From assembly GCA_032128375.1 (NCBI GenBank), contig JAQBGU010000084.1, positions 32,001 through 96,000 on the forward strand: 64,000 nt of DNA, given 5' to 3'. The position numbers and the translations under genes were made by a program. Under the pieces are notes generated by a model that was not told where the DNA came from, made no database searches, and saw only the letters and a program-made list of their open reading frames with translations. The DNA is from Deltaproteobacteria bacterium (GTDB lineage Bacteria; Myxococcota_A; UBA9160; SMWR01). This document shows, piece by piece, positions 1 to 64,000 of this stretch. Positions within the stretch are counted from its first letter, which is position 1, and the number at the start of each line of letters is the position of its first letter.

Positions 1-66
1 CGCCGCAACGCCTTCGAGCGCCAGTAGCGCGGTCAGGAAATAGAGCACAAAGATCATCAGTTGCAT
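1..66 (-). CDS. 5' end of probable TadB (type II secretion F-family) pilus membrane protein, runs off the window edge
   Basis: ATG at 66 preceded by GGAGG; reads MQLMIFVLYFLTALLALEGVAA (hydrophobic N-terminus); directly downstream of cpaE, the usual tadB position. Identity is inferred from position only. Confidence 0.55.
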   Translation of the reverse strand, partial: MQLMIFVLYFLTALLALEGVAA

Positions 67-118
67 GAGACCTCCCAAGCGACCCGAGTCGCTGATGAAC
101 CGGTAAGAGCGCGGATCC

Positions 119-1285
119 TCATTTTCCCATCAGGCGGCCCATGATTCCGCGACTCGCGTCGTCGTTCTTGGGGGGCCGCTGACCGCACCACTCATAGCTG
201 TGTCTAGCGAGGCCACTCATCGCCTTCGTTACCGGTGCTCGAGGCGCCATGTCGCGTAGCGTTCGACCCTCGTTCACGCACGCCGAGGCGCGTGCGTAGT
301 CGTTCGGAATGCTGATATCGACGGACCGCCCCAAGAACTCCCGGGCCGCTCGTTCAGAAACCAACGCCGATCGATCGATCCGGTTGACGACGACGCGAAT
401 GCTCTCGGGCCGGTGCCCGAGCCGCTCGAGCAGGTCCAGCTGCATTCGGGCGTGGTTCATCGCGGGTACATCGGGCGTCGTCACCAGCACGATCGGGTCC
501 GCGTTGTTGAGGATGTGCATGCTGCGTTCGTCCAAATCCTGCGGCGTGTCCCAGATTACCCAATCGAATTCGCGCTGAAGCAAGCTCAGTACGCCTGCCA
601 CGCAGTCGACTGTGATCGCCTCTGCCTCCTCCGGATGCTTCGGCGTCGCCAAGACCTGCAAACCGCTTTCGTGACGAGCCAACACCGAGTGCAGGTACGT
701 CGGGTCGATGTCTTCGCCGGGATTTGCGAGGCTTGCGAACGTGTATTTCGGAGCCAGATCCAAATACAGCGCAACATCGCCGAGTCGCAGCTGTCCATCG
801 ACCAGGACCGGTTTCGAACCCATCTGGGCGAGCGACGCGCCGAGCTGACACGCGACGAAGCTGGCGCCGACACCACCCTTGGCGCCGGTCACTGCGATCA
901 GGGGTGCCTTCTTGCTTCGAGTCGAACCCAACTGTTCACGAGCGATGCGCTCGACGGCGGCCAACAGTTCGAGCTTTTCGTCGGGTCCCGGAGCCACGTA
1001 CTCGCAGGCACCCAGGCGCATCGACTGCAGGATCAAATGGCTGTCGTCGGGCCCGAAGCAGAAGACCAGCGGACGGGGTGCTTGGAGCCGCTCGAGTGCC
1101 TTGAAGACAGACTGTGGATTCTCGAACAAGGAGACGAGCAGCGCGTCTGGTCGCTTGTTTGCGACCACGTCCGCGATCTCGGTGGCATTTTCAATATGTG
1201 CGAGTACCTCGATCCGGCCGTTGGCCTCGAACACCTGGCCGAGCTCCGGGGACGGGCCCGCAATGACGAATGAGAGTCGATCCAT
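119..1285 (-). CDS. cpaE: Tad pilus assembly protein CpaE/TadZ (receiver-like domain + MinD-like ATPase)
   Basis: N-terminal receiver-like region, deviant Walker A GAKGGVGAS, GDVALYLDL, VVVNR, SIPND; Tad context. Confidence 0.88.
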   Translation of the reverse strand: MDRLSFVIAGPSPELGQVFEANGRIEVLAHIENATEIADVVANKRPDALLVSLFENPQSVFKALERLQAPRPLVFCFGPDDSHLILQSMRLGACEYVAPGPDEKLELLAAVERIAREQLGSTRSKKAPLIAVTGAKGGVGASFVACQLGASLAQMGSKPVLVDGQLRLGDVALYLDLAPKYTFASLANPGEDIDPTYLHSVLARHESGLQVLATPKHPEEAEAITVDCVAGVLSLLQREFDWVIWDTPQDLDERSMHILNNADPIVLVTTPDVPAMNHARMQLDLLERLGHRPESIRVVVNRIDRSALVSERAAREFLGRSVDISIPNDYARASACVNEGRTLRDMAPRAPVTKAMSGLARHSYEWCGQRPPKNDDASRGIMGRLMGK

Positions 1286-1296
1286 GACTTCTCCAG

Positions 1297-2460
1297 TTAG
1301 TTGACGATTACGGGAAATTCCGACGAGATGCCGCCGAACAGGCCTCCGCCCGGTTTCATGCCCGCATTGTCACAGCGCGGGTCGCTCGAGCACACGAACG
1401 AACCCTTGATGATCTTGTCGGGTGTGACGATGACTTCCTGAATGTCGAAACAGACGAAGCCGACGACGTTCTGTGGGTCGCCACTCGCGCACCCGTCACC
1501 CGGGTTCTGGCATTCGATGACCGGCAACTTGACGACCCAAGAATCCATTGTGCCGTCGCCATTGGTGTCGATCCCGGCTCGATCGCTCGAGAAGTTCCCC
1601 TCGCCGTGGAAGCGATCGTAGATGTCGCTCACGAGCGGTGTTTTCGTTCCGTTGTCGACGTAGATTGGACCGGAGATGTCGTACTCGTTTCCGTCCGCGA
1701 TGATCTCGGTCATATCCTTCGTGTTGATCGACGGCGACTTCCCGTCGAACTGTGTCCAGCACGCGTTCTGTTCCGGACTCGAGCCGAACTCGAAACACGT
1801 TACGATGTCGCCGTTCGCCAGCGGGCAGGGATTCGGCGTGGTGTTCTGGATCGTGTCGCAATAATTTTGCGTGCACGATGCACCTGGCGTCGCGCCGGAG
1901 ATCTTGCAGCAATCGATGGCAATCGGCAGGTCGACCGCTCCTGGCCCCGCGCCGCCCGCCTGGCCCCAGTATGCGACCGACTCGGCGACAACAGAAAACT
2001 CGTTGTAGCCGATCGCACGGCCGAAGTTGGCGGGGATCACGCCATTGTTGTTCGCGTCGCGACGCGCCCGCACCCGCACCGCACGAACCAGATCCGGATC
2101 GACGCTACCGGGCATCGGCGTGAAGCTGTCGGTCGAAAAGTCCCAGCTGCCAACTGCGACGTCAGACGCGGCGATGTTGATCGCCGCGCCGAGCGCCACG
2201 TGCTGAGGCCCGTAGACGAGGGCTTCGGCGCGTGCAGCCGCCTCATCGACTGCCGTGAAGTCGGCGTTGAACAGGTTCCCGACTCCGGCCAGTGACGACG
2301 AATCGGCTACAGCCTGCAGCTGGTTCTTCGCCTGCCAGACGCGGCCGGTCTCGGTCGCCCAGGCGGCGAGGCCCAGGAAGGCGCCCAGTCCGATCGTGAC
2401 GAAGACCAGTACCGTTCCCCGTTCGTTCCTGAGCCTGATTTGGCTGTGTCTGCGATTCAT
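1297..2460 (-). CDS. tadG: TadG-like minor pilin/adhesin
   Basis: ERG-TVLVFVTIGL prepilin-like N-terminus, 'QLQAVADSSSLAG' Tad_N-type motif, Cys-rich C-terminal domain. Confidence 0.78.
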   Translation of the reverse strand: MNRRHSQIRLRNERGTVLVFVTIGLGAFLGLAAWATETGRVWQAKNQLQAVADSSSLAGVGNLFNADFTAVDEAAARAEALVYGPQHVALGAAINIAASDVAVGSWDFSTDSFTPMPGSVDPDLVRAVRVRARRDANNNGVIPANFGRAIGYNEFSVVAESVAYWGQAGGAGPGAVDLPIAIDCCKISGATPGASCTQNYCDTIQNTTPNPCPLANGDIVTCFEFGSSPEQNACWTQFDGKSPSINTKDMTEIIADGNEYDISGPIYVDNGTKTPLVSDIYDRFHGEGNFSSDRAGIDTNGDGTMDSWVVKLPVIECQNPGDGCASGDPQNVVGFVCFDIQEVIVTPDKIIKGSFVCSSDPRCDNAGMKPGGGLFGGISSEFPVIVN

Positions 2461-2522
2461 TTTCGGATCTCCGAGGTGGTGCGCTGTGGGGGCCTGCTAT
2501 GGGCCCGCCGACTTCTACCCAA

Positions 2523-3341
2523 TCAGAACGTCTTGACTTCGACCGCCGAGCCACTGACGAGTTCCACCGAGGCCTGCGCGATCGGCGCGTGGCTCTGATT
2601 CGCTACGCGCTTCGACTTCTGCCGGACCTCGCCCAGTACGTCGGCCACACCGATGCTGGTGGTCGGTACATCGAGTCTGTCGCCAGGCGAACGGAGTGCC
2701 AGCTGAAGTCGTCCTTCGTGCGCGGCGTAGACCAGGTGCTCGGCCTGCTTCGGGTCGACTTCCAGCGTGACGACGTTTACGAGTTCGGGATCACCACTCT
2801 TGATTTCCTCGAGCTTCTGATCGACCGCGAGTACGCGGACGTCTTGCAGAATGACCTTCGAGTACGGAAGCGCACGCTCGAGATCGACGCGTCGGATGGT
2901 CGCGAGTACATCGACTCTCGAGCCCGGCGATACGAAGCCGGCCACACCGATGACGTTGTCGACCTTGACCGATACGGCCCTCTTTTCGGGAGAGATCACG
3001 GCTCGCAAGCCTCCCGATGCACCGACATCGAAAAGCGCGATATCGACCACCGGCTCGCCGGCTCCGATCGGTCTACGGACTACGCGGCCCACAGCCTGGT
3101 CGATCGTTCGCAGGGCGCCCGCAGGAATGTGGTCTGCCGGCCATTCGACCGTCTCGAGCTGTGCGGCGCTCAGCGTGGAAGCAACCGCCAGGTTGGTGCG
3201 CACCACCACCAGGCTAACCACCTCGGCGCTAGCAGTGCTCTCCGTTACCGGGCTTGCGGCCATCTGGGTAGAAATTCTGGCTGCAGCGATACCCATCACG
3301 AGGGCGAGCCCCAAAAAGATCAATCCGCGTCGATTCTTCAT
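2523..3341 (-). CDS. cpaB: Flp pilus assembly protein CpaB/RcpC (SAF domain)
   Basis: SAF-like segment; 'KRAVSVKVDNVIGVAGFVSPGSRVDVL', 'LQDVRVLAVDQ', 'VTLEVDP', 'LQLALRS'. Confidence 0.93.
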   Translation of the reverse strand: MKNRRGLIFLGLALVMGIAAARISTQMAASPVTESTASAEVVSLVVVRTNLAVASTLSAAQLETVEWPADHIPAGALRTIDQAVGRVVRRPIGAGEPVVDIALFDVGASGGLRAVISPEKRAVSVKVDNVIGVAGFVSPGSRVDVLATIRRVDLERALPYSKVILQDVRVLAVDQKLEEIKSGDPELVNVVTLEVDPKQAEHLVYAAHEGRLQLALRSPGDRLDVPTTSIGVADVLGEVRQKSKRVANQSHAPIAQASVELVSGSAVEVKTF

Positions 3342-3371
3342 CGTGTGACTCCTTCGATCTGGTTCGTGAAA

Positions 3372-3803
3372 TTACTCATTGCGCATGACGCTTCGGGCGC
3401 TGAGGCCGGTGGTCGGCGCGAGGCCGGCCAACGCCGCGAGCGCGAGATAGCTGTGCGGTGCAGTCGCCTGGACGGTCAGCGGTGTGCCCGTACCGCCGCA
3501 CGCACCGGTGACGGTGGTCGTGATCGTCCCGCTGTCGAGACCGGAACTCGCCGCAAAATTGGCGAGCGTCGTCTCGATCTCGGTCTGGACCGCACCGGCA
3601 TTACAGGCCGCCCTGAACACGACACCCGTGCGGGCCCCTTCGCGGGTCGCGTTGGTCAGACTGTTCCAGCGTGTGTAAGCGACACCAAAGTCGCCGATTG
3701 CGAACACGACCGTGAGCAGCAGCGGGAGGACGATGGCCATCTCGACGACCGAAGTTCCCCGCTCGCGCCGGACGCGATGGGCGTTTTCGAATTCTTCTAC
3801 CAT
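3372..3803 (-). CDS. tadE: TadE-family pseudopilin
   Basis: 'ERGTSVVEMAIVLPLLL' and 'ATREGARTG' TadE motifs. Confidence 0.92.
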   Translation of the reverse strand: MVEEFENAHRVRRERGTSVVEMAIVLPLLLTVVFAIGDFGVAYTRWNSLTNATREGARTGVVFRAACNAGAVQTEIETTLANFAASSGLDSGTITTTVTGACGGTGTPLTVQATAPHSYLALAALAGLAPTTGLSARSVMRNE

Positions 3804-4441
3804 GGGAAACCTCCGTAGAACTGGACTGCGAGCCCGACCGCCAACGCAGCGGCAAACGGAATACCACCAGCCGCATGCGAACCCGCAACAGGCGGCTCAT
3901 AGACGTTGCGCCGTAGCGTCAACATGCCCATCGCGATCCGGCCCCAACGTTTCGCGAAGCCAAGCAGTTCGCCATTGAGCGCGAGCGAGGTGATGCCGAA
4001 CGTGGCGGCGGCGATCATCGCCCAGGCGGTCGCGCCCAGGATGGTGGCTGCCCCTACCCAGGCGCCCAGCGCCATCAGCGCCTTTACATCACCTGCGCCG
4101 ACGCCACCCAGTGCGTACGGACCGATCAGCAAAGCGAATCCCAATGCCGCACCGATCAGGGTGTCGGTCATGCCGGCGCTTGCGCCAATCCAGGGGGCCG
4201 CGATCAGCGCGCAGATGAAGGCCGGCATGGTAAGGAGGTTCGGAACGCGGTGGGAGCGGACGTCGCTGGCCACCGCAAAGAACAGAAAGGCCGCTGCCCA
4301 TACGAATACGGGCAGCGGCGTCGAACTAGCAAGCCCCGAGCCGACCACACCCAATCCGAGCGCGAAGGCCACGGTCCACGCAACGGGCGCGGAACGTACT
4401 TCCGTAGTCGGACTGGTGATGGAAACGGTGTCGGTACTCAT
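3797..4441 (-). CDS. cpaA: A24 prepilin peptidase CpaA/TadV
   Basis: 'SDVRSHRVPNLLT', 'GAGDVKALMALG', 'IPFAAALAVG'; start taken at ATG 4441 after GAGGA (alternative 4456). Confidence 0.9.
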   Translation of the reverse strand: MSTDTVSITSPTTEVRSAPVAWTVAFALGLGVVGSGLASSTPLPVFVWAAAFLFFAVASDVRSHRVPNLLTMPAFICALIAAPWIGASAGMTDTLIGAALGFALLIGPYALGGVGAGDVKALMALGAWVGAATILGATAWAMIAAATFGITSLALNGELLGFAKRWGRIAMGMLTLRRNVYEPPVAGSHAAGGIPFAAALAVGLAVQFYGGFPW

Positions 4442-4514
4442 TAGTTCCTCTGGCATTTCTTATTTGAATGGCTACTTGAATCTGATTCTTGATCGTTGCT
4501 GTGGGTCCTGTGAC

Positions 4515-4688
4515 CTACGGGATGTTGCTGGTCTCGCCGTCGAGGGCCGTGACGCCGCGGAGCACGTCGGCGCCGATCGTTACGAAGAACGCAGCACTGC
4601 CTGCCACGATGATCCCGCCAACGATGGCCCATTCCACTGTCTCGAGGCCGCTCTCGTCTTTCATGAAGCGCTTGATTGAATCGAACAT
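4515..4688 (-). CDS. flp: Flp type IVb major pilin, 57 aa
   Basis: MFDSIKRFMKDESG|LETVEWAIVGGIIV: F-x-x-D-E-x-G leader, Glu+5, hydrophobic helix; AGGAG RBS upstream of ATG 4688. Confidence 0.9.
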   Translation of the reverse strand: MFDSIKRFMKDESGLETVEWAIVGGIIVAGSAAFFVTIGADVLRGVTALDGETSNIP

Positions 4689-4739
4689 GGTTGTTTCTCC
4701 TGATGGTCGGTTGAGTGTCACTGTGTGTGTGGTTGTGAT

Positions 4740-4755
4740 TGCAAGCTGCGGACCA
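4740..4755 (-). promoter_or_regulatory. sigma-54 (-24/-12) promoter for the flp operon
   Basis: Minus strand TGGTCCGCAGCTTGCA = GG-N10-GC with TTGCA -12 box, about 50 nt upstream of the flp ATG. Confidence 0.75.
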
Positions 4756-5296
4756 ACTCGTTCGCTGTGCGCAACTGGCGCTGACAGAGGCCCGGAAACA
4801 CGGTCGCAAAAAAAATCGCATACGACAGTTGGGGCCAGCTGGCATACAGGAGAGGTAGGCGGAGTAAGCGGCATATCAGGAAAGCAATCACTCCTGATAC
4901 ACCGTGGTGTGAAAGAAGCTGCGGTGCCAGTTGCGATAAGCGAATCGCTGAAAGACGCTCAGCTGCGTTGTCACCCAAAAACCTGAGCAGACGAGCCCCG
5001 AAGTCTCGATTCGAAACCAATCAACCAGAAGCGAAGCAGACGCCCGGGTCGAAGAACTTCCAGAGGAGCAGACAACGGTTTCCGCGCTCTTTTCGAACCC
5101 GCTAAGAAAACAGCAGTCCAGCCGCATTTGAATCAACCCAGATTCGAAAACACTGGAGAATGCTGAAGGGCTAGCCGGGCAGCCGTTCCGTTTTGTGTTC
5201 CTGTGTTCGTTCGCGGCCCGAAAAATTCGCAGTTTCGATCAAGGTGAGACGGCCGAACTCCGAAGCTAGAGCGTGAGACGAACCCTGGGGGGGAGA

Positions 5297-6835
5297 ATGT
5301 CCATCAAGTCAAGTGTTTCTGTTGTGACCGCGTCGGTTCGGACGAGTCAGCTTCGCGGCCGCGTGCGGTCGGCAAGGCTCACAGCGGGCATAGCAGGCGT
5401 TGTCATCATGTTCGGGGTTGTTGCGGACGCTCAGCTGGTTCACGCCGGGGAACTCGCGGCAACACAGGGGATTATCAGCCTCAGTTCGGCGCGCTCCGAC
5501 ACGGAGATGCAATACAGTCTTGCGCTCGAGAGCGGCAAGTCCGCATCGATCAAGACCGATTTCACGGTCAAACGGGTTTCGGTCGGTAACCCATTTGTGG
5601 TCGAAGTGGTCGTACTCGGGGGGCGTGAGATCCAGTTGGTCTCCAAGGGGGTCGGATCGACCAATCTGTTGATCTGGGACTCGAACGGCCGGCCGCAGGC
5701 CGTGATCGGTATCGAAGTCGGAACCGCCTATACGGCCGTCGAGCGGGCACTCCGCCACGCCTTCGCCAACGAGTCGATCGAGGTCTCGAACGCGGGAAAC
5801 GCCGTTGTGTTGAAGGGTTCGGTACCCAGCACCGTCGAACTCGAGCAGGCCCTGACACTCGCTCGAGCACTGGTCGGTGACGGTAAAGACGCTCCGGAGG
5901 TTGTGAACCTGCTGAATGTCGGCGGTAACCACCAGGTCATGCTGAAGGTGGTCGTGGCTGAGATGTCTCGAACGATCAACCGGGAGTTCGGCACCAACTT
6001 TGCGGCGCTGATCGAGACCGGTGTCGGGCAGGTCGGTACCGCGTTCAACGGGGGAGCCACCAGCACCGCTGCGGTGGCATCGAATGTGGCTAGGCTGTTC
6101 GGCTCGTTCACGGGGCTCGGCGCTCTCGAGTTGTTGGAATTCACACTCGACGCGCTCGAAGAGAACGGCCTCAGCAAGGTCCTCGCGAGACCGACGTTGG
6201 TCGCGCGGAGTGGCGAGACAGCCAACTTCCTGGTCGGCGGCGAAGTTCCCATCACGGTCACGCAGGGCGGCTTCAACTCCAACAACACCGTTGAATTCAA
6301 GCCCTTCGGCGTCGCCCTCAGCTTCACGCCCACCGTCTTGAGGCCAGGCCGAATCCACTTGAAGGTGAATCCCGAAGTGAGTCGAATCGATGAGACACTC
6401 AGGAATCGGATGACTGAGGTGCCGGGCTTCCGTACGAGGCGAGCGGCGACCAGCGTCGAATTGGCCGACGGGCAGAGCTTCATGATTGCAGGTCTGCTGG
6501 ACGACCAGGTCACAGAGCTCGCCGGCGTTCATCCGCTGCTCGGCAACATTCCGATCCTCGGAGCGCTGTTTCGCAGCACGAAGTTCCAAAGAGACGAGAC
6601 CGAACTGGTCATCATCATCACGCCGGTTCTGGTCGATCCGATGGGGCCTGGCCAGTACGCGCTGCCAACCGACAGCTTCATCGCGCCCAATGCGTGGGAG
6701 TTTTTCCTGCTCCGTGCGATGGAGGGAAATCCACGGCGCAGCGCGCGCCTGAAGGGCGACAGCTTGGAGGCGCACGGAATGATCGGGCAAACCGGCCCTC
6801 GCGTGTCCACATCTTTCGATGGAGAGAACCTATGA
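5297..6835 (+). CDS. cpaC: Tad secretin CpaC/RcpA
   Basis: T2SS-T3SS_pil_N-like region 'GSTNLLIWD', 'QVMLKVVVAEMSR', 'SGETANFLVGGEVPI', 'LGNIPILGALFRSTKFQRDETELVIIITP'. Confidence 0.94.
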   Translation: MSIKSSVSVVTASVRTSQLRGRVRSARLTAGIAGVVIMFGVVADAQLVHAGELAATQGIISLSSARSDTEMQYSLALESGKSASIKTDFTVKRVSVGNPFVVEVVVLGGREIQLVSKGVGSTNLLIWDSNGRPQAVIGIEVGTAYTAVERALRHAFANESIEVSNAGNAVVLKGSVPSTVELEQALTLARALVGDGKDAPEVVNLLNVGGNHQVMLKVVVAEMSRTINREFGTNFAALIETGVGQVGTAFNGGATSTAAVASNVARLFGSFTGLGALELLEFTLDALEENGLSKVLARPTLVARSGETANFLVGGEVPITVTQGGFNSNNTVEFKPFGVALSFTPTVLRPGRIHLKVNPEVSRIDETLRNRMTEVPGFRTRRAATSVELADGQSFMIAGLLDDQVTELAGVHPLLGNIPILGALFRSTKFQRDETELVIIITPVLVDPMGPGQYALPTDSFIAPNAWEFFLLRAMEGNPRRSARLKGDSLEAHGMIGQTGPRVSTSFDGENL

Positions 6836-7140
6836 GATTCGTGCAACTTTGCGGAGTGTCATCGCTAACAGTCGTCGTGTGGCTGAGCACGCTGGTAGGC
6901 TGCAGCAGCTACTACTGGCCATTCCCGACGCAGCAATCGCAAGTCGATGATGGCTGGGGAGACGCGTACGAAAGCAATCTGGCGAAAATGACCGCCAACC
7001 CGGACGCCGGCCAGGTCGGTGAACCGATCGCACTCGACCCGAATACGGGTGATCTGGTCGGACAACGTTATTACGAATCCCAAAAATCGAACGCGAGCGA
7101 TTCGGCTCTGCCGTCGCTCATCATCGACGCGGGAAATTAG
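6832..7140 (+). CDS. Small Tad-associated lipoprotein (pilotin/CpaD-like)
   Basis: ATGA overlap with the secretin stop; lipobox LVGC; 'WGDAYESNLAKMTANPDA' resembles small lipoproteins that follow Tad secretins. Confidence 0.7.
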   Translation: MRFVQLCGVSSLTVVVWLSTLVGCSSYYWPFPTQQSQVDDGWGDAYESNLAKMTANPDAGQVGEPIALDPNTGDLVGQRYYESQKSNASDSALPSLIIDAGN

Positions 7141-7200
7141 CGACAGACCGGCGCGCGGTCACATCGTTTCACAACACACGAACCACATACGGATGGTCTC

Positions 7201-8568
7201 ATGGCACTGCTGGACCGACTCAAGCGCTCTCCATCATCTACGACTGCGGAGGATTCCGCTGTAGCGGTGTCTTCCTCGCCCGCCGCTGAGGAGGTGACAC
7301 CTGGGCACGACGCTCGATACCAGGAACTCAAATCGCGGGTTCACAATCGTCTCTTCGACGTGATCGATTTCGCTCGCATCTCAACCGTCAGTGACGAGCG
7401 GATCCGCGAAGACATCGCGCTCGCGACCGTTCAGATCGTGGAAGACGAGAAGTTCCTGCTGACGCTCAAAGAACGCGAGGTCTTCATCCGCGAGATCCAG
7501 GACGAAGTGTTCGGCCTCGGGCCGCTCGAGCCTCTACTGCAGGATCCGACGATCGCAGACATCCTCGTCAACGGTCATCGCAACATCTATGTAGAGCGAC
7601 ACGGCAAGATCGAAAGGACCGTGGCCCGCTTTCGCGACGATGCACATCTGATGCGTATCATCGAGAAGATCGTCTCAGCGGTCGGTCGCCGGGTCGACGA
7701 GAGTTCGCCTCTGGTCGACGCGCGTCTCGCGGACGGTTCGCGCGTCAACGTAATCGTTCCACCGTTGGCACTCGATGGGCCGACGATGTCGATTCGCCGG
7801 TTCGGCACGGACCCGCTCGGAATCTCCGACCTGATCGAGGTCGGAGCGGTCACGGGAAAAGTGGCTGAGCTGTTGGAAGGCATCGTCAAGTGTCGCCTGA
7901 ACGTTCTGATTTCCGGCGGAACCGGCGCTGGCAAGACCACGCTGCTCAACGCGATCTCGGGCTTCATTTCCGAAAATGAGCGGATCGTGACGATCGAGGA
8001 TTCGGCCGAACTCCAGCTCAAACAGCGACACGTCGTCCGGCTCGAGACGCGCCCGGCGAACATCGAGGGCAAGGGACAGATCACCCAGCGCGATCTGGTG
8101 ATCAACAGTCTTCGGATGAGGCCGGATCGCATCGTCGTTGGCGAGGTCCGCAGCTCCGAAGCATTGGACATGTTGCAGGCGATGAACACCGGGCATGACG
8201 GGTCGCTGACGACGATCCACGCGAATACGCCGCGCGACGCGTTGACCCGCATCGAGACGATGGTGGCGATGGCCGGCGTCGATGTACCCCAGCGCGCCGT
8301 CCGCAACCAGATCGCGGCGGCGATCCATGTCGTGATCCAGCTTTCCCGCTTGAGTGATGGACGACGCAAGCTCGTGAGCTTGCAGGAGATCACCGGCATG
8401 GAAGGCGAAATCGTCACGATGCAGGAGATCTTCGAGTTCCGACGCGAAGGAATCGACGAGAATGGCAAGGTGATCGGTGAATTGCTGCCTACCGGGATCC
8501 GACCCAAGTTCGGCGCCCAGCTCGAAATCGCAGGGTTCAAGCTATCCGATGGGATCTTCGAGCCCTAG
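7201..8568 (+). CDS. cpaF: Tad pilus assembly ATPase CpaF/TadA
   Basis: Walker [48 protein letters not shown]. Confidence 0.96.
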
Positions 8569-8617
8569 GTCGATCGCAGCATGGGCCCGTTTGCGCCGCT
8601 CAGTCCTGGAGGGGACG

Positions 8618-9592
8618 ATGATCATGATTGATCGGGTATTTGCGAGGGTTCGAGCGTTGGCGCACGCGATGCTGGCTTTCGCGATCGCGGGGTCGCTTTC
8701 GGGTTGCGCGATGTTTTCGGGTGGGGATCAAGCGGCGAAGTCGCTGAGCGAACATCGCGAATACATGGCAGAACTCGCGGCTGCAGAGATCGCCCTGTCC
8801 GAAGACGAGGAGCCCAAAACGTTCGACGAGACGATTGAGGCTGCTCGTAAATTTCATCGCGCCGGCAATTCGAGCAGTGCGATGCGCCTGTACTACGAGG
8901 CTTTTCGGCTCGAGCCCGACAACCCCAGCGCTCAAGCGGGCATTGCGTTTCTGCAGCTCGCCGAGCAACCCGCGCGCGCGGAACGGGTGCTCGCCAAGGT
9001 CGCGGTCGCCGATCCGGAATCGGCGATGGCTCAGCTGGGACTCGGGCTTGCGCGATACGCGCAGGGAGACCCAGCCGGTGCGCTCGCGCCGCTCGAACGA
9101 GCGATCGCGCTGTGCCCCGATTCTGCCGACGCGCACGATTCGCTTGCGGTGGTTCTCGTAGACCTGGAACGCTTCGACGAGGCGATCGGCCATGCGCTGC
9201 GCGCGCGAGAACTCGATCCCGAAGATGCCAAGATCGCGAACAATCTCGGGATCGCGTACCTGATGAGTGGCGACATGGTCAGAGCCGAATCGGCCGCACG
9301 TGACGCGATCGCACTCAATCCCGACGATGCCGCCTATCACAACAACCTGGGAATCGCGCTCGGCCGCCAGGGCCGCTACGACGAGGCTCTGCGAGAATTC
9401 CGCTCAGTGGGCAGCATCCAGGCTGCGCAAAACAACATCGCTTACCTCTATTTCGTGGGTGGGCGATACGACGAGGCGATCGGTCACTACGAGATGGCAT
9501 TGCTCGCGGAAGGCGATGACACGCCTGCGGTTCTGCGCAACCTGAACACCGCCCTGAACGCCCGTTCAGAGCTCGTTTCTACCGACCGGTAG
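8618..9592 (+). CDS. tadD: TPR lipoprotein, TadD-like
   Basis: GGAGG RBS, lipobox LSGC, tandem TPR repeats (NNLGIAY, HNNLGIAL, AQNNIAY). Confidence 0.8.
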   Translation: MIMIDRVFARVRALAHAMLAFAIAGSLSGCAMFSGGDQAAKSLSEHREYMAELAAAEIALSEDEEPKTFDETIEAARKFHRAGNSSSAMRLYYEAFRLEPDNPSAQAGIAFLQLAEQPARAERVLAKVAVADPESAMAQLGLGLARYAQGDPAGALAPLERAIALCPDSADAHDSLAVVLVDLERFDEAIGHALRARELDPEDAKIANNLGIAYLMSGDMVRAESAARDAIALNPDDAAYHNNLGIALGRQGRYDEALREFRSVGSIQAAQNNIAYLYFVGGRYDEAIGHYEMALLAEGDDTPAVLRNLNTALNARSELVSTDR

Positions 9593-9700
9593 ACGCGGAT
9601 CCATCCCACTTTCGGCCACCGGTCTGCTTCCAGCAGCACGACCCAAGATGGGTCGGGCGACGACGTGCAAGCTTCCGCCGCGCAGGGGCGAACGCGCAAC

Positions 9701-11308
9701 CTAGTCATACACCGCATCGATATGCCAAGTCTTGTGGATGTAGTCCAGCCGTAGCCGGGACACGGTACCGTCGCTCGTCTGTATGTCGAAGCTGTCGTAG
9801 GCGAAGCGACCTTCGCGGGACCACCAGCTTCCGGTCGTGCGCCAGGGGCCGGCAAGGTGAACGACGTGGCCGTTCGCGATCGCGCTGCGAACGAACTCTG
9901 GAATGCCGCGTGATACGCGCACGTTGGCGCTCAGCGGGGGACGCAACGCGCGGATGGCCAGATTCCCCGACAGCGAACTCGGTGATCTGGCAGGGGTGTG
10001 GGCTGAGGTGCTGGCTGTGGTATTCGCCGAGATCCTAGATGAGAGATGGCGGGGCGGTTGAAAAGGTCCCATGCCAAACGCGTCGGGATCATGGCTGTCA
10101 GCTACCTGTGGTGAACCGATACGATCGCGGCCGCATAGGGCTTCGAGTTCTGCGAGCGTTCGCCCGAGCACGGCGGGGGCGGGGCCCGCTGGGCGAAACA
10201 AGTCGAGCTGGTCGTTTTCATAGGGGCAGCCGTCGGTCTCGAGCGTCACGGTCTCTACCGCAGCGCGAGGCGGTTGGGACTCGAGCGCGTGACAGGCCAG
10301 GCGCATGAGGACCCGCAGATCGAGGGTGGGGGCGGCCGCGCCAACGCGTCGGGTATCGCGGCCGCCGCCCTCCTGGTCGAGCGTAAGTGTCAACTCGTCG
10401 CATGCCATGTGGCGGGCTTCCAGGCGCGCAAGTAGGCGAGAGAGCAGGCCCTGCAGCACGAAGACGAGCGGTTCGAGGCGATCGAGCGGACACTCGAGGT
10501 CGATGGCTTCGGTCAACCGCGTAGAGCTGGGTACGGGAAGAGGTGTATGATGATCGTGACCCTGAGCGAGTTCGACCAGCTGCAGTACGCGTGGGCCCAG
10601 CCGGGTTCGCAGTGCGCGTCGTGGCAACTGCAGCAGATCGCGTACCGTGTGTATCCCGAATCGCGTCAGTGTTTCGGCTGTCGCGTCATCTGGATCCAGT
10701 ATGTCGATGGACAGCGGCGCCAGGAAGCTCGCTTCTTCGCCAGCTTTGATGATGCAGGTTCGACCCGAGCCGGCGTGCGAAACTGATCCCGATGGCTCCA
10801 TACTGCTTGAAAGAGTTCTTGAAAGCTGGCGCGCGGCGATGTGCGCAATGTTGCGCGAGGAGGAGATCGCGACCTGGCCGGGAAGCCCGAGTCGCTCCGC
10901 ACGCGCGCTGAGTGCCGCTGCGAAACCGGCTTCGGAGCGAAACAGGGCCTCGACGCCAGACGCGTCGAGGTAGACCGCGGCCTCCGACGCATAAGGGCCC
11001 GAAGTGCGTGGTGCAGAGTCGGCTCGTGGAGACACGCTGATCGCTGCGTCGAGCAATGTGGCGCGCGCGGCGGCTTCGATTGCTGGGGAAGCGACGCGAA
11101 CGATCAGCTCTGCACAAACCGCTCGCGCATGAGCGACCGAAGTCGAGCGACGGGCACCACGGCGTGCGGCTTCGGGCGAAACCGCGATGAGTTCGGCCCG
11201 CGGGCCCGCGGCCGTCACCACCGCCAGCGGCTGACCGATGAGTTCGGGGTGCGCACGCAACTCTGCCGCCAACGGCAGGTTGGGAATCAGTAGGCACGCG
11301 GTGCGCAT
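9701..11308 (-). CDS. imuB: ImuB, catalytically inactive Y-family polymerase homolog
   Basis: Y-family fold motifs (AVSPEAARRG, VYLDASG, RFGIHTVRDL) lacking the catalytic Asp/Asp-Glu; beta-clamp motif QLDLF; C-terminal 'AGPWRTTGSWW'. Confidence 0.88.
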   Translation of the reverse strand: MRTACLLIPNLPLAAELRAHPELIGQPLAVVTAAGPRAELIAVSPEAARRGARRSTSVAHARAVCAELIVRVASPAIEAAARATLLDAAISVSPRADSAPRTSGPYASEAAVYLDASGVEALFRSEAGFAAALSARAERLGLPGQVAISSSRNIAHIAARQLSRTLSSSMEPSGSVSHAGSGRTCIIKAGEEASFLAPLSIDILDPDDATAETLTRFGIHTVRDLLQLPRRALRTRLGPRVLQLVELAQGHDHHTPLPVPSSTRLTEAIDLECPLDRLEPLVFVLQGLLSRLLARLEARHMACDELTLTLDQEGGGRDTRRVGAAAPTLDLRVLMRLACHALESQPPRAAVETVTLETDGCPYENDQLDLFRPAGPAPAVLGRTLAELEALCGRDRIGSPQVADSHDPDAFGMGPFQPPRHLSSRISANTTASTSAHTPARSPSSLSGNLAIRALRPPLSANVRVSRGIPEFVRSAIANGHVVHLAGPWRTTGSWWSREGRFAYDSFDIQTSDGTVSRLRLDYIHKTWHIDAVYD

Positions 11309-11314
11309 GGCCGT

Positions 11315-12139
11315 TCAGGCAGCTTGCGAAGTGCGCAGTCGTGCTGTCGCGCAGCGCTGGATGGGGGCGGTGCGATGTCGAACCAGGGCCGCCTGAATCA
11401 CCAACCCTTCGAGTAACGGGGGAGTGCCGGTGAACTGGGATTTGCCAGCTGCGAGTTCGATCGCGACTTCGGCTGCGGTCCCCATACTGCGCTCTCGGGT
11501 CAACACGATCAGTGCTGTCCCTGTGCTCGCGGCGGCTCTGGCCAAACGGGGGCCCGTGGCCGGTGCGATGCGGAGGTTCGGGATCGCCAGGTCGAGTAGA
11601 ACCAGCGCGAAGCCGTGAGCTTCCAGCAGCCGTTCTGCACAGCGCAGTGATTCGTTGGTACCCGGTGCGCGGACCCACAGCACGCGATCGAGCTGGGTGC
11701 CCGCACGGGCGGCGGAAGCCGGATCGAACGCGTCCGCGCAGTCTACGAGAGCAGCGACTTCTCCCGCGCCTGTGGTCTGTGCCAGCAGTGCGAGAGTCAG
11801 CGAGGTACGGCCCGATGAAGCGGGGCCAGAAATTTCGCTCAGTCGACCCCGTGGAAACCCCGGCTCGCTGCCGCCCAACAGCTGGTCGATGTCTGGGAGG
11901 CCAGTCGGGAGCCCTGCCTCGAGGGATGAGCCCAGCGGTGGGCCACCGAGGCGAATTTGGGAGCCGAGATCGTGCAACAGGCTTTTTAGCGGGCTCGCTA
12001 GCGGGCTCGCCATTGGGCCCGTCAACGGGCCCAATAGCAGGTCCGTTGACGGGCCTTCCAACGGGCCTTCCAACAGGTCTTCCAACAGGTCTTCCGCGGC
12101 TGGCGCGGAACGACCCGTGTCCGAGGGGGAGCGGAGCAC
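11315..12139 (-). CDS. imuA: ImuA / RecA-like mutagenesis accessory protein
   Basis: 'PTGLPDIDQLLGG..GFPRGRLSEISGPASSGRTSL', 'DAFDPASAARAG..LDRVLWVR'; directly upstream of imuB; start codon uncertain. Confidence 0.85.
   Translation of the reverse strand: MLRSPSDTGRSAPAAEDLLEDLLEGPLEGPSTDLLLGPLTGPMASPLASPLKSLLHDLGSQIRLGGPPLGSSLEAGLPTGLPDIDQLLGGSEPGFPRGRLSEISGPASSGRTSLTLALLAQTTGAGEVAALVDCADAFDPASAARAGTQLDRVLWVRAPGTNESLRCAERLLEAHGFALVLLDLAIPNLRIAPATGPRLARAAASTGTALIVLTRERSMGTAAEVAIELAAGKSQFTGTPPLLEGLVIQAALVRHRTAPIQRCATARLRTSQAA
11976..12095. repeat. Ten degenerate 12-bp tandem units within the 5' part of imuA
   Basis: Units such as aacgggccttcc, aacaggtcttcc, aacaggtcttcc, agcgggctcgct; encodes EDLL-EDLL-EGPL-EGPS...ASPL-ASPL. 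Confidence 0.8.
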
Positions 12140-12147
12140 GGAAATAC

Positions 12148-12174
12148 TTTCGTCTTATTTTCGCCTTTCGTCAA
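12148..12174 (-). promoter_or_regulatory. Candidate repressor (SOS-box-like) direct repeat and -35 element upstream of imuA
   Basis: TTTCG at 12148 and 12159 (11-bp period), third copy at 12166; TTGACG on the minus strand at 12174-12169. Confidence 0.4.
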
Positions 12175-12205
12175 CCAAAATCAACGATGCCCGAAAGATT
12201 GTGCG

Positions 12206-12847
12206 TCACGGCGGATTTGGGTCGGCGATCCGCACCCGACGTGCCTCGATCACCAGCTGCCCGCGGCCGAACAGACCGATCACCTCTGGAACCAGCCGCC
12301 GCTCCACCGCTTGTACGCGTTCGGCGAGCGTCGCGATCGTATCGCCGTCGAGAACAGCAACCGCTTCTTGCGCGATGATCGGCCCGCAATCGTAATCCGC
12401 GTCGACGAAGTGAACCGTGGCGCCGGTGAGTTTCACACCGGCTTCCAAGACGGCTTCATATACACGACGTCCATAGAAACCTCGTCCGGAAAAGGCCGGA
12501 ATCAGTGCGGGGTGAACATTGATCGCACGGCCGGCGAACTTTCCGCGGGTTTCGAATGGCGACAGGAAACCCAGGCATGCGACCAAATCGACTTCGAAGC
12601 GCTCCAGTTCGGCGTGCAGCGCGTCGTTGAAATCGCCCGGGTCGGGATGGTCTTTGCGGGGTACAGCCACTGCCGGTACGCCGTGTCGTCGCGCGCGTTC
12701 GAGTCCACCCGCGGATTTCTTCGATGCGATGACGACTTCGACCGTCGCGGCCAGGCTTCCGGCTTCGATGCGTTCGAACAGATTCGCAAGGCTGGTCCCC
12801 TCTCCAGACAGCAAAACGGCCAATCGGACCGGACCGGCAGCTGTCAC
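12206..12847 (-). CDS. purN: Phosphoribosylglycinamide formyltransferase
   Basis: LAVLLSGEGTSL, INVHPALIP, GATVHFVDADYDCGPIIAQ; GTG start overlaps the metF stop (GTGA). Confidence 0.95.
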   Translation of the reverse strand: MTAAGPVRLAVLLSGEGTSLANLFERIEAGSLAATVEVVIASKKSAGGLERARRHGVPAVAVPRKDHPDPGDFNDALHAELERFEVDLVACLGFLSPFETRGKFAGRAINVHPALIPAFSGRGFYGRRVYEAVLEAGVKLTGATVHFVDADYDCGPIIAQEAVAVLDGDTIATLAERVQAVERRLVPEVIGLFGRGQLVIEARRVRIADPNPP

Positions 12848-13701
12848 GAGCCCTGTAGCTCTTGGAAGACTCGCCGCGTCGCGGGAGAACGGTTCATCGT
12901 ATAGAAGTGGATTCCGGGCGCGCCGCCGTCCAGCAGAGCGCGGCACTGCTGCGTCGCCCAAGTTACGCCGACTTCCAGGGTGCGGGCGTCGTCACCCTCG
13001 ACGCTGGAGAGCTGAACTTCGAGCTCCGCGGGTATTCGCGCGCCACACATTTGGGTGATACGGCGAATGTTCGATGTGCTGATGATGGGCATGATTCCCG
13101 GGACGATTGGTTGTTCGATTCCAGCCGCGCGCGCGCGCGCCACGAAGTCGAAGTATCCCTGGTTGTCGAAGAACAGCTGGGTGATCAATACTTCGGCGCC
13201 CTCGCGGGTCTTCAGGGTCAGGTTCTCGAGGTCGACTTCTCGGCTCGGCGCGAGCGGGTGTGTTTCCGGGTAGCAGGCGCCGGCCAACGCGAAATCCCAG
13301 CGCGAGCGAATGAATCGCGCGAGTTCATTTGCGTACATGAATGCACCAGCCGGGGGTTCGTTCTCGTCCGGTCGATCGCCCCCGAGCGCCAGCACGTTTT
13401 CGATTCCCTCACTGGCGAGGCGATCGAGAGTTTCCGTGAGTTGTTCCGGCGAGGATCCGATGCAGCTCAGGTGCGCCATCGCGGTGATGCCGAGCTCGCG
13501 TTGAATTTTCGCGACGATCTCCACCGTCTTTCCGCGCGATGAGCCACCGGCACCCCAGGTTACCGAGACGAAGTCCGGGTTCAGACGCTTGAGCTCTTCG
13601 ACGGTGCGAAACAGCGAACCGAACCCGTTTTCGGATTTCGGCGGAAAGAATTCGAACGAGAACGCGCGCCCGCCATCGCGGTACATATCAGCGATCCGCA
13701 T
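12844..13701 (-). CDS. metF: Methylenetetrahydrofolate reductase
   Basis: SFEFFPPK, FVSVTWGAGG, YPETHP, ITQLFFDN, GIHFYTMN. Confidence 0.96.
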   Translation of the reverse strand: MRIADMYRDGGRAFSFEFFPPKSENGFGSLFRTVEELKRLNPDFVSVTWGAGGSSRGKTVEIVAKIQRELGITAMAHLSCIGSSPEQLTETLDRLASEGIENVLALGGDRPDENEPPAGAFMYANELARFIRSRWDFALAGACYPETHPLAPSREVDLENLTLKTREGAEVLITQLFFDNQGYFDFVARARAAGIEQPIVPGIMPIISTSNIRRITQMCGARIPAELEVQLSSVEGDDARTLEVGVTWATQQCRALLDGGAPGIHFYTMNRSPATRRVFQELQGS

Positions 13702-13781
13702 GGCCGCTATTCTAACGGGCTGCCGGGCACCGCCGCCATTGACGCTCCTGATGGTGGCCGCGAAACTGGCTCGGGAGAAAA

Positions 13782-14717
13782 ATGACCATACTCGTTTCTG
13801 GCTCTGTCGCGTTCGACCACATCATGACCTTCCCGCAGAAGTTCGCGGATCACATCCTGCCCGATAAGCTCGATGACTTGAACGTCGCGTTCAACATTAC
13901 CGATTGGCAGACGCACTTTGGCGGCACAGGCGGCAACATCGGCTTCTGCTTGCGCTTGCTGGGTGAAGACCCGTTGATCCTCGCGACGGTCGGATCCGAT
14001 TTTGGACCCTATGGCGACTGGTTCGATCGTCACTCCATGAGCCGTGAGGGGTTGCGCGTGTTCGACGATGTCCGGTCGCCACAGGGTTTCGTGACTACTG
14101 ACACCTCGGGAAACCAGATCTGGAACTTCTACGAAGGAGCGATGTCGCGCGCCCACGAGGCTCGCGTGGAGGATCTGAAATCAAGTTTCGATTTTGCAAT
14201 CGTATCCGCGAACGGCAAGCAGGCGATGCTCGATCATGCGCGGGTGCTCAAGAGCCGCAACATCCCAACCTTTATCGATCCCAGTCACGGCCTGCCTCTG
14301 CTCGATCGCGACGAGACGCTCAGTTTGATCGATGGATGCGCGGCATACGTCGTCAACCACTACGAATGGTCGCTCACGCTCGAGAAGACCTCGCTATCGG
14401 AACAGGAGATCATCGAGCGCTGTGATGCGGTCGTCATTACCAAAGGCAAAGACGGATCGTTGATCCACGAAGGCGGGCGCGTGATCGAAATCCCGCCGGT
14501 GGCCGCGGCGCGCGTCGCCGATCCCACCGGATGTGGAGACGCCTACCGGGCTGGACTGATCCACGGTCGCGCAAGTGGGCTCCCATTCGAGACGGCCGGC
14601 CGAATCGCCAGCCTGCTCGGAACATGGCAAGTGGAATTCGAGGGGACGCAGAACTTGGACCTGACCATCGACGCGTTCAAAGAAAGATACGAGCGAGAGT
14701 TCGGCAGCGCGTTTTGA
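13782..14717 (+). CDS. PfkB-family kinase (adenosine/nucleoside kinase-like)
   Basis: SGSVAFDHIM, FGGTGGNI, DPTGCGDAYRAG. Confidence 0.9.
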   Translation: MTILVSGSVAFDHIMTFPQKFADHILPDKLDDLNVAFNITDWQTHFGGTGGNIGFCLRLLGEDPLILATVGSDFGPYGDWFDRHSMSREGLRVFDDVRSPQGFVTTDTSGNQIWNFYEGAMSRAHEARVEDLKSSFDFAIVSANGKQAMLDHARVLKSRNIPTFIDPSHGLPLLDRDETLSLIDGCAAYVVNHYEWSLTLEKTSLSEQEIIERCDAVVITKGKDGSLIHEGGRVIEIPPVAAARVADPTGCGDAYRAGLIHGRASGLPFETAGRIASLLGTWQVEFEGTQNLDLTIDAFKERYEREFGSAF

Positions 14718-15934
14718 CGGACAAGCTGGCGCATCTCCAATCTCGCAAGCGCGACCTGCTGATGTTTCTGGCAGCGGGATCTCTCCCGCTGCCGTGGATG
14801 ATCTCGGCGCAATTCGAGGGCCTGGGTTATCCGCCACAGTTGACCGCGACGCTGGCGGGATTCGCGATCCTCGGTGGCGCCATGCTGCTGTCGTGGGCCA
14901 CCGAATTGGCGGAGCGGGATATCCCGCAAGCCGTTGCGATCCTGGCGCTGGCGCTGATCAGTGTCCTGCCCGAGTACGCCATCGACTTGCATTTTGCGTG
15001 GGCGGCGGGCAAGGATATATCGATGGCGCCATTCGCAGTCGCCAACATGACCGGCGCGAACCGTTTGCTGATCGGAATTGGCTGGGCGGCCGTGGTACTC
15101 GTCTCGTGCTTCCGCTCGAAATCGACCAAACTCGTGATTCATCCGCGCCGTATCCTGGAGATCCGCTTCCTGTTGTGGGCGACGCTCTATTCGTTCCTCG
15201 TGCCGCTGTCCGGCACGATCAACCTGTTGGATGCGGCCGTTTTTTTCGCGATCTTCGCCGCCTACACGTTCGCCGCGATGCGGAGCGATTCGGACGAGGT
15301 CGAATTGATGGGGCCGTCCGGGATGCTCGATCGCGAGTTCGGAGACACCGGTCGTCGCATCTTGATCGTGGTGTTGTTCGCGTTCGCCGCGTACGGAATC
15401 TTTGTTTCTGCCGCGCCCTTCGCCGACAGCCTGGTCGCGATCGGACGGGCGGGGCATATCGATGAGTTCTTGCTCGTGCAGTGGTTGGCGCCGCTTGCGT
15501 CGGAATCGCCCGAATTCCTGATCGCGATCCTGTTCGCCTGGAAGCTGCGCGGATCGGTCGGAATTGGAACGCTGATTTCATCGAAGGTGAATCAGTGGAC
15601 GCTGCTGGTCGGTGCTATTCCGATCGCGTTCGCACTGTCGTCGGGGGGGCTGGCTGGCTTGCCGCTAGACGAGCGCCAGACCGAGGAATTGGTCCTGACG
15701 TCGGCCCAGTCGCTGCTTGCGGTCGTGTTGATCGTCGACCTTCGATTCAGTCGAATGGAAGCGATGTCGCTGGCGGCGCTCTTCCTCGCGCAGTTCTTGT
15801 TCACGAGCACAGAAGTTCGATATCTGTTCATCGGATTCTATCTGGCGTTGGCCGTCGCACTGCTGATTCAAGGCGGGGGGAAGCGGCGCCACGACCTGCT
15901 CGAGATACTGGCCGGAAGACGGGGCAGGCAGTAG
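14714..15934 (+). CDS. Sodium:calcium antiporter (CaCA family)
   Basis: Two alpha-repeat-like motifs (SVLPEY..ANMTGAN; LASESPE..SSKVNQ), many TM segments; TTG start overlaps the upstream stop. Confidence 0.85.
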   Translation: MTDKLAHLQSRKRDLLMFLAAGSLPLPWMISAQFEGLGYPPQLTATLAGFAILGGAMLLSWATELAERDIPQAVAILALALISVLPEYAIDLHFAWAAGKDISMAPFAVANMTGANRLLIGIGWAAVVLVSCFRSKSTKLVIHPRRILEIRFLLWATLYSFLVPLSGTINLLDAAVFFAIFAAYTFAAMRSDSDEVELMGPSGMLDREFGDTGRRILIVVLFAFAAYGIFVSAAPFADSLVAIGRAGHIDEFLLVQWLAPLASESPEFLIAILFAWKLRGSVGIGTLISSKVNQWTLLVGAIPIAFALSSGGLAGLPLDERQTEELVLTSAQSLLAVVLIVDLRFSRMEAMSLAALFLAQFLFTSTEVRYLFIGFYLALAVALLIQGGGKRRHDLLEILAGRRGRQ

Positions 15935-15961
15935 CTCCCGAATGGATTGTTGGGGCTAGCG

Positions 15962-17092
15962 ATGGACACCGATGTCGTAGTCATTGGAGCGGGGGTCGTC
16001 GGACTCGCAGCAGCCGCGGCACTGGCGCGGTCGGGGCGCTCGGTCGTCGTTCTGGAGCGAAACCCGGGGATCGGCCGCGAGATCACTGCCCGCAACAGTG
16101 AAGTCATTCATGCGGGGATCTACTACCCGGCCGGATCATTGAAGGCCAAGCTGTGTGTCGCCGGTCGCGAGGCGCTCTATGCGCGCTGCGTAACCCAGAA
16201 AATTCCACACCGTCGCTGCGGAAAGTTGATCGTCGCGGTCGACTCCGCAGAGTTCGCTACGCTCGAGGATCTCCAGCGCAAGGCGGCAGTAAACGGTGTA
16301 GATCTGGAGTTCATCGACGCAAGAGAAATCGAACGGTGCGAGCCGAGCATTCGTGCGCGGGCTGCGCTGCTCTCGAAACACACAGGCATCATCGACGGGC
16401 AGGCGTTGTGCCTTTCCTACCTGACCGAGATGGAATCGCACGCTGGGCTGCTCTCGCTCCACACCGAGGTCCTCGCGATCGAACCGCTGTCGGGCGGATA
16501 TCGGATCATCGCGATCGGCAGCGATGGAGAGCGCAGCAGTATCGAGTGCGCTGCTGTCGTCAACGCCGCCGGAATGACTTCCGATTGTATCGCGCAGCGC
16601 GCTGGCATCGATATCGACGCTTGCAACTACCGCATCTATCCGTGCAAGGGCGATTACTTTGCCGTGGCACCAGCTGCCAAACTGAGCCTCTCGCGGCTGA
16701 TCTATCCGGTTCCCGTCCAGGCGGGGCTGGGCATTCACATCACCATGGACCTCGCGGGGCGTTTTCGGCTCGGACCGGACGCCGAGTACTGCAATGTCCC
16801 GAGATACGACATCGACGCTGATAAGGCTGACGAGTTCGCTCGCGCTGTCGGGCGATTCTTACCCGGGTTGAAACGGGAATGGCTGTCGCCCGACTACGCC
16901 GGCATCCGACCCAAACTGGCTGCGCCCGGTGAGCCGTTTCGGGATTTCGTCATTCGAGAGGAATCGGATCGCGGCCTACCGGGCTTCGTGAATCTGGTTG
17001 GAATCGAATCGCCGGGACTCACCGCATCACCGGCGATTGCGGATTTGGTGGTGGCACTGCTCGATGGCGCGCAGCCGAAAACCGGCAGCTAG
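15962..17092 (+). CDS. FAD-dependent oxidoreductase, L-2-hydroxyglutarate oxidase-like
   Basis: VIGAGVVG, RNSEVIHAGIYY, GLGIH, YAGIRPKL, GIESPGLTASPAIA. Confidence 0.9.
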   Translation: MDTDVVVIGAGVVGLAAAAALARSGRSVVVLERNPGIGREITARNSEVIHAGIYYPAGSLKAKLCVAGREALYARCVTQKIPHRRCGKLIVAVDSAEFATLEDLQRKAAVNGVDLEFIDAREIERCEPSIRARAALLSKHTGIIDGQALCLSYLTEMESHAGLLSLHTEVLAIEPLSGGYRIIAIGSDGERSSIECAAVVNAAGMTSDCIAQRAGIDIDACNYRIYPCKGDYFAVAPAAKLSLSRLIYPVPVQAGLGIHITMDLAGRFRLGPDAEYCNVPRYDIDADKADEFARAVGRFLPGLKREWLSPDYAGIRPKLAAPGEPFRDFVIREESDRGLPGFVNLVGIESPGLTASPAIADLVVALLDGAQPKTGS

Positions 17093-17099
17093 CCCCGCA

Positions 17100-18527
17100 A
17101 TGGACGTCGCGTTTAGCGCCCAGTTGCTCGCCAGCATCGAAGCGACCGCTGACGGAGGTCGCCTGCGTTTGATCGCGCGCGCAGTTGCAGACGCTGGCGG
17201 AAGGGCGGTTCTGGTCGGCGGTGCGGTTCGGGACGGACTGTTGGGGGAGAGAGTCAAAGACCTCGACGTCGAAGTTTTCGGTCTCGATCTCGATCGACTT
17301 CACAGTGTGCTGGGTCGTTTCGGAGACGTGCTCACGATCGGTCGGTCGTTCGGCGTGCTGGCGATCGACGGGCTTTCCATCGATTTTTCGTTGCCTCGCA
17401 GAGACAACAAGGTTGCGCCAGGCCACAAGGGTTTCGATATCGAGTGGGACCCGATGCTCTCGTTCGATCAGGCGGCGCGACGCCGCGACCTGACGATCAA
17501 CAGCATGGGGATCGACCTCGCGACGGGAGAGTTCTTGGATCCGCACGGTGGGCGCGACGATCTGCAGCGGCGCCGCTTGCAGGCAACAGATGCGGTGTTG
17601 TTCCCCGAGGATCCTCTGCGCGGGCTGCGCGTTGCACAATTCGCCGCGCGCTTCTGCATGGAACCGACGGCCGAATTGATCGCGTTGTGTGCTCCGCTGG
17701 ACCTTTCGGAGCTTCCGGCCGAGAGGATCGGAGCGGAATTTCGAAAACTGCTTTGCAAGGGGCGCGAACCGTCGCGCGGCTTGTCGTTTCTGTTCGACTC
17801 GGGTCTGCTGCGCTTCTTTCCTGAGCTCACCGCGCTGGTGGGAGTGCCGCAAGATGCACAGTGGCATCCCGAAGGTGATGTCTGGATCCACACGTTGATG
17901 GTGGCCGATCGCGCCGCAGAGCTTCACACGGGAATCGCCGAGCAAGACGAACTGCTGATGTTCGGCGCGCTGTGTCATGATTTGGGAAAACCGGCGACCA
18001 CCGAGATGATCGAGGGCCGGATCCGGTCGCGGAATCACGACAGGCAGGGCGTCGAACCGACGCGCGCATTACTCGCCAGGTTGGCCGTGGGCGGCGATTT
18101 GAAGAACCAGGTCGCGGCCCTGGTCGAGTACCACCTGGCCCCCGCGTTGTTCACATCGGCGAAGAACCAGGCGGGCGCACGCGGCTACCGAAAGCTCGCA
18201 CGACAGCTCGGCCAAGTGGGCCTTTCGATGCGCGATCTCGAGCGGGTGGCGCGCGCTGACCATCTCGGTCGGACGACAGCCGAGGCGCTTCGCCGCGAGT
18301 TCCCGGCTGGAGACGCCTTCCTCGCGCGCGCCGAGCAATTGGCTGTAGCCGAACAGGCGCCAGCAGATGTGGTCTCGGGGCGCCACCTGATCGATGCGGG
18401 TCTCGAGCCTTCGCCGAGGTTTGGAGAAATTCTGCGCCGGTGTCGAGAGTTACAGGATGCCAGCGGATCGACCGACGCGAACGAAATCCTCAGGCGTGCC
18501 TTGGACGAGAACGCCGACGAGGTCTGA
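17100..18527 (+). CDS. cca: Class II tRNA nucleotidyltransferase (CCA-adding/poly(A) polymerase family) with HD domain
   Basis: VGGAVRD..DLDVE, RRDLTINSM, EDPLRGLR, HPEGDVWIHT..LCHDLGK. Confidence 0.88.
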   Translation: MDVAFSAQLLASIEATADGGRLRLIARAVADAGGRAVLVGGAVRDGLLGERVKDLDVEVFGLDLDRLHSVLGRFGDVLTIGRSFGVLAIDGLSIDFSLPRRDNKVAPGHKGFDIEWDPMLSFDQAARRRDLTINSMGIDLATGEFLDPHGGRDDLQRRRLQATDAVLFPEDPLRGLRVAQFAARFCMEPTAELIALCAPLDLSELPAERIGAEFRKLLCKGREPSRGLSFLFDSGLLRFFPELTALVGVPQDAQWHPEGDVWIHTLMVADRAAELHTGIAEQDELLMFGALCHDLGKPATTEMIEGRIRSRNHDRQGVEPTRALLARLAVGGDLKNQVAALVEYHLAPALFTSAKNQAGARGYRKLARQLGQVGLSMRDLERVARADHLGRTTAEALRREFPAGDAFLARAEQLAVAEQAPADVVSGRHLIDAGLEPSPRFGEILRRCRELQDASGSTDANEILRRALDENADEV

Positions 18528-18644
18528 TTCGTATACCTACACACCGACCGAAGCTGGCATCCAAATTTTCGGTGGCATTGATACAGCCACGACGGCCGTC
18601 GAGATGGCACGTCGAAGTTCCGAATAGCGCTGAGGCCAACGCTC

Positions 18645-19598
18645 CTACATTGGCTTGATCAACAATCCGAAAGTTGTTAGTCCGTCTTCGGCCCATCGCG
18701 ACTTGTAGTCCGAAAAGGAACCCAGGTCGTAGGTGTCGGCCCCGACATCGCACAACCATTTCAGCATTTCGAACTGCAGCACGTTTCCAAGACCGAGCGC
18801 GCGCTCATCATCGTCGAAACCCATCTGCAGGCCGCGAAACCGTCCGTCGATCAGACCGCCGTGCAGGTAGCCGACGGCTTCGCCTTCGCGCTCGGCGAAG
18901 AGCAGCCGCAACTGGTCCCGGGCTTGGAGACGCGGCCACATCCCAGAGTAGAAGCTGCACATAGGGCCCGTGTTCGTTCCTGTGCCGAGGCGTCCCTTCC
19001 AGCTGCGCCTTTCCACCTCCAGCACGCGCTCGAAGCTGCACGTCAGTTCGGCGACTTCGACTCGCCGAAAGGCGATTTCCGCGCTCGACACCCGCCGGGC
19101 AGCCGCTCGCAAATTGCGCCGAAAACTCTGCGAGCGGCGTTCGAGCCACGCGGGCATTCCGCCGTGCAGCGACGCGGCTCGGCGCGTGGTGGGCTTGGTT
19201 TCGTAAATGGCGAATCGGCCTTCGAGCGAGCGCACCAGTGGGGCGATGCGTGCGCGATCGAGTGGCAGACCCAACAGCAAGGCAGCGCGGTGCGATTCCT
19301 TGAGCGCGGCACCCAAAAGCGCGCCCGCGCCCGCTCCAACAAGCGGGGAGCCAAATCCCCACATGTCCTCCAGCGGCGAAAAATAGCTTCCCAGCGCAGC
19401 GTTTTCATTTTCTGCAAGCATGACGAAGCTTTCGGCGTCGCGCGCGAACCACACAGGCCGCTGCGGAGCGAACGCATCGTGATAGGAAAGCTGCCATGCG
19501 GTGCGGCTGCAGAAGGGATCGATGGCCAGATCCTTTTCGATCAGCGTGTCACATGTCTCTGCGACGCTTTCGAGTTCGGTGCGGCTGACTTGAAACAT
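18645..19598 (-). CDS. GNAT-family acetyltransferase (CelD/BcsL-like)
   Basis: 'WLERRSQSFRRNLR', 'VERRSWK', 'LGLGNVLQFEML', 'YDLG..DYKSRW'; ATG at 19598. Confidence 0.75.
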   Translation of the reverse strand: MFQVSRTELESVAETCDTLIEKDLAIDPFCSRTAWQLSYHDAFAPQRPVWFARDAESFVMLAENENAALGSYFSPLEDMWGFGSPLVGAGAGALLGAALKESHRAALLLGLPLDRARIAPLVRSLEGRFAIYETKPTTRRAASLHGGMPAWLERRSQSFRRNLRAAARRVSSAEIAFRRVEVAELTCSFERVLEVERRSWKGRLGTGTNTGPMCSFYSGMWPRLQARDQLRLLFAEREGEAVGYLHGGLIDGRFRGLQMGFDDDERALGLGNVLQFEMLKWLCDVGADTYDLGSFSDYKSRWAEDGLTTFGLLIKPM

Positions 19599-19663
19599 GG
19601 AAAGCCGAAAGTAGAGGAGGGTAGAGAGAAGTGCACAAGAATAGAGAAGGTAGAGTGCTCGCG

Positions 19664-19900
19664 ATGGTGAGATCTGCCTACTGGCCGCGCTTCTGCGAAG
19701 AAAATGTATGGCATCTAGTGGGAAACATCGCCAGCGACGTAGCAGAGGCATGGGTCGTGTTCATCTCGAACCGGGCCCGGCGGGTCGCGATCTGGTCCCA
19801 GGCCGCCGCGAACTCTTCGACGGGACCCGTCGTCTGTGCCTACCACGTGATTCTGCTCCACTCAACCTACACCTACACTCGCGACACTTCCAAGCCGGCA
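19664..19900 (+). pseudogene. Truncated NTAQ1/WDYHV1-like protein N-terminal glutamine amidohydrolase
   Basis: YWPRFCEENVWHL..VVFISN..VAIWSQ..GPVVCAYHVILLH matches the CEEN/VFISN/WDYHV motif series; the frame then runs antisense into pepN with no further similarity. Confidence 0.75.
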
Positions 19901-19912
19901 AATGCGCGAACA

Positions 19913-22537
19913 CTACGCCAGTGCCTTGGTTGCGATTTCGAACACATCGCGCGAGACGTCAGGGCGATCGAGCAGGCGGCCGAGCTCGCGCTTCATCAGC
20001 TCCTGACGCGGTTCGTTGTGACGACGCCAGTGGGCGAGCGAACTGGTCAGCCGGGCCGCGACCTGGGGATTGAACGCATCGATTTCGATGATGCGCTGTG
20101 CCTGAAAGCGGTAACCGCTGCCGTCGATCGCGTGGAAGTGCAGATGATTCGCGCCGAACGCGCCGATCAGCGCCCGAACCCGGTTGGGGTTCTCAATGTT
20201 GAATGTTTCGTGACTCAGTAGTGCTTTGACGTCATCGAGGCAGCTCGACCGCGTCGAGAGTGCCTGGATCGTGAACCACTTGTCGGTCACCAGCGCCTGG
20301 TCGTGCCACTGCTCGTAAAACGACGATAAACAGCGATCGCGCAGCGCAGACTCGGCACTTCTATTTGCATCTGCATTGGCGAGTAGCGCCAGCGCCCGGA
20401 TGGAATCGGTCATATTCGTTGCGGAATCGAACTGGGCTGCCGCAAGCGACAGGTCGTCGTTCCCCGCGCTCAAATAGCCCAGCAGCGTATTGCGAAGACT
20501 TCGGCGGCCGATCGCCGCGGGATCTTTCGAATAGGGCCCCGCATCGGAGAGCGACTCGTAGCGGCGTAGCATCGCGTCGCGATGTGCTTCGCGCAGCGCC
20601 GCGCGCAGCGATTCCCGCTCGGCGTGCAGCCCTTCGACATCGATCGGGTCCATCTCAGCAGCCAGCAGCGCTTCGTCCGGCAGTGACAGCGCGTGCGCAA
20701 GCAATGCGGGGTCTGCTTCGTCTGCGCCAAGCGCTGTCCCGAATGCGTCGATGAACGGGCCGCGATCGGGCTGTTGCTCGCGTACCGCGGCGAGGAGTAG
20801 CGCCGTTGCGAGTTGTTGCGCGGCTTCCCAGCGGTTGAACGCATCGGAGTCGTGCGCCATCCGGAACAGCGCGTCGTCATCAGTTTCGTCCGCACGTAGC
20901 CTGATGGGAGCCGAGAATCCTCGGAACAATGACGCAACCGGTCGCTGCGCGACGCCCTCGAAGACGAAGGTCTGTTCGGCTTCGCGCAGTTCGAGCAGTG
21001 CCTCGGTGCCGACAGATGCGCCATCGATCGTCAGCGGGAGATCCCCGCCCGCGGCGTCAATCAACCCCACGCGTACCGGAAGGTGCAGTGGCTTCTTTTC
21101 CGCTTGACCCGGGGTGGGTTCCGTGTGCTGGCAAAGGGTGATCGAGAAAGTCTGGCGCTCGGCGTCGTGTTGGGTGCGAGCGGTTACGACCGGCGTTCCG
21201 GCCTGCGCGTACCACAGGCGGAAGTGCGAGAGATCGCGTTCGCTCGCGTCCTCGAGAGCGGTCACAAAATCGTCGCAGGTTACCGCCTGCCCGTCGTGAC
21301 GTTCGAAATACAGGTCACACCCCCGGCGAAAGGCTGCTGCGCCGAGCAGCGCGTGCGCCATACGAACCACTTCGGCGCCTTTCTCGTAGACCGTCGGAGT
21401 GTAGAAGTTGGAGATCTCCTGGTAGCTGTCCGGCCGGATTGGGTGTGCGGTCGGACCGGCATCCTCACGGAACTGCGCGGCGCGGAGTCGTTGCACGTCT
21501 TCGATTCGCTTGATGGCTCGGGAACCGACGTCACTCGAAAACTCCTGGTCGCGGAAAACCGTGAAGCCTTCCTTCAAGCTCAACTGAAACCAATCGCGGC
21601 AAGTCACCCGGTTGCCGCTCCAGTTGTGGAAGTACTCGTGAGCGACCACGGCTTCGACGCCCTGGAAATCCACGTCCGTCGCGGTATCGGGACGCGCGAA
21701 GACATAGCGCGTATTGAAGATATTGAGCCCCTTGTTCTCCATCGCGCCCATGTTGAAGAAACTGACCGCGACGATCATGAAGATGTCGAGGTCGTACTCG
21801 CGTCCAAACGTCTCTTCATCCCACTTCATACTCTTGATGAGCGATTCCATGCAGTGGCCGGCCTGGTCGATGTTCCCGGGCTCGACGTACACGTGAAGTG
21901 CTACCTCGCGCCCGCCCATCGTGGTGAAACTGTCGTCGAGTCGCTCGAGTCGGCCGGCAACCAGCGCAAACAGGTAACAGGGTTTTTTGTGCGGGTCTTC
22001 CCAGGTTGCGAAGTGGCGATCTGCATCGACGTCTCCGGAGTCGACGAGGTTTCCGTTTGACAGAAGCACTGGCGCGTCGGACCTATTCGCGACGAGCGTG
22101 GTTCGGTAACTACTCATCACGTCCGGCCGGTCCGGGAAGTACGTCATACGACGGAAGCCCTGCGCTTCGCATTGAGTGCAGTAGCTGCCAGCAGACAAGT
22201 AGAGGCCTTCACCGCTTTTGTTATCTGTCGGGTTGATCTCGGTCTCGACCACCAGTTTGAAACGGTCGGGTACGGAGCCGATCGTGAGATCTTCGCCGTC
22301 GATGCGCGCATCGTCGCTCAACTGGTCGTCTATCGAGATGGACAGCAGTCGCAACGCGACGCCGTTCAATACCAGCGGCGCGTTGGGCCGCGCCTGCGGC
22401 GATCGTCGCACACTACTGGTGGCGGTCACCCTGGTTCGAGTGGCGTGTAGTTCGAAGCGCAGGTCGATGTGATCGACGAAGAACGCCGGCGGGGAGTAGT
22501 CCGCACGGCGGACCGTAATGGGACTGGATTCTTTCAT
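19913..22537 (-). CDS. pepN: Aminopeptidase N (M1 family)
   Basis: TQCEAQGFRR, GAMENKGLN, HEYFHNW..LKEG, TVYEKGAEV, NPNRVRALIG; start at MKESS (22537). Confidence 0.97.
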   Translation of the reverse strand: MKESSPITVRRADYSPPAFFVDHIDLRFELHATRTRVTATSSVRRSPQARPNAPLVLNGVALRLLSISIDDQLSDDARIDGEDLTIGSVPDRFKLVVETEINPTDNKSGEGLYLSAGSYCTQCEAQGFRRMTYFPDRPDVMSSYRTTLVANRSDAPVLLSNGNLVDSGDVDADRHFATWEDPHKKPCYLFALVAGRLERLDDSFTTMGGREVALHVYVEPGNIDQAGHCMESLIKSMKWDEETFGREYDLDIFMIVAVSFFNMGAMENKGLNIFNTRYVFARPDTATDVDFQGVEAVVAHEYFHNWSGNRVTCRDWFQLSLKEGFTVFRDQEFSSDVGSRAIKRIEDVQRLRAAQFREDAGPTAHPIRPDSYQEISNFYTPTVYEKGAEVVRMAHALLGAAAFRRGCDLYFERHDGQAVTCDDFVTALEDASERDLSHFRLWYAQAGTPVVTARTQHDAERQTFSITLCQHTEPTPGQAEKKPLHLPVRVGLIDAAGGDLPLTIDGASVGTEALLELREAEQTFVFEGVAQRPVASLFRGFSAPIRLRADETDDDALFRMAHDSDAFNRWEAAQQLATALLLAAVREQQPDRGPFIDAFGTALGADEADPALLAHALSLPDEALLAAEMDPIDVEGLHAERESLRAALREAHRDAMLRRYESLSDAGPYSKDPAAIGRRSLRNTLLGYLSAGNDDLSLAAAQFDSATNMTDSIRALALLANADANRSAESALRDRCLSSFYEQWHDQALVTDKWFTIQALSTRSSCLDDVKALLSHETFNIENPNRVRALIGAFGANHLHFHAIDGSGYRFQAQRIIEIDAFNPQVAARLTSSLAHWRRHNEPRQELMKRELGRLLDRPDVSRDVFEIATKALA

Positions 22538-22721
22538 GATGCCCTCGATCGGCCCAGCCTTCTCGGAGCCGCAGCACTGCTGTGAGGAGCGTATCAGGGC
22601 AAATGCGGGTGCGCTTTGAACGAAACGGCGTTCAATAAGTGGCCGCGATCGCGTACGATCCGATCGCGAGAGAACCCGTCTCGAGGAATCCCCATCTCCA
22701 GAAAACACCAGGAGTCGAACG

Positions 22722-23315
22722 ATGAGTGGACCCAAAGATGACCAGTACGCTGGCCAGCTCGACAAGCCCGGCATGGGAATCAAAGACGGTCTGCCGTTGA
22801 ATGTTTCGAGCGGCGGAATCGACGAATTGCGTGCCGATATCCAGCGATTGATGGATATCGAGGCGATCAAACAACTGAAGCACGCCTATTTTCGCTGTCT
22901 CGATACAGCCAACTTCAACGAGTTGGACGGGTTGTTCCACGACGATGTCAGCGTCGACTTCGTCGGTGGTAGCTACCAGTGGAAGCTCACCGGCAAACAG
23001 GAGTACCTCGCATCACTGCGTAAATCGTTCACGCGCGAGGCAGTGGGACACCACAACGGCCATCACCCGGAGATCCAAATCCTCAGCGAGAGCGAGGCCA
23101 CCGGGATCTGGTACCTCGCCGATGACATGTGGATCATGACACACAAGTTTCACACCAGGGGAACTGCGGTGTACTGGGATCGCTACCTAAAGGCCGATGG
23201 GCGCTGGAAGATCAGGGAAACCCGCTACCGGCGTATCTACGAAATCAGTGGATTGATGGAAAAGAACCCCGAGTTCTCCAGCCACCACCTCGCGAGACAC
23301 GGCACGAAGGTGTAG
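22722..23315 (+). CDS. NTF2/SnoaL-like (BaiE-like) protein
   Basis: 'DIEAIKQLKHAYFRCLD', 'HHNGHHPEI', 'ATGIWYLAD', 'YWDRY..GRWKI'. Confidence 0.85.
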   Translation: MSGPKDDQYAGQLDKPGMGIKDGLPLNVSSGGIDELRADIQRLMDIEAIKQLKHAYFRCLDTANFNELDGLFHDDVSVDFVGGSYQWKLTGKQEYLASLRKSFTREAVGHHNGHHPEIQILSESEATGIWYLADDMWIMTHKFHTRGTAVYWDRYLKADGRWKIRETRYRRIYEISGLMEKNPEFSSHHLARHGTKV

Positions 23316-23395
23316 CGGGCTGCGAATTCAGGCAGGTGCTCCAGTCACCGGTGGGTCCCATTGGGCTGTACGAATGGTTGGACGGCGGTGTGTGA

Positions 23396-23671
23396 GCTGG
23401 CGACTCGTTCGCCGATGCGCAGTGTGAGAACGGCCAGTTGACGATCAGCGAAATGGGGCCGGCGCCGCGTGATTTCATCAGCCGGATCCTGGATTGGATG
23501 ATGGGTTCCGAGAACTACCACCCGATCGAATATCAGCTGTTCTATCTGAACTTGCGGAGCAACGCGCTCGATCGGGTGGCAGCCTATGTCAGTGCGCGGG
23601 CTTGCGAAGGCGCGACGCCGGCATTCGAGGGTGCGGCCGCGGGTGAAGACATTCGCATCGATTCTCCCTAG
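23396..23671 (+). pseudogene. C-terminal remnant of a DUF3089-like hydrolase
   Basis: 'ADAQCENGQL..NYHPIEYQLFYLNLRSNALDRVAAY' resembles the DUF3089 C-terminus; no N-terminal part. Confidence 0.55.
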
Positions 23672-23776
23672 TATGAGCCTTCCGTTTTTCCAATCACTTC
23701 AACCACCACACCATCAACCCATAACCATTCGACCTAGTTCACAAGTCAAAACAACGGGAACAACAGGAGAACCCCC

Positions 23777-24061
23777 ATGTCGCTACGTCTCACGGTTCAC
23801 TTCAAGATCAAAGAGGGCAAGGGCGCCGAATTCGAAGCGGCGGTCGGCGAAGCGGCCACTCAAGTCAAGGCCGAGGACAAGGGCTGTGAGGCCTACGATC
23901 TGTTCAAGTGCGTGGACGACGATACGCGCTATGCGCTGATCGAGTCGTGGGCGAGCCAAGAAGACATCGACGCTCACGGCAAGTCGCCCGGCATGGCCAA
24001 AATGATGAAAATCGGTCCATTGATGGACGGTGGCCCGAAGATGCACAGGTACTCCGATTAG
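23777..24061 (+). CDS. ABM / putative quinol monooxygenase
   Basis: AGGAG RBS; '[30 protein letters not shown]'. Confidence 0.88.
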
Positions 24062-24169
24062 CGGCGAATTTTTCACCGCGTGGTCTTCGCGATCGCGTCG
24101 CGTATAGCTCTAGCACGCAGACGTCCAGGCCGGCGAGCGCTCGGCGCAGAACTCGATTACAGTCAGATA

Positions 24170-24599
24170 CGCCTCCGCATGTATCACCGAATAAACGTTG
24201 GATCGCTGCCATTCGCTCCTTGAAGTTGGCGTCGATTGTCGCGCTGTTCTCTACCATGTCGTAGCCGTGGATTGCGCCCTTCATTTCGCGGATGCCGACC
24301 GATACGCCCGCGGCCTGCAATGCTTCGGCGTACAGCCGTCCTTCGTCGCGTAGCGGGTCGAACTCTGCGACCTCGACCCATGCGGGTGGCAACGGCAAAG
24401 CTCTCGCGGTGAAGCGGAGCTGCATACGGCGGGACGGGTGCGCGGCCGCCGCTTTGCTTGTGCTCGCTATCTCTCAGGTAGACGTTCCACATGGTCCGGT
24501 TGGAAGATGTCTTCCAAAATCACCCAGCACTGCCACCCGCTGCGGATCGACCCCGAACTCTGCGGCATTTGCGTGTACCCATGACAGGGTCGCGTAGCA
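24170..24599 (-). pseudogene. HSL-family alpha/beta hydrolase remnant
   Basis: Three frames: CYATLSWVHANAAEFGVDPQRVAVLGD / MWNVYL..PPYAAP / [26 protein letters not shown]; sequence breaks directly after GD of GDSAGG. Confidence 0.8.
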
Positions 24600-24603
24600 G
24601 TAC

Positions 24604-24963
24604 GTGAGCCCCGTCATCACCATGCGACGGACCGCCATATGCGATGCGCAGATCGCTGGGCGGCAGATCCGTGAGGGCGAGAAGGTTGTGATGTTCTATC
24701 CCTCAGCCAATCGCGACGCGGACGTATTTCCCCATCCCCACGAGTTCGATGTGACTCGCGATCCCAATCCTCACTTGGCTTTCGGTTGGGGGCCGCATTT
24801 CTGTTTGGGGGCGAGCCTCGCTCGCGGCGGAATCCGGAGCATCTTTTCTGAGCTGCTCGCGCGTCTTTCCGATATCGAGGTCTGCGGACCCGTGCGGCGG
24901 CTGCGATCGTCTACGGTCAATAGCGTCAAATCCATGCCGGTCCGCTTTACCCCGGAGCGATAG
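24604..24963 (+). pseudogene. Cytochrome P450 C-terminal fragment
   Basis: SANRDADVF, HLAFGWGPHFCLGASLAR heme motif; begins just after the ExxR position with no N-terminal two-thirds. Confidence 0.85.
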
Positions 24964-25062
24964 ACAGCCTGCGGGCGATGCGCTCGGCAACATCGGGAGT
25001 TCTCGAGCGCGGTCGGCGTGATTCTCTGACTTTTGTTGTGGGCGTGCTGACACGCTCTCGGC

Positions 25063-25917
25063 TCAGGCGCGCAGCCGGAACAGGGAGCGCGCGGCTTCGG
25101 GCTTCGAGTCGCCGACCTCGTGCAATTGCGCGCTGGGGCGCGCTCGGAGATCTACGTCAAATACGATGTGCGGGCGGTAGGCGTCGAGCAAGTTGGCCTT
25201 CGCGGCCGAATCGGTGAAGAAGGCTCGGTCGAGTTCGATCTCCCACTCGCCCAGTGAGCGCAGGATGCGCTCGCGTGCTGACGACTCCTCGCAGCAGACC
25301 AGGGCAGTCAGGATCGGGCTCTCCGCCGAGCTGCCCAGGCGTTGAAGCGCTGACAGTGCCCGGATCCAGCGGGGAGCCGGAGGCTTTGTGACCTCCCCCG
25401 CGTCTGCTACCTCGGTTGCCAGTGCGACGGCGTCACCCCCGACCGCGATGCGGATCTCCGCTGGAATCCCTGTCTGCTTCGGATCCGAACGCACGAGCGC
25501 CGCTGCGGTTCCGGCCGTCATCGCCTGTGCCGCCTCGTTTGGGTCGGCAGACAGGAAGAGGTCCACCCCGAACGCTTGCAGGTACGGAACCAGAGATTCG
25601 CCGCCGGTGAAGGCTGCTCGATCCACCTCGAGCGATTCCTGCCGGGCCGAGGAGATCACCGCCAGGCTGAGATCCGCGGCGCAATCGGAGAGCACGACCA
25701 GGTCGATGCCGCGATTCGCCGGCCGAGCGCCGCGCAACAGCGCCTGGAGCACTGGCAGCCCGGGGCCGGCCGGGAGGGTCTGCTCCCCTTGCTCGAGATG
25801 GTATCGGCGATACGCCGCTTTGCCGTGCTCGCGCAGCACCTGCTCACCTTTGTCGAGTTCGAATAGCGATCGTGCGGAGATTCCGATAGCGAGGCGTTGT
25901 GACGGATTGGCGTTCAT
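25063..25917 (-). CDS. 5'-nucleotidase (cN-I/PF06189-like) homolog with degenerate catalytic motifs
   Basis: IGISARSLFEL, AAFTGGES..YLQAFGVDLFLSA, IRIAVGGDAV, PHIVFD; GGGAG RBS before ATG 25917. Confidence 0.75.
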   Translation of the reverse strand: MNANPSQRLAIGISARSLFELDKGEQVLREHGKAAYRRYHLEQGEQTLPAGPGLPVLQALLRGARPANRGIDLVVLSDCAADLSLAVISSARQESLEVDRAAFTGGESLVPYLQAFGVDLFLSADPNEAAQAMTAGTAAALVRSDPKQTGIPAEIRIAVGGDAVALATEVADAGEVTKPPAPRWIRALSALQRLGSSAESPILTALVCCEESSARERILRSLGEWEIELDRAFFTDSAAKANLLDAYRPHIVFDVDLRARPSAQLHEVGDSKPEAARSLFRLRA

Positions 25918-26164
25918 GGACTTTCTCCCTTGTCTGAGGCATCGGCAGACCGCGCCGCCCCTCGCGTGACGTGCGACACGTTCTCGCGGGGGGGGCCGCG
26001 GCCGTACATCCATCGTCCTAGCGCGCCGCCTTGCGTTCGAAAAAGTGGCCTAGTTCGTCACGTTTTCGGGCCAAACGGCACTCACGAGTAGAGCAGCCTT
26101 GCGCTCGCACGGATGCGCAGATGAGAGTCCGCTCGCAGTGTAAAACTCGCAGTATCTCGGTCTG

Positions 26165-27712
26165 ATGAGACGCATGCAGAAGATGATGGAAATTCCGGGT
26201 CATTCAACGAACCGTTCAACGAGCAGTCTGAAATCAGCGCCCGCACACGCGAGCGGTCCCTATGTCTGGGCGATTGCAGGCGGCAAGGGCGGCGTCGGCA
26301 AGTCCGTCATTTCCTCGAGCATCGCGATCTCGATGGCCCGAAATGGCGACCGGACGGTGATAGTCGATGCGGACCTCGGCTGCGCGAACTTGCACACGAT
26401 CCTCGGTGTCCCCCGTCCGGAGCGGACCCTCGCGCAATTTCTGAACAACGAGTACGCGGAACTGACCGAGGTGATGTGCCCCGGACCGGTCCCGAACCTG
26501 TACTTGATTGGCGGCGCGCAGGCGCCTTACGAAATGGCGAATCCCAAGCATTCGCGGATGCGCAAGCTGCTGCGCCACATCCGTCGGCTCCCCTTTGACC
26601 ACGTGCTTCTCGACCTCGGTGCAGGCAGCGCGTTCAACGTTCTGGACTTCTTCCTTTCCGCCCACCGCGGAATCCTGGTGGTGGTCCCAGAGCCAACCTC
26701 CATCGAGAACGCTTACGATTTCATCAGGGCCGTGTTCTTCCGGGGGCTGCGCAAGGCCGCGAAGGACCCGCAGGTGCGCGCGGCTGTCGACCACGCGCAG
26801 AGTCAGCAGGTGGGTGACAGCATGGATTCGCCCCGCCACCTCATGGACGCGATCCGGAAGATCGACGATTTCGCCGCGACGCGCATCCAGGAACAGGCCA
26901 AAGCGTTCTCCCCGATGATCGTCGTCAATCAGGCCGGCACGCTAGAGCACCGCCTGATGGGCCGCGACATCGTCACCGCCTGCCGCGAATACCTCGGCAC
27001 CGAACTCGAGTTCGTGGGCGCGCTCGAGCGCGACGAGTGCGTGCGGGTAGCGGTGAGCAAGAGCAAGCCGGTGGTCGAACTCTTTCCGGGATGCGATTTC
27101 GCGCGCGATCTCCGCGTCGTGGTCGACCGCCTCAGCAAGGATCGGGTCATCGACTCGCGAAACCACGACGAGCGCGACACTTTGATCCACACAGGACACG
27201 TCACCCATGATCGGGAGCGGTTGGCCGTTCGCGGCCTGGCGCTAGACGAGGCGGGTTGTGAGGAGAAGATCGGCATACCCTACACCGCAACAGAGACGCA
27301 AGCCGAGTGCGCGGTGGAGGTGCTGCGGCGCATTCCAGAGCCCGAGGAATCTCAAATTCCCCTCCCGCCGATCGACCTCGACGCCCCCGGCGCGACGCTT
27401 CGGATCTGGCGGGAGCACCTGGGCTTGACGTTCGAGGAGCTCGTTCGCGATACGCGGATTCGGTGCCTCCAGAGCATCGAAAGCGAGTCCTTCGACAGTG
27501 TCCCTCCGGAGCCATACATCCGCGGCTTCGTAACGGACTACGCGCGTGTGCTGGGGCTGACGAATCCCGCCGCGATCGCCGCGGCCTTCGTGTGCCGTTA
27601 CCGGTTGGCCGCGGCGGGAGCCCGGCCGCCCGAAGGCGCCCCGTCGCGCGGAACCAAGCCGCCGCTTCTCGGAGCTCGTGTCCATCGGCGAAGCTACGAG
27701 TCTGCGCGGTAG
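26165..27712 (+). CDS. FlhG/MinD-like ATPase fused to a C-terminal RodZ-type HTH
   Basis: GGKGGVGKS, DADLGCANLH, LDLGAG, PEPTSIENAY; C-terminal 'GATLRIWREHLGLT..IESESFDSVPPEPYIRGFVTDYARVLGL'; exact start uncertain. Confidence 0.85.
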   Translation: MRRMQKMMEIPGHSTNRSTSSLKSAPAHASGPYVWAIAGGKGGVGKSVISSSIAISMARNGDRTVIVDADLGCANLHTILGVPRPERTLAQFLNNEYAELTEVMCPGPVPNLYLIGGAQAPYEMANPKHSRMRKLLRHIRRLPFDHVLLDLGAGSAFNVLDFFLSAHRGILVVVPEPTSIENAYDFIRAVFFRGLRKAAKDPQVRAAVDHAQSQQVGDSMDSPRHLMDAIRKIDDFAATRIQEQAKAFSPMIVVNQAGTLEHRLMGRDIVTACREYLGTELEFVGALERDECVRVAVSKSKPVVELFPGCDFARDLRVVVDRLSKDRVIDSRNHDERDTLIHTGHVTHDRERLAVRGLALDEAGCEEKIGIPYTATETQAECAVEVLRRIPEPEESQIPLPPIDLDAPGATLRIWREHLGLTFEELVRDTRIRCLQSIESESFDSVPPEPYIRGFVTDYARVLGLTNPAAIAAAFVCRYRLAAAGARPPEGAPSRGTKPPLLGARVHRRSYESAR

Positions 27713-27874
27713 AGCGCCAGCTCTAGCGTACAAGCGACGACGGTGAAGAATTCTATGAATTCGCCCCAGGTCGGACCGGCAATCCAGGCGGCCCCGTCAG
27801 CCGACACAGGTCCCAGCTGGGGCGTTCGATGTGGCGCCGGCCGGCCTCAACTTCGATAACGCGTTCTTGGCGAG

Positions 27875-30800
27875 CTACTCGCGCATTTCGCGGACCAAGC
27901 GAAGGGCCAGAAAAGCCACGATCGCGACCGAACCAAGCAACACGGCCCAGAGTATCAGGGTTCGGATGGGGTAACCCGATTCCGGCTCGAGCGCGGCGGC
28001 GCCCCTCAGCGCGACTCGCGGTCCGAGCACCGCAGTTGGGGAAATCGATTCTGCGCCCCCCGCAACGCGTCGGCTGATCGCCATCAGCTTTGGGGCTTCG
28101 AAGCGCGCGGCCGGTGCGCCCAGTTTTCCGTAGACCAACGTATGCGGGCCCCCGCCTTGATCGATGAAGTAGAGCTGCTCGGGAGGCCACGCGACCCGCA
28201 GCGTGGGCGCGTGCTTCCACGCGTCCCCGCCCTTCGAAGCGACGTCGATACGAATGAATCTCGCCGGGCCTGAGGTCAACTCGATGGGCTCGTTGTGGCT
28301 TTCCTGGTCGTCCGTCACGCCGAGGCGGTAGATGATCCCGCGGTGAATCTGCCGCCACGGCCCCTCCGCCTGGTCGGCCCGATAAACCTCGGCGGAGACG
28401 AGCGCGCGGCCACCAGCGAGATCGACCTGGATCTGATCGATCGGCGGCCAACCGCCCAGATCGTACCGATACGAGCCTGAGTCGATCGAATCTCCCTCGA
28501 TGGCCGCTTCCAGACGCTTCACCGTCCGTTCGGGTGCACGTTGGACCGCCCTCACACCGAGGATCGTGGGCGCCTTCTCATTCGCCGGCCAGCTGATTCG
28601 CAGGTACTTCGCGCGACTTCGGCGAAATTCTACGCGGCGCCGTTCAATTTGATCCGTTGCGCCGGCCAACTGCGCAACGACGGCGGCGGCCGTTAGTTCC
28701 CTGTACGCCACAAAATCGCCGGTTGCCTCGACTCGCAGTGGGACCAGGAAGTCCTCGCTCTGGGGTGCAAGGTCGAGTTCGAGTCCGGCCACTTCTCCGT
28801 GCAGGCTCGAGGCATCGATGATATAGGCCCGTGGGCTCACAGCGTCTGATGGATTCGACGCGTCAGGCTCCAGCGCAAGGGTGGCTCGCTCCCCATCGAT
28901 GTCTACGTCGACGCGATACCTCCCGCCGCGCACAAGGATCTCACTCGGGGATTTGCCGTCCGGAAGTCGAAACAGAGGCAAAGAGGTCAACGTCGACACT
29001 GTGCTTTTCGGTACGACCTGTGCGGCGATGGCGTGAGGCACCGCCACTCCCGCGGCGTCGAAAACGCGGAGATCGGCGAGCCCCGGCTCCACGCTGTCGC
29101 GATAAATTTCGTATGGGAGTTCGACCCCTTGAATGACTCGGCGGCTCGTGGTTTCGATCGCACGACTCCACGCGAAATCATCTTTCGACAGGGGTGCCGC
29201 GCTTTGGGCAGACGCGGGGCGTGTACTGATTGTGGCGAAGCATACGATGATCCAGATCAACGATGTGCGGGTTGCCTGGCCAGGCGCCCCGGCCTCCGAT
29301 GATCGCCCCCCGGCGTCGCCCGCTTCAGCAGCCTCTTCCGGTGGAACCGGCGACAGATATCCAACGATCAACAGCAACACGCCGACGACCAAGAAGGTGC
29401 CGATCTTTGCAGGAGTGGTGAGTTGGGAAAGATCGACCACGAAAAGCTTGATTACGGTGATTGCCAATAGCCCAGCGAACGCCATCCACGGCTTGCGAAG
29501 CCGCTGACGCGTCGAGAACCACATCCCGGCGACCCCAACGAGCGTCCACGCGATCGACAAACATACTTGCAAGGAAATCGAGTCCCACAATGCATCCGGA
29601 CGATGCGCGACCCCGGTCCATTGGACGACGCTGCGAGTGAGTACCGCGTTCATCCAGCAGAAGGCCAAGACCACTGCGACCAGTCGCATGGCCGGTTTAC
29701 TCGCCTCGAGTGCTTCCGCCGATTCCATCGAAGCAAGCCGAAGCGCCCAGACGCCGGCTGATACCGCGATCAAGGTGATCGTGAGATCGATCGGATTGAG
29801 AAGTGGAAGATAGGCAAGCGGCGCGAAGGCGCCGTCGGCTGCGAAGTTCGTCCCGAACACCCACAACAAACCAACGATCAATATCGGTCCGACACCGAAA
29901 GTGAAATGGATCCGCGCGAATCGACCGAATGCCCCGAGTTCCCGCCGAATCAGGTGTAGAGCCGCCGCGGAAACGCCGCCCAAGCCAATGCCGATGCCGG
30001 CGAGCCCCCAGTCGGGACCGAGTGCCAGAGATCGGTCGGCTAAACCGTACAAAGCGAACCCGACGAACAAGCTCGAGAGCCACAGCCATGGTGCGTACGC
30101 ATACGAGGTCGATGCATACGCCGAATCTTCGAGCTGATGGATGACCCAGTAGATGGCAGCCAGACACAGCGGCCAAGCCACGAACCCGCCTGCGGCCAGC
30201 AAACTCGGTTGGCTCTCGAGTGCTTGTGCCAGCGCCCAGGCCGCCAATGGAATCGACAACAAGCCCATCGTCCGCCCTGACTCCCACGAGACCCGCTGGG
30301 CCCCCCAATGCAGGAGTGCCGTGCTCGCGCCGAGCAGCCCAATTTCGCAGGCCATCGTGAAACGGTCCGGAAGGAACTGTTCGAATTCGTGAACCGCCCC
30401 CCAGCCCCACCAGGCCAATCCCCAAACGCCAGCGGCCTGTGCGATCGCCCAGAACCAGATGCCCTGGTCGTCGCGTACGCGATCTGCTTCCCGCGCGATC
30501 GTGAGGCCGGCGAATGTGAGCGCCAGCGCCGACAGGAAGCGGCTGTTGGCGAGCCATTGGGTAGGTGCTTCGTAACTGCTGATCAGCCAAATGGCGAACG
30601 CGACCGCGGCCAGCGGCTGAAGGGCGAGACCCGTGACACGCGCGAGCCGACGAGATTGGCGTACGCCGATCCAATGCACGCCGGCGCCTTCGAGTGCCCA
30701 AACGATCGCGGTCGTCGGGGAGTCTTCGAAGGCGAACGGAACGGCCATCGTGGCGAGCCCGACGGCGAGCGCAATGAACGCTTCGGAGAGTTGGCGAAGC

Positions 30801-32128
30801 GTCTCGGGCGCAGTCCTCCACAACCAGACTGCGATGCCGGCATATACAAGAGCCATCCCCGCGGTCGCGATCGCCAGCGCTAGTTCGACTGCTTTGAGCA
30901 GCGATGCCAACGCGAGTAGCGAAACCAGCGGGGTCCCGAAGACGAGCGTCGCGTCGACGATTCCCTTCAGGTTGGGCGGCTGGCGCCATGCGAAGAGCAA
31001 CGCTTCGCCGGTAAAGAGAAACAGAAAGGCAAAAACGAACGGCATGGTACTCGCCAGCTGCTCAGGCTGATAGGAAAGGACCCCCCAGGCGGTTGCGACC
31101 CCGTAGGTACACACGAATGCGAGCAAGTTGAGCACACGCCAGCTGCGCATGAACGCGATAGAGGCGATGGAGAGGTTGAGAACCAGGTAATAGCTGAACA
31201 GCGCGACATGGTTGCCCGAACCTGTCGATGCCAGGACCGGGGCGAGAAAACCACCGAGGCTCGCGATCACGATCAATGGCAACGCACGCTGCAAGACCGC
31301 CAACATTCCAGCCGCAGCAGCGATCACCGCGAACAGCACGAACGCCAAGCCAACCGGCACCAAGTCAAAGATCCGAAACGCCATGAACGCAACCAGGTAA
31401 AGCGCTGCGAGACCGCCCCCTTGGAGCGTCGTCCCAAAGCTCGGTCGCGCCGTTCGAAGTCGAAACCCCACGCCGACGAGACCGACCCCAATCAACGCCG
31501 CGCTGGCAAGGCGCGCCTCGATCGGAAACAGCGAATGTTCGGCCGCCCATCGCGCAAGCAATGTGATGCCCACCAACAACACGAGCACCCCGGCGCGCAC
31601 AACGGTGTTGCCCCCGAAAAGCCAGGCGCGAACCGCGTTGATGCCGCGAGCGAATGCGTTGGGTGTTGGCGGGGAAGGCGGCCGGCGAGGAAATGGTGGC
31701 GCCATTGGAGGAAGGCTCGGCACTTGTGCGCGCGGCGCGACCTCGGGAAAATCGGCTGGGGTGGCATCTGCGAAAGGAGAGGGTGCCACGGCCGGCGGCG
31801 ACGTCGATGGAACGCCTCCGGTCGTCTGTTGCTCCCGCTGCGCAGGCGGCACTCGCGACGCGTCCTCGATCGTCCGCTCTAGCCTATCGACTCGGGTCAG
31901 CATTTCCGCGTGCGAACGGAACAGCGAAGTGCTGCGCGCCCGTTCCCTACGTAGCAGCGCAAAGACGACACCGAGCCCCAGACCCAGCCCCGCGGCTGCC
32001 TCCACCCTTGAAAAAGCGCCCGCCACGAATCCGCCGAGTACGGCACCCGCCACGGCTAACCCAAGCATACCGGGGACGCCGACCTTCTCAGTTTTTTTCG
32101 ATTGAGCCTGTGACACCGCTACCCTCAC
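27875..32128 (-). CDS. DUF2339-like polytopic membrane protein fused to a DUF3999-like domain
   Basis: 'WLFGGNTVVRAGVLVLLVG', 'LQGGG', 'GGFLAPVLASTGSGNHVALFSYY', 'KLFVVDLS'; then 'LADLRVFDAAGVAVP' and a C-terminal 'LWAVLLG' TM; start may be ATG 32068. Confidence 0.8.
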   Translation of the reverse strand: MRVAVSQAQSKKTEKVGVPGMLGLAVAGAVLGGFVAGAFSRVEAAAGLGLGLGVVFALLRRERARSTSLFRSHAEMLTRVDRLERTIEDASRVPPAQREQQTTGGVPSTSPPAVAPSPFADATPADFPEVAPRAQVPSLPPMAPPFPRRPPSPPTPNAFARGINAVRAWLFGGNTVVRAGVLVLLVGITLLARWAAEHSLFPIEARLASAALIGVGLVGVGFRLRTARPSFGTTLQGGGLAALYLVAFMAFRIFDLVPVGLAFVLFAVIAAAAGMLAVLQRALPLIVIASLGGFLAPVLASTGSGNHVALFSYYLVLNLSIASIAFMRSWRVLNLLAFVCTYGVATAWGVLSYQPEQLASTMPFVFAFLFLFTGEALLFAWRQPPNLKGIVDATLVFGTPLVSLLALASLLKAVELALAIATAGMALVYAGIAVWLWRTAPETLRQLSEAFIALAVGLATMAVPFAFEDSPTTAIVWALEGAGVHWIGVRQSRRLARVTGLALQPLAAVAFAIWLISSYEAPTQWLANSRFLSALALTFAGLTIAREADRVRDDQGIWFWAIAQAAGVWGLAWWGWGAVHEFEQFLPDRFTMACEIGLLGASTALLHWGAQRVSWESGRTMGLLSIPLAAWALAQALESQPSLLAAGGFVAWPLCLAAIYWVIHQLEDSAYASTSYAYAPWLWLSSLFVGFALYGLADRSLALGPDWGLAGIGIGLGGVSAAALHLIRRELGAFGRFARIHFTFGVGPILIVGLLWVFGTNFAADGAFAPLAYLPLLNPIDLTITLIAVSAGVWALRLASMESAEALEASKPAMRLVAVVLAFCWMNAVLTRSVVQWTGVAHRPDALWDSISLQVCLSIAWTLVGVAGMWFSTRQRLRKPWMAFAGLLAITVIKLFVVDLSQLTTPAKIGTFLVVGVLLLIVGYLSPVPPEEAAEAGDAGGRSSEAGAPGQATRTSLIWIIVCFATISTRPASAQSAAPLSKDDFAWSRAIETTSRRVIQGVELPYEIYRDSVEPGLADLRVFDAAGVAVPHAIAAQVVPKSTVSTLTSLPLFRLPDGKSPSEILVRGGRYRVDVDIDGERATLALEPDASNPSDAVSPRAYIIDASSLHGEVAGLELDLAPQSEDFLVPLRVEATGDFVAYRELTAAAVVAQLAGATDQIERRRVEFRRSRAKYLRISWPANEKAPTILGVRAVQRAPERTVKRLEAAIEGDSIDSGSYRYDLGGWPPIDQIQVDLAGGRALVSAEVYRADQAEGPWRQIHRGIIYRLGVTDDQESHNEPIELTSGPARFIRIDVASKGGDAWKHAPTLRVAWPPEQLYFIDQGGGPHTLVYGKLGAPAARFEAPKLMAISRRVAGGAESISPTAVLGPRVALRGAAALEPESGYPIRTLILWAVLLGSVAIVAFLALRLVREMRE

Positions 32129-32362
32129 TGTAAAGTCTGACGCTTCGCGGTGATGACAGCCATGCCCTGCGCAACTTCAGGGAACCGCGGGTTGGAAGTC
32201 GATCGGTCGTCGCGGGGGAAGATCTTGAGCGCGACGTTCTTTCAGCGCCTTCGCCGGCTCATGAATCGCCGCCTGTGCTTGCGTGGCTCGTTGGCGAATG
32301 GGCGGAGATAGACATTTCCATGACGTCGACAAACAACTAGCTTTCGATTCCAGGAGATCAAC

Positions 32363-34072
32363 ATGCCCCTACCCAAGAGCCTCAGCACATCCGAGCACAC
32401 CGATCTCGATCTGAAACTCGTCGAGGGCCAATGGCCCGACGGACTCACTGGTGAGTATGTGGTTGTCGCCCCCGGCCCCAAGACCGACGATATCGGCTAC
32501 CAGCTGTTCACCGAAGGTCATACGATTCGCCTTTCGTTGCGCCCCGGGACAGATGGTGCTGCGCCCGATCGCTTTGCGTGGCGAGCGCGCAAGATTCGCG
32601 GCCCTTCCGTGCGACTCTTTGAGCAATGTCGGGATGTGTGCGCTGGCGGTCCGGCCGGCTACACGTCGCCGTTTGGCCTGTTGAACATGGCGAATACCGC
32701 GGTGATGCCGTGGGGCGATCGACTCTTCGCCACCTGGGATGTGGGGCGGCCCGTCGAACTCGATCCGGTGTCGCTCGAGTTTCTCGCAGAGGTGGGATCA
32801 AAACGTAGTTGGGGCCAGTCAATTCCGATTCCCGGCGTACTTCCGTTCATCTTCTCGACCGCGCACCCCGTCATCGATCCCGATCGCGATTGCCTGTGGA
32901 CCGTCAAGCTCAGTCCTTCGGTTGACCACCCAGGTCACGTAGGGACCACCGTGATCCGTTGGGATGGCGAAGGCAGCGAGGTCAGCACCTGGCCAGTGAC
33001 CGGCGCCCACTTCATGGGGACCATGCACACCATCACGCAGACGCGCAATTTTCTCATCCTCGCCGACTCGGGAAACTTCAAGCCCGACCCGGGCGAGATG
33101 GGTGGCGGCAAGCGCACGGTCCTGATCGACTACGAGTCGCCTGTGTTCGTGGTGCGCAAGGATGACCTCGAATCGACGCCGTCCGGCCAGCCGGTGCCGA
33201 TGAAAAAATTCATGATCGCTCCACCGACCGCTCACCTGTATGCCGTTTACGACGACAGCGATGGGATCCGCGTAATCTTCGAAAACATGGATCTCGAAGA
33301 CCTCGCGATCTACCACAGGCCCGGCGATGTGGACGTGTATGGCGAACCCATCGATCCGAGCCAGATCGGCTTGTACAACATGGCGATGTCGCCGTCCTCG
33401 TTCACCGAGGTGGAGTTCGATGTGGAGACCGGCAAGCTCAACGGCCGCGCGAAGCTGCGGGAGGATTGGACGTGGAGTAAGCAGTTGTCGGCCATGGACT
33501 GGAGCCCTGCCGGTCTGAGCGCGCCGACAGTCCACCACCAGTTGGTCCACGGTTGGCGACCCCACAACGTGTCGCGCCGCGCCCTCGAGATCTACAAAGG
33601 ACGCGTCGACCCCGACGAGTTTCCGAGCGAAGAGACCCCCGCCACCTTGGTGAGCCTGAACCGCGGCAGTCTCGACGTTCGCAGCCGCTACGACTATCCG
33701 ACGACCGACGTACTGCCCACCTCGCCGGTTTTCGTGCCGCGCAATCCGGGGCGCGATCGTTTCGGATTGGAGGGGTCTGACCCCGGTGGCCACGACGGTT
33801 GGGTGGTAATGCCGGTACTGCGTGACGCAGGGCTCGTGATCGACGTCTTCGACGCAGACTCTGTTGGGAAAGGCGCGGTCGCTCGCTTGGCGGCCCCCGC
33901 TGGTGAGACGGTGCCGATGTTGTTGCACTCGTGCTGGATGCCGCGCGCGGCCCCCGCCCCGGCCGCGCAGCGGCTGCGGTTTGCCGACGATTTCGAAGAC
34001 GGCGACCTCGCGTTGCTCGACGATCGCTTGAAGGACGCCGTGCACTCCGTCGCCCGCGACCTCGCAGGGTGA
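32363..34072 (+). CDS. Carotenoid oxygenase (RPE65/lignostilbene dioxygenase) family protein
   Basis: 'LVEGQWPDGLTG', 'NMANTA', 'WDVGRPVELDPVSLE'; four candidate Fe-ligand His (TAHP, TMHT, TAHL, LLHS). Confidence 0.82.
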   Translation: MPLPKSLSTSEHTDLDLKLVEGQWPDGLTGEYVVVAPGPKTDDIGYQLFTEGHTIRLSLRPGTDGAAPDRFAWRARKIRGPSVRLFEQCRDVCAGGPAGYTSPFGLLNMANTAVMPWGDRLFATWDVGRPVELDPVSLEFLAEVGSKRSWGQSIPIPGVLPFIFSTAHPVIDPDRDCLWTVKLSPSVDHPGHVGTTVIRWDGEGSEVSTWPVTGAHFMGTMHTITQTRNFLILADSGNFKPDPGEMGGGKRTVLIDYESPVFVVRKDDLESTPSGQPVPMKKFMIAPPTAHLYAVYDDSDGIRVIFENMDLEDLAIYHRPGDVDVYGEPIDPSQIGLYNMAMSPSSFTEVEFDVETGKLNGRAKLREDWTWSKQLSAMDWSPAGLSAPTVHHQLVHGWRPHNVSRRALEIYKGRVDPDEFPSEETPATLVSLNRGSLDVRSRYDYPTTDVLPTSPVFVPRNPGRDRFGLEGSDPGGHDGWVVMPVLRDAGLVIDVFDADSVGKGAVARLAAPAGETVPMLLHSCWMPRAAPAPAAQRLRFADDFEDGDLALLDDRLKDAVHSVARDLAG

Positions 34073-34241
34073 GGCTGAGGTTTCCAACCCCACGATCAAT
34101 TCGGTCGCTCAGCCGCTACGGTGCCGACAACCATGGCCGCGTCCCATCCACTTCCGGCCGCCCGCCAGGTACGCCGGGCGCCGGGTTGGCGGCGCGGTCG
34201 GCTGACGAAAGACAATCTCTTGTGGGAAACGGAATCTCATC

Positions 34242-34811
34242 ATGACGAAGCTGTTGGTTCTGAGCGGTAGTAGCCGAGCGGAATCCTTCAATCTGAAGCT
34301 GGCGACCCAACTCGCGTCGATCGCCAAACAGGAAGGCGCAGAAGTTGCGCTCGTGAATCTCGAGGACTTTGAATTGCCGATATACAATGGTGATTTGGAA
34401 GGCACCGAAGGGTTGCCGGACGCAGCCAGGCGACTCAAGAAGCTGCTACAAGACAACACCGGACTCATCGTCACATGTCCAGAATACAATGGCTTCATGA
34501 CACCCTTACTGATCAACGCGATCGACTGGTGCACACGTTCTGACGACGCATCTGTAGATCTGTCTGGCTTTGCTGACAAGACACTACTGGTTGCGAGCGC
34601 ATCGCCTGGTCCCGGCGGTGGGGGTCGCGCGAGTACTCACCTGAAAACCATGCTATCTGCAATTGGTTCCGTGGTATTTCCCCAGTCACTGACCGTGTCT
34701 TCTGCATTCAATGCATTTGGCGATCAGGGAGAGTTTACAGACGCTTCGATGGCGAAGCGCGCTCAGCGGCTCGTCAGCAAGTTCATTCAATTCAGCCAGC
34801 GCTTCGAATGA
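34242..34811 (+). CDS. NADPH-dependent FMN reductase
   Basis: SGSSRAESFN, PEYNG, NAIDW, SASPGPGGG. Confidence 0.92.
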   Translation: MTKLLVLSGSSRAESFNLKLATQLASIAKQEGAEVALVNLEDFELPIYNGDLEGTEGLPDAARRLKKLLQDNTGLIVTCPEYNGFMTPLLINAIDWCTRSDDASVDLSGFADKTLLVASASPGPGGGGRASTHLKTMLSAIGSVVFPQSLTVSSAFNAFGDQGEFTDASMAKRAQRLVSKFIQFSQRFE

Positions 34812-34946
34812 CTCGCTCGGCTTCAGCTGAGCGGGGCAGCTCCGAGAAGGAACAGCGTTCGGATTCACCGAGCGCTGGTGTCGGCATCGGCGAAAAGTGG
34901 CTCATCAGGCGGGCTGAATTCGCGCGTCGATCGGAGGGCTGTGCAC

Positions 34947-35963
34947 ATGGATAGGCGAACCATCGGGCGCTGGAGCGCGCAGGAATTGCGCGACCGAAGA
35001 GCCAAGGGCGTTGAGATCGTGGTCGTCGATGTTCGCAACGGCTACGCCCGCGCTTTCGAACCGTGTGAGATCCCCGGCACCTTGTGGCTGCCGCTATCGG
35101 AAGTTTCTGAACAGTCGCACCGCTTGTCCCGGAGCGCCGAGATCGTCACCTATTGCACCTGACCAGAGGATATGAGCAGCGCCCGTGCGGCGCTGTGGCT
35201 GAACGAAGAGGGGTTCGCCGTCCACGTCTTGCAAGACGGCCTCGGAGCCTGGAAGGAAGCGGGCTACCCGACGGCTGCCGTCGATCTCGATGAGCTTCCG
35301 ACGTTCGATCCTGAAGGCACCGGCGCCAAGACCCCCAACGAAACGGACAGAGCCGCGAGGCAGCACACCTCTGCGTTCCTCCCGGGGCTGGTCGAGAACT
35401 ACGTCAACAAGCACGATTTGCCGATGCGACGCGATCTGACGGTACTGTTCGTCGACATCGCCGACTCCACCCGTACCATCGTCGAGCGAACACCTTCTGA
35501 GGCGCTTGCCTTCGTCCAGCGATTCATGGGCATCGTGACGCAAGGCGCCCTCAACTACTGTGGGGACGTCAAGGATTATGAGGGCGACGGTGCGCTGCTG
35601 TACTTCGAAACCGTAACAGAGGCTACGCAAGCTGCGTTCTCGATTCGGCAAGCGCTTGCGAACGAGACGCCCGAAGTCGGCGATCGCCTTCGCGCTCGAC
35701 TCAGCCTCGACACGGGCTCCATTGTCATTGGGGTCATCGGCACACCGCTGCGGCGGTCCGTCGCCCTGATCGGCGAGAGCATCAACCTGGCGGCGCGGCT
35801 GTTAAAGGAAATCCCCCCCGGCGGCATCATCGCGACCGAGGCAGTAGTCCAACGACTCCGCGACGAGACACCCGCGCTGGCAGCGCAGTTCAGCGTGCTG
35901 AACGAGCCAATGACACTCAAGGGATTCGAAGAAAAGAAAGTCACCGCCTATCGGGCCTCGTGA
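34947..35963 (+). CDS. Rhodanese domain + class III nucleotide cyclase fusion with in-frame TGA (putative selenocysteine, residue 72)
   Basis: GGAGG RBS; VVDVR..IPG..IVTYCT[TGA 35160-35162]PEDMSSARAA..GF..LQDGLGAWKEAGYP is a continuous rhodanese domain across the TGA; then LFVDIADST, EGDG, INLAARL, LKG. Confidence 0.82.
35176..35196 (+). promoter_or_regulatory. Putative bacterial SECIS hairpin
   Basis: CAGCGCC-CGTGC-GGCGCTG perfect 7-bp stem plus flanking G-U; loop starts 21 nt after the UGA, with GU at loop positions 2-3. Confidence 0.65.
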
Positions 35964-36034
35964 CGACAAATCGACCGCGATCTCCAACGAGTCCCGAAAA
36001 TTTCGCATCGAACCCAGATCAACGAGGCCCCCCA

Positions 36035-36673
36035 ATGAAGATCACCATCTTTGGCGCGACCGGCGACCTGGGCAACGAATGCCTCGAGCAAGCGCTGGAA
36101 GCGGGCCACGAAATCACGGTCTTGGCCCGCACCCCGTCGAAGCTACCGAGCGGCCTGGCGAGTCGGGTCGCGGTCATCGAAGGCGACGGTCTCAACGCCC
36201 AAGACGTCGAGCGGGCGCTCGGCAACGGTGCGGAGGCGATCCTGTTCGCGATTGGTATCGATAAACATTCGCCTGAGGATCTTTCGACCGACGCAACGCG
36301 ACACATCCTGGCGGCGATGCGGCGGCTGGGCATTCGAAGGTTCGTGTGGTGCGGCGGAGGCAGCACTCTCGTCGACGAGGACGTGATTACCTTTGGAGCG
36401 AAGTTCGTGCATTTCTTTGCCAGTACTTTTATGGGGCTCCGACAGCGCGACAAAGTCCATCAACTCGAGCTACTCGAGCAGAATCTCGATTTGGATTGGA
36501 TCGGCATTCGGCCGCTGCAAATGGGCGCTGGTCCGAGGCGCCAGGAATATCGGCTGGGATTCGACGCATTCAGCGGATTTTCGAGAATCACCTTTGCGGA
36601 CTGCGCGCATGCGATGATCCAGATGCTTACTGACGACACGTGGGTCCACAAAGCACCCATTATTCAGTATTGA
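36035..36673 (+). CDS. NAD(P)-binding oxidoreductase (flavin reductase/BVR-B-like)
   Basis: MKITIFGATGDLG, GHEITVLARTPSKL, LDWIGIRP, ITFADCA. Confidence 0.88.
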   Translation: MKITIFGATGDLGNECLEQALEAGHEITVLARTPSKLPSGLASRVAVIEGDGLNAQDVERALGNGAEAILFAIGIDKHSPEDLSTDATRHILAAMRRLGIRRFVWCGGGSTLVDEDVITFGAKFVHFFASTFMGLRQRDKVHQLELLEQNLDLDWIGIRPLQMGAGPRRQEYRLGFDAFSGFSRITFADCAHAMIQMLTDDTWVHKAPIIQY

Positions 36674-36925
36674 GCATTCTCCGGCCTGCAGACAGGCGAC
36701 GGTGCAGAAGCCGACCAGGTCGACAGTAGTGACGCCACCCCACACCAAACCATTGGGAAGGTGGAAGTTATTAATAACAACCGTGGGAAGGGTACAAGTC
36801 AACAAGGGTGGCGCCACCGTTAACGACTATCGCAGCGAGTTGACCAACGGGCATGCCCCATAGTGGGTCATTCGGCTGGCCGTATCTGGATCGACTTTCG
36901 CTGAAAGTGCGGGCGGTCGCTGTTG

Positions 36926-38131
36926 CTAGTGGACCACACCACGCGAGCGAAGAGCCTCAATCGCCGCCGAGTCTCTCCCGAGTTCCGCCAGAACTTCATC
37001 GGTGTGTTGCCCTGCGTTGGGTGCCATCCAGCGTGGTTCGCACGGCTTCCCTCCGAAATCGGCTGGCGTGGCGGGGAGTAGCGTCGTCCCAACACCATCT
37101 GGAACTTCGACGAAGCCACCGGCCGCGTGTGTCTGGGGATCGGCGACGACCTCATCGAGGCTCTGCACGGGCGCCCACCACATATCTGGCTCGGTGTCGA
37201 AGATTCGTGTCCAGTCCGCGCGGTTCTTGGTTGCGAACACTTCGTCGAGTAGTGTGATCAGAGTCTTGGCGTTCTCTTGGCGCGCGTCGCGGGTTGCGAA
37301 TCGCTCGTCGTCGATCCACTCCGGGTGGCCGGCGCAGCGCGCCAGCGGAGGCCAGTGCCGCTCGGCTTCGAGCCCGACGATCCAGAACCAGCGTCCATCG
37401 CTATCTTGGTAGGCGTTGATGGTGGGGTTGCCCATGGCCGTGCGCTCTGCTGGCTGCATGGGGACGCCGAATCGCAGCGTTAGCGCCATGTCGAAGCTCA
37501 ACGTGTAGATCCCCTGGCGCAGCAGCGAGGTCGATACGAGCTGGCCCTTTCCGGTCTTCTCGCGCGCGAACAGCGCCGCCGACACGGCACCTGCGGCCAC
37601 CATGCCTGCACCGTGGTCGCCCATCCCACCGCGTTGGAACGGGGGTTGACCGCCCGGTTGACTCAACATGTGCGCAATTCCCGATCGCGCCCAGAACGCA
37701 GAAATGTCGTAGGCGGCGCGGTCCTTGTCTGGACCATCGAATCCGTAACCAGTAATCGCGCAGTAGATGAGACGCGGGTTGCGCTTGACAAGCGAACTCG
37801 GATCGAAACCGAAGCGTTGCAATGCGGCCTGACGGATGTTCGAGACGAATACGTCCGCCTGATCCACGAGCTCGAGCGCGAGTGCCTGCCCTTCGTCGGT
37901 CGTCCAATCGATCACGATGCTTCGCTTGCCGCGGTTGTCCATTTCGAACGGTGGATTGAACGGCAGGTCGCCGCCGATCATTCTGGCGAATGTGCGGGCT
38001 GGGTCGCCGATGCCCGGCGGTTCGATCTTGATGACGTCGGCACCCCAATCGGCGAGGATCAAGCTGGCCGCGGGGCCCGCGATCCAGACGCCCATCTCCA
38101 CCACCCTGACGCCATCCATGGGCCCCGTCAT
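36926..38131 (-). CDS. Family III CoA-transferase (CaiB/BaiF)
   Basis: IAGPAAS..LADWGADVIKIEPP, NRGKRS, GQHTDEVLAELG. Confidence 0.93.
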   Translation of the reverse strand: MTGPMDGVRVVEMGVWIAGPAASLILADWGADVIKIEPPGIGDPARTFARMIGGDLPFNPPFEMDNRGKRSIVIDWTTDEGQALALELVDQADVFVSNIRQAALQRFGFDPSSLVKRNPRLIYCAITGYGFDGPDKDRAAYDISAFWARSGIAHMLSQPGGQPPFQRGGMGDHGAGMVAAGAVSAALFAREKTGKGQLVSTSLLRQGIYTLSFDMALTLRFGVPMQPAERTAMGNPTINAYQDSDGRWFWIVGLEAERHWPPLARCAGHPEWIDDERFATRDARQENAKTLITLLDEVFATKNRADWTRIFDTEPDMWWAPVQSLDEVVADPQTHAAGGFVEVPDGVGTTLLPATPADFGGKPCEPRWMAPNAGQHTDEVLAELGRDSAAIEALRSRGVVH

Positions 38132-39234
38132 TTCGATCCTGCTGCTGGGGCCCAGGCGAGGTCATTGCCGCGCTTGATCAGTCGGTGCCGCGGCGCGAGC
38201 GCAAGGATCGGCTCCCAGCCGGTTCCGGAGATCACTGCGTCGACTCGCGCGCGCTCGGCGCTCGGCAGCGCCCGATACGCGTCGAGCGAGCGTTGCAGCA
38301 TCCACAACGTGTAAGGCCGCGCACCGCATTGCAGCGCTGTCCCGCGATATTGCGACTCGGCGAGCCCGATGGCGCGCGGCGGCGTTCCGTCGGCCGCGTG
38401 TTCGTCCGCCCAGTCTTCGATTGCGGCCACCGCGGCGACGAGCATCCCAACGCCATCGGCCATCACGCCTAACGCTTCGCGCATCGTGGGGGCGATTTCA
38501 TCGTCGGCGAGCCAGTTCCTCTGGTCCATGGGCGGCCGATTCATTCTCTCGATCCAGCAGCAGACGCGAAATGCGCTTTCGTACAAGAGCTCTTGCGGCA
38601 CAGCATCGCGAAACAGATGGCCGTAGAACGGCCCCAGCAGCGCACAATCGGCCAGCGACATCGCGTCGCCGAGCAGGAACCGGTGTTCGTCGAAGTGTCG
38701 GCACAACACTTCCATCAACTCGGCCAGATGGGCCTCGATCGCCGGACCGGACTCCTTCGTAACACCCAGAAACGGCAAGCTCCCCGACATCCGGTCGGCG
38801 AAACGCTGGCCGGCATCGGCTCGGCCGCTTGCAAACCCGAAATCGATCCTGGCCTTGTGGACGCTTTTCTCGAACGCCCAGCGGTAGTGCATGGCAGGGA
38901 GCAGCGCGACCTCGTCGCTGTAGAGTTCAATCAAGTACGCGATGATCCTCTGCACCGGCGTCTTCGGGTAGAGCGGAGGCTCGGGATGACGCTCTTCCAG
39001 ACGATCCAGAATCGTGCTGGTGTCTTGCCAGCCCTCCCCCTCGGGCGTCATCAATACCGGAATGAAAGTCATCCCAGTCTGTTCGCGGATCAGTTTGTAG
39101 TCCGGGAGGACTTCGCGATACCACAGTCCTTTGTGTGGCAGCGCGGGTCGTACCTTGCCCGAAAAGTACGACACATCTGCAGCATGGAGAATGTACGGAC
39201 CCTCTTGATTCATGTTGTATCCCATGTGATCCAT
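38128..39234 (-). CDS. Glutathione S-transferase family protein
   Basis: SYFSGKVR, FIPVL..QDTSTI, AMHYRW, FLLGDAMSLADCALLGP. Confidence 0.85.
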   Translation of the reverse strand: MDHMGYNMNQEGPYILHAADVSYFSGKVRPALPHKGLWYREVLPDYKLIREQTGMTFIPVLMTPEGEGWQDTSTILDRLEERHPEPPLYPKTPVQRIIAYLIELYSDEVALLPAMHYRWAFEKSVHKARIDFGFASGRADAGQRFADRMSGSLPFLGVTKESGPAIEAHLAELMEVLCRHFDEHRFLLGDAMSLADCALLGPFYGHLFRDAVPQELLYESAFRVCCWIERMNRPPMDQRNWLADDEIAPTMREALGVMADGVGMLVAAVAAIEDWADEHAADGTPPRAIGLAESQYRGTALQCGARPYTLWMLQRSLDAYRALPSAERARVDAVISGTGWEPILALAPRHRLIKRGNDLAWAPAAGSK

Positions 39235-39248
39235 CGCGGGGTCCGCCG

Positions 39249-39710
39249 CTATCGGTTCTCGGGGGGAATGTGAGCCAACTCGAGCTTCACTCCGTCCGGA
39301 TCCGCATAGAAGGCCGCGTAGTAGCCTTGGGTGTATGCCGGTTGGTCGCTGTAGTCATGAGGAGGGTCGAGAATTTCTGCATTCACCGCCAGCATGGCTT
39401 CGTGTACCCGGCGCACTGTTTCGGGGCAGTCTGCGTGGAATGCGAGATGGTGTGGCCCAGGCTCATATCGATCATAGCGGCGATCGCGTCTGTCTTCTTT
39501 TGCCGGGCGCACCTCGATGGAAAAGTGGATCGTCTCTGCATACCGGAGGCTCCAGGTTGCTCGCTGGGGATTCGGACCGCTCCAATCCGGCGAATCGATC
39601 TTCCAGCGGCGGTAGCCGAGCGCCTCGAGGAAAGCGGCGTAGAAAGGAATTGATTTCTCGGGATAGCCGACAGAGATGTCGATATGCGCAAGAGGTCCCG
39701 TGATGGGCAT
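39249..39710 (-). CDS. VOC/glyoxalase family protein
   Basis: AHIDISV, GPHHLAFHA, YYAAFYADPDGVKLEL. Confidence 0.88.
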   Translation of the reverse strand: MPITGPLAHIDISVGYPEKSIPFYAAFLEALGYRRWKIDSPDWSGPNPQRATWSLRYAETIHFSIEVRPAKEDRRDRRYDRYEPGPHHLAFHADCPETVRRVHEAMLAVNAEILDPPHDYSDQPAYTQGYYAAFYADPDGVKLELAHIPPENR

Positions 39711-39942
39711 TGGATGCCTCCCATGGGTTTGAGCCGAGCTGAGAGTGTGTGCCGTTACCCTTCCAGCAACCAGGGGCACGATCCGAATAATGACCTACCA
39801 TCGCGATCGGGTGCCCCCCCTCCCTCGAATGCGAACGGCTGCGAATGCTGCGAGGATGAGTGGTAGCGAGATGCGGAAAACCTGGGGCCGGGGCGTGCCG
39901 GAAGTGCGGCGATTGCCGTTGATCGGGTCATTGATCGGGTCA

Positions 39943-40812
39943 ATGAAGCGGATCGCCAGCTTGGTAAGCGCCGTATGGATGGCTGTCCTGTGGCTGGGTT
40001 GTGTGGGCCCGCCGCTGCGTACGAATGTCGATCGCGTCAGTCGCACGGGCATCGAGTTCTTCACCTTCCTGCAGTCACGCGGCAGTTCCATCGCGGATAT
40101 TCGCTCGTCTCTGCCAGACGCCAAGGTCGACACCGTCTTTCTGGTCGACCCGAACGTTTCGAATGGAGAACTCGCAGATTTCGTTCGGGTCGACGCGAGT
40201 GGGTACAGCTTCGAAATTTTTCTTCGGGTCATCGTGTCGCGGGTCAATCATCAGGTTTATCGCTACATCGTGCGCGGTGACTGGCGAGGAGTGAAGATGG
40301 GATATAGAGAGCTATCGCACGATGATCTGTACGACGCGATCTATCTCCATACGCATCCCGACGAGAAACGAATCCTCCCGGTCTCGTTGAATGATTTCAT
40401 CCATGCAAGTGTGTTTCCGAACGTGATGACGTTGGTCGTCGGTGCTGGAATTGCGCTGGAGTTCGAAACCGCCGAATCGAGCCAGAGCGAAACCGTTCTC
40501 GACGCAGACGGCAGCCTAACCGCGCTGAAGCGGCCACGTCGGGAGCCGCTTCGAAACAAGCACCAGATGATGGGCAAGCGCCGGGATACCGAAGGGCCGA
40601 CATTCGAGTTGGACCGCGTCTTCCGTGACAAAGTGTACAGTGGGCACAGGCGAGTCACGCTTCAAAACCCGGAAGGCTTGCGGGTGACATTCGATCGCGA
40701 CCAGACGTTGACGCGGCGTCTCGATGCCGCGTACCTGGACGCCGATATCTCCCTACCGCGTGTGGGTTCACAATGGACGCGGCTCCCCGTCGACAGTCTC
40801 GCTCCCCAGTAG
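39943..40812 (+). CDS. Hypothetical lipoprotein with HxHP..SxxD motif
   Basis: MKRIASLVSAVWMAVLWLG|C signal; 'YLHTHPDEKRILPVSLNDF'. Confidence 0.6.
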   Translation: MKRIASLVSAVWMAVLWLGCVGPPLRTNVDRVSRTGIEFFTFLQSRGSSIADIRSSLPDAKVDTVFLVDPNVSNGELADFVRVDASGYSFEIFLRVIVSRVNHQVYRYIVRGDWRGVKMGYRELSHDDLYDAIYLHTHPDEKRILPVSLNDFIHASVFPNVMTLVVGAGIALEFETAESSQSETVLDADGSLTALKRPRREPLRNKHQMMGKRRDTEGPTFELDRVFRDKVYSGHRRVTLQNPEGLRVTFDRDQTLTRRLDAAYLDADISLPRVGSQWTRLPVDSLAPQ

Positions 40813-40870
40813 CGACGTCCTTTGCGCCGAGCCCGACCCGCATCATTTCCCCAATCCTCCTCACCAACAA

Positions 40871-41107
40871 GCCCGACAGACCATCGGCAAACTCCTGACC
40901 CTGTACGGGCAACTCCCCTCCTATCGCGCCATGTTCGATAACGAAAGTCTGGCGGGGCCCGCTGATCTGGCGATCGTTGGCGACGAGGAACGCCGAACTC
41001 GACCGCCTGCGCGACGCGGGGGTGACAGATTTCGACGCGGCGATCATGCCGATCGAAGAGGGCGCCGATGATCGCGCGATCGCATTTTCCTGCAGACCCG
41101 GCTGTAG
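40871..41107 (+). pseudogene. C-terminal remnant of an LLM-class (F420-dependent-like) oxidoreductase
   Basis: 'YGQLPSYRAMFDNESLAGPADLAIVGDEE', then frameshifted 'LDRLRDAGVTDF'. Confidence 0.7.
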
Positions 41108-41160
41108 GTCACAACGGGTGTGAACTGTTTCCAGCTGAGTTCGCAGGCTGTATCGGGCGG

Positions 41161-42474
41161 CTAGGGATCATCGTGCTGCGGCGCGCTGCGCGGCTCGGAC
41201 TTGGGCTGCGACCGCGAGAAGCGTAGCTCGCGGAAGTCGAACCAGTCTGGCTGATCGGATTGAATCTGGCGCGCCTTTTCCGGAAGAAAGGGTTGGGTTC
41301 GGGCCTGTGCGGACAACGCGACGGGAATTCGCTCCAACGAAAAAATCGAGCTGTAGATTCCCAACCCGGCGCACGCGATGACCGCTGCCGGTGGTCGCGC
41401 AAGCGCGGGGAAGGCGCACAGCAGCGAGAGCAATGCGAAGGGCCACGCGACGATGGTGAGCCGGCCGAACGCCCAGGTGCCGGTCATTCCTGCGAGCGAC
41501 GCGTGAAACAGCACGATGATGGCAGCCGCCACCGGCAAGATCCAAAACCGCCGTTCGAGCCGGAACAGCCCGGCCACGATCGAAACCAAATACAAACCCA
41601 GCGTCGCATAAGTCGTCAGGTAGAGGGTCCAGCCTTTCCACAGGCCCGGACGAAACCCCGTCATCAGGCTCTGGAAAGGCCAGCTGAGATGGGTATCCCA
41701 AAATACCGAATGAGCGTCAGCGATACCCTCGAAGCCCGGTAGGCGCCAGTACAAATAGAGGTTGTACAGCGCGAAACTGGCGATCGGCAGTGCAAGGAGT
41801 AGTGAACTCCGCAGCGTCAAAGCTGACCGCAATCGATCGAGCGGGCTGCCCGGACTGTTCGACGACCACAAGACCCAATGCAGGGCCAGCGGGGCGCCAA
41901 TCAGGAACATTGGGAACCGGGTCAGGCCGGCGGCCGCGAGCAACAGCATGGACGCGCCCAGACGGCAGCGCAGTATCGCAATGACACTTCCAAGTGCAAA
42001 CAAGATGGCGAGCGACTCCGCGAACGCGGAAGAACCCACCATCGCCCAACGTGGATTGGCAAACACGAACAACAGCGAAGGCCACAGTGGTGGAATCCCA
42101 AGTTCCAAACACAACACGAATACCGCACTCGCGCACAGCGCCGCCGGCAGCGTGCTTGCGATCAACGCGGCCAATCCCCAGTCGACCAGCGCATCCGGAG
42201 TCAGCCACCGGACCAGCGCGATCAGCGCGGGGTATCCGGGAGCTTGTCCCATGTAATCCCGAGCCCCGTCGCCAAACGGCAACGGAAACGACTTCGCGAT
42301 CTCGATGTAGAGGTGTCCATCGAAGAAAAGCGCGAAATTCGAGTGCGTGACGTCGACCGAGCGAATCGCCAGCGAGCCGAGAATCGCGTGAAACGAAACC
42401 GCCAAAACGACCACCGACGCGAGCGGTACGCAGTCTTCCCTGCGGAAGAGCAATGTCGAGCGCGGGTCCGACAC
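41161..42474 (-). CDS. GT-C-fold-like polytopic glycosyltransferase
   Basis: TM helix followed by 'FFDGHLYIEIAKS', 'PGYPALI', 'AESL', 'LTRF'; many TM segments. Confidence 0.65.
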   Translation of the reverse strand: MSDPRSTLLFRREDCVPLASVVVLAVSFHAILGSLAIRSVDVTHSNFALFFDGHLYIEIAKSFPLPFGDGARDYMGQAPGYPALIALVRWLTPDALVDWGLAALIASTLPAALCASAVFVLCLELGIPPLWPSLLFVFANPRWAMVGSSAFAESLAILFALGSVIAILRCRLGASMLLLAAAGLTRFPMFLIGAPLALHWVLWSSNSPGSPLDRLRSALTLRSSLLLALPIASFALYNLYLYWRLPGFEGIADAHSVFWDTHLSWPFQSLMTGFRPGLWKGWTLYLTTYATLGLYLVSIVAGLFRLERRFWILPVAAAIIVLFHASLAGMTGTWAFGRLTIVAWPFALLSLLCAFPALARPPAAVIACAGLGIYSSIFSLERIPVALSAQARTQPFLPEKARQIQSDQPDWFDFRELRFSRSQPKSEPRSAPQHDDP

Positions 42475-42726
42475 GGGGCGAGAGTACCATTGCGACCCGA
42501 TCCGTGCTGGCGGGGCAGCTCACCGCGCTTGCAACCCCTCGCACAGGTGTTGGCGCAGCTGCTGTGTTGGGGATGGGGGATGTAGCATTCACCCGGAGGG
42601 CCGCGCAGACTGGATATGGAGACAGTGAATGGGCCTCGGAATGCGATGCAAACGGCCCGGAGGCGTGGCTTGCGAAAGCTCGTTGTGAAAAGCCGCATCG
42701 AGAACGAGCGCAGTCAGCAAGAGCCC

Positions 42727-44226
42727 ATGCGTTGGGGGCCTTCTGGCTGGACGGTACGCGTCGTGTGCGTTGCGGCGTTGTTGCTGTTTGCATCACTCGG
42801 TTGCCAATTCGAATCCTCCACGCAGCGGCTGTCGCGTCCGAACATCCTATGGGTCGTCTGGGACACCGTGCGTGCCTCGAATATGAGCGTTTATGGCTAC
42901 GACCGGGCTACCACCCCGCACCTGCAGGAATGGGTCCGGCGCGCCCGGGTATACGACAATGTGTTGTCGGCCGCGAGCACGACGATCCCCTCGCATGCAT
43001 CGATGTTCACGGGGATGCTCCCGGCACAACACGGGGTCGATGATGGCCACCCGAAGCTCGGCGAGCAGCACCAAACGATCGCCGAAATTCTGAGGGACGC
43101 CGGCTACCGCACGTACCTGTTTTCTGCGAACCCGTACGTTGGAGCGTCGACTTCCCTCTCGCAAGGGTTCGACGTAGTCGAACATCCATGGAGTCCCGCG
43201 TTCAAGGACGAGGCGAATCGCATTCTCGCGGAAAAGACGGCCCCGTATTCGAACGATGCCAGCCAACCGCCCAGCTGGGCCCGGTACGTCAAGACAGCAG
43301 GCGTGTTGGCACAGCAGGGCTTGACCCACTGGCTCGAACTGCAGGGCGAGCGACCGTTCTTCGCGGTAGTCAACTACATGGAGGCTCACCTGCCGCTGGT
43401 GCCCGATCGCCAGCATCGCGAGCAGTTCATGACCGACACTGAGCTCGAGAGGTCATACGAATCGCCGGTGCTAGGCATGAACGTTTGGCGCTATACCACG
43501 GGCCTGATGGAGCTGGAAGAGTCGCAGCTCGGAGTGCTACGTCTTACATACGACGCCGCGATCTCCGAACTCGATCATTTGTTTTTCGAATTGCTGCGCT
43601 CACTCGACAGCAGCGGGAGGCTCGCTGACACCGTAGTTGTGTTGACAGCAGACCACGGTGAACTGCTCGGGGAGCACCACATGCTCAACCACCAGTATTC
43701 TGTCCACGAGTCGCTGCTGCGCGTGCCGCTGATCATCAGTCATCCCACGCTGATCGAACCCGGACGCGATTCGCGGCCGGTCATGAACGTCGACCTGTTT
43801 CCCACGCTGTTAGAGCTGGCCGGGGTTTCCGTCGAGACGAAGCACCGCTCGGAGGCAGTGAGTCTGTTTTCGCGCCAAACCGAGCGGGTGCGTCTTTCCG
43901 AATACCCGTTCGCTGACCGCAAACACATCCGCTACCTCGAATTGGACAACCCCGGCTTCGTACCCGATCCGTGGCTGCGCTCGTTGCGGGCATTTCGGTC
44001 GGGAACCCTGAAATACATCTGGGCATCCGACGGGCGCCACGCGTTGTACGACATGGCAGCCGACCCCGATGAGCAAACCAATCTGGTGCGAGAGCGCCCG
44101 AAGCTGGCCGAGCTCCTCGATACACAGCTGCATCGCTTCCTCGAGAACCTGGGCGATAGAGGTCGCGGCGGCACAGCAGAATTCAGTGACGAAACTCGCG
44201 CGATGTTGGAGTCTCTGGGTTACTGA
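42727..44226 (+). CDS. Sulfatase-superfamily protein (TxPSH type)
   Basis: NILWVVWDTVRA, TTIPSHASMFTG, NYMEAHLP, TADHGE, C-terminal LESLGY; start 42727 or 42616. Confidence 0.88.
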   Translation: MRWGPSGWTVRVVCVAALLLFASLGCQFESSTQRLSRPNILWVVWDTVRASNMSVYGYDRATTPHLQEWVRRARVYDNVLSAASTTIPSHASMFTGMLPAQHGVDDGHPKLGEQHQTIAEILRDAGYRTYLFSANPYVGASTSLSQGFDVVEHPWSPAFKDEANRILAEKTAPYSNDASQPPSWARYVKTAGVLAQQGLTHWLELQGERPFFAVVNYMEAHLPLVPDRQHREQFMTDTELERSYESPVLGMNVWRYTTGLMELEESQLGVLRLTYDAAISELDHLFFELLRSLDSSGRLADTVVVLTADHGELLGEHHMLNHQYSVHESLLRVPLIISHPTLIEPGRDSRPVMNVDLFPTLLELAGVSVETKHRSEAVSLFSRQTERVRLSEYPFADRKHIRYLELDNPGFVPDPWLRSLRAFRSGTLKYIWASDGRHALYDMAADPDEQTNLVRERPKLAELLDTQLHRFLENLGDRGRGGTAEFSDETRAMLESLGY

Positions 44227-44335
44227 CGCGCAGGTTGTCCCGGCTGGACGCGGGTCTGGCCAAGTCTTGAATCGCAGCGAGCGGCGAGGCTGGCCAGCAG
44301 CCCGCATCGCCTCGTTCGCGATACTTCGATCGGGA

Positions 44336-44875
44336 TCAGGCGGCCGAGCCGCGTCTGCGGAGCCACGGTGAGACGGCGATGAAGCCGATGGCAAAGACGA
44401 GACCGGCGCTGGGCTCCGGCACGCCGGTGGCTGCGCTCACGTTCGTGTCGACCGGTCGGAAACCCAGAACACCCGAGACGATGTGGCCTGTCGGGTTCCA
44501 ATGCACGGAAAAGGCGAACGTTTCATCGATTGTCAGGTAGGCGCCGGCATCGTTGAACCCCGAAAAGGCGATGCCTACCAGGACGCCATCTTCGATCGTG
44601 GCCCAGGGAGCACCGGGGAAGTTGAGGTCGTCCTGCTCCGTGAAGACAGCCGACAGGATCTCGATGTCAAAATCAACGAGCAGCGCCAGGCCGTCGGGCG
44701 CGGGCGCCTCGAAGGTGGCGCTGCCGATCCCCTCTTGAAACTCATTGACGAAACCACCATCGAAGTCGATGCCGAACAGATACGCGTCGATTTCGAAAGT
44801 CATTGTGTTCGCGTGCGCGGGCGCAATCACGAAAAGCATGGACGCGATCAGAATGGTCAGCTTCAGCAGTCTCAT
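44336..44875 (-). CDS. PEP-CTERM sorting-domain protein
   Basis: Signal peptide ending AHA; C-terminal VPEP + TM helix + RRR. Confidence 0.88.
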   Translation of the reverse strand: MRLLKLTILIASMLFVIAPAHANTMTFEIDAYLFGIDFDGGFVNEFQEGIGSATFEAPAPDGLALLVDFDIEILSAVFTEQDDLNFPGAPWATIEDGVLVGIAFSGFNDAGAYLTIDETFAFSVHWNPTGHIVSGVLGFRPVDTNVSAATGVPEPSAGLVFAIGFIAVSPWLRRRGSAA

Positions 44876-45163
44876 TTTTCTCTTCCTTACCGTCGGGTCT
44901 GTCCGGCCATGCGAACTCGAGATCCGCGCAGCGACAGCGATCAGTACGTGGTGATTTTACCACGATAAGCTGGATGTGCTGGAAAATTAAGAAGAAATTG
45001 ATCTCGTTGCGAGATCTAAAATCCAGGCGCCAGGTCTGATTCTCGCTCCAGTCGTGGGACTAGGGGCCGGATCTGCCGGTCGCTGTACCCTCGATTTGCC
45101 CCTCGGTTTGCCCAGCTCGGTTGGCCCAGAGTGGCGAACTGCCCAGCGCGTTCTCGTCGGCCC

Positions 45164-45602
45164 CTATGGGGTCCACAGCGGTTCCGGAATCTCGAAACCG
45201 AGCTCGCCTCCCCACTGGTTTCGGTACGCGACTTCGTGTACCGGTCGGCGCGGCGCGACCCCCCAACGCCGGTCGGGTAGCCCATGGTGACCAGGCAGGC
45301 GAAATTCCAACCTTGATCCGTGGGGACGTTCAGGATTTCGAAGAACTTGTCGCGTTTGAACAACAACACGCCGGTGATCGCGCTGCCCACGCCATCTGCG
45401 CGCGCAGAGAGCATCGCGTTCCAGACCGCCGGAAAGATCGACCCCCCGCTCGGGTCTCCCTGGTTGAACGCAACCAAGATTTGCCACCACTCGGCGCGCG
45501 AATCGCTGCATCCAGCAGTCGCTTCTGCACATCCTCGGAGATGGGGCCGGGCTTCACGCGGCGCATCGCTCGGGTGGTGTAGAGGGCTTCTCGGACGTCC
45601 AT
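45164..45602 (-). pseudogene. Nitroreductase-family pseudogene
   Basis: Three frames: MDVREALYTTRAMRR..AIRAPSGG / GGSIFPAVWNAMLSARADGVGS..MGYP / RWGVAPRRPV; middle section missing. Confidence 0.82.
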
Positions 45603-45752
45603 CGGTTTCTTCCTTTCTGGGCGGGTGAATCTGAAACGGGTGCATTCAGGCTAGCTCCCCAGGTCGTCAGGATTGACGCCACCAATCCGGGTCCAACAAA
45701 ATGAGCCCCGGCGCGCGGCGAACTGGAGATGCGCCTGGTAGGTTGACGGCCT

Positions 45753-46565
45753 ATGGCGCTCACTAGCGACCCGACCCAGCGCGACATGCTCGAGGATTTT
45801 GATGCACGCGAGCTGAGCTTTGCCGGCAAGACCCGAACCGTCTTCGTGTCTGGCGATGGCCCGGCCGTGATCGTGATGGCCGAGATGCCCGGCATTCATC
45901 CCCAGGTTTGTGGTTTCGCGCGCCGTGTGCGGGACACCGGCTTCACCGTCTGGATGCCGCAGCTCTTCGGCGATCCGGGCGCGCCGGTTTCGGTCCTCCG
46001 CGCGGCAGGTGTCATGCTGCGCGGCTGCATCAGCCGCGAGTTCCGCGCTTTTGCCGCGGATCGCTCGAGTCCCGTGATCGACTGGTTGCGCGCACTCGCA
46101 GTTCACGCCCACCCCTTGTGCGGGGGGCTCGGGGTCGGCGCGATCGGGATGTGTTTTACGGGGAACTTCGCGCTCTCACTGATGCTCGAGCCGGTCGTGC
46201 GCGCGCCAGTGCTCTCACAACCGTCGCTGCCTCTGTTGAAGCGAGATGGTCTTCACATCGCTCCGGCTGAGCTCGCGCAGATCAAAGAACGCATGCAGCG
46301 CGAGGACTTGACTGTGATGGCCTACCGGTTCGAAGGCGACCCTTTCTGTCGCGCGGAGCGCTTCGCGGCTTACGAGGAAGCGCTCGGGGATCGCTTCGTC
46401 GGCCGAGTGCTGCCCGACTCGTCCGCGAACCCGGAGGGCCTCGAGCGCATGCCTCCACACAGTGTTGTGACAGTGCACCTGATCGATCGCGAGGGGGAGC
46501 CCACTCGCGAGGCGCTCGACGAGATCCTCGGATTTTTTCGGACGCGGCTGATCGAGTCGGAATAG
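45753..46565 (+). CDS. Dienelactone hydrolase family protein
   Basis: EMPGI, GAIGMCFTG nucleophile, VLSQPSLP, PHSVVT. Confidence 0.87.
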   Translation: MALTSDPTQRDMLEDFDARELSFAGKTRTVFVSGDGPAVIVMAEMPGIHPQVCGFARRVRDTGFTVWMPQLFGDPGAPVSVLRAAGVMLRGCISREFRAFAADRSSPVIDWLRALAVHAHPLCGGLGVGAIGMCFTGNFALSLMLEPVVRAPVLSQPSLPLLKRDGLHIAPAELAQIKERMQREDLTVMAYRFEGDPFCRAERFAAYEEALGDRFVGRVLPDSSANPEGLERMPPHSVVTVHLIDREGEPTREALDEILGFFRTRLIESE

Positions 46566-46755
46566 CCAGGCGTCGGCTCGGCACCACGGTGAACCTGGAC
46601 CGCTCCTCCGCATCGGGCGATCCGAGGCCTCGTGAAGAAATATCCGAATGCCGGCTTCTTCATGGCGCGCATCGAAATCTTTGGAGCGAAGGGTTTTGAG
46701 CGCGACCCGTCTCGCACCAGAATCGGCTGTTTGTCCAGGCGCACGCTTTGCCGCG

Positions 46756-47664
46756 TCAATCTCCGACCCACGCGACCGCCGTCGCGATGTTGTCGCCGGA
46801 ACGGTGGACGCGGTGCGCAGCGTTTGCTGCCTCTGCGATCGAGCGGGCCGCCTCGAGTGAGCGGTGCTCGGGTTCACTTTGCTGCGCGTTCGATACACAT
46901 TCGAATACAGTAGTCTCCGGCACGTCGACGCCGATTCCTCGTTCGGAAATCCCATCGGTGGCGAGCACGATCGCGCGCGTCGAGCCCAGCGGCTCGACGC
47001 CGATCAGACACATTTGGGACAGCGTCTCGCGAGTTTCGGAGGGGCGACCAAGGAAGCGGTTTCGGCTCGCGGTGTGGTAACCCAGATCGAACGACTCGAA
47101 GTCGTTGACGCGAAATATGTGGCTGTCGCCGACAGAAGCAAATGCGATGCAATCGTCTCCCGGCCGAACCACTGCGATGGCAAGGGTCGTACGCGCGGTG
47201 TCAAGTGCGCCTGCGGTCACGTCGGCCAGAATCGCGTTTTGAATCGCGAAGATCTCGTCGCATGCCCACGCTGCCCAGTTTTGCTGAAAGTTGGCAGCAT
47301 CTTGGCCAGTCCAGCGCTCGGCGGGGCCGCCCATCAACCTATCGATCGCGAGTCGGGCGGCATCCCGGCCACTGTGGCCGTCTGCCACGGCAACGACTAC
47401 ACCGGCGGGCCCGATCGCAAACGCCGCGGCGTCTTCATTCGGGTCGGTGTGTTCGTAGGTCTTGCGGGCGCCACCTTTCGACAGTGCGATTGCCGCGTTG
47501 CCCTGTGCGGTCGCCGATACGGCACCGATCGCATCGGACGCTTCCCCGTGTAGTTTCGCCTGGAAGATCTCGGCCGATCCAGCGTAGCCTTTTGCGGTCA
47601 CGAATCTCTCTCGAATGGGATTCGCCGCAGTATAGGTCCCGGCGGCCCCACGGCTTGATCTCAT
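46756..47664 (-). CDS. PP2C-like (PPM) phosphatase
   Basis: NEDA, AVADGHSG, TTL, SVGDS, LATDGI, DNIA; start uncertain. Confidence 0.82.
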   Translation of the reverse strand: MRSSRGAAGTYTAANPIRERFVTAKGYAGSAEIFQAKLHGEASDAIGAVSATAQGNAAIALSKGGARKTYEHTDPNEDAAAFAIGPAGVVVAVADGHSGRDAARLAIDRLMGGPAERWTGQDAANFQQNWAAWACDEIFAIQNAILADVTAGALDTARTTLAIAVVRPGDDCIAFASVGDSHIFRVNDFESFDLGYHTASRNRFLGRPSETRETLSQMCLIGVEPLGSTRAIVLATDGISERGIGVDVPETTVFECVSNAQQSEPEHRSLEAARSIAEAANAAHRVHRSGDNIATAVAWVGD

Positions 47665-47757
47665 CGAGTCTTCCCCCCGGGGTTGCGACATTCGCGCGCG
47701 AGCCGGACACTCGCTGACCTTTGCAATTCGGCACGAAGCCAGAAACATGAGGACGCG

Positions 47758-48546
47758 GTGAGCGGCCAATTTCGCCTGAACGACGATGAGAAGCGCGCCT
47801 ATGCGGACGATGGATTCTTCATCCGCGAACGACTCTTCGACACGGAAGAAATCGAAGATCTACGCGACGCGGTCGAGCAATGCGCGGCCAAGGCGACCGC
47901 CGCGGTGTGCCCGGGCGTCGACGAATACGAAATCGACGGCAATCGCTATTGCGAAGCTTCGGGATCGACGATCCAGTTCGAGCACTCCTCGGGCTCCAAC
48001 AGCGTTCGTGTCATCGAACCGTTCCATCATCTCGACGAGCGCATCGACCGAACAATCGACGATCCGCGCTTTGTCGACCCGGCGCGCGACCTGACGGGTG
48101 CCGAGCGAATTTCGCTGTTCACAGCGAAGCTCAATCTAAAGCGGCCGCGCGAAGGGTCACGCTTTCGCTGGCACCAGGATTCCCCGTACTGGGCGCATGC
48201 CTTTGCGGAAGTGGAGCGTCTCCCCAACTTGATGCTGGCGCTCGACGATTCCAACGAAGCCAACGGCTGCCTGCGCATCATTCGCGGCAGCCATCGCCGC
48301 GGTATGTTGCCGGGCCTCGCAGGGCAGGGGACCCTTGGTCCTTTGTTCACCGACCCGAAGCATTTCGACGAGTCGCAGCAGGTACCGGCTGTGATGCCTG
48401 CAGGCAGCATGTTGTTCTTCCACCCGTCGACGGTGCACGGCTCACTACCGAACCGCTCGGATCAACCCCGTCGAGCGTTCCTGTTCACCTATCAGCCGGG
48501 TGCGCGGCGGCTGTTCAAAGTGGACGTGAAGCGCGAAGCCGGCTGA
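47758..48546 (+). CDS. PhyH-family Fe(II)/2-oxoglutarate dioxygenase
   Basis: WHQD, NGCLRIIRGSH, HGSLPNRS..RR. Confidence 0.9.
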   Translation: MSGQFRLNDDEKRAYADDGFFIRERLFDTEEIEDLRDAVEQCAAKATAAVCPGVDEYEIDGNRYCEASGSTIQFEHSSGSNSVRVIEPFHHLDERIDRTIDDPRFVDPARDLTGAERISLFTAKLNLKRPREGSRFRWHQDSPYWAHAFAEVERLPNLMLALDDSNEANGCLRIIRGSHRRGMLPGLAGQGTLGPLFTDPKHFDESQQVPAVMPAGSMLFFHPSTVHGSLPNRSDQPRRAFLFTYQPGARRLFKVDVKREAG

Positions 48547-48568
48547 CCGCAGCATCCTGCGTGGTCTG

Positions 48569-49708
48569 CTAGACCTCGAACCCGTACAACCGCGCGGCGT
48601 TGCCGCATAGGATCTTGCGTTGTGTCTCACCCGATATGCCTGTCAGCTGCGGGCCGAGCAACTCGAGCGAGTCTGGCCAAGTGCCGTCGGGATGCGGGAA
48701 ATCGGACCCCCACATGACGGTGTCTTCGCCGATGCGATCGAGGTTCGCGAGACCGACCGCGTCGACCTGGAAGGTCGCAAACATCTGGCCGCGCCAGTAC
48801 TCGCTCGGCGGCTTAGAGATCAGGTCCTTGAACTGGTCCTCCCATTCGAAATCGAGCCGTTCGAGCGCGTAGGGAAGCCAACCGATTCCCGACTCGCCGA
48901 TCACGACCTTGAGTTCGTTGTGGCGCTCGAGAGCGCCGCCGAAGATCACCGCCGACAGCACGCTCATCATCGGGATTTGAAAGGAGCTGATGTGCGTGGC
49001 CAGCCACGGGCGGTAGTTCTTTGGCTCCGTGAGCCAGCGCCGGTCGACGGCGGGACCGACCGTATGGATGTGGACCGGAACACCGGTGTCCTGCGATGCC
49101 TGCCAGATGGGCTCCCACTCTTTGTGCCACAGCGGCGTCATGTCGTGGGTGAGACCGAGTTCGACGCCCTTCAGTCCCAGCTTCGCGCAGCGGCGAAACT
49201 CGTCCGCGGAGGCTTCGGGATCGCCCGGTGCCAGACACCCGATACCGGCGAAGCGCCCCGGCACACTGCGGCAAAAATCGCTGAGCCAATCGTTGTAGAT
49301 ACGTATGACGACGGCCGCGACTTCCGGGTCGTTCAAGCGTCCGGCGGCGCCGAGAATGCCGTAGACGACTTCACCTGCGACTCCGTCGAGGTCCTGATCG
49401 ATCGCGCGCAGCGTGGGATCGGCCGGGCGCATGATGCCATTGGCCTGGTCGCGGTACAGGCCCTGCTCTGCCATTCGGTCGGAGCGGTGGATTTCTCCCG
49501 GAACATAGGGCCGCCCTGCGGAACCCATTCCTCCGTGGAGTCCAAGGGATTCCCCCTGGTGGGACCGCCAAACTCGGCTGCCGGAAGTTTCTACCACCAC
49601 GCGTGGCATCCGGTTGCGCAACGCCGCGGGTGCGTTGTCGATCCACAGTGCTTCGGGTAGTAACGGAAAGTCGATATGGCCATCGGCCGAAATCAACGGG
49701 TGATCCAT
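48569..49708 (-). CDS. Amidohydrolase_2 family protein
   Basis: ISADGH, YNDWL, ESGIGWLPY, MWGSDFPHPD. Confidence 0.9.
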   Translation of the reverse strand: MDHPLISADGHIDFPLLPEALWIDNAPAALRNRMPRVVVETSGSRVWRSHQGESLGLHGGMGSAGRPYVPGEIHRSDRMAEQGLYRDQANGIMRPADPTLRAIDQDLDGVAGEVVYGILGAAGRLNDPEVAAVVIRIYNDWLSDFCRSVPGRFAGIGCLAPGDPEASADEFRRCAKLGLKGVELGLTHDMTPLWHKEWEPIWQASQDTGVPVHIHTVGPAVDRRWLTEPKNYRPWLATHISSFQIPMMSVLSAVIFGGALERHNELKVVIGESGIGWLPYALERLDFEWEDQFKDLISKPPSEYWRGQMFATFQVDAVGLANLDRIGEDTVMWGSDFPHPDGTWPDSLELLGPQLTGISGETQRKILCGNAARLYGFEV

Positions 49709-49726
49709 GGCAGTCTCCTCAATCCA

Positions 49727-51379
49727 TCAGTGCGTCAGCCAGTCGAACTTCTGCGGCTTTCGCTGTGCGGATGGGTCGATCAGAATATTGACGATGTTCG
49801 GCATCGGATCGTTCAGGGCCTCTTTCAAAGTCGGTCCGAGTTCCTTGACGCTGGTGACCAGGTAGCCGCGGCCGCCGAATGCTTCGATCACCTTCTCGTA
49901 GCGGGCGTCGATGGTGTAGACGAACGGCGGCGGGTTCGCGGGGTCATACTCGCTCAGGCCACCACCGATGCCGTTGTTGTTGATGATGATGAACGTGATC
50001 GGCAACCGGAAGCGGCATGCGGTTTCGACCTCCATGCCGCTGAAGCCAAACGCCGAGTCGCCTTCGACACAAACCACCTTTTCATGCGGGTGGGCGACGG
50101 CCGCAGCGATCGCGAAGCCCAGCCCAACGCCCATGGTCCCGTAGGTGCCGGCATCCAGTCGGTGCCGTGCTTCGAAGTTCGGAAGCACGGTTCGTCCGAT
50201 ATCCATCGTGTTGGCGCCTTCGCTGCAGATGATGGCGTCACGTGGCAGCAAATCACGGATTTCGCGCAGCACCCTGTAGTAGCCCATGGGCTCCGAGTCG
50301 TCGTTCAGCATCGCCTCGACTGCGGCCACGTTGTATGCCACCTGCTCGCCGAGCGCTGCGCGCCACGTCGTCTGCTTTGGATAGCTCCACGATTTCGCTT
50401 CGACTGCAGAGTTGAGTTGGCCCATAACAGCCTTCGCGTCGCCGACGAGCGGCACCGCAGTAGGTACGTTGGTCCCTATCTCTTCGGGGGAAATGTCGAG
50501 TTGGATGATCTTCACACCCTTGGCGAGGCGCGGCGGCAAGCCGAAATGCATGATCCAGTTCAATCGAGCGCCAATCAGGAACACGACGTCGGCATTCTGT
50601 AGCGCGTGCGAGCGCGCCGGTGCGACCGACAGCGGGTGATCGTCGGGAACGACTCCCTTTCCCATCGGTGATGCCAGGAACGGTAGTTGGGTCCTGTCGA
50701 CAAAATCGCGGACTTCGTTCTCCGCTCGCGCGTAGGCGGCGCCCTTGCCGACGATGACCAGCGGTCGCTCGGCTGACTGCAGTGTTTCGAGCGCGCACGC
50801 AATGTACTGGGGGTCGACGAGCGAACGCGGCGGTTCGGGGCAGCGGGCCAGCCAGTCGACAGCGTCCTCGTCGAGCCGCGCGCCGATCAAGTCGTTCGGC
50901 AGGTCGAGATACACGGCGCCCGGTCGGCCGCTGATGCTGGTTCGAACGGCCTTCTCGACAAAAAACGGGATGCGTGTAGCGGATTCGGGGCGCGCGGCGT
51001 ACTTGGAAAAGGGCCGGGCCGCTTCGACCTGCGGCGTCTCTTGAAACGCCCCACACCCGTCCTGGTAGCTGTCGTTCGCACCGCCGAGCAAAATCATCGG
51101 CCAGCAGTTCGACTGCGCGTTCGCCAACCCCGCGATGCCGTGGACCATGCCGGGGCCGGATACCGCAAGGCAAGCGCCGGGGCGGCCTGTCAGGTAGCCG
51201 ATGGCTCCGGCCGCATAACTGGCGGCTTGTTCGTTGCGAAAGCCGAGGTAGCGAATGCCTTCCTGCTGGGCGGCTGACGCGATCGGAATCACGGGGAAAC
51301 CGACAACTCCGAACATGTATTCGACACCTTGTTGCTTGAGGCTGCGTGCGATGATTCGGGCCCCGCCGATTTGGGACAT
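49727..51379 (-). CDS. ThDP-dependent 2-hydroxyacyl-CoA lyase / oxalyl-CoA decarboxylase family
   Basis: FRNEQAASYAA, RLDAGTYGTMGVG, EGDSAFGFSGME..NNNGI, C-terminal RKPQKFDWLT (HACL-like). Confidence 0.9.
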   Translation of the reverse strand: MSQIGGARIIARSLKQQGVEYMFGVVGFPVIPIASAAQQEGIRYLGFRNEQAASYAAGAIGYLTGRPGACLAVSGPGMVHGIAGLANAQSNCWPMILLGGANDSYQDGCGAFQETPQVEAARPFSKYAARPESATRIPFFVEKAVRTSISGRPGAVYLDLPNDLIGARLDEDAVDWLARCPEPPRSLVDPQYIACALETLQSAERPLVIVGKGAAYARAENEVRDFVDRTQLPFLASPMGKGVVPDDHPLSVAPARSHALQNADVVFLIGARLNWIMHFGLPPRLAKGVKIIQLDISPEEIGTNVPTAVPLVGDAKAVMGQLNSAVEAKSWSYPKQTTWRAALGEQVAYNVAAVEAMLNDDSEPMGYYRVLREIRDLLPRDAIICSEGANTMDIGRTVLPNFEARHRLDAGTYGTMGVGLGFAIAAAVAHPHEKVVCVEGDSAFGFSGMEVETACRFRLPITFIIINNNGIGGGLSEYDPANPPPFVYTIDARYEKVIEAFGGRGYLVTSVKELGPTLKEALNDPMPNIVNILIDPSAQRKPQKFDWLTH

Positions 51380-51413
51380 GGGTTCCTCCGGTTTGGGTGT
51401 TCGTTTAGGTCCA

Positions 51414-51464
51414 ATTTGCTTCGGTCTTTGCTTCAGTTCTTGCTTCGGTCAATTTCGCTTCGTT
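51414..51464. repeat. Short degenerate tandem repeat (TTGCTTCGGTC-like, about 4 copies) upstream of the ThDP enzyme
   Basis: tttgcttcggtc tttgcttcagttc ttgcttcggtc aatttcgcttcgtt. Confidence 0.55.
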
Positions 51465-51747
51465 GATCGATCGGACCCGGCTCGCGTAGTGCGGGCAGTT
51501 CGTAGCTGTCCATTCTCACATTTTTCGGTTGTGAGTCGATTTCTGAGTCAACTCTCGATCAGGCCGCGCTCGGCATTTTCCGGTCGAACAGGGCGGATCG
51601 GCCAGGGCAGCGCTGTGATTCTACCGGAATGAACGCGAAGCGGGCAGCCGAACCGCGGGCTTCGCGCTGCGGTCTGGGCTATTCGGGGACATCCGCGTGG
51701 AGATTCGGCGGACACCGCTTTCGGTCCTGCAGCAGCAGGAGTGGCGC

Positions 51748-52030
51748 GTGTTGAAGCGATTGTGCGTATTTTGCGGATCGAATCGCGGTAGCCTACCCGA
51801 ATACACTTCAGCAGTTCAGTCGCTGGGTCGCGAGCTTGCCGATCGGAAGATCGGACTGGTGTATGGCGGAGGAGGGCCAAGGCGCTGCCCAAGCGAAATT
51901 CATCCGACGGGATCATCGTCAAACTCTCCTGGTGTCGGATACCGCTTCAGACTTGATCACCCAGCTCGAGATCCATGAGCCACCTCGGGTCGGCAAATGC
52001 CTCGATTTCGAACCGCGCGATTCGAGTTGA
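51748..52030 (+). pseudogene. LOG-family (TIGR00730-like) remnant with internal deletion
   Basis: 'LCVFCGSNRG..GLVYGGG' joined out of frame to a C-terminal 'FIRRDHRQTLLVSD..'; the PGGxGTxE core is absent. Confidence 0.8.
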
Positions 52031-52032
52031 CT

Positions 52033-53616
52033 ATGGCAGACACGACGGCGAATATGACCAACACTCCGTTCCCCAACGCCAGTGCGGCCGCAGCGGTCGG
52101 GATGTCGATCGCGTTTACCGCGCGCAAGGCTCCGAACCGCCCGGCGATTCTGTCGGAGCGGGGCGACCGCAGCTTCGGCGAACTGAACGCGCACGCAAAC
52201 ATGCTGGTGCGCGAGTTGCGCGCGGCGGGGCTTCGTACAGGCGACGCGGTTGCGTTGATGTGCAGCAATCGACCGGAATTCGCCGAGGTGTTTGCCGCCT
52301 GTCTTCGCGGTGGCTTTCGGCTGACCTTGCTGAACTGGCACCTGACGGCGGACGAGGTTGGCTACATCGTCGACGATTGTGAAGCGCGCGCTTTCATCGT
52401 CGAGGCGCGCTGTGCCGCGGCAGCCCAGGGGGTTGCGGACAATGGCCGGCTCGTGTTGCGGCTCGTGGTTGGGGCGGCAGAGAATTTCGATCGGGACCCA
52501 TTCGAAGACTACGCGCGCTCGCTCTTGCGGCATTCAGGAAGCGACCTCGACGATCCGGTTCGCGGCAGCACGATGCTGTATACGTCGGGGACGACCGGTA
52601 GGCCGAAAGGTGTTCGACGCAATCCGATGGCGCGGCCCCCCCAGCAGAGTGCCACGGACATCGCTGGGACCTTCGAGCGCGGCGAATCGCTCGTGCTGTG
52701 TACCGGACCGCTGTACCACGCAGCACCGCTGCAGACGAACCTAACCCTGCCGCTACTGCGTGGCGTCGGCGTAGTGTTGATGGATCAATGGGATGCCGAA
52801 CAGACCCTCGCGCTGATCGAGCGTCACAGGATCACCCACACGCACATGGTCGCGACGATGTTTCACCGCCTGCTTGCGCTGCCCGAAGAAGTCCGCAACC
52901 GCTACGACGTGTCGTCGCTGGTCTTTGTCATCCACGGTGCGGCCCCGACACCGGTCCATGTGAAGCGCGCGATGATCGATTGGTTTGGGCCGGTGATCTA
53001 CGAATACTATGCGGCGACCGAGGGCGGCGGGACGTCGATTACGCCCGAACAGTGGTTACAAAAACCGGGTAGCGTCGGACCACCGAACCCGGGTCGTGCG
53101 GTGGTCGTCCTCGACGACGAACACAAGCCCGTACGCACGGGGACAGCCGGTACCGTCTATTTCACGACGCCCGATGAAGGTGCGTTCGAGTACTTCAAAA
53201 GTCCGGAAAAGACCGCGGCGTCGTTTGCAGGGGACCTGTTTACGCTGGGCGACCACGGCTACCTCGACGAGGACGGCTACCTGTTCCTGACCGGCCGTAC
53301 CTCCGAGCTGATCATTGCGGGAGGCGTGAACATCTACCCCGCTGAAATCGATGCAGCATTGCTGATGCACGCGGCCGTTGCGGATGTCGCATGCGTTGGG
53401 GTCCCCAACGAGGAACGCGGAGAGGAGGTGAAGGCCGTCGTGCAACTCGCCGACGGTTTTGTCGAATCAGCCCAACTGGCCGACGAATTGATCCAGTTCT
53501 GCCAAGCACACCTGGCAAAATTCAAGTGCCCGCGAAGCGTGGATTTCGACCGCAGACTACCCCGCAGCGACGCCGGAAAGGTGCTGCGCAAGGTTGTCCG
53601 CGATCGCTATTGGTAA
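52033..53616 (+). CDS. Acyl-CoA synthetase (AMP-binding)
   Basis: YTSGTTGRPKG, YAATEG, GDHGYLD, GGVNIYPAEI, PRSDAGK. Confidence 0.93.
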   Translation: MADTTANMTNTPFPNASAAAAVGMSIAFTARKAPNRPAILSERGDRSFGELNAHANMLVRELRAAGLRTGDAVALMCSNRPEFAEVFAACLRGGFRLTLLNWHLTADEVGYIVDDCEARAFIVEARCAAAAQGVADNGRLVLRLVVGAAENFDRDPFEDYARSLLRHSGSDLDDPVRGSTMLYTSGTTGRPKGVRRNPMARPPQQSATDIAGTFERGESLVLCTGPLYHAAPLQTNLTLPLLRGVGVVLMDQWDAEQTLALIERHRITHTHMVATMFHRLLALPEEVRNRYDVSSLVFVIHGAAPTPVHVKRAMIDWFGPVIYEYYAATEGGGTSITPEQWLQKPGSVGPPNPGRAVVVLDDEHKPVRTGTAGTVYFTTPDEGAFEYFKSPEKTAASFAGDLFTLGDHGYLDEDGYLFLTGRTSELIIAGGVNIYPAEIDAALLMHAAVADVACVGVPNEERGEEVKAVVQLADGFVESAQLADELIQFCQAHLAKFKCPRSVDFDRRLPRSDAGKVLRKVVRDRYW

Positions 53617-53676
53617 ACCGCCTCGCAAGAATGAAAATGGCATCATGGAAGGGCACAGCCAAAGAGGAGGCCTTCG

Positions 53677-54469
53677 ATGGGACAACTCGACGACAAAATC
53701 GCAATCGTGACTGGAGGTGGCCGGGGAATCGGCCGCGGCATCGTATTTGCTCTCGCCCAGGCCGGCGCGGACATTGTCATCGCAGACGTGGATCTGGTGA
53801 GTGCAGAGCAGACCGCGAAGGAGGTCGAGGCGCGGGGACGTCAGGTGTTGGTGGTACGGCTCGACGTCACGAATGAAAACTCGGTCCGCGAAGGCACGGC
53901 TTCGGCGCTGGAACGCTTCGGTCGGGTCGACATTCTGATCAACAACGCTGGGGTCGTGCAGGACCACGTTGGCGCCGCCGTCGACCAGGACGATTTCGAT
54001 CGCTGCTTCCAGGTGAATCTGCGCGGCATCTGGACGATGACTTCGGCGCTCGCGCCGCATCTGCGTGAGCGGAAGTACGGCAAGATCGTGAATATTGCTT
54101 CGATTGCCGGCCGCAAGGGGGGCAGTGGCCTCGCGCCGTACTGCGCATCCAAGGCGGGAGCGATCAGCCTGACGCAAGTCGCTGGCGGCCGAGTTGGGAC
54201 CGGATGGAATCAACGTCGATGCGATCTGCCCGGGCCTGCTGTGGACACCCATGTGGGAAAAACTCGAGGGCATGATTCGCAATACCGACGACGCCGAGGT
54301 TGTCGACCAGCGCGCGGCCTTCGATGCCTTCATCCAGAAGAACTGTCCCCTACGGCGCGAACAGACACCTGAGGACATCGGCCACGCCGTGGTCTTTCTG
54401 GTATCGGATGCGGCACGCAACATCACGGGCCAGTCGCTCAACGTCGACGGCGGCATCGAGATGAACTGA
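53677..54469 (+). pseudogene. SDR oxidoreductase with a single +1 frameshift (may be a sequencing error)
   Basis: TGGGRGIG, NNAG, YCASK; one extra base near 54176-54178 separates LTQ from SLAAELGPDGINV..ITGQSLNVDGG. Confidence 0.8.
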
Positions 54470-54519
54470 TTCGAGCACTGCTCCCGAGTGTGCCGTCTTC
54501 GTGGGGCGTGAGTCGCCGC

Positions 54520-55029
54520 TCACGCGCCAACTGCGGACGAGAGCGCCTTCTCGAACAATCGAACCCAGTAGCCGTGCTCCTTTGCGCGGTCGAGTTCGCG
54601 GAAACCGAGATCTCGGTAGTAGGCGCGCAGTGCTTGGCTGCCGTCCCAGCAGTCCAGTCGCACGAGCGAGCGATCGGCGTCGAGCGCCCATTGCTGCGCG
54701 CGTTCAACGATTCTGTGACCGTGATTTCGACCGCCAATCGACCTGGCGACTGCGAGTTTTCGAAGGTAGACAGCCGGCTCCGGGTGGTCGTCCCACGCTG
54801 GGTAGGACGCGCGTCCGACAATGCAGCCACCCAGCACCACGTGGCCACCGCGCAAAACGATCAGGTCGCCCTCATCGATCCAGACGCGAAAGTTCTCGAT
54901 TTGGGCGCGGTTCGAGCCAGGCGGCCACTGCGCGATACCGCGCTCGAATAGCCACGTGCCGACCTCTTCGAGAACTTCGACGAAATTCGCCAGGTCCCCC
55001 GGCCCCGCGATCTCGAGCGTCAGTTCCAC
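54520..55029 (-). CDS. GNAT-family acetyltransferase
   Basis: YLRKLAV, VRLDCW, LRAYYRDLGF; GTG start inferred. Confidence 0.82.
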   Translation of the reverse strand: MELTLEIAGPGDLANFVEVLEEVGTWLFERGIAQWPPGSNRAQIENFRVWIDEGDLIVLRGGHVVLGGCIVGRASYPAWDDHPEPAVYLRKLAVARSIGGRNHGHRIVERAQQWALDADRSLVRLDCWDGSQALRAYYRDLGFRELDRAKEHGYWVRLFEKALSSAVGA

Positions 55030-55252
55030 GCTGTGCCTCGATCCAGGCTCTCCCCAATCGCGTGCGCATGCATATAGACAGATATTTACAAAGACAGTTG
55101 GAAAAACATCAAGAAAGTCGCTCAGATACGCTCCCGTAAACCCGATAAGAACGGATTCTGGCAAGTTGATGTCGTGACAAGAACGCCAGGATCCGGAATT
55201 GAAGAAACGGCCGCGTCGAACGTCCAATGTGCCGATGCCAAGGAGGTCCGAT

Positions 55253-56674
55253 ATGAGATGGAACAACGAGGGTACAATTGTCTTCGCAAGCGTCGTCGCT
55301 GCGGGTCTCTTGTCAGCGGCGTGTACAACGGCCCCCTATGAGCCGGACGTCTACGCCCCACCCGGAGGACCGGGCTACTACGACCCCGGCTATTCTGGCC
55401 CCGGCTATTCCGACCCCGGCTATTCCGACCCCAACTACGCCGCCGCCGCCCAATACCAAGAGCCCACGTATTCCGTCGGCGTCTACACGGTCGTTCCACA
55501 GGTACCGCTGCACTCGCGCGCTACGTGGTACTTCGGCGTCCACCCCCATCCCGACAGTCATCACGAGGGGCGATTCTGTAGCCAGAGCGGCGCCCATAGC
55601 CACGGCTACGATCCGTACCGGAATCACCGTTATGAGTTCCACGATGGCTACTACTATTGGCTGGGCGATCCCGTGGCCTTCCATGTGCAGTCAGTTTCTT
55701 ATGCGTACTTTGGTCACCATCCCCACCCGCACTACTTCGGCAGTTATTGCTACATGAATGGCCGACACCACCACACGTACTCGCCGCGCAGCAGAAACTC
55801 CTATAACTATGTCCGCGGGGTGTTCCACTTCAACGGTGTCTTCGGACGCGACTACCATGAGCATCGCAAGGAATACAACGAAAACGGATGGCGATACGCT
55901 CGTCGTGAGCGCGGCTACAACGAGCACCACGATTGGAAGCAATACCGCGAGCATGGAACGCCCAATCACCAGGACCGTGATCGACGCGAAGATCGCAACC
56001 AGCGCGCCGACGAACTGGAGCGACGCCATGAGCAGCAGCAGATGGGTCGCCGCAATCGCGAAGAAGCCCATCGGCAAGCGATACAGGAGCGCGATCGCCA
56101 GCAGGCAGCTCAGCGCGAGGACGACGAGCGCCGGAAGCAGGCAGCCCACCAGGCGAAAGAAGAACGGCGCCACCAGCAGATAGTCGAGCGCGAGACGGAG
56201 CTAAACCGCAAGCAGGAGGCTGCAACACGAGAGGTAGAGGAGCGACGGCGCCAAAAGGCGGAGCAACGAGACAGGGTCGAGGTCACTCGGCAGCAGGCAG
56301 AGCAGCGCGAGAGGGACGAGCGCACTCAGCGCCAGGCAGAACAACGCGAGAGAGTCGAGGTCACTCGGCAGCAGGCAGAGCAGCGCGAGACGGACAAACG
56401 TGCGCGCAATCAGGCCGCGCAACGCGAGAGCAACGATCGTCGCCAGCAGGCAGAGCAGCACAAACGGGACGAGAGCCAACGGTTGGAGGTTGCGCAACGC
56501 AAGAAGGAAGAACTACGGAACCAGCAGAGACAGGAACGCGCGAATGCGGTCCAGGAAGTGCGAGACAACCCCAAACCCGTCGATCGCCGCCAGAAGCAAC
56601 GCAAGAAGAGAAAAGACGGCGAGGACGACGAGATTGGAGAGGGGACGCTCGAGGAGACGGGCAGGCAGCAATAG
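55253..56674 (+). CDS. Hypothetical lipoprotein: His/Tyr-rich repeat domain + charged coiled-coil tail
   Basis: GGAGG RBS; signal ending LSAA|C; duplicated YFGxHPHP..C..GxHxHxYxP; R/E/Q-rich 13-aa repeats. Confidence 0.7.
   Translation: MRWNNEGTIVFASVVAAGLLSAACTTAPYEPDVYAPPGGPGYYDPGYSGPGYSDPGYSDPNYAAAAQYQEPTYSVGVYTVVPQVPLHSRATWYFGVHPHPDSHHEGRFCSQSGAHSHGYDPYRNHRYEFHDGYYYWLGDPVAFHVQSVSYAYFGHHPHPHYFGSYCYMNGRHHHTYSPRSRNSYNYVRGVFHFNGVFGRDYHEHRKEYNENGWRYARRERGYNEHHDWKQYREHGTPNHQDRDRREDRNQRADELERRHEQQQMGRRNREEAHRQAIQERDRQQAAQREDDERRKQAAHQAKEERRHQQIVERETELNRKQEAATREVEERRRQKAEQRDRVEVTRQQAEQRERDERTQRQAEQRERVEVTRQQAEQRETDKRARNQAAQRESNDRRQQAEQHKRDESQRLEVAQRKKEELRNQQRQERANAVQEVRDNPKPVDRRQKQRKKRKDGEDDEIGEGTLEETGRQQ
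55381..55438 (+). repeat. 15-bp tandem repeat encoding (D/G)PGYS
   Basis: cgaccccggctattc tggccccggctattc cgaccccggctattc cgaccccaactac. Confidence 0.85.
56261..56390 (+). repeat. 78-bp-spaced duplication in the coiled-coil region (39-bp underlying period)
   Basis: GTCGAGGTCACTCGGCAGCAGGCAGAGCAGCGCGAGA occurs twice, 78 nt apart. Confidence 0.8.
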
Positions 56675-56775
56675 GCGCGCTGAGCCCTCAGATCGCCACT
56701 GGCCACGATCCATCGAATTCGCTTTCTGGTATCCTCTGCGGTCACGCTTGTGGCATCGCCGCGAAGGATGCAGCG

Positions 56776-57219
56776 TTGATCCGAGACATCGTACATCTCA
56801 ATATCAATGTCACCGATATCGACCGCTCGATCGCGTTCTACGAGCGGCTCGGTTTCCAGACCCTGCACGTGTTTGGGGAAAAGCCCACCGAAGACACGAG
56901 CGAGGGAATGGATTTCGGCGGCGGTCACATGCGCGGTGCCGTGATCACGCTGGGTGACCACCCACGCTGCTGGACAAAGATCGAGTTGATCCAGTGGGTC
57001 CGTCCCGCCACGGAGCCGCAACCCGCGCGCACCACGATCCATGCCGGGGTCTCGCGGATTGCGCTGCGCTGCAAGAACCTGCTTTCGTTCTACGAGGAGC
57101 TCCGGGCGGATGGCATCGAGTTCGAATCAGAACCCCAGGAGATCGACCTCGTCGGCGCCAAGCGGTTCGTTCTGTTCCGCGATCCCGACGGCACGCTGCT
57201 CGAATTGATCGAGTTCTAG
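56776..57219 (+). CDS. VOC/glyoxalase family protein
   Basis: HLNINVTDIDRSIAFYE, KIELIQW, FRDPDGTLLEL. Confidence 0.9.
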   Translation: MIRDIVHLNINVTDIDRSIAFYERLGFQTLHVFGEKPTEDTSEGMDFGGGHMRGAVITLGDHPRCWTKIELIQWVRPATEPQPARTTIHAGVSRIALRCKNLLSFYEELRADGIEFESEPQEIDLVGAKRFVLFRDPDGTLLELIEF

Positions 57220-57231
57220 CTCGGAGGCGAA

Positions 57232-58431
57232 ATGTCCCAGTCCGCAGGTTTCGACTATCCGCTATTCGACGCGGACAATCACTACTACGAATCCACGGAT
57301 TGCTTCACTCGCTACATCGAACCTGGCTACCGCGACAAGGCCATCGCGCTGCGCGAGATTGAGCCGGGGCGCCGGCAACTGTTCATAGGCGACAAGCCGT
57401 TCACGTTTCTGGCCGGTGAGGGATTCGCTGGCCCCAAGGTCGCCAAGGCCGGTTCGCTGCGAGAGATGCTGCGCACCATGAAAACCGGCGTCACGGCCGA
57501 TAGCGCGACCAGCGAGCCGATGCAGCCCGCATATCAGAACCGCGACGCGCGCCTCGCGAAAATGGACGAACAGGGAATCGAGTCTGCGCTGCTGTTTCCG
57601 ACGCTGGCGGTCTGCGTCGAGCACTTCATGAAAGACGACGTAGAGCAGATGTACGCCAATTTTCACGCGTTCAACCGCTGGCTCGACGACGCTTGGGGCT
57701 TCAACTACCGCGATCGGATCTTCGCCCCGCCGCTGTTGAGTCTGCTCGATCGCGATCGCGCGGTCGAAGAGCTCGAGTACGTGCTCGCGCGCGGGGCGCG
57801 AATCGTTGCGCTGCGTCCGGGCCCCGCGTTCGGCAGGTCCCCGGCCGATCCGTATTTCGATCGGTTCTGGTCGATATTGAACGAGGCCCGAGTTCCTGTC
57901 GCGTTCCACATCGCAGAGTCTGGATACAACGAGACGATGAGTGTGCACTGGGGAGAGGAAGAGAACCCGTCCTCACACCGCCAGTCGGCGTTCCAATGGA
58001 GCTGCTTCTACGGCGACCGGCCGATCATCGACACCGTCGCCGCAATGATCTTTCACAACTTGTTCGGTCGGTTTCCAAACGTCAATGTGTTGAGCGTCGA
58101 GAATGGCTCTCTGTGGGTCCCCTACGCGATGAGTGTAATGGACAAGATGAAGGGGATGGGTCGCAACGGTCCCTGGATCGGCGGCTACCTGAAGGGGCGA
58201 CCGAGCGAAGTTCTGAAGCAGCGCGTCTTCGTTTCGCCCTACCACGAGGAGGACATCCCGGCACTGATCGATCGCTTGGGTGTATCACAGGTGTTGTTTG
58301 GTTCTGACTACCCCCACCCGGAAGGCCTTGCACAGCCGGCGGACTTTGCGGAGTCGATCCCCGATCTTTCCGCCAACGAGCTTCGAATGGTGATGCGGGA
58401 AAACACCTATCAGCTGATCCATCCCAACTAG
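57232..58431 (+). CDS. Amidohydrolase_2 family protein
   Basis: FDADNHYYE, LFPTL, VENGS, FGSDYPHPEG. Confidence 0.9.
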   Translation: MSQSAGFDYPLFDADNHYYESTDCFTRYIEPGYRDKAIALREIEPGRRQLFIGDKPFTFLAGEGFAGPKVAKAGSLREMLRTMKTGVTADSATSEPMQPAYQNRDARLAKMDEQGIESALLFPTLAVCVEHFMKDDVEQMYANFHAFNRWLDDAWGFNYRDRIFAPPLLSLLDRDRAVEELEYVLARGARIVALRPGPAFGRSPADPYFDRFWSILNEARVPVAFHIAESGYNETMSVHWGEEENPSSHRQSAFQWSCFYGDRPIIDTVAAMIFHNLFGRFPNVNVLSVENGSLWVPYAMSVMDKMKGMGRNGPWIGGYLKGRPSEVLKQRVFVSPYHEEDIPALIDRLGVSQVLFGSDYPHPEGLAQPADFAESIPDLSANELRMVMRENTYQLIHPN

Positions 58432-58467
58432 CGCGTTTTTCGGCCCATCACTTCAAGAGGAATCGTC

Positions 58468-59823
58468 ATGAGCCAGGCATTCGATCCCGGGGTACCCAAC
58501 GCGCGATATCCGTTTCCCGCGTACCCAAACGGCTGGGCGCGGATCGGCCTGACCGAGGAACTCGGAGTAGGCGACGTTTCACCGATCCGCTACTTCGGTC
58601 GGAATCTCGTGTTGTTCAGAACAGAGTCAGGAGCGGCGCGCGTATTGGACGCGCACTGCCGGCATCTCGGCGCGCACCTCGGCATGGGAGGGACGGTCGC
58701 GGGCGAAAGTATCCGTTGCCCGTTTCATGCCTGGTGTTGGGACGGCGATGGAAACTGCACCGAAATCCCGTACGCGAAGCGAATACCGCCTGGCGCGAAG
58801 ATGGGTGCCTGGCCGGTGTGTGAGCGCAACGGGTTCATCTTCATCCATTATCAACAGGATCAGCATCTGGGTAAGCAAGATGGGCAGCAAGACGCAAGGC
58901 CACCCCATGACGAGGTGCCCGAAATTCCCGAGTACTGCGATTCCGAATGGAGCCCGTTCTCGCGACTGCGCTGGAAGATCCGTGCGCGCAGCTACGACAT
59001 GGGAGAGAACGCGGTCGACGACGTGCACTTTCGCTATCTGCACGGCGCTGCGTCGATGCCTTCGACCGAGCGAGGCGATGTTCGCGGAAGCAGTTCGAAC
59101 TTATCGAAGATGAAACTGGATACGCCGCAAGGCAAGGTCGACGGCTCGATCGAGAGCACGAACGTACCCGGCATGGGCCTCGTCTATGTGCGCGGCATCT
59201 GCGACACGTTGATCGTAATCACCGGAACACCGATCGACGGCGACTACGTGGACCAGATGTTCAGCTATACACAGAAGGTCGGCGAGGACCCCATCAAGGC
59301 GAAGCTCGGCAAAGCGCTGCTGCGCGACCTCGAGAAGCAGATGAACGAAGACATCGTGATGTTCGAGCACAAGCGCTACTTCACGAACCCGCTGCTCGTG
59401 CCGGAAGACGGACCGATCGCGGACTACCGCCGCCGCGCACGAGCGCAGTACGACGGCGACTTCTCCGGGATGGACGGCGGCGATGGCGCGACCGAATCGA
59501 ACCCAGCCAGTCCCATCGCGCGCGACGTGCGGACCCGGGTTTTCGCGGAGCGCGACTTCGACGAACTCGCCAGTTTCCTGCGCGCCACGTTCAAAGCACG
59601 TCAGGTCGAGCGAACAGAAGATGTTGAAAGCGGCGAGGTCGAGCTTCGTCTGTTCGGCCGCGACGACGCGCTGAAGCACTCACTGATCTTCGAACGCGTT
59701 TGCCTCGACCGCAGTGAGCTCGTCGACCTCCGCGGCTATCTCGCCCGACCGCTCGTCAAGAAGGGCATCGCCGCTCATGGAAGCCAGCCGTTTCGAATCC
59801 CGAGCGACCAAGTAGGCCATTGA
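58468..59823 (+). CDS. Rieske oxygenase, KshA/sterol desaturase-like, with C-terminal extension
   Basis: CRHLGAHL..CPFHAW Rieske motif; ENAVDDVHFRYLH iron motif; EDGPIADYRR. Confidence 0.88.
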   Translation: MSQAFDPGVPNARYPFPAYPNGWARIGLTEELGVGDVSPIRYFGRNLVLFRTESGAARVLDAHCRHLGAHLGMGGTVAGESIRCPFHAWCWDGDGNCTEIPYAKRIPPGAKMGAWPVCERNGFIFIHYQQDQHLGKQDGQQDARPPHDEVPEIPEYCDSEWSPFSRLRWKIRARSYDMGENAVDDVHFRYLHGAASMPSTERGDVRGSSSNLSKMKLDTPQGKVDGSIESTNVPGMGLVYVRGICDTLIVITGTPIDGDYVDQMFSYTQKVGEDPIKAKLGKALLRDLEKQMNEDIVMFEHKRYFTNPLLVPEDGPIADYRRRARAQYDGDFSGMDGGDGATESNPASPIARDVRTRVFAERDFDELASFLRATFKARQVERTEDVESGEVELRLFGRDDALKHSLIFERVCLDRSELVDLRGYLARPLVKKGIAAHGSQPFRIPSDQVGH

Positions 59824-61280
59824 TTCGCTTACCTCTGTCGGTACCCCCGTCGACACCCCTGCTGGGTGCGATCTCGAAGTGCAACGTGATTCTGTGCGGC
59901 GCGATTCTGAGCATCTGCGTCTGTGCGAACGCGGCCGAGCGGCCGAACATCGTGCTGATCACGGTCGACACCCTGCGAGCTGATCACTGCCCGGCGTACG
60001 GCCACGCGAATCAGACGGCGCCAGCTTTGCAGCGACTGGCTAGCGCGGGGGCTCTTTTCGAAATGGCCCACGCGCCGACTTCGGAAACCGCGCCCAGCCA
60101 CGCTTCGATATTCACCGGGCTGTACCCCGTATCGCACGGACTTGTCAAGAACGGCTTGAGCCTTTCGCAGGAGCACGAAACACTCGCGGAGACGCTTCTG
60201 GCGAACGGATACCAGACGGCGGGATTCGTCAGTTCGTTCGTGTTGAACCGAAAATTCGGATGGAGCCAGGGTTTCTCGACCTACCGCGACGAATTTGATG
60301 CGTCGGCCGCAACGACGAAATTAGAGTGCTGGGAAAGCCATCCAATCGATGAAGGGTTCGATCAACGCGGTGATGTGACCACCCGAGAGGTGACGCGCTG
60401 GTTGTGGGAGCGCGATCGCGGTCGACCGTTCTTCCTGTTCGTGCACTACTTCGACCCACACAGCCCCTACGAGCCGCCAACCGAGTTCGAACAGCGGTTC
60501 GAACTACCGGAGCCCGGCGAGCCCGGCAGCGTCCGCGCACGCACCGACTGGCGTCGGCTGGTTCGCGCATACGATGGAGAGATCGCGTTTGTCGACCGGG
60601 AGATCGGCCGCCTTCTCGATGTTCTCGATCGCGAAGGGTTGAGCGATGGGACGCTGGTGGTCGTGACGGCCGATCACGGCGAGGGGTTGATGGATCACCA
60701 GTTCATGCTGCACGGAATTGACGTTTATCAGGAATCGGTTCGGGTTCCACTGGTGTTTCGCTGGCCGGACAAGATCACCGCCGGCCAGCTCCATTCGGCG
60801 CCGGTGGAACTCGTAGATCTGGCACCGACCCTCCTCGAGTTCGCGGGCGTCGAGGCGAAACCGGGTCCGGCTTCGCCCGCTGCGCTCGCCGCAGATTTGC
60901 GACCAAGCCCCCGGCATAGCCTCGCGGCGGCGATGCGTGACGGTGCGTCGCTCGATCCGCAACGTCCCGTATTCTTGTACAGGCGCCCATTTCCCGACAC
61001 CCATGAGGATGGCGTCCACGTCAACGGCGAGCAGTATGGGATCCGCGTTGGCAAGTGGAAGCTCATCGTCGGCGAGAAGGAACACCGCCGGGAACTCTAC
61101 GATCTCGAGCGCGATCGAGGCGAGTCGAACAATTTGGCCGTCGAGAATCCCGACAGGATCGCCGAGCTAGAGGGCCGACTCGATCATTTCAAACAGCAAT
61201 ACGGAACGCCTGGCCGCGTTCCGGGGGTTTCCGAGCAGGACCGCAAAGGGCTCGATGCGCTGGGTTACACAATTGAGTAA
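59820..61280 (+). CDS. Sulfatase-superfamily protein (TxPSH type)
   Basis: NIVLITVDTLRAD, ETAPSHASIFTG, HYFDPH, TADHGE, LDALGY. Confidence 0.9.
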   Translation: MIRLPLSVPPSTPLLGAISKCNVILCGAILSICVCANAAERPNIVLITVDTLRADHCPAYGHANQTAPALQRLASAGALFEMAHAPTSETAPSHASIFTGLYPVSHGLVKNGLSLSQEHETLAETLLANGYQTAGFVSSFVLNRKFGWSQGFSTYRDEFDASAATTKLECWESHPIDEGFDQRGDVTTREVTRWLWERDRGRPFFLFVHYFDPHSPYEPPTEFEQRFELPEPGEPGSVRARTDWRRLVRAYDGEIAFVDREIGRLLDVLDREGLSDGTLVVVTADHGEGLMDHQFMLHGIDVYQESVRVPLVFRWPDKITAGQLHSAPVELVDLAPTLLEFAGVEAKPGPASPAALAADLRPSPRHSLAAAMRDGASLDPQRPVFLYRRPFPDTHEDGVHVNGEQYGIRVGKWKLIVGEKEHRRELYDLERDRGESNNLAVENPDRIAELEGRLDHFKQQYGTPGRVPGVSEQDRKGLDALGYTIE

Positions 61281-61287
61281 GATCGGA

Positions 61288-61377
61288 CAATCGAGAGCGT
61301 TTCAATAGAGAGCGTTTCAATAGAGAGCGCATGAATAGAGAGGGCTTCAATAGAGAGGGCTTCAATAGAGAGGGCAT
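61288..61377. repeat. Six tandem 15-bp units between convergent genes
   Basis: caatcgagagcgttt caatagagagcgttt caatagagagcgcat gaatagagagggctt caatagagagggctt caatagagagggcat. Confidence 0.92.
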
Positions 61378-61391
61378 CCAACCCGGGCCAC

Positions 61392-63119
61392 TCACTGGTC
61401 CATTGCCCGCTTCGCTCGCGCCTCGCGCTGCTTGGCTCTGGCGCTTTCCATCTCTGCCAGGATGACGGCTTGCAGCGGGCCCCCAACGCGCGCGGATCGT
61501 TCGAAGAAATCAATGGCGTGCTCGTATTCACCGCGAACCAGGTACGCAGTGGCGACCGAACGGAGCCACGGCTGTGTCTGCAACTGATGGCTTTGCGCGT
61601 GCGCGATCCATTGCAGCGCGACGTCATCGACCAGCCGACGGAAGCTCTCGTGACCCCGGACCCGAAGGAAGGCCGGATCGTTACTGAAATTGCGAACGAA
61701 GCCGAGCCCGCGATCCAACGCTTTCCGCAACTCGGAAACCGTGGTTTCTACATCCCCCTTGCTCGCGGCGACGACGGCCCGCCAGTACGAGGCCGTACCA
61801 CCGTGCGGAAAGTGAGCTGCCGAATCGCGGACCAGTAGGATTTCCTGTTGCCACAGCGGTGCTCGCGCATGGCTGCGGAGCGAGAAGCCGAGAACCACGA
61901 CGAGGCTAGCGGCGATGGCGACGCGCGTGGCCCAGCTCGCGGCAGTCGCGCGACGCTTCGAGGGGGCGCCGTTCGATACCGCTAGCCAACGCGAACGAAA
62001 CGTTTGCGCCAAAAGCAACGTGCCGCCGATCAGACCCGGAAGAATGAAATACAGGTAGCGGTCGGCCATCGGATGCAGGAAGGGCGAGAGCTGTGAGATG
62101 GGTAGATAGGACGCGCCGGCTGCGAGCCAGTAGGCGGCTTCCTCTCTGCGCGCCCGCAGCGCCGCGACAGTGCGCCACGCGAACAGCAATCCGGCGATCA
62201 CGCCCGCGATCCACCAGGGGTCGGTCGCGGAAAGCACCGGGTTGGGCTCATGAAATGCAGAGATCCCGATCGAAGTAGCCGCCATCAACAAATAGCGTGC
62301 GCCGATTGCGCCGATCGTCTGCACATGGACCCGGACGTCCGAGAACGCGGCGACTTCGATCCCGCCTGAAGACCGATGCGCTGCGAGTTCTGGCACCGCG
62401 AATAGCGCGAGCAGCAACAGCCAGACTCCGAGCCACGCCCAATCACGTCGAGTCCCTCCGCGCGCCCAGCAAAGGCCAGCCGCCCACGGAAGCGCGGTCG
62501 CCGCGGAGGCTTTGCTCAGCAATCCGAATACGAACAGAGACGCTGCGAGTTTCGGGAAACGTCGATGTGCGAGCACGGCACCCATACAAGCCGCGAGTGC
62601 CAGACTCGTCTTGAGCTGTGACATCCAGGCGACGACTTCAACGTTGGTTGGGTGAACCGCAAAGATCGCGCCGCCCAGCACCGCACCCAGAAGTGGAAGT
62701 CGGGATCTGCGAAGCAATGCGACCAACAGAACCGAGTTGAGCCCGTGGACCAGCACGTTGATGACGTGGTACCCGAATGTGTCGTTTCCAAACGCGTGGC
62801 GTTCCAGCGCGTGCGTGAGCAGCAGAACCGGCGCGTAGTTCACGCCGTGGAGCATCGCGGCACCGAATGGATCGAGGATCTCGATCAGGTTCTCGGCGTT
62901 CAGTGGATTGAGGTACGGATGGTTGATGATCAAGACGAAGTCGTCGTTGATGAAATCGCCGTGCAGTGCGGGCTGCAGCAGCGTGAAGCTGATCAAAGCG
63001 AAGATTCCGAACAGCGCGAGCGCCTGGCGGAGCGACAGCGCGACTTCCGGGTCTACGCCCCCCGCGGCAGCTTCCTCGAGCGGCTCGCGGTTACCCTTTT
63101 CGACTTCTCGTACGTCCAT
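61392..63119 (-). CDS. TMTC-like GT-C protein O-glycosyltransferase with C-terminal TPR-like region
   Basis: FINDD, YHVINVLVHGLN, FAVHPTNVEVVAW, LLSKAS, MADRYLY. Confidence 0.85.
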   Translation of the reverse strand: MDVREVEKGNREPLEEAAAGGVDPEVALSLRQALALFGIFALISFTLLQPALHGDFINDDFVLIINHPYLNPLNAENLIEILDPFGAAMLHGVNYAPVLLLTHALERHAFGNDTFGYHVINVLVHGLNSVLLVALLRRSRLPLLGAVLGGAIFAVHPTNVEVVAWMSQLKTSLALAACMGAVLAHRRFPKLAASLFVFGLLSKASAATALPWAAGLCWARGGTRRDWAWLGVWLLLLALFAVPELAAHRSSGGIEVAAFSDVRVHVQTIGAIGARYLLMAATSIGISAFHEPNPVLSATDPWWIAGVIAGLLFAWRTVAALRARREEAAYWLAAGASYLPISQLSPFLHPMADRYLYFILPGLIGGTLLLAQTFRSRWLAVSNGAPSKRRATAASWATRVAIAASLVVVLGFSLRSHARAPLWQQEILLVRDSAAHFPHGGTASYWRAVVAASKGDVETTVSELRKALDRGLGFVRNFSNDPAFLRVRGHESFRRLVDDVALQWIAHAQSHQLQTQPWLRSVATAYLVRGEYEHAIDFFERSARVGGPLQAVILAEMESARAKQREARAKRAMDQ

Positions 63120-63157
63120 CGCGCGGGAATCCTAACAGGTCGCGATTCGGCTTCAGC

Positions 63158-63490
63158 TCACTGTGTCCCGTAGCCGAGAGCTTCGATGCGTTTCATTTCG
63201 GCATCTGTGAGCTCGACTGGCGCAGCTTCGGCAACGGAACCAGAACCGACGGGTGTCGAGTTGTCCGGTCTCGCGTAAGCATGCGAACGGACGCACTAGA
63301 GTCCTTGTCGGTCTGCTGGATTCCCGCATCGTAGAGGTCGATCAGGTGGTCGGCGTCCTCTGAGTTGATCTCGCCCCGGCCGCGTCTGAAATTCAGTAAC
63401 TCTCGAAGACCTCGCGGTGTTCGGAGTGTGCCGCGTCGTCGCTATGAGCATCGTAGTAGTGCCTGAACAAGAACAACGGCCGCTCGCGGG
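63158..63490 (-). pseudogene. Decayed sulfatase-family gene
   Basis: Three short segments in different frames: ERPLFLFRHYYDAHSD / HLIDLYDAGIQQTD / ELTDAEMKRIEALGY-stop. Confidence 0.7.
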
Positions 63491-63709
63491 GCCCTCGTGA
63501 GTCCGTACTTCATGGAGACCTCACATCGTGTGTTGGCAGAGTGTGTCGGGGAGAATCGGATGGGTGAGTGTCTGGGGGTCGTGAGAACTTCGCAGAAAAA
63601 CTCCCAAGAAGCCCGAGCAGTCGAGCACCACAGACCCCCGGATAGCCAGCCCCTGGAGAAAACGTGGTATGTCTCTAACGGGACTCTCATCAGCGAAGGA
63701 ACCCCCTCG

Positions 63710-64000
63710 ATGGAACCTGCCAAGCCGAGCTTCGATCCGAAAGCCGTCCTGGACGAGGCGCGACGCAGAACGGGCCTCCACGATTTCGGCGACGACGCGT
63801 TCCTGGAGCCGATGCGGCGACTGCTCATCGCGCTCGAGGGCGAGGCGCGGCTGAACGAAATCGGCCGTGTCACCCAGTTCGAGCGCATCGTCGGCTTGCT
63901 GGTCAATCGACTGCGTACAGAAGAAGCTGTTCGGCGCGATCCAGAGATCCTCGGAGAGGTCATCGATCGGCCGTTTGCGATTGTCGGGCTCGGCCGCACT
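63710..64000 (+). CDS. Sulfotransferase family protein, 5' part (runs off the window)
   Basis: MEPAKP..RTGLHDFGDDAF..EARLNEIG..LVNRL..RPFAIVGLGRT, ending at the start of the PAPS-binding loop. Confidence 0.85.
   Translation, partial: MEPAKPSFDPKAVLDEARRRTGLHDFGDDAFLEPMRRLLIALEGEARLNEIGRVTQFERIVGLLVNRLRTEEAVRRDPEILGEVIDRPFAIVGLGRT

Follow-up and report, generated by a model that had tools for sequence, protein, structure and literature searches.

A predicted selenoprotein that joins a rhodanese domain to a class III nucleotide cyclase across an in-frame UGA in a deltaproteobacterial genome

A stretch of 64,000 nucleotides from a deltaproteobacterial genome (GCA_032128375.1, contig JAQBGU010000084.1, positions 32,001 to 96,000; called the window in what follows, with positions counted from its first letter) contains two open reading frames of the forward strand, 34878-35162 and 35172-35963, which lie in one frame and are separated only by a TGA triplet (35160-35162) and the three codons CCA GAG GAT. 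The question raised by this locus is whether the TGA ends one gene, breaks one, or is decoded as selenocysteine (Sec) inside one. The original prediction favored the last of these, a 338-residue read-through product with a rhodanese domain in front of a cyclase domain, and both the coordinates and the translation agree with the layout that it described. Our own analysis leads to the same overall explanation, to which we assign a probability of about 0.85: the gene at 34947-35963 of the forward strand would encode a 338-residue selenoprotein made up of a rhodanese, a linker and a class III cyclase.

Read through, the gene consists of 338 codons and a terminal TGA (35961..35963, forward strand, read directly), with one internal TGA at codon 72, in the translated context IVTYCT-U-PEDMSSARAA; its orthologues are collinear with it over residues 1-336. 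Eight close orthologues have N-termini that align at ATG 34947, which we take as the start, and a Shine-Dalgarno-like GGAGG (34933..34937, forward strand, read directly) is found 9 nt 5' of it. Annotation was expected to split such a gene in two, and this is what has happened: the public protein collection holds pieces of 71 and 263 residues as separate entries, and the read-through protein is absent from it. Scans for promoters and terminators gave results at chance level, and Rfam, run in its evalue mode on the region, returned a chance match to IRES_Bip alone (11.8 bits). Homologues of the ORFs at most 3 kb from the gene in the window do not occur in the flanks of any of the 69 homologous loci described below; recurring gene neighbors could be recognized within sublineages only, and gene context offers no clue to the function. 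The window contains 147 pairs of ORFs with a TGA at the junction; 12 of them were picked by size and scanned, and a Pfam domain runs across the TGA in none of these 12. Separately, one SDR-like ORF in the window looks truncated.

An assembly error is an improbable source of the internal TGA. Logan contigs from each of two sequencing runs extend over the whole stretch and agree with it throughout, as do overlapping contigs with which a third run covers it; the DNA may itself come from these three runs. A strain variant recovered from a different sample within the same study is ~97% identical to the window's copy, with 40 differences over 1371 nt, and leaves 35160-35162 unchanged. The 24 changed codons listed for this variant comprise 13 synonymous and 11 non-synonymous ones, and both the TGA and the hairpin that follows it are kept.

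The distribution of the TGA among homologues was determined by scanning one genome per species with a profile, which yielded 79 loci, 69 of them covering residue 72 and 10 consisting of the cyclase part alone. At the codon 72 column the 69 loci read TGA in 43 cases and TGC or TGT in 26, with no other codon. With 43 of 69 homologous loci sharing the TGA, its occurrence in the window is not due to chance; the loci that carry it belong to several phyla, are 37-74% identical, and conserve the frame downstream. It had been proposed that the TGA falls on a Cys-equivalent position, and this holds without exception, as all 26 of the 26 non-TGA homologues have Cys at residue 72 and Trp or Arg is never found there. 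The motif cited in support of that proposal, YCxCPxE, does not fit exactly, as the Cys forms read YCLC[SHNAKD]G[QE]. In an alignment of 13 family sequences, Y69, C70, S77, S78 and R80, located on both sides of the TGA, are invariant.

Within the organism's own order a homologue at E<=1e-30 was found in 14 of 193 genomes: 10 of these have exactly one internal TGA, 3 are Cys forms with YCLC in place of YC(T/L)-TGA, and 1 is cut by masked bases. Together with the 43 public loci and the strain variant, these 10 genomes establish that the TGA is not a peculiarity of one assembly. The family is small, with 33 clusters (50% identity) at E<=1e-30 among 1.84 billion representatives. As labeled in the databases (several of the labels of metagenome-assembled genomes are plainly wrong), the Sec forms come from 'Deltaproteobacteria'/Myxococcota, Candidatus Binatia, Methylomirabilota/Rokubacteria and Tectomicrobia; the Cys forms are labeled mostly as Nevskiales and Salinisphaerales gammaproteobacteria, with a few Myxococcota, and include the cultured genera Solimonas, Sinimarinibacterium, Hydrocarboniphaga and Spectribacter. 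A quick IQ-TREE search with 66 rows, from which L071, L080 and L114 were omitted for their short cover and L117 for a stop, separates two clades, one of 36 rows that are all Sec forms and the other of 25 Cys and 5 Sec forms. The stop in L117 is a non-TGA stop inside the matched stretch.

Recoding of UGA requires that the organism use Sec, and this is the case: selA (445.6 bits), selB (290.9 bits, cut-off 242), selD (334 bits) and a single tRNA-Sec (detected by ARAGORN and by Rfam, the latter with 68.7 bits, cut-off 47) are all present in the genome, which comprises 6.2 Mb in 249 contigs and is 91% complete. The check for selA, selB, selC and selD that had been called for is thus answered in the affirmative for all four genes. 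The selD gene has an in-frame TGA of its own, in GG-U-ARK, at the known GG-U-xxK site, and thereby provides an internal positive control for the use of Sec. SelA is present in 178 of the order's 193 genomes, among them all 10 with the Sec form and the 3 with the Cys form, and in 5 of 5 tested genomes, from Binatia, that carry a second Sec codon in the gene; it was found in 0 of 5 tested genomes of Cys-form Nevskiales/Salinisphaerales gammaproteobacteria.

A hairpin resembling a bacterial SECIS element is located at 35176..35196 of the forward strand, with an 8-bp stem (35176-35183 paired to 35189-35196) and the loop CGUGC (35184-35188). The stem begins 13 nt and the loop 21 nt past the UGA. 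Bacterial SECIS elements have a G in the apical loop and, as Zhang and Gladyshev reportedly described in 2005, a UGA-to-loop spacing of ~16-37 nt, and the hairpin agrees with both. The loop consensus is CG(U/G)G(C/U); its invariant bases lie in the invariant codon for Arg80, which fixes them as well. No SECIS-like hairpin is present behind the terminal TGA.

Covariation in the stem was studied in an ungapped alignment of 44 sequences, those of the window and of the 43 Sec-form loci. Standard pairs occupy 85.1% of the stem cells, versus 78.9 +/- 0.8% in column shuffles, none of which reached 85.1% in 500 trials; when the partner strand is slid out of register pairing falls to 20-58%. At pair 27-39, for example, 22 sequences have CG, 14 have UA and 5 have UG, with none unpaired; at pair 24-42, 27 have CG, 4 have GC and 2 have UA. 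Several of the compensatory changes are synonymous on both sides, as in AGC -> AGT paired with GCG -> GCA. The small Sec group of the mostly-Cys clade has an 8-bp stem in another register, with a GGU loop and a compensatory pair of its own (AGC/AGCU versus AGU/AACU). Folding energy proved to be a weak test: for the sequence after the UGA in the window z = -1.74, with 12 of 200 shuffles folding equally well, as do 12.5% of its synonymous recodings, and the mean z with respect to synonymous recoding is -0.83 for the Sec forms and -0.13 for the Cys forms. Because GC-rich coding sequence folds anyway, position-specific stem counts were used in place of folding energies. By this measure an uninterrupted 8-bp stem is present in 25 of the 43 Sec forms and a stem of at least 7 bp in 1 of the 26 Cys forms; the best hairpin is at the same position in 36 of the 43 Sec forms, a 5-bp version of it is retained by some of the Cys forms nearest to Sec forms, and only 3.95% of 2000 synonymous recodings of the window reach 8 bp. 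The proposition that the hairpin aids UGA recoding through the SelB system is strongly supported by these sequence comparisons.

Other accounts of the TGA have to be weighed against this evidence. A nonsense mutation that turned a Cys-form rhodanese-cyclase gene into a pseudogene was the caveat attached to the original prediction: the change from TGC or TGT to TGA is a single step, other broken genes had been noticed in the window, and the SDR-like ORF mentioned above looks truncated. The caveat does not survive the wide occurrence of the TGA (43 of 69 loci, several phyla, 37-74% identity, an intact frame behind it), the protein constraint acting on both halves of the gene, the hairpin that covaries with the TGA, the presence of the Sec machinery, and the strain variant; of all the readings considered this one is the least probable. 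Hardly better is the prospect of two products, a 71-residue peptide terminated by the TGA and a cyclase of 263 residues whose translation restarts at ATG 35172. Both fragments exist as separate entries in the public collection, and a GAGG just precedes that ATG; the GAGG, however, is merely 2 nt away from it, an in-frame start 4 codons past the TGA is present in only 2 of the 44 Sec-form genes, and the rhodanese domain (residues 10-105 by Pfam) would be cut in half although both of its halves are conserved.

Low-level read-through of UGA is common in bacteria, and a near-cognate tRNA for Trp, Cys or Arg might insert a residue other than Sec at codon 72. We consider this very unlikely too, since the alternative residue in the homologues is always Cys, the tested TGA-form genomes all have SelA (10 of 10 in the order and 5 of 5 in Binatia) versus none of the 5 Cys-form gammaproteobacteria, and the spacing of the hairpin is that expected for SelB. 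TGA is, moreover, a normal stop in this family: the terminal stops of the 44 Sec-form genes are TAG in 21, TGA in 20 and TAA in 2, with 1 gene running off the end of its contig. Given these 20 genes and the Cys of the homologues, a different genetic code in which TGA means Trp or Gly was ruled out. Judged from the comparative sequence data, the in-frame UGA is thus very probably recoded as Sec, making the rhodanese-cyclase protein a selenoprotein.

The rhodanese domain of this predicted selenoprotein (residues 10-105; 34974..35261, forward strand) is matched by Pfam PF00581 with 35.3 bits (cut-off 22.2) and spans the TGA. A profile built from 13 members of the family hits the solved rhodaneses 1yt8, 6mxv, 3tp9 and GlpE 1gmx, and in the AF2 model the pLDDT is mostly 73-95 across the domain. 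The canonical position of the catalytic Cys is taken by Cys70 (codon 35154..35156, forward strand), as the YC of 3tp9 aligns on Y69-C70. Rhodaneses that act as sulfurtransferases have a six-residue active-site loop, CX5. The loop in this family departs from that pattern, the distance from the Cys to the conserved Arg/Ser being 2 residues longer than in 3tp9. The AF2 helix begins at P73, which would place C70-T-U72 at the N-terminus of the helix.

Sec-containing rhodaneses were said to be known already, and this is borne out by the NCBIfam model NF041203 (rhodanese_LYCAU, 'rhodanese-related (seleno)protein') and, in two reviews (PMC9312934, 2022; PMC13188914, 2026), by the listing of C-x-U rhodaneses among the predicted selenoproteins. 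NF041203 is the best NCBIfam match to our rhodanese, with 56.8 bits; as this is below the cut-off of 115, the domain is related to that family and not a member of it. A search of the genome with NF041203 gave 52.9 bits, and nothing in the genome scored above the cut-off. The protein of the window reads Y-C-T-U, with the predicted Sec two residues past the catalytic Cys, and the name of the model gives LYCAU, which suggests a common Y-C-x-U arrangement; NF041203, however, describes a protein of ~126 residues that stands alone, whereas the rhodanese of the window is fused to a cyclase. Fusion of a Sec rhodanese to another domain has its own precedents in TsoB (rhodanese/DsbD, NF045694, with UxxxxU) and in a DedA-rhodanese of a relative, whose loop VCT-U-PSEASSAR is nearly identical to the one studied here; neither of these partner domains is a signaling enzyme.

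A second TGA, at codon 70, is found in 13 of the 43 Sec-form homologues, which then read Y-U-T-U-P; some of these double-Sec forms are encoded on complete long-read chromosomes. The well-supported branches of the quick tree force at least 4 changes between the C-x-U and U-x-U labels. A double Sec of this sort is not new in kind: U-x-U was reported in 2007 by Zhang and Gladyshev (PMC1976440) for a stand-alone rhodanese-related sulfurtransferase of the Olavius algarvensis symbionts. The symbiont proteins resemble the 13 homologues in having a second Sec at the position of the neighboring Cys, and differ from the protein of the window, which is C-x-U and fused to a cyclase.

A variable linker (residues 119-156; 35301..35414, forward strand), with AF2 pLDDT below 50, leads to the second domain; near its end, just before the cyclase, the motif F144-L145-P146 is conserved. 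The class III nucleotide cyclase domain itself (residues 163-335; 35433..35951, forward strand) is matched by Pfam PF00211 (Guanylate_cyc) with 31.1 bits (cut-off 21.9). The AF2 model of the whole protein has a mean pLDDT of 79 and a pTM of 0.61; both domains fold in it, and there is no confident contact between them. For the cyclase half the best alignments to solved structures are with CyaC 1wc0 and the BLUF photoactivated cyclases. D170, D214, N279 and R283 fall on their counterparts in CyaC 1wc0; we take the two Asp to be the metal-binding pair, and N279 and R283 the Asn and Arg that stabilize the transition state. D170 and D214 are invariant in the alignment of 13 family sequences, and N279 and R283 are kept throughout the clade of the window's protein; the mostly-Cys clade often has Pro or His where the transition-state Asn would be. 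Class III cyclases act as homodimers with the active sites at the interface, and select the base with a pair of residues, Lys and Asp/Thr in adenylyl cyclases or Glu and Cys in guanylyl cyclases. Neither pair is found here, as the Lys position is occupied by D210 (with K209 one residue earlier) and the Thr/Asp position by A273. The 'complete cyclase domain' of the original prediction therefore stands as regards the fold and the catalytic core, and falls short as regards the canonical base-specifying Lys/Asp(Thr) pair. On the evidence of the aligned residues the fold and the core appear intact, with a nucleotide specificity that is not readable from them.

These features leave one live rival, the principal one, in which the selenoprotein is real and the cyclase-like domain is silent, being a pseudo-enzyme or a module for nucleotide binding or dimerization, while the rhodanese, as a sulfur or selenium transferase, is the working part. 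An Asp at the purine-specifying Lys position, an Ala at the Asp/Thr position, and the frequent Pro or His in place of the transition-state Asn in the Cys-rich clade all speak for it; the invariance of both metal-binding Asp and the retention of Asn279 and Arg283 in the window's own clade speak against it. Paralogues of this cyclase subfamily also stand alone, lacking a rhodanese, and some of them are found in the same genomes; their existence suggests that the domain is active in its own right. Overall we regard a silent cyclase as unlikely, albeit far more probable than any of the alternative accounts of the TGA.

The stand-alone paralogues are in agreement with a modular design of sensor plus output. 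The likeness to the BLUF-cyclases OaPAC and bPAC (4yus, 5x4t, 5m27) and to CyaC 1wc0 consists in a small sensor followed by a linker and a class III domain, and the metal-binding Asp and the transition-state Asn/Arg are retained; the differences are that the sensor here is a predicted Sec rhodanese, and that the base-selecting residues are Asp/Ala and not Lys/Thr or Lys/Asp. The mechanism that we envisage starts with the recoding of UGA codon 72 to Sec by SelA, SelB, SelD and tRNA-Sec together with the 8-bp hairpin. The product would carry the C70-T-U72 loop at the start of a helix of the rhodanese, connected to the class III cyclase by a flexible linker of ~40 residues. The Cys/Sec pair could act as a covalent switch, by forming a persulfide or perselenide or by closing to a selenenylsulfide (in the U-x-U homologues the oxidized switch would be a diselenide), and could be triggered by sulfane sulfur or by oxidants in sulfidic marine sediment. 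Its covalent state might then be relayed by the linker and its conserved F-L-P motif to the cyclase dimer, altering the synthesis of cyclic nucleotide. We propose this role as a redox or sulfane-sulfur sensor tentatively, at somewhat less than even odds. Still more speculative is the larger picture of a first selenoprotein with a second-messenger output, whose C-x-U switch (U-x-U in relatives) senses sulfane sulfur, oxidants or selenium and sets a cyclase, perhaps one with a non-canonical cyclic nucleotide as its product. Because the cyclase half can be translated only if Sec is inserted at codon 72, the supply of selenium would in that picture also gate the amount of the signaling enzyme.

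To our knowledge, almost all known bacterial selenoproteins are redox or metabolic enzymes. Full-text searches covering the main text of openly accessible papers gave no report of a selenoprotein cyclase, and the word 'cyclase' is absent from the main text of the 2022 and 2026 reviews (PMC9312934, PMC13188914). The original prediction knew of no such protein, and none was found in the papers or catalogues searched: the Sec-rhodanese module is known, and its fusion to a class III cyclase appears in no paper or catalogue that we found. As the public collections contain only the two fragments of a fusion for which we found no catalogue entry, selenoproteome counts are too low for these uncultured lineages of sediment and soil. 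The occurrence of Sec, double-Sec and Cys versions in related bacteria is also a clean natural experiment, and with cultured Cys-form hosts such as Solimonas, Sinimarinibacterium and Hydrocarboniphaga the contribution of Sec to the sensor is directly testable. If a Sec sensor indeed controls a cyclic-nucleotide cyclase in these organisms, the chemistry of selenium and sulfur would be tied directly to signaling.

The selD gene of the genome from which the window derives (G000:C140:3308-4234, locus L018) itself contains an in-frame TGA, at MDEIRLTSLVPAGG-U-ARKLG, which is the known Sec position of SelD; stem-loops are found 3' of this codon.

The cyclase domain of the predicted selenoprotein (34947..35963, + strand) also occurs without a rhodanese. 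Five loci (L079, L091, L095, L099 and L110) encode paralogous cyclases of the same subfamily, with 51-59% identity over residues 125-336, the match starting at position 3001 in all of them except L099, where it starts at 2811. The N-terminus of these paralogues is merely 30-55 residues long, and in three of the five (L095, L099 and L110) it includes a pair resembling C-x-x-x-x-x-x-x-C (Q[HP]C[NK]E..WTCRQ). The Sec form, with TGA at the column of residue 72, and a rhodanese-less paralogue are carried by the same MAGs in the pairs L052/L079, L056/L091 and L067/L099.

Neighbour genes are common to 12-16 gammaproteobacterial loci of the Cys form, in which TGC or TGT occupies that column (Nevskiales; flanks of L085-L119): they encode proteins of 338, 475 and 175 aa, the first of which carries a haem-c-like CAGCH motif and the last a CHCC motif. 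None of these three neighbours is present in the window.

Some homologous copies may be damaged. The copy from a Salinisphaeraceae MAG (L117:3001-3987) may be broken or mis-assembled, because a stop other than TGA lies inside the stretch matched by tblastn. On contig G025:C1 there are two partial copies about 125 kb apart (L031 and L131), one being the N-terminal half, with YCL-U-TGE, and the other the C-terminal half; both are interrupted by a run of masked N bases.

Elsewhere in the window, an SDR-like ORF (53635-54948, + strand) matches Pfam adh_short only up to position 163 of the 195-position profile, and what remains of its frame looks unrelated; this ORF may be a frameshifted gene, which fits the remark in the original prediction that the window contains many pseudogenes. 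At 9704-12154 (- strand) a RecA-like ORF (Pfam RecA, partial) is followed directly in frame by an ORF resembling an impB/mucB/samB (IMS) polymerase. Rather than a selenoprotein, the two look like adjacent genes with only a stop between them.

The rhodanese is also found with another partner: in a relative (L130:103-729, G035:C1) it is fused to a membrane (DedA-like) domain. The loop of this protein, VCT-U-PSEASSAR, is nearly identical to that of the window protein (IVTYCT-U-PEDMSSARAA), so one and the same Sec-rhodanese module occurs with different partner domains.
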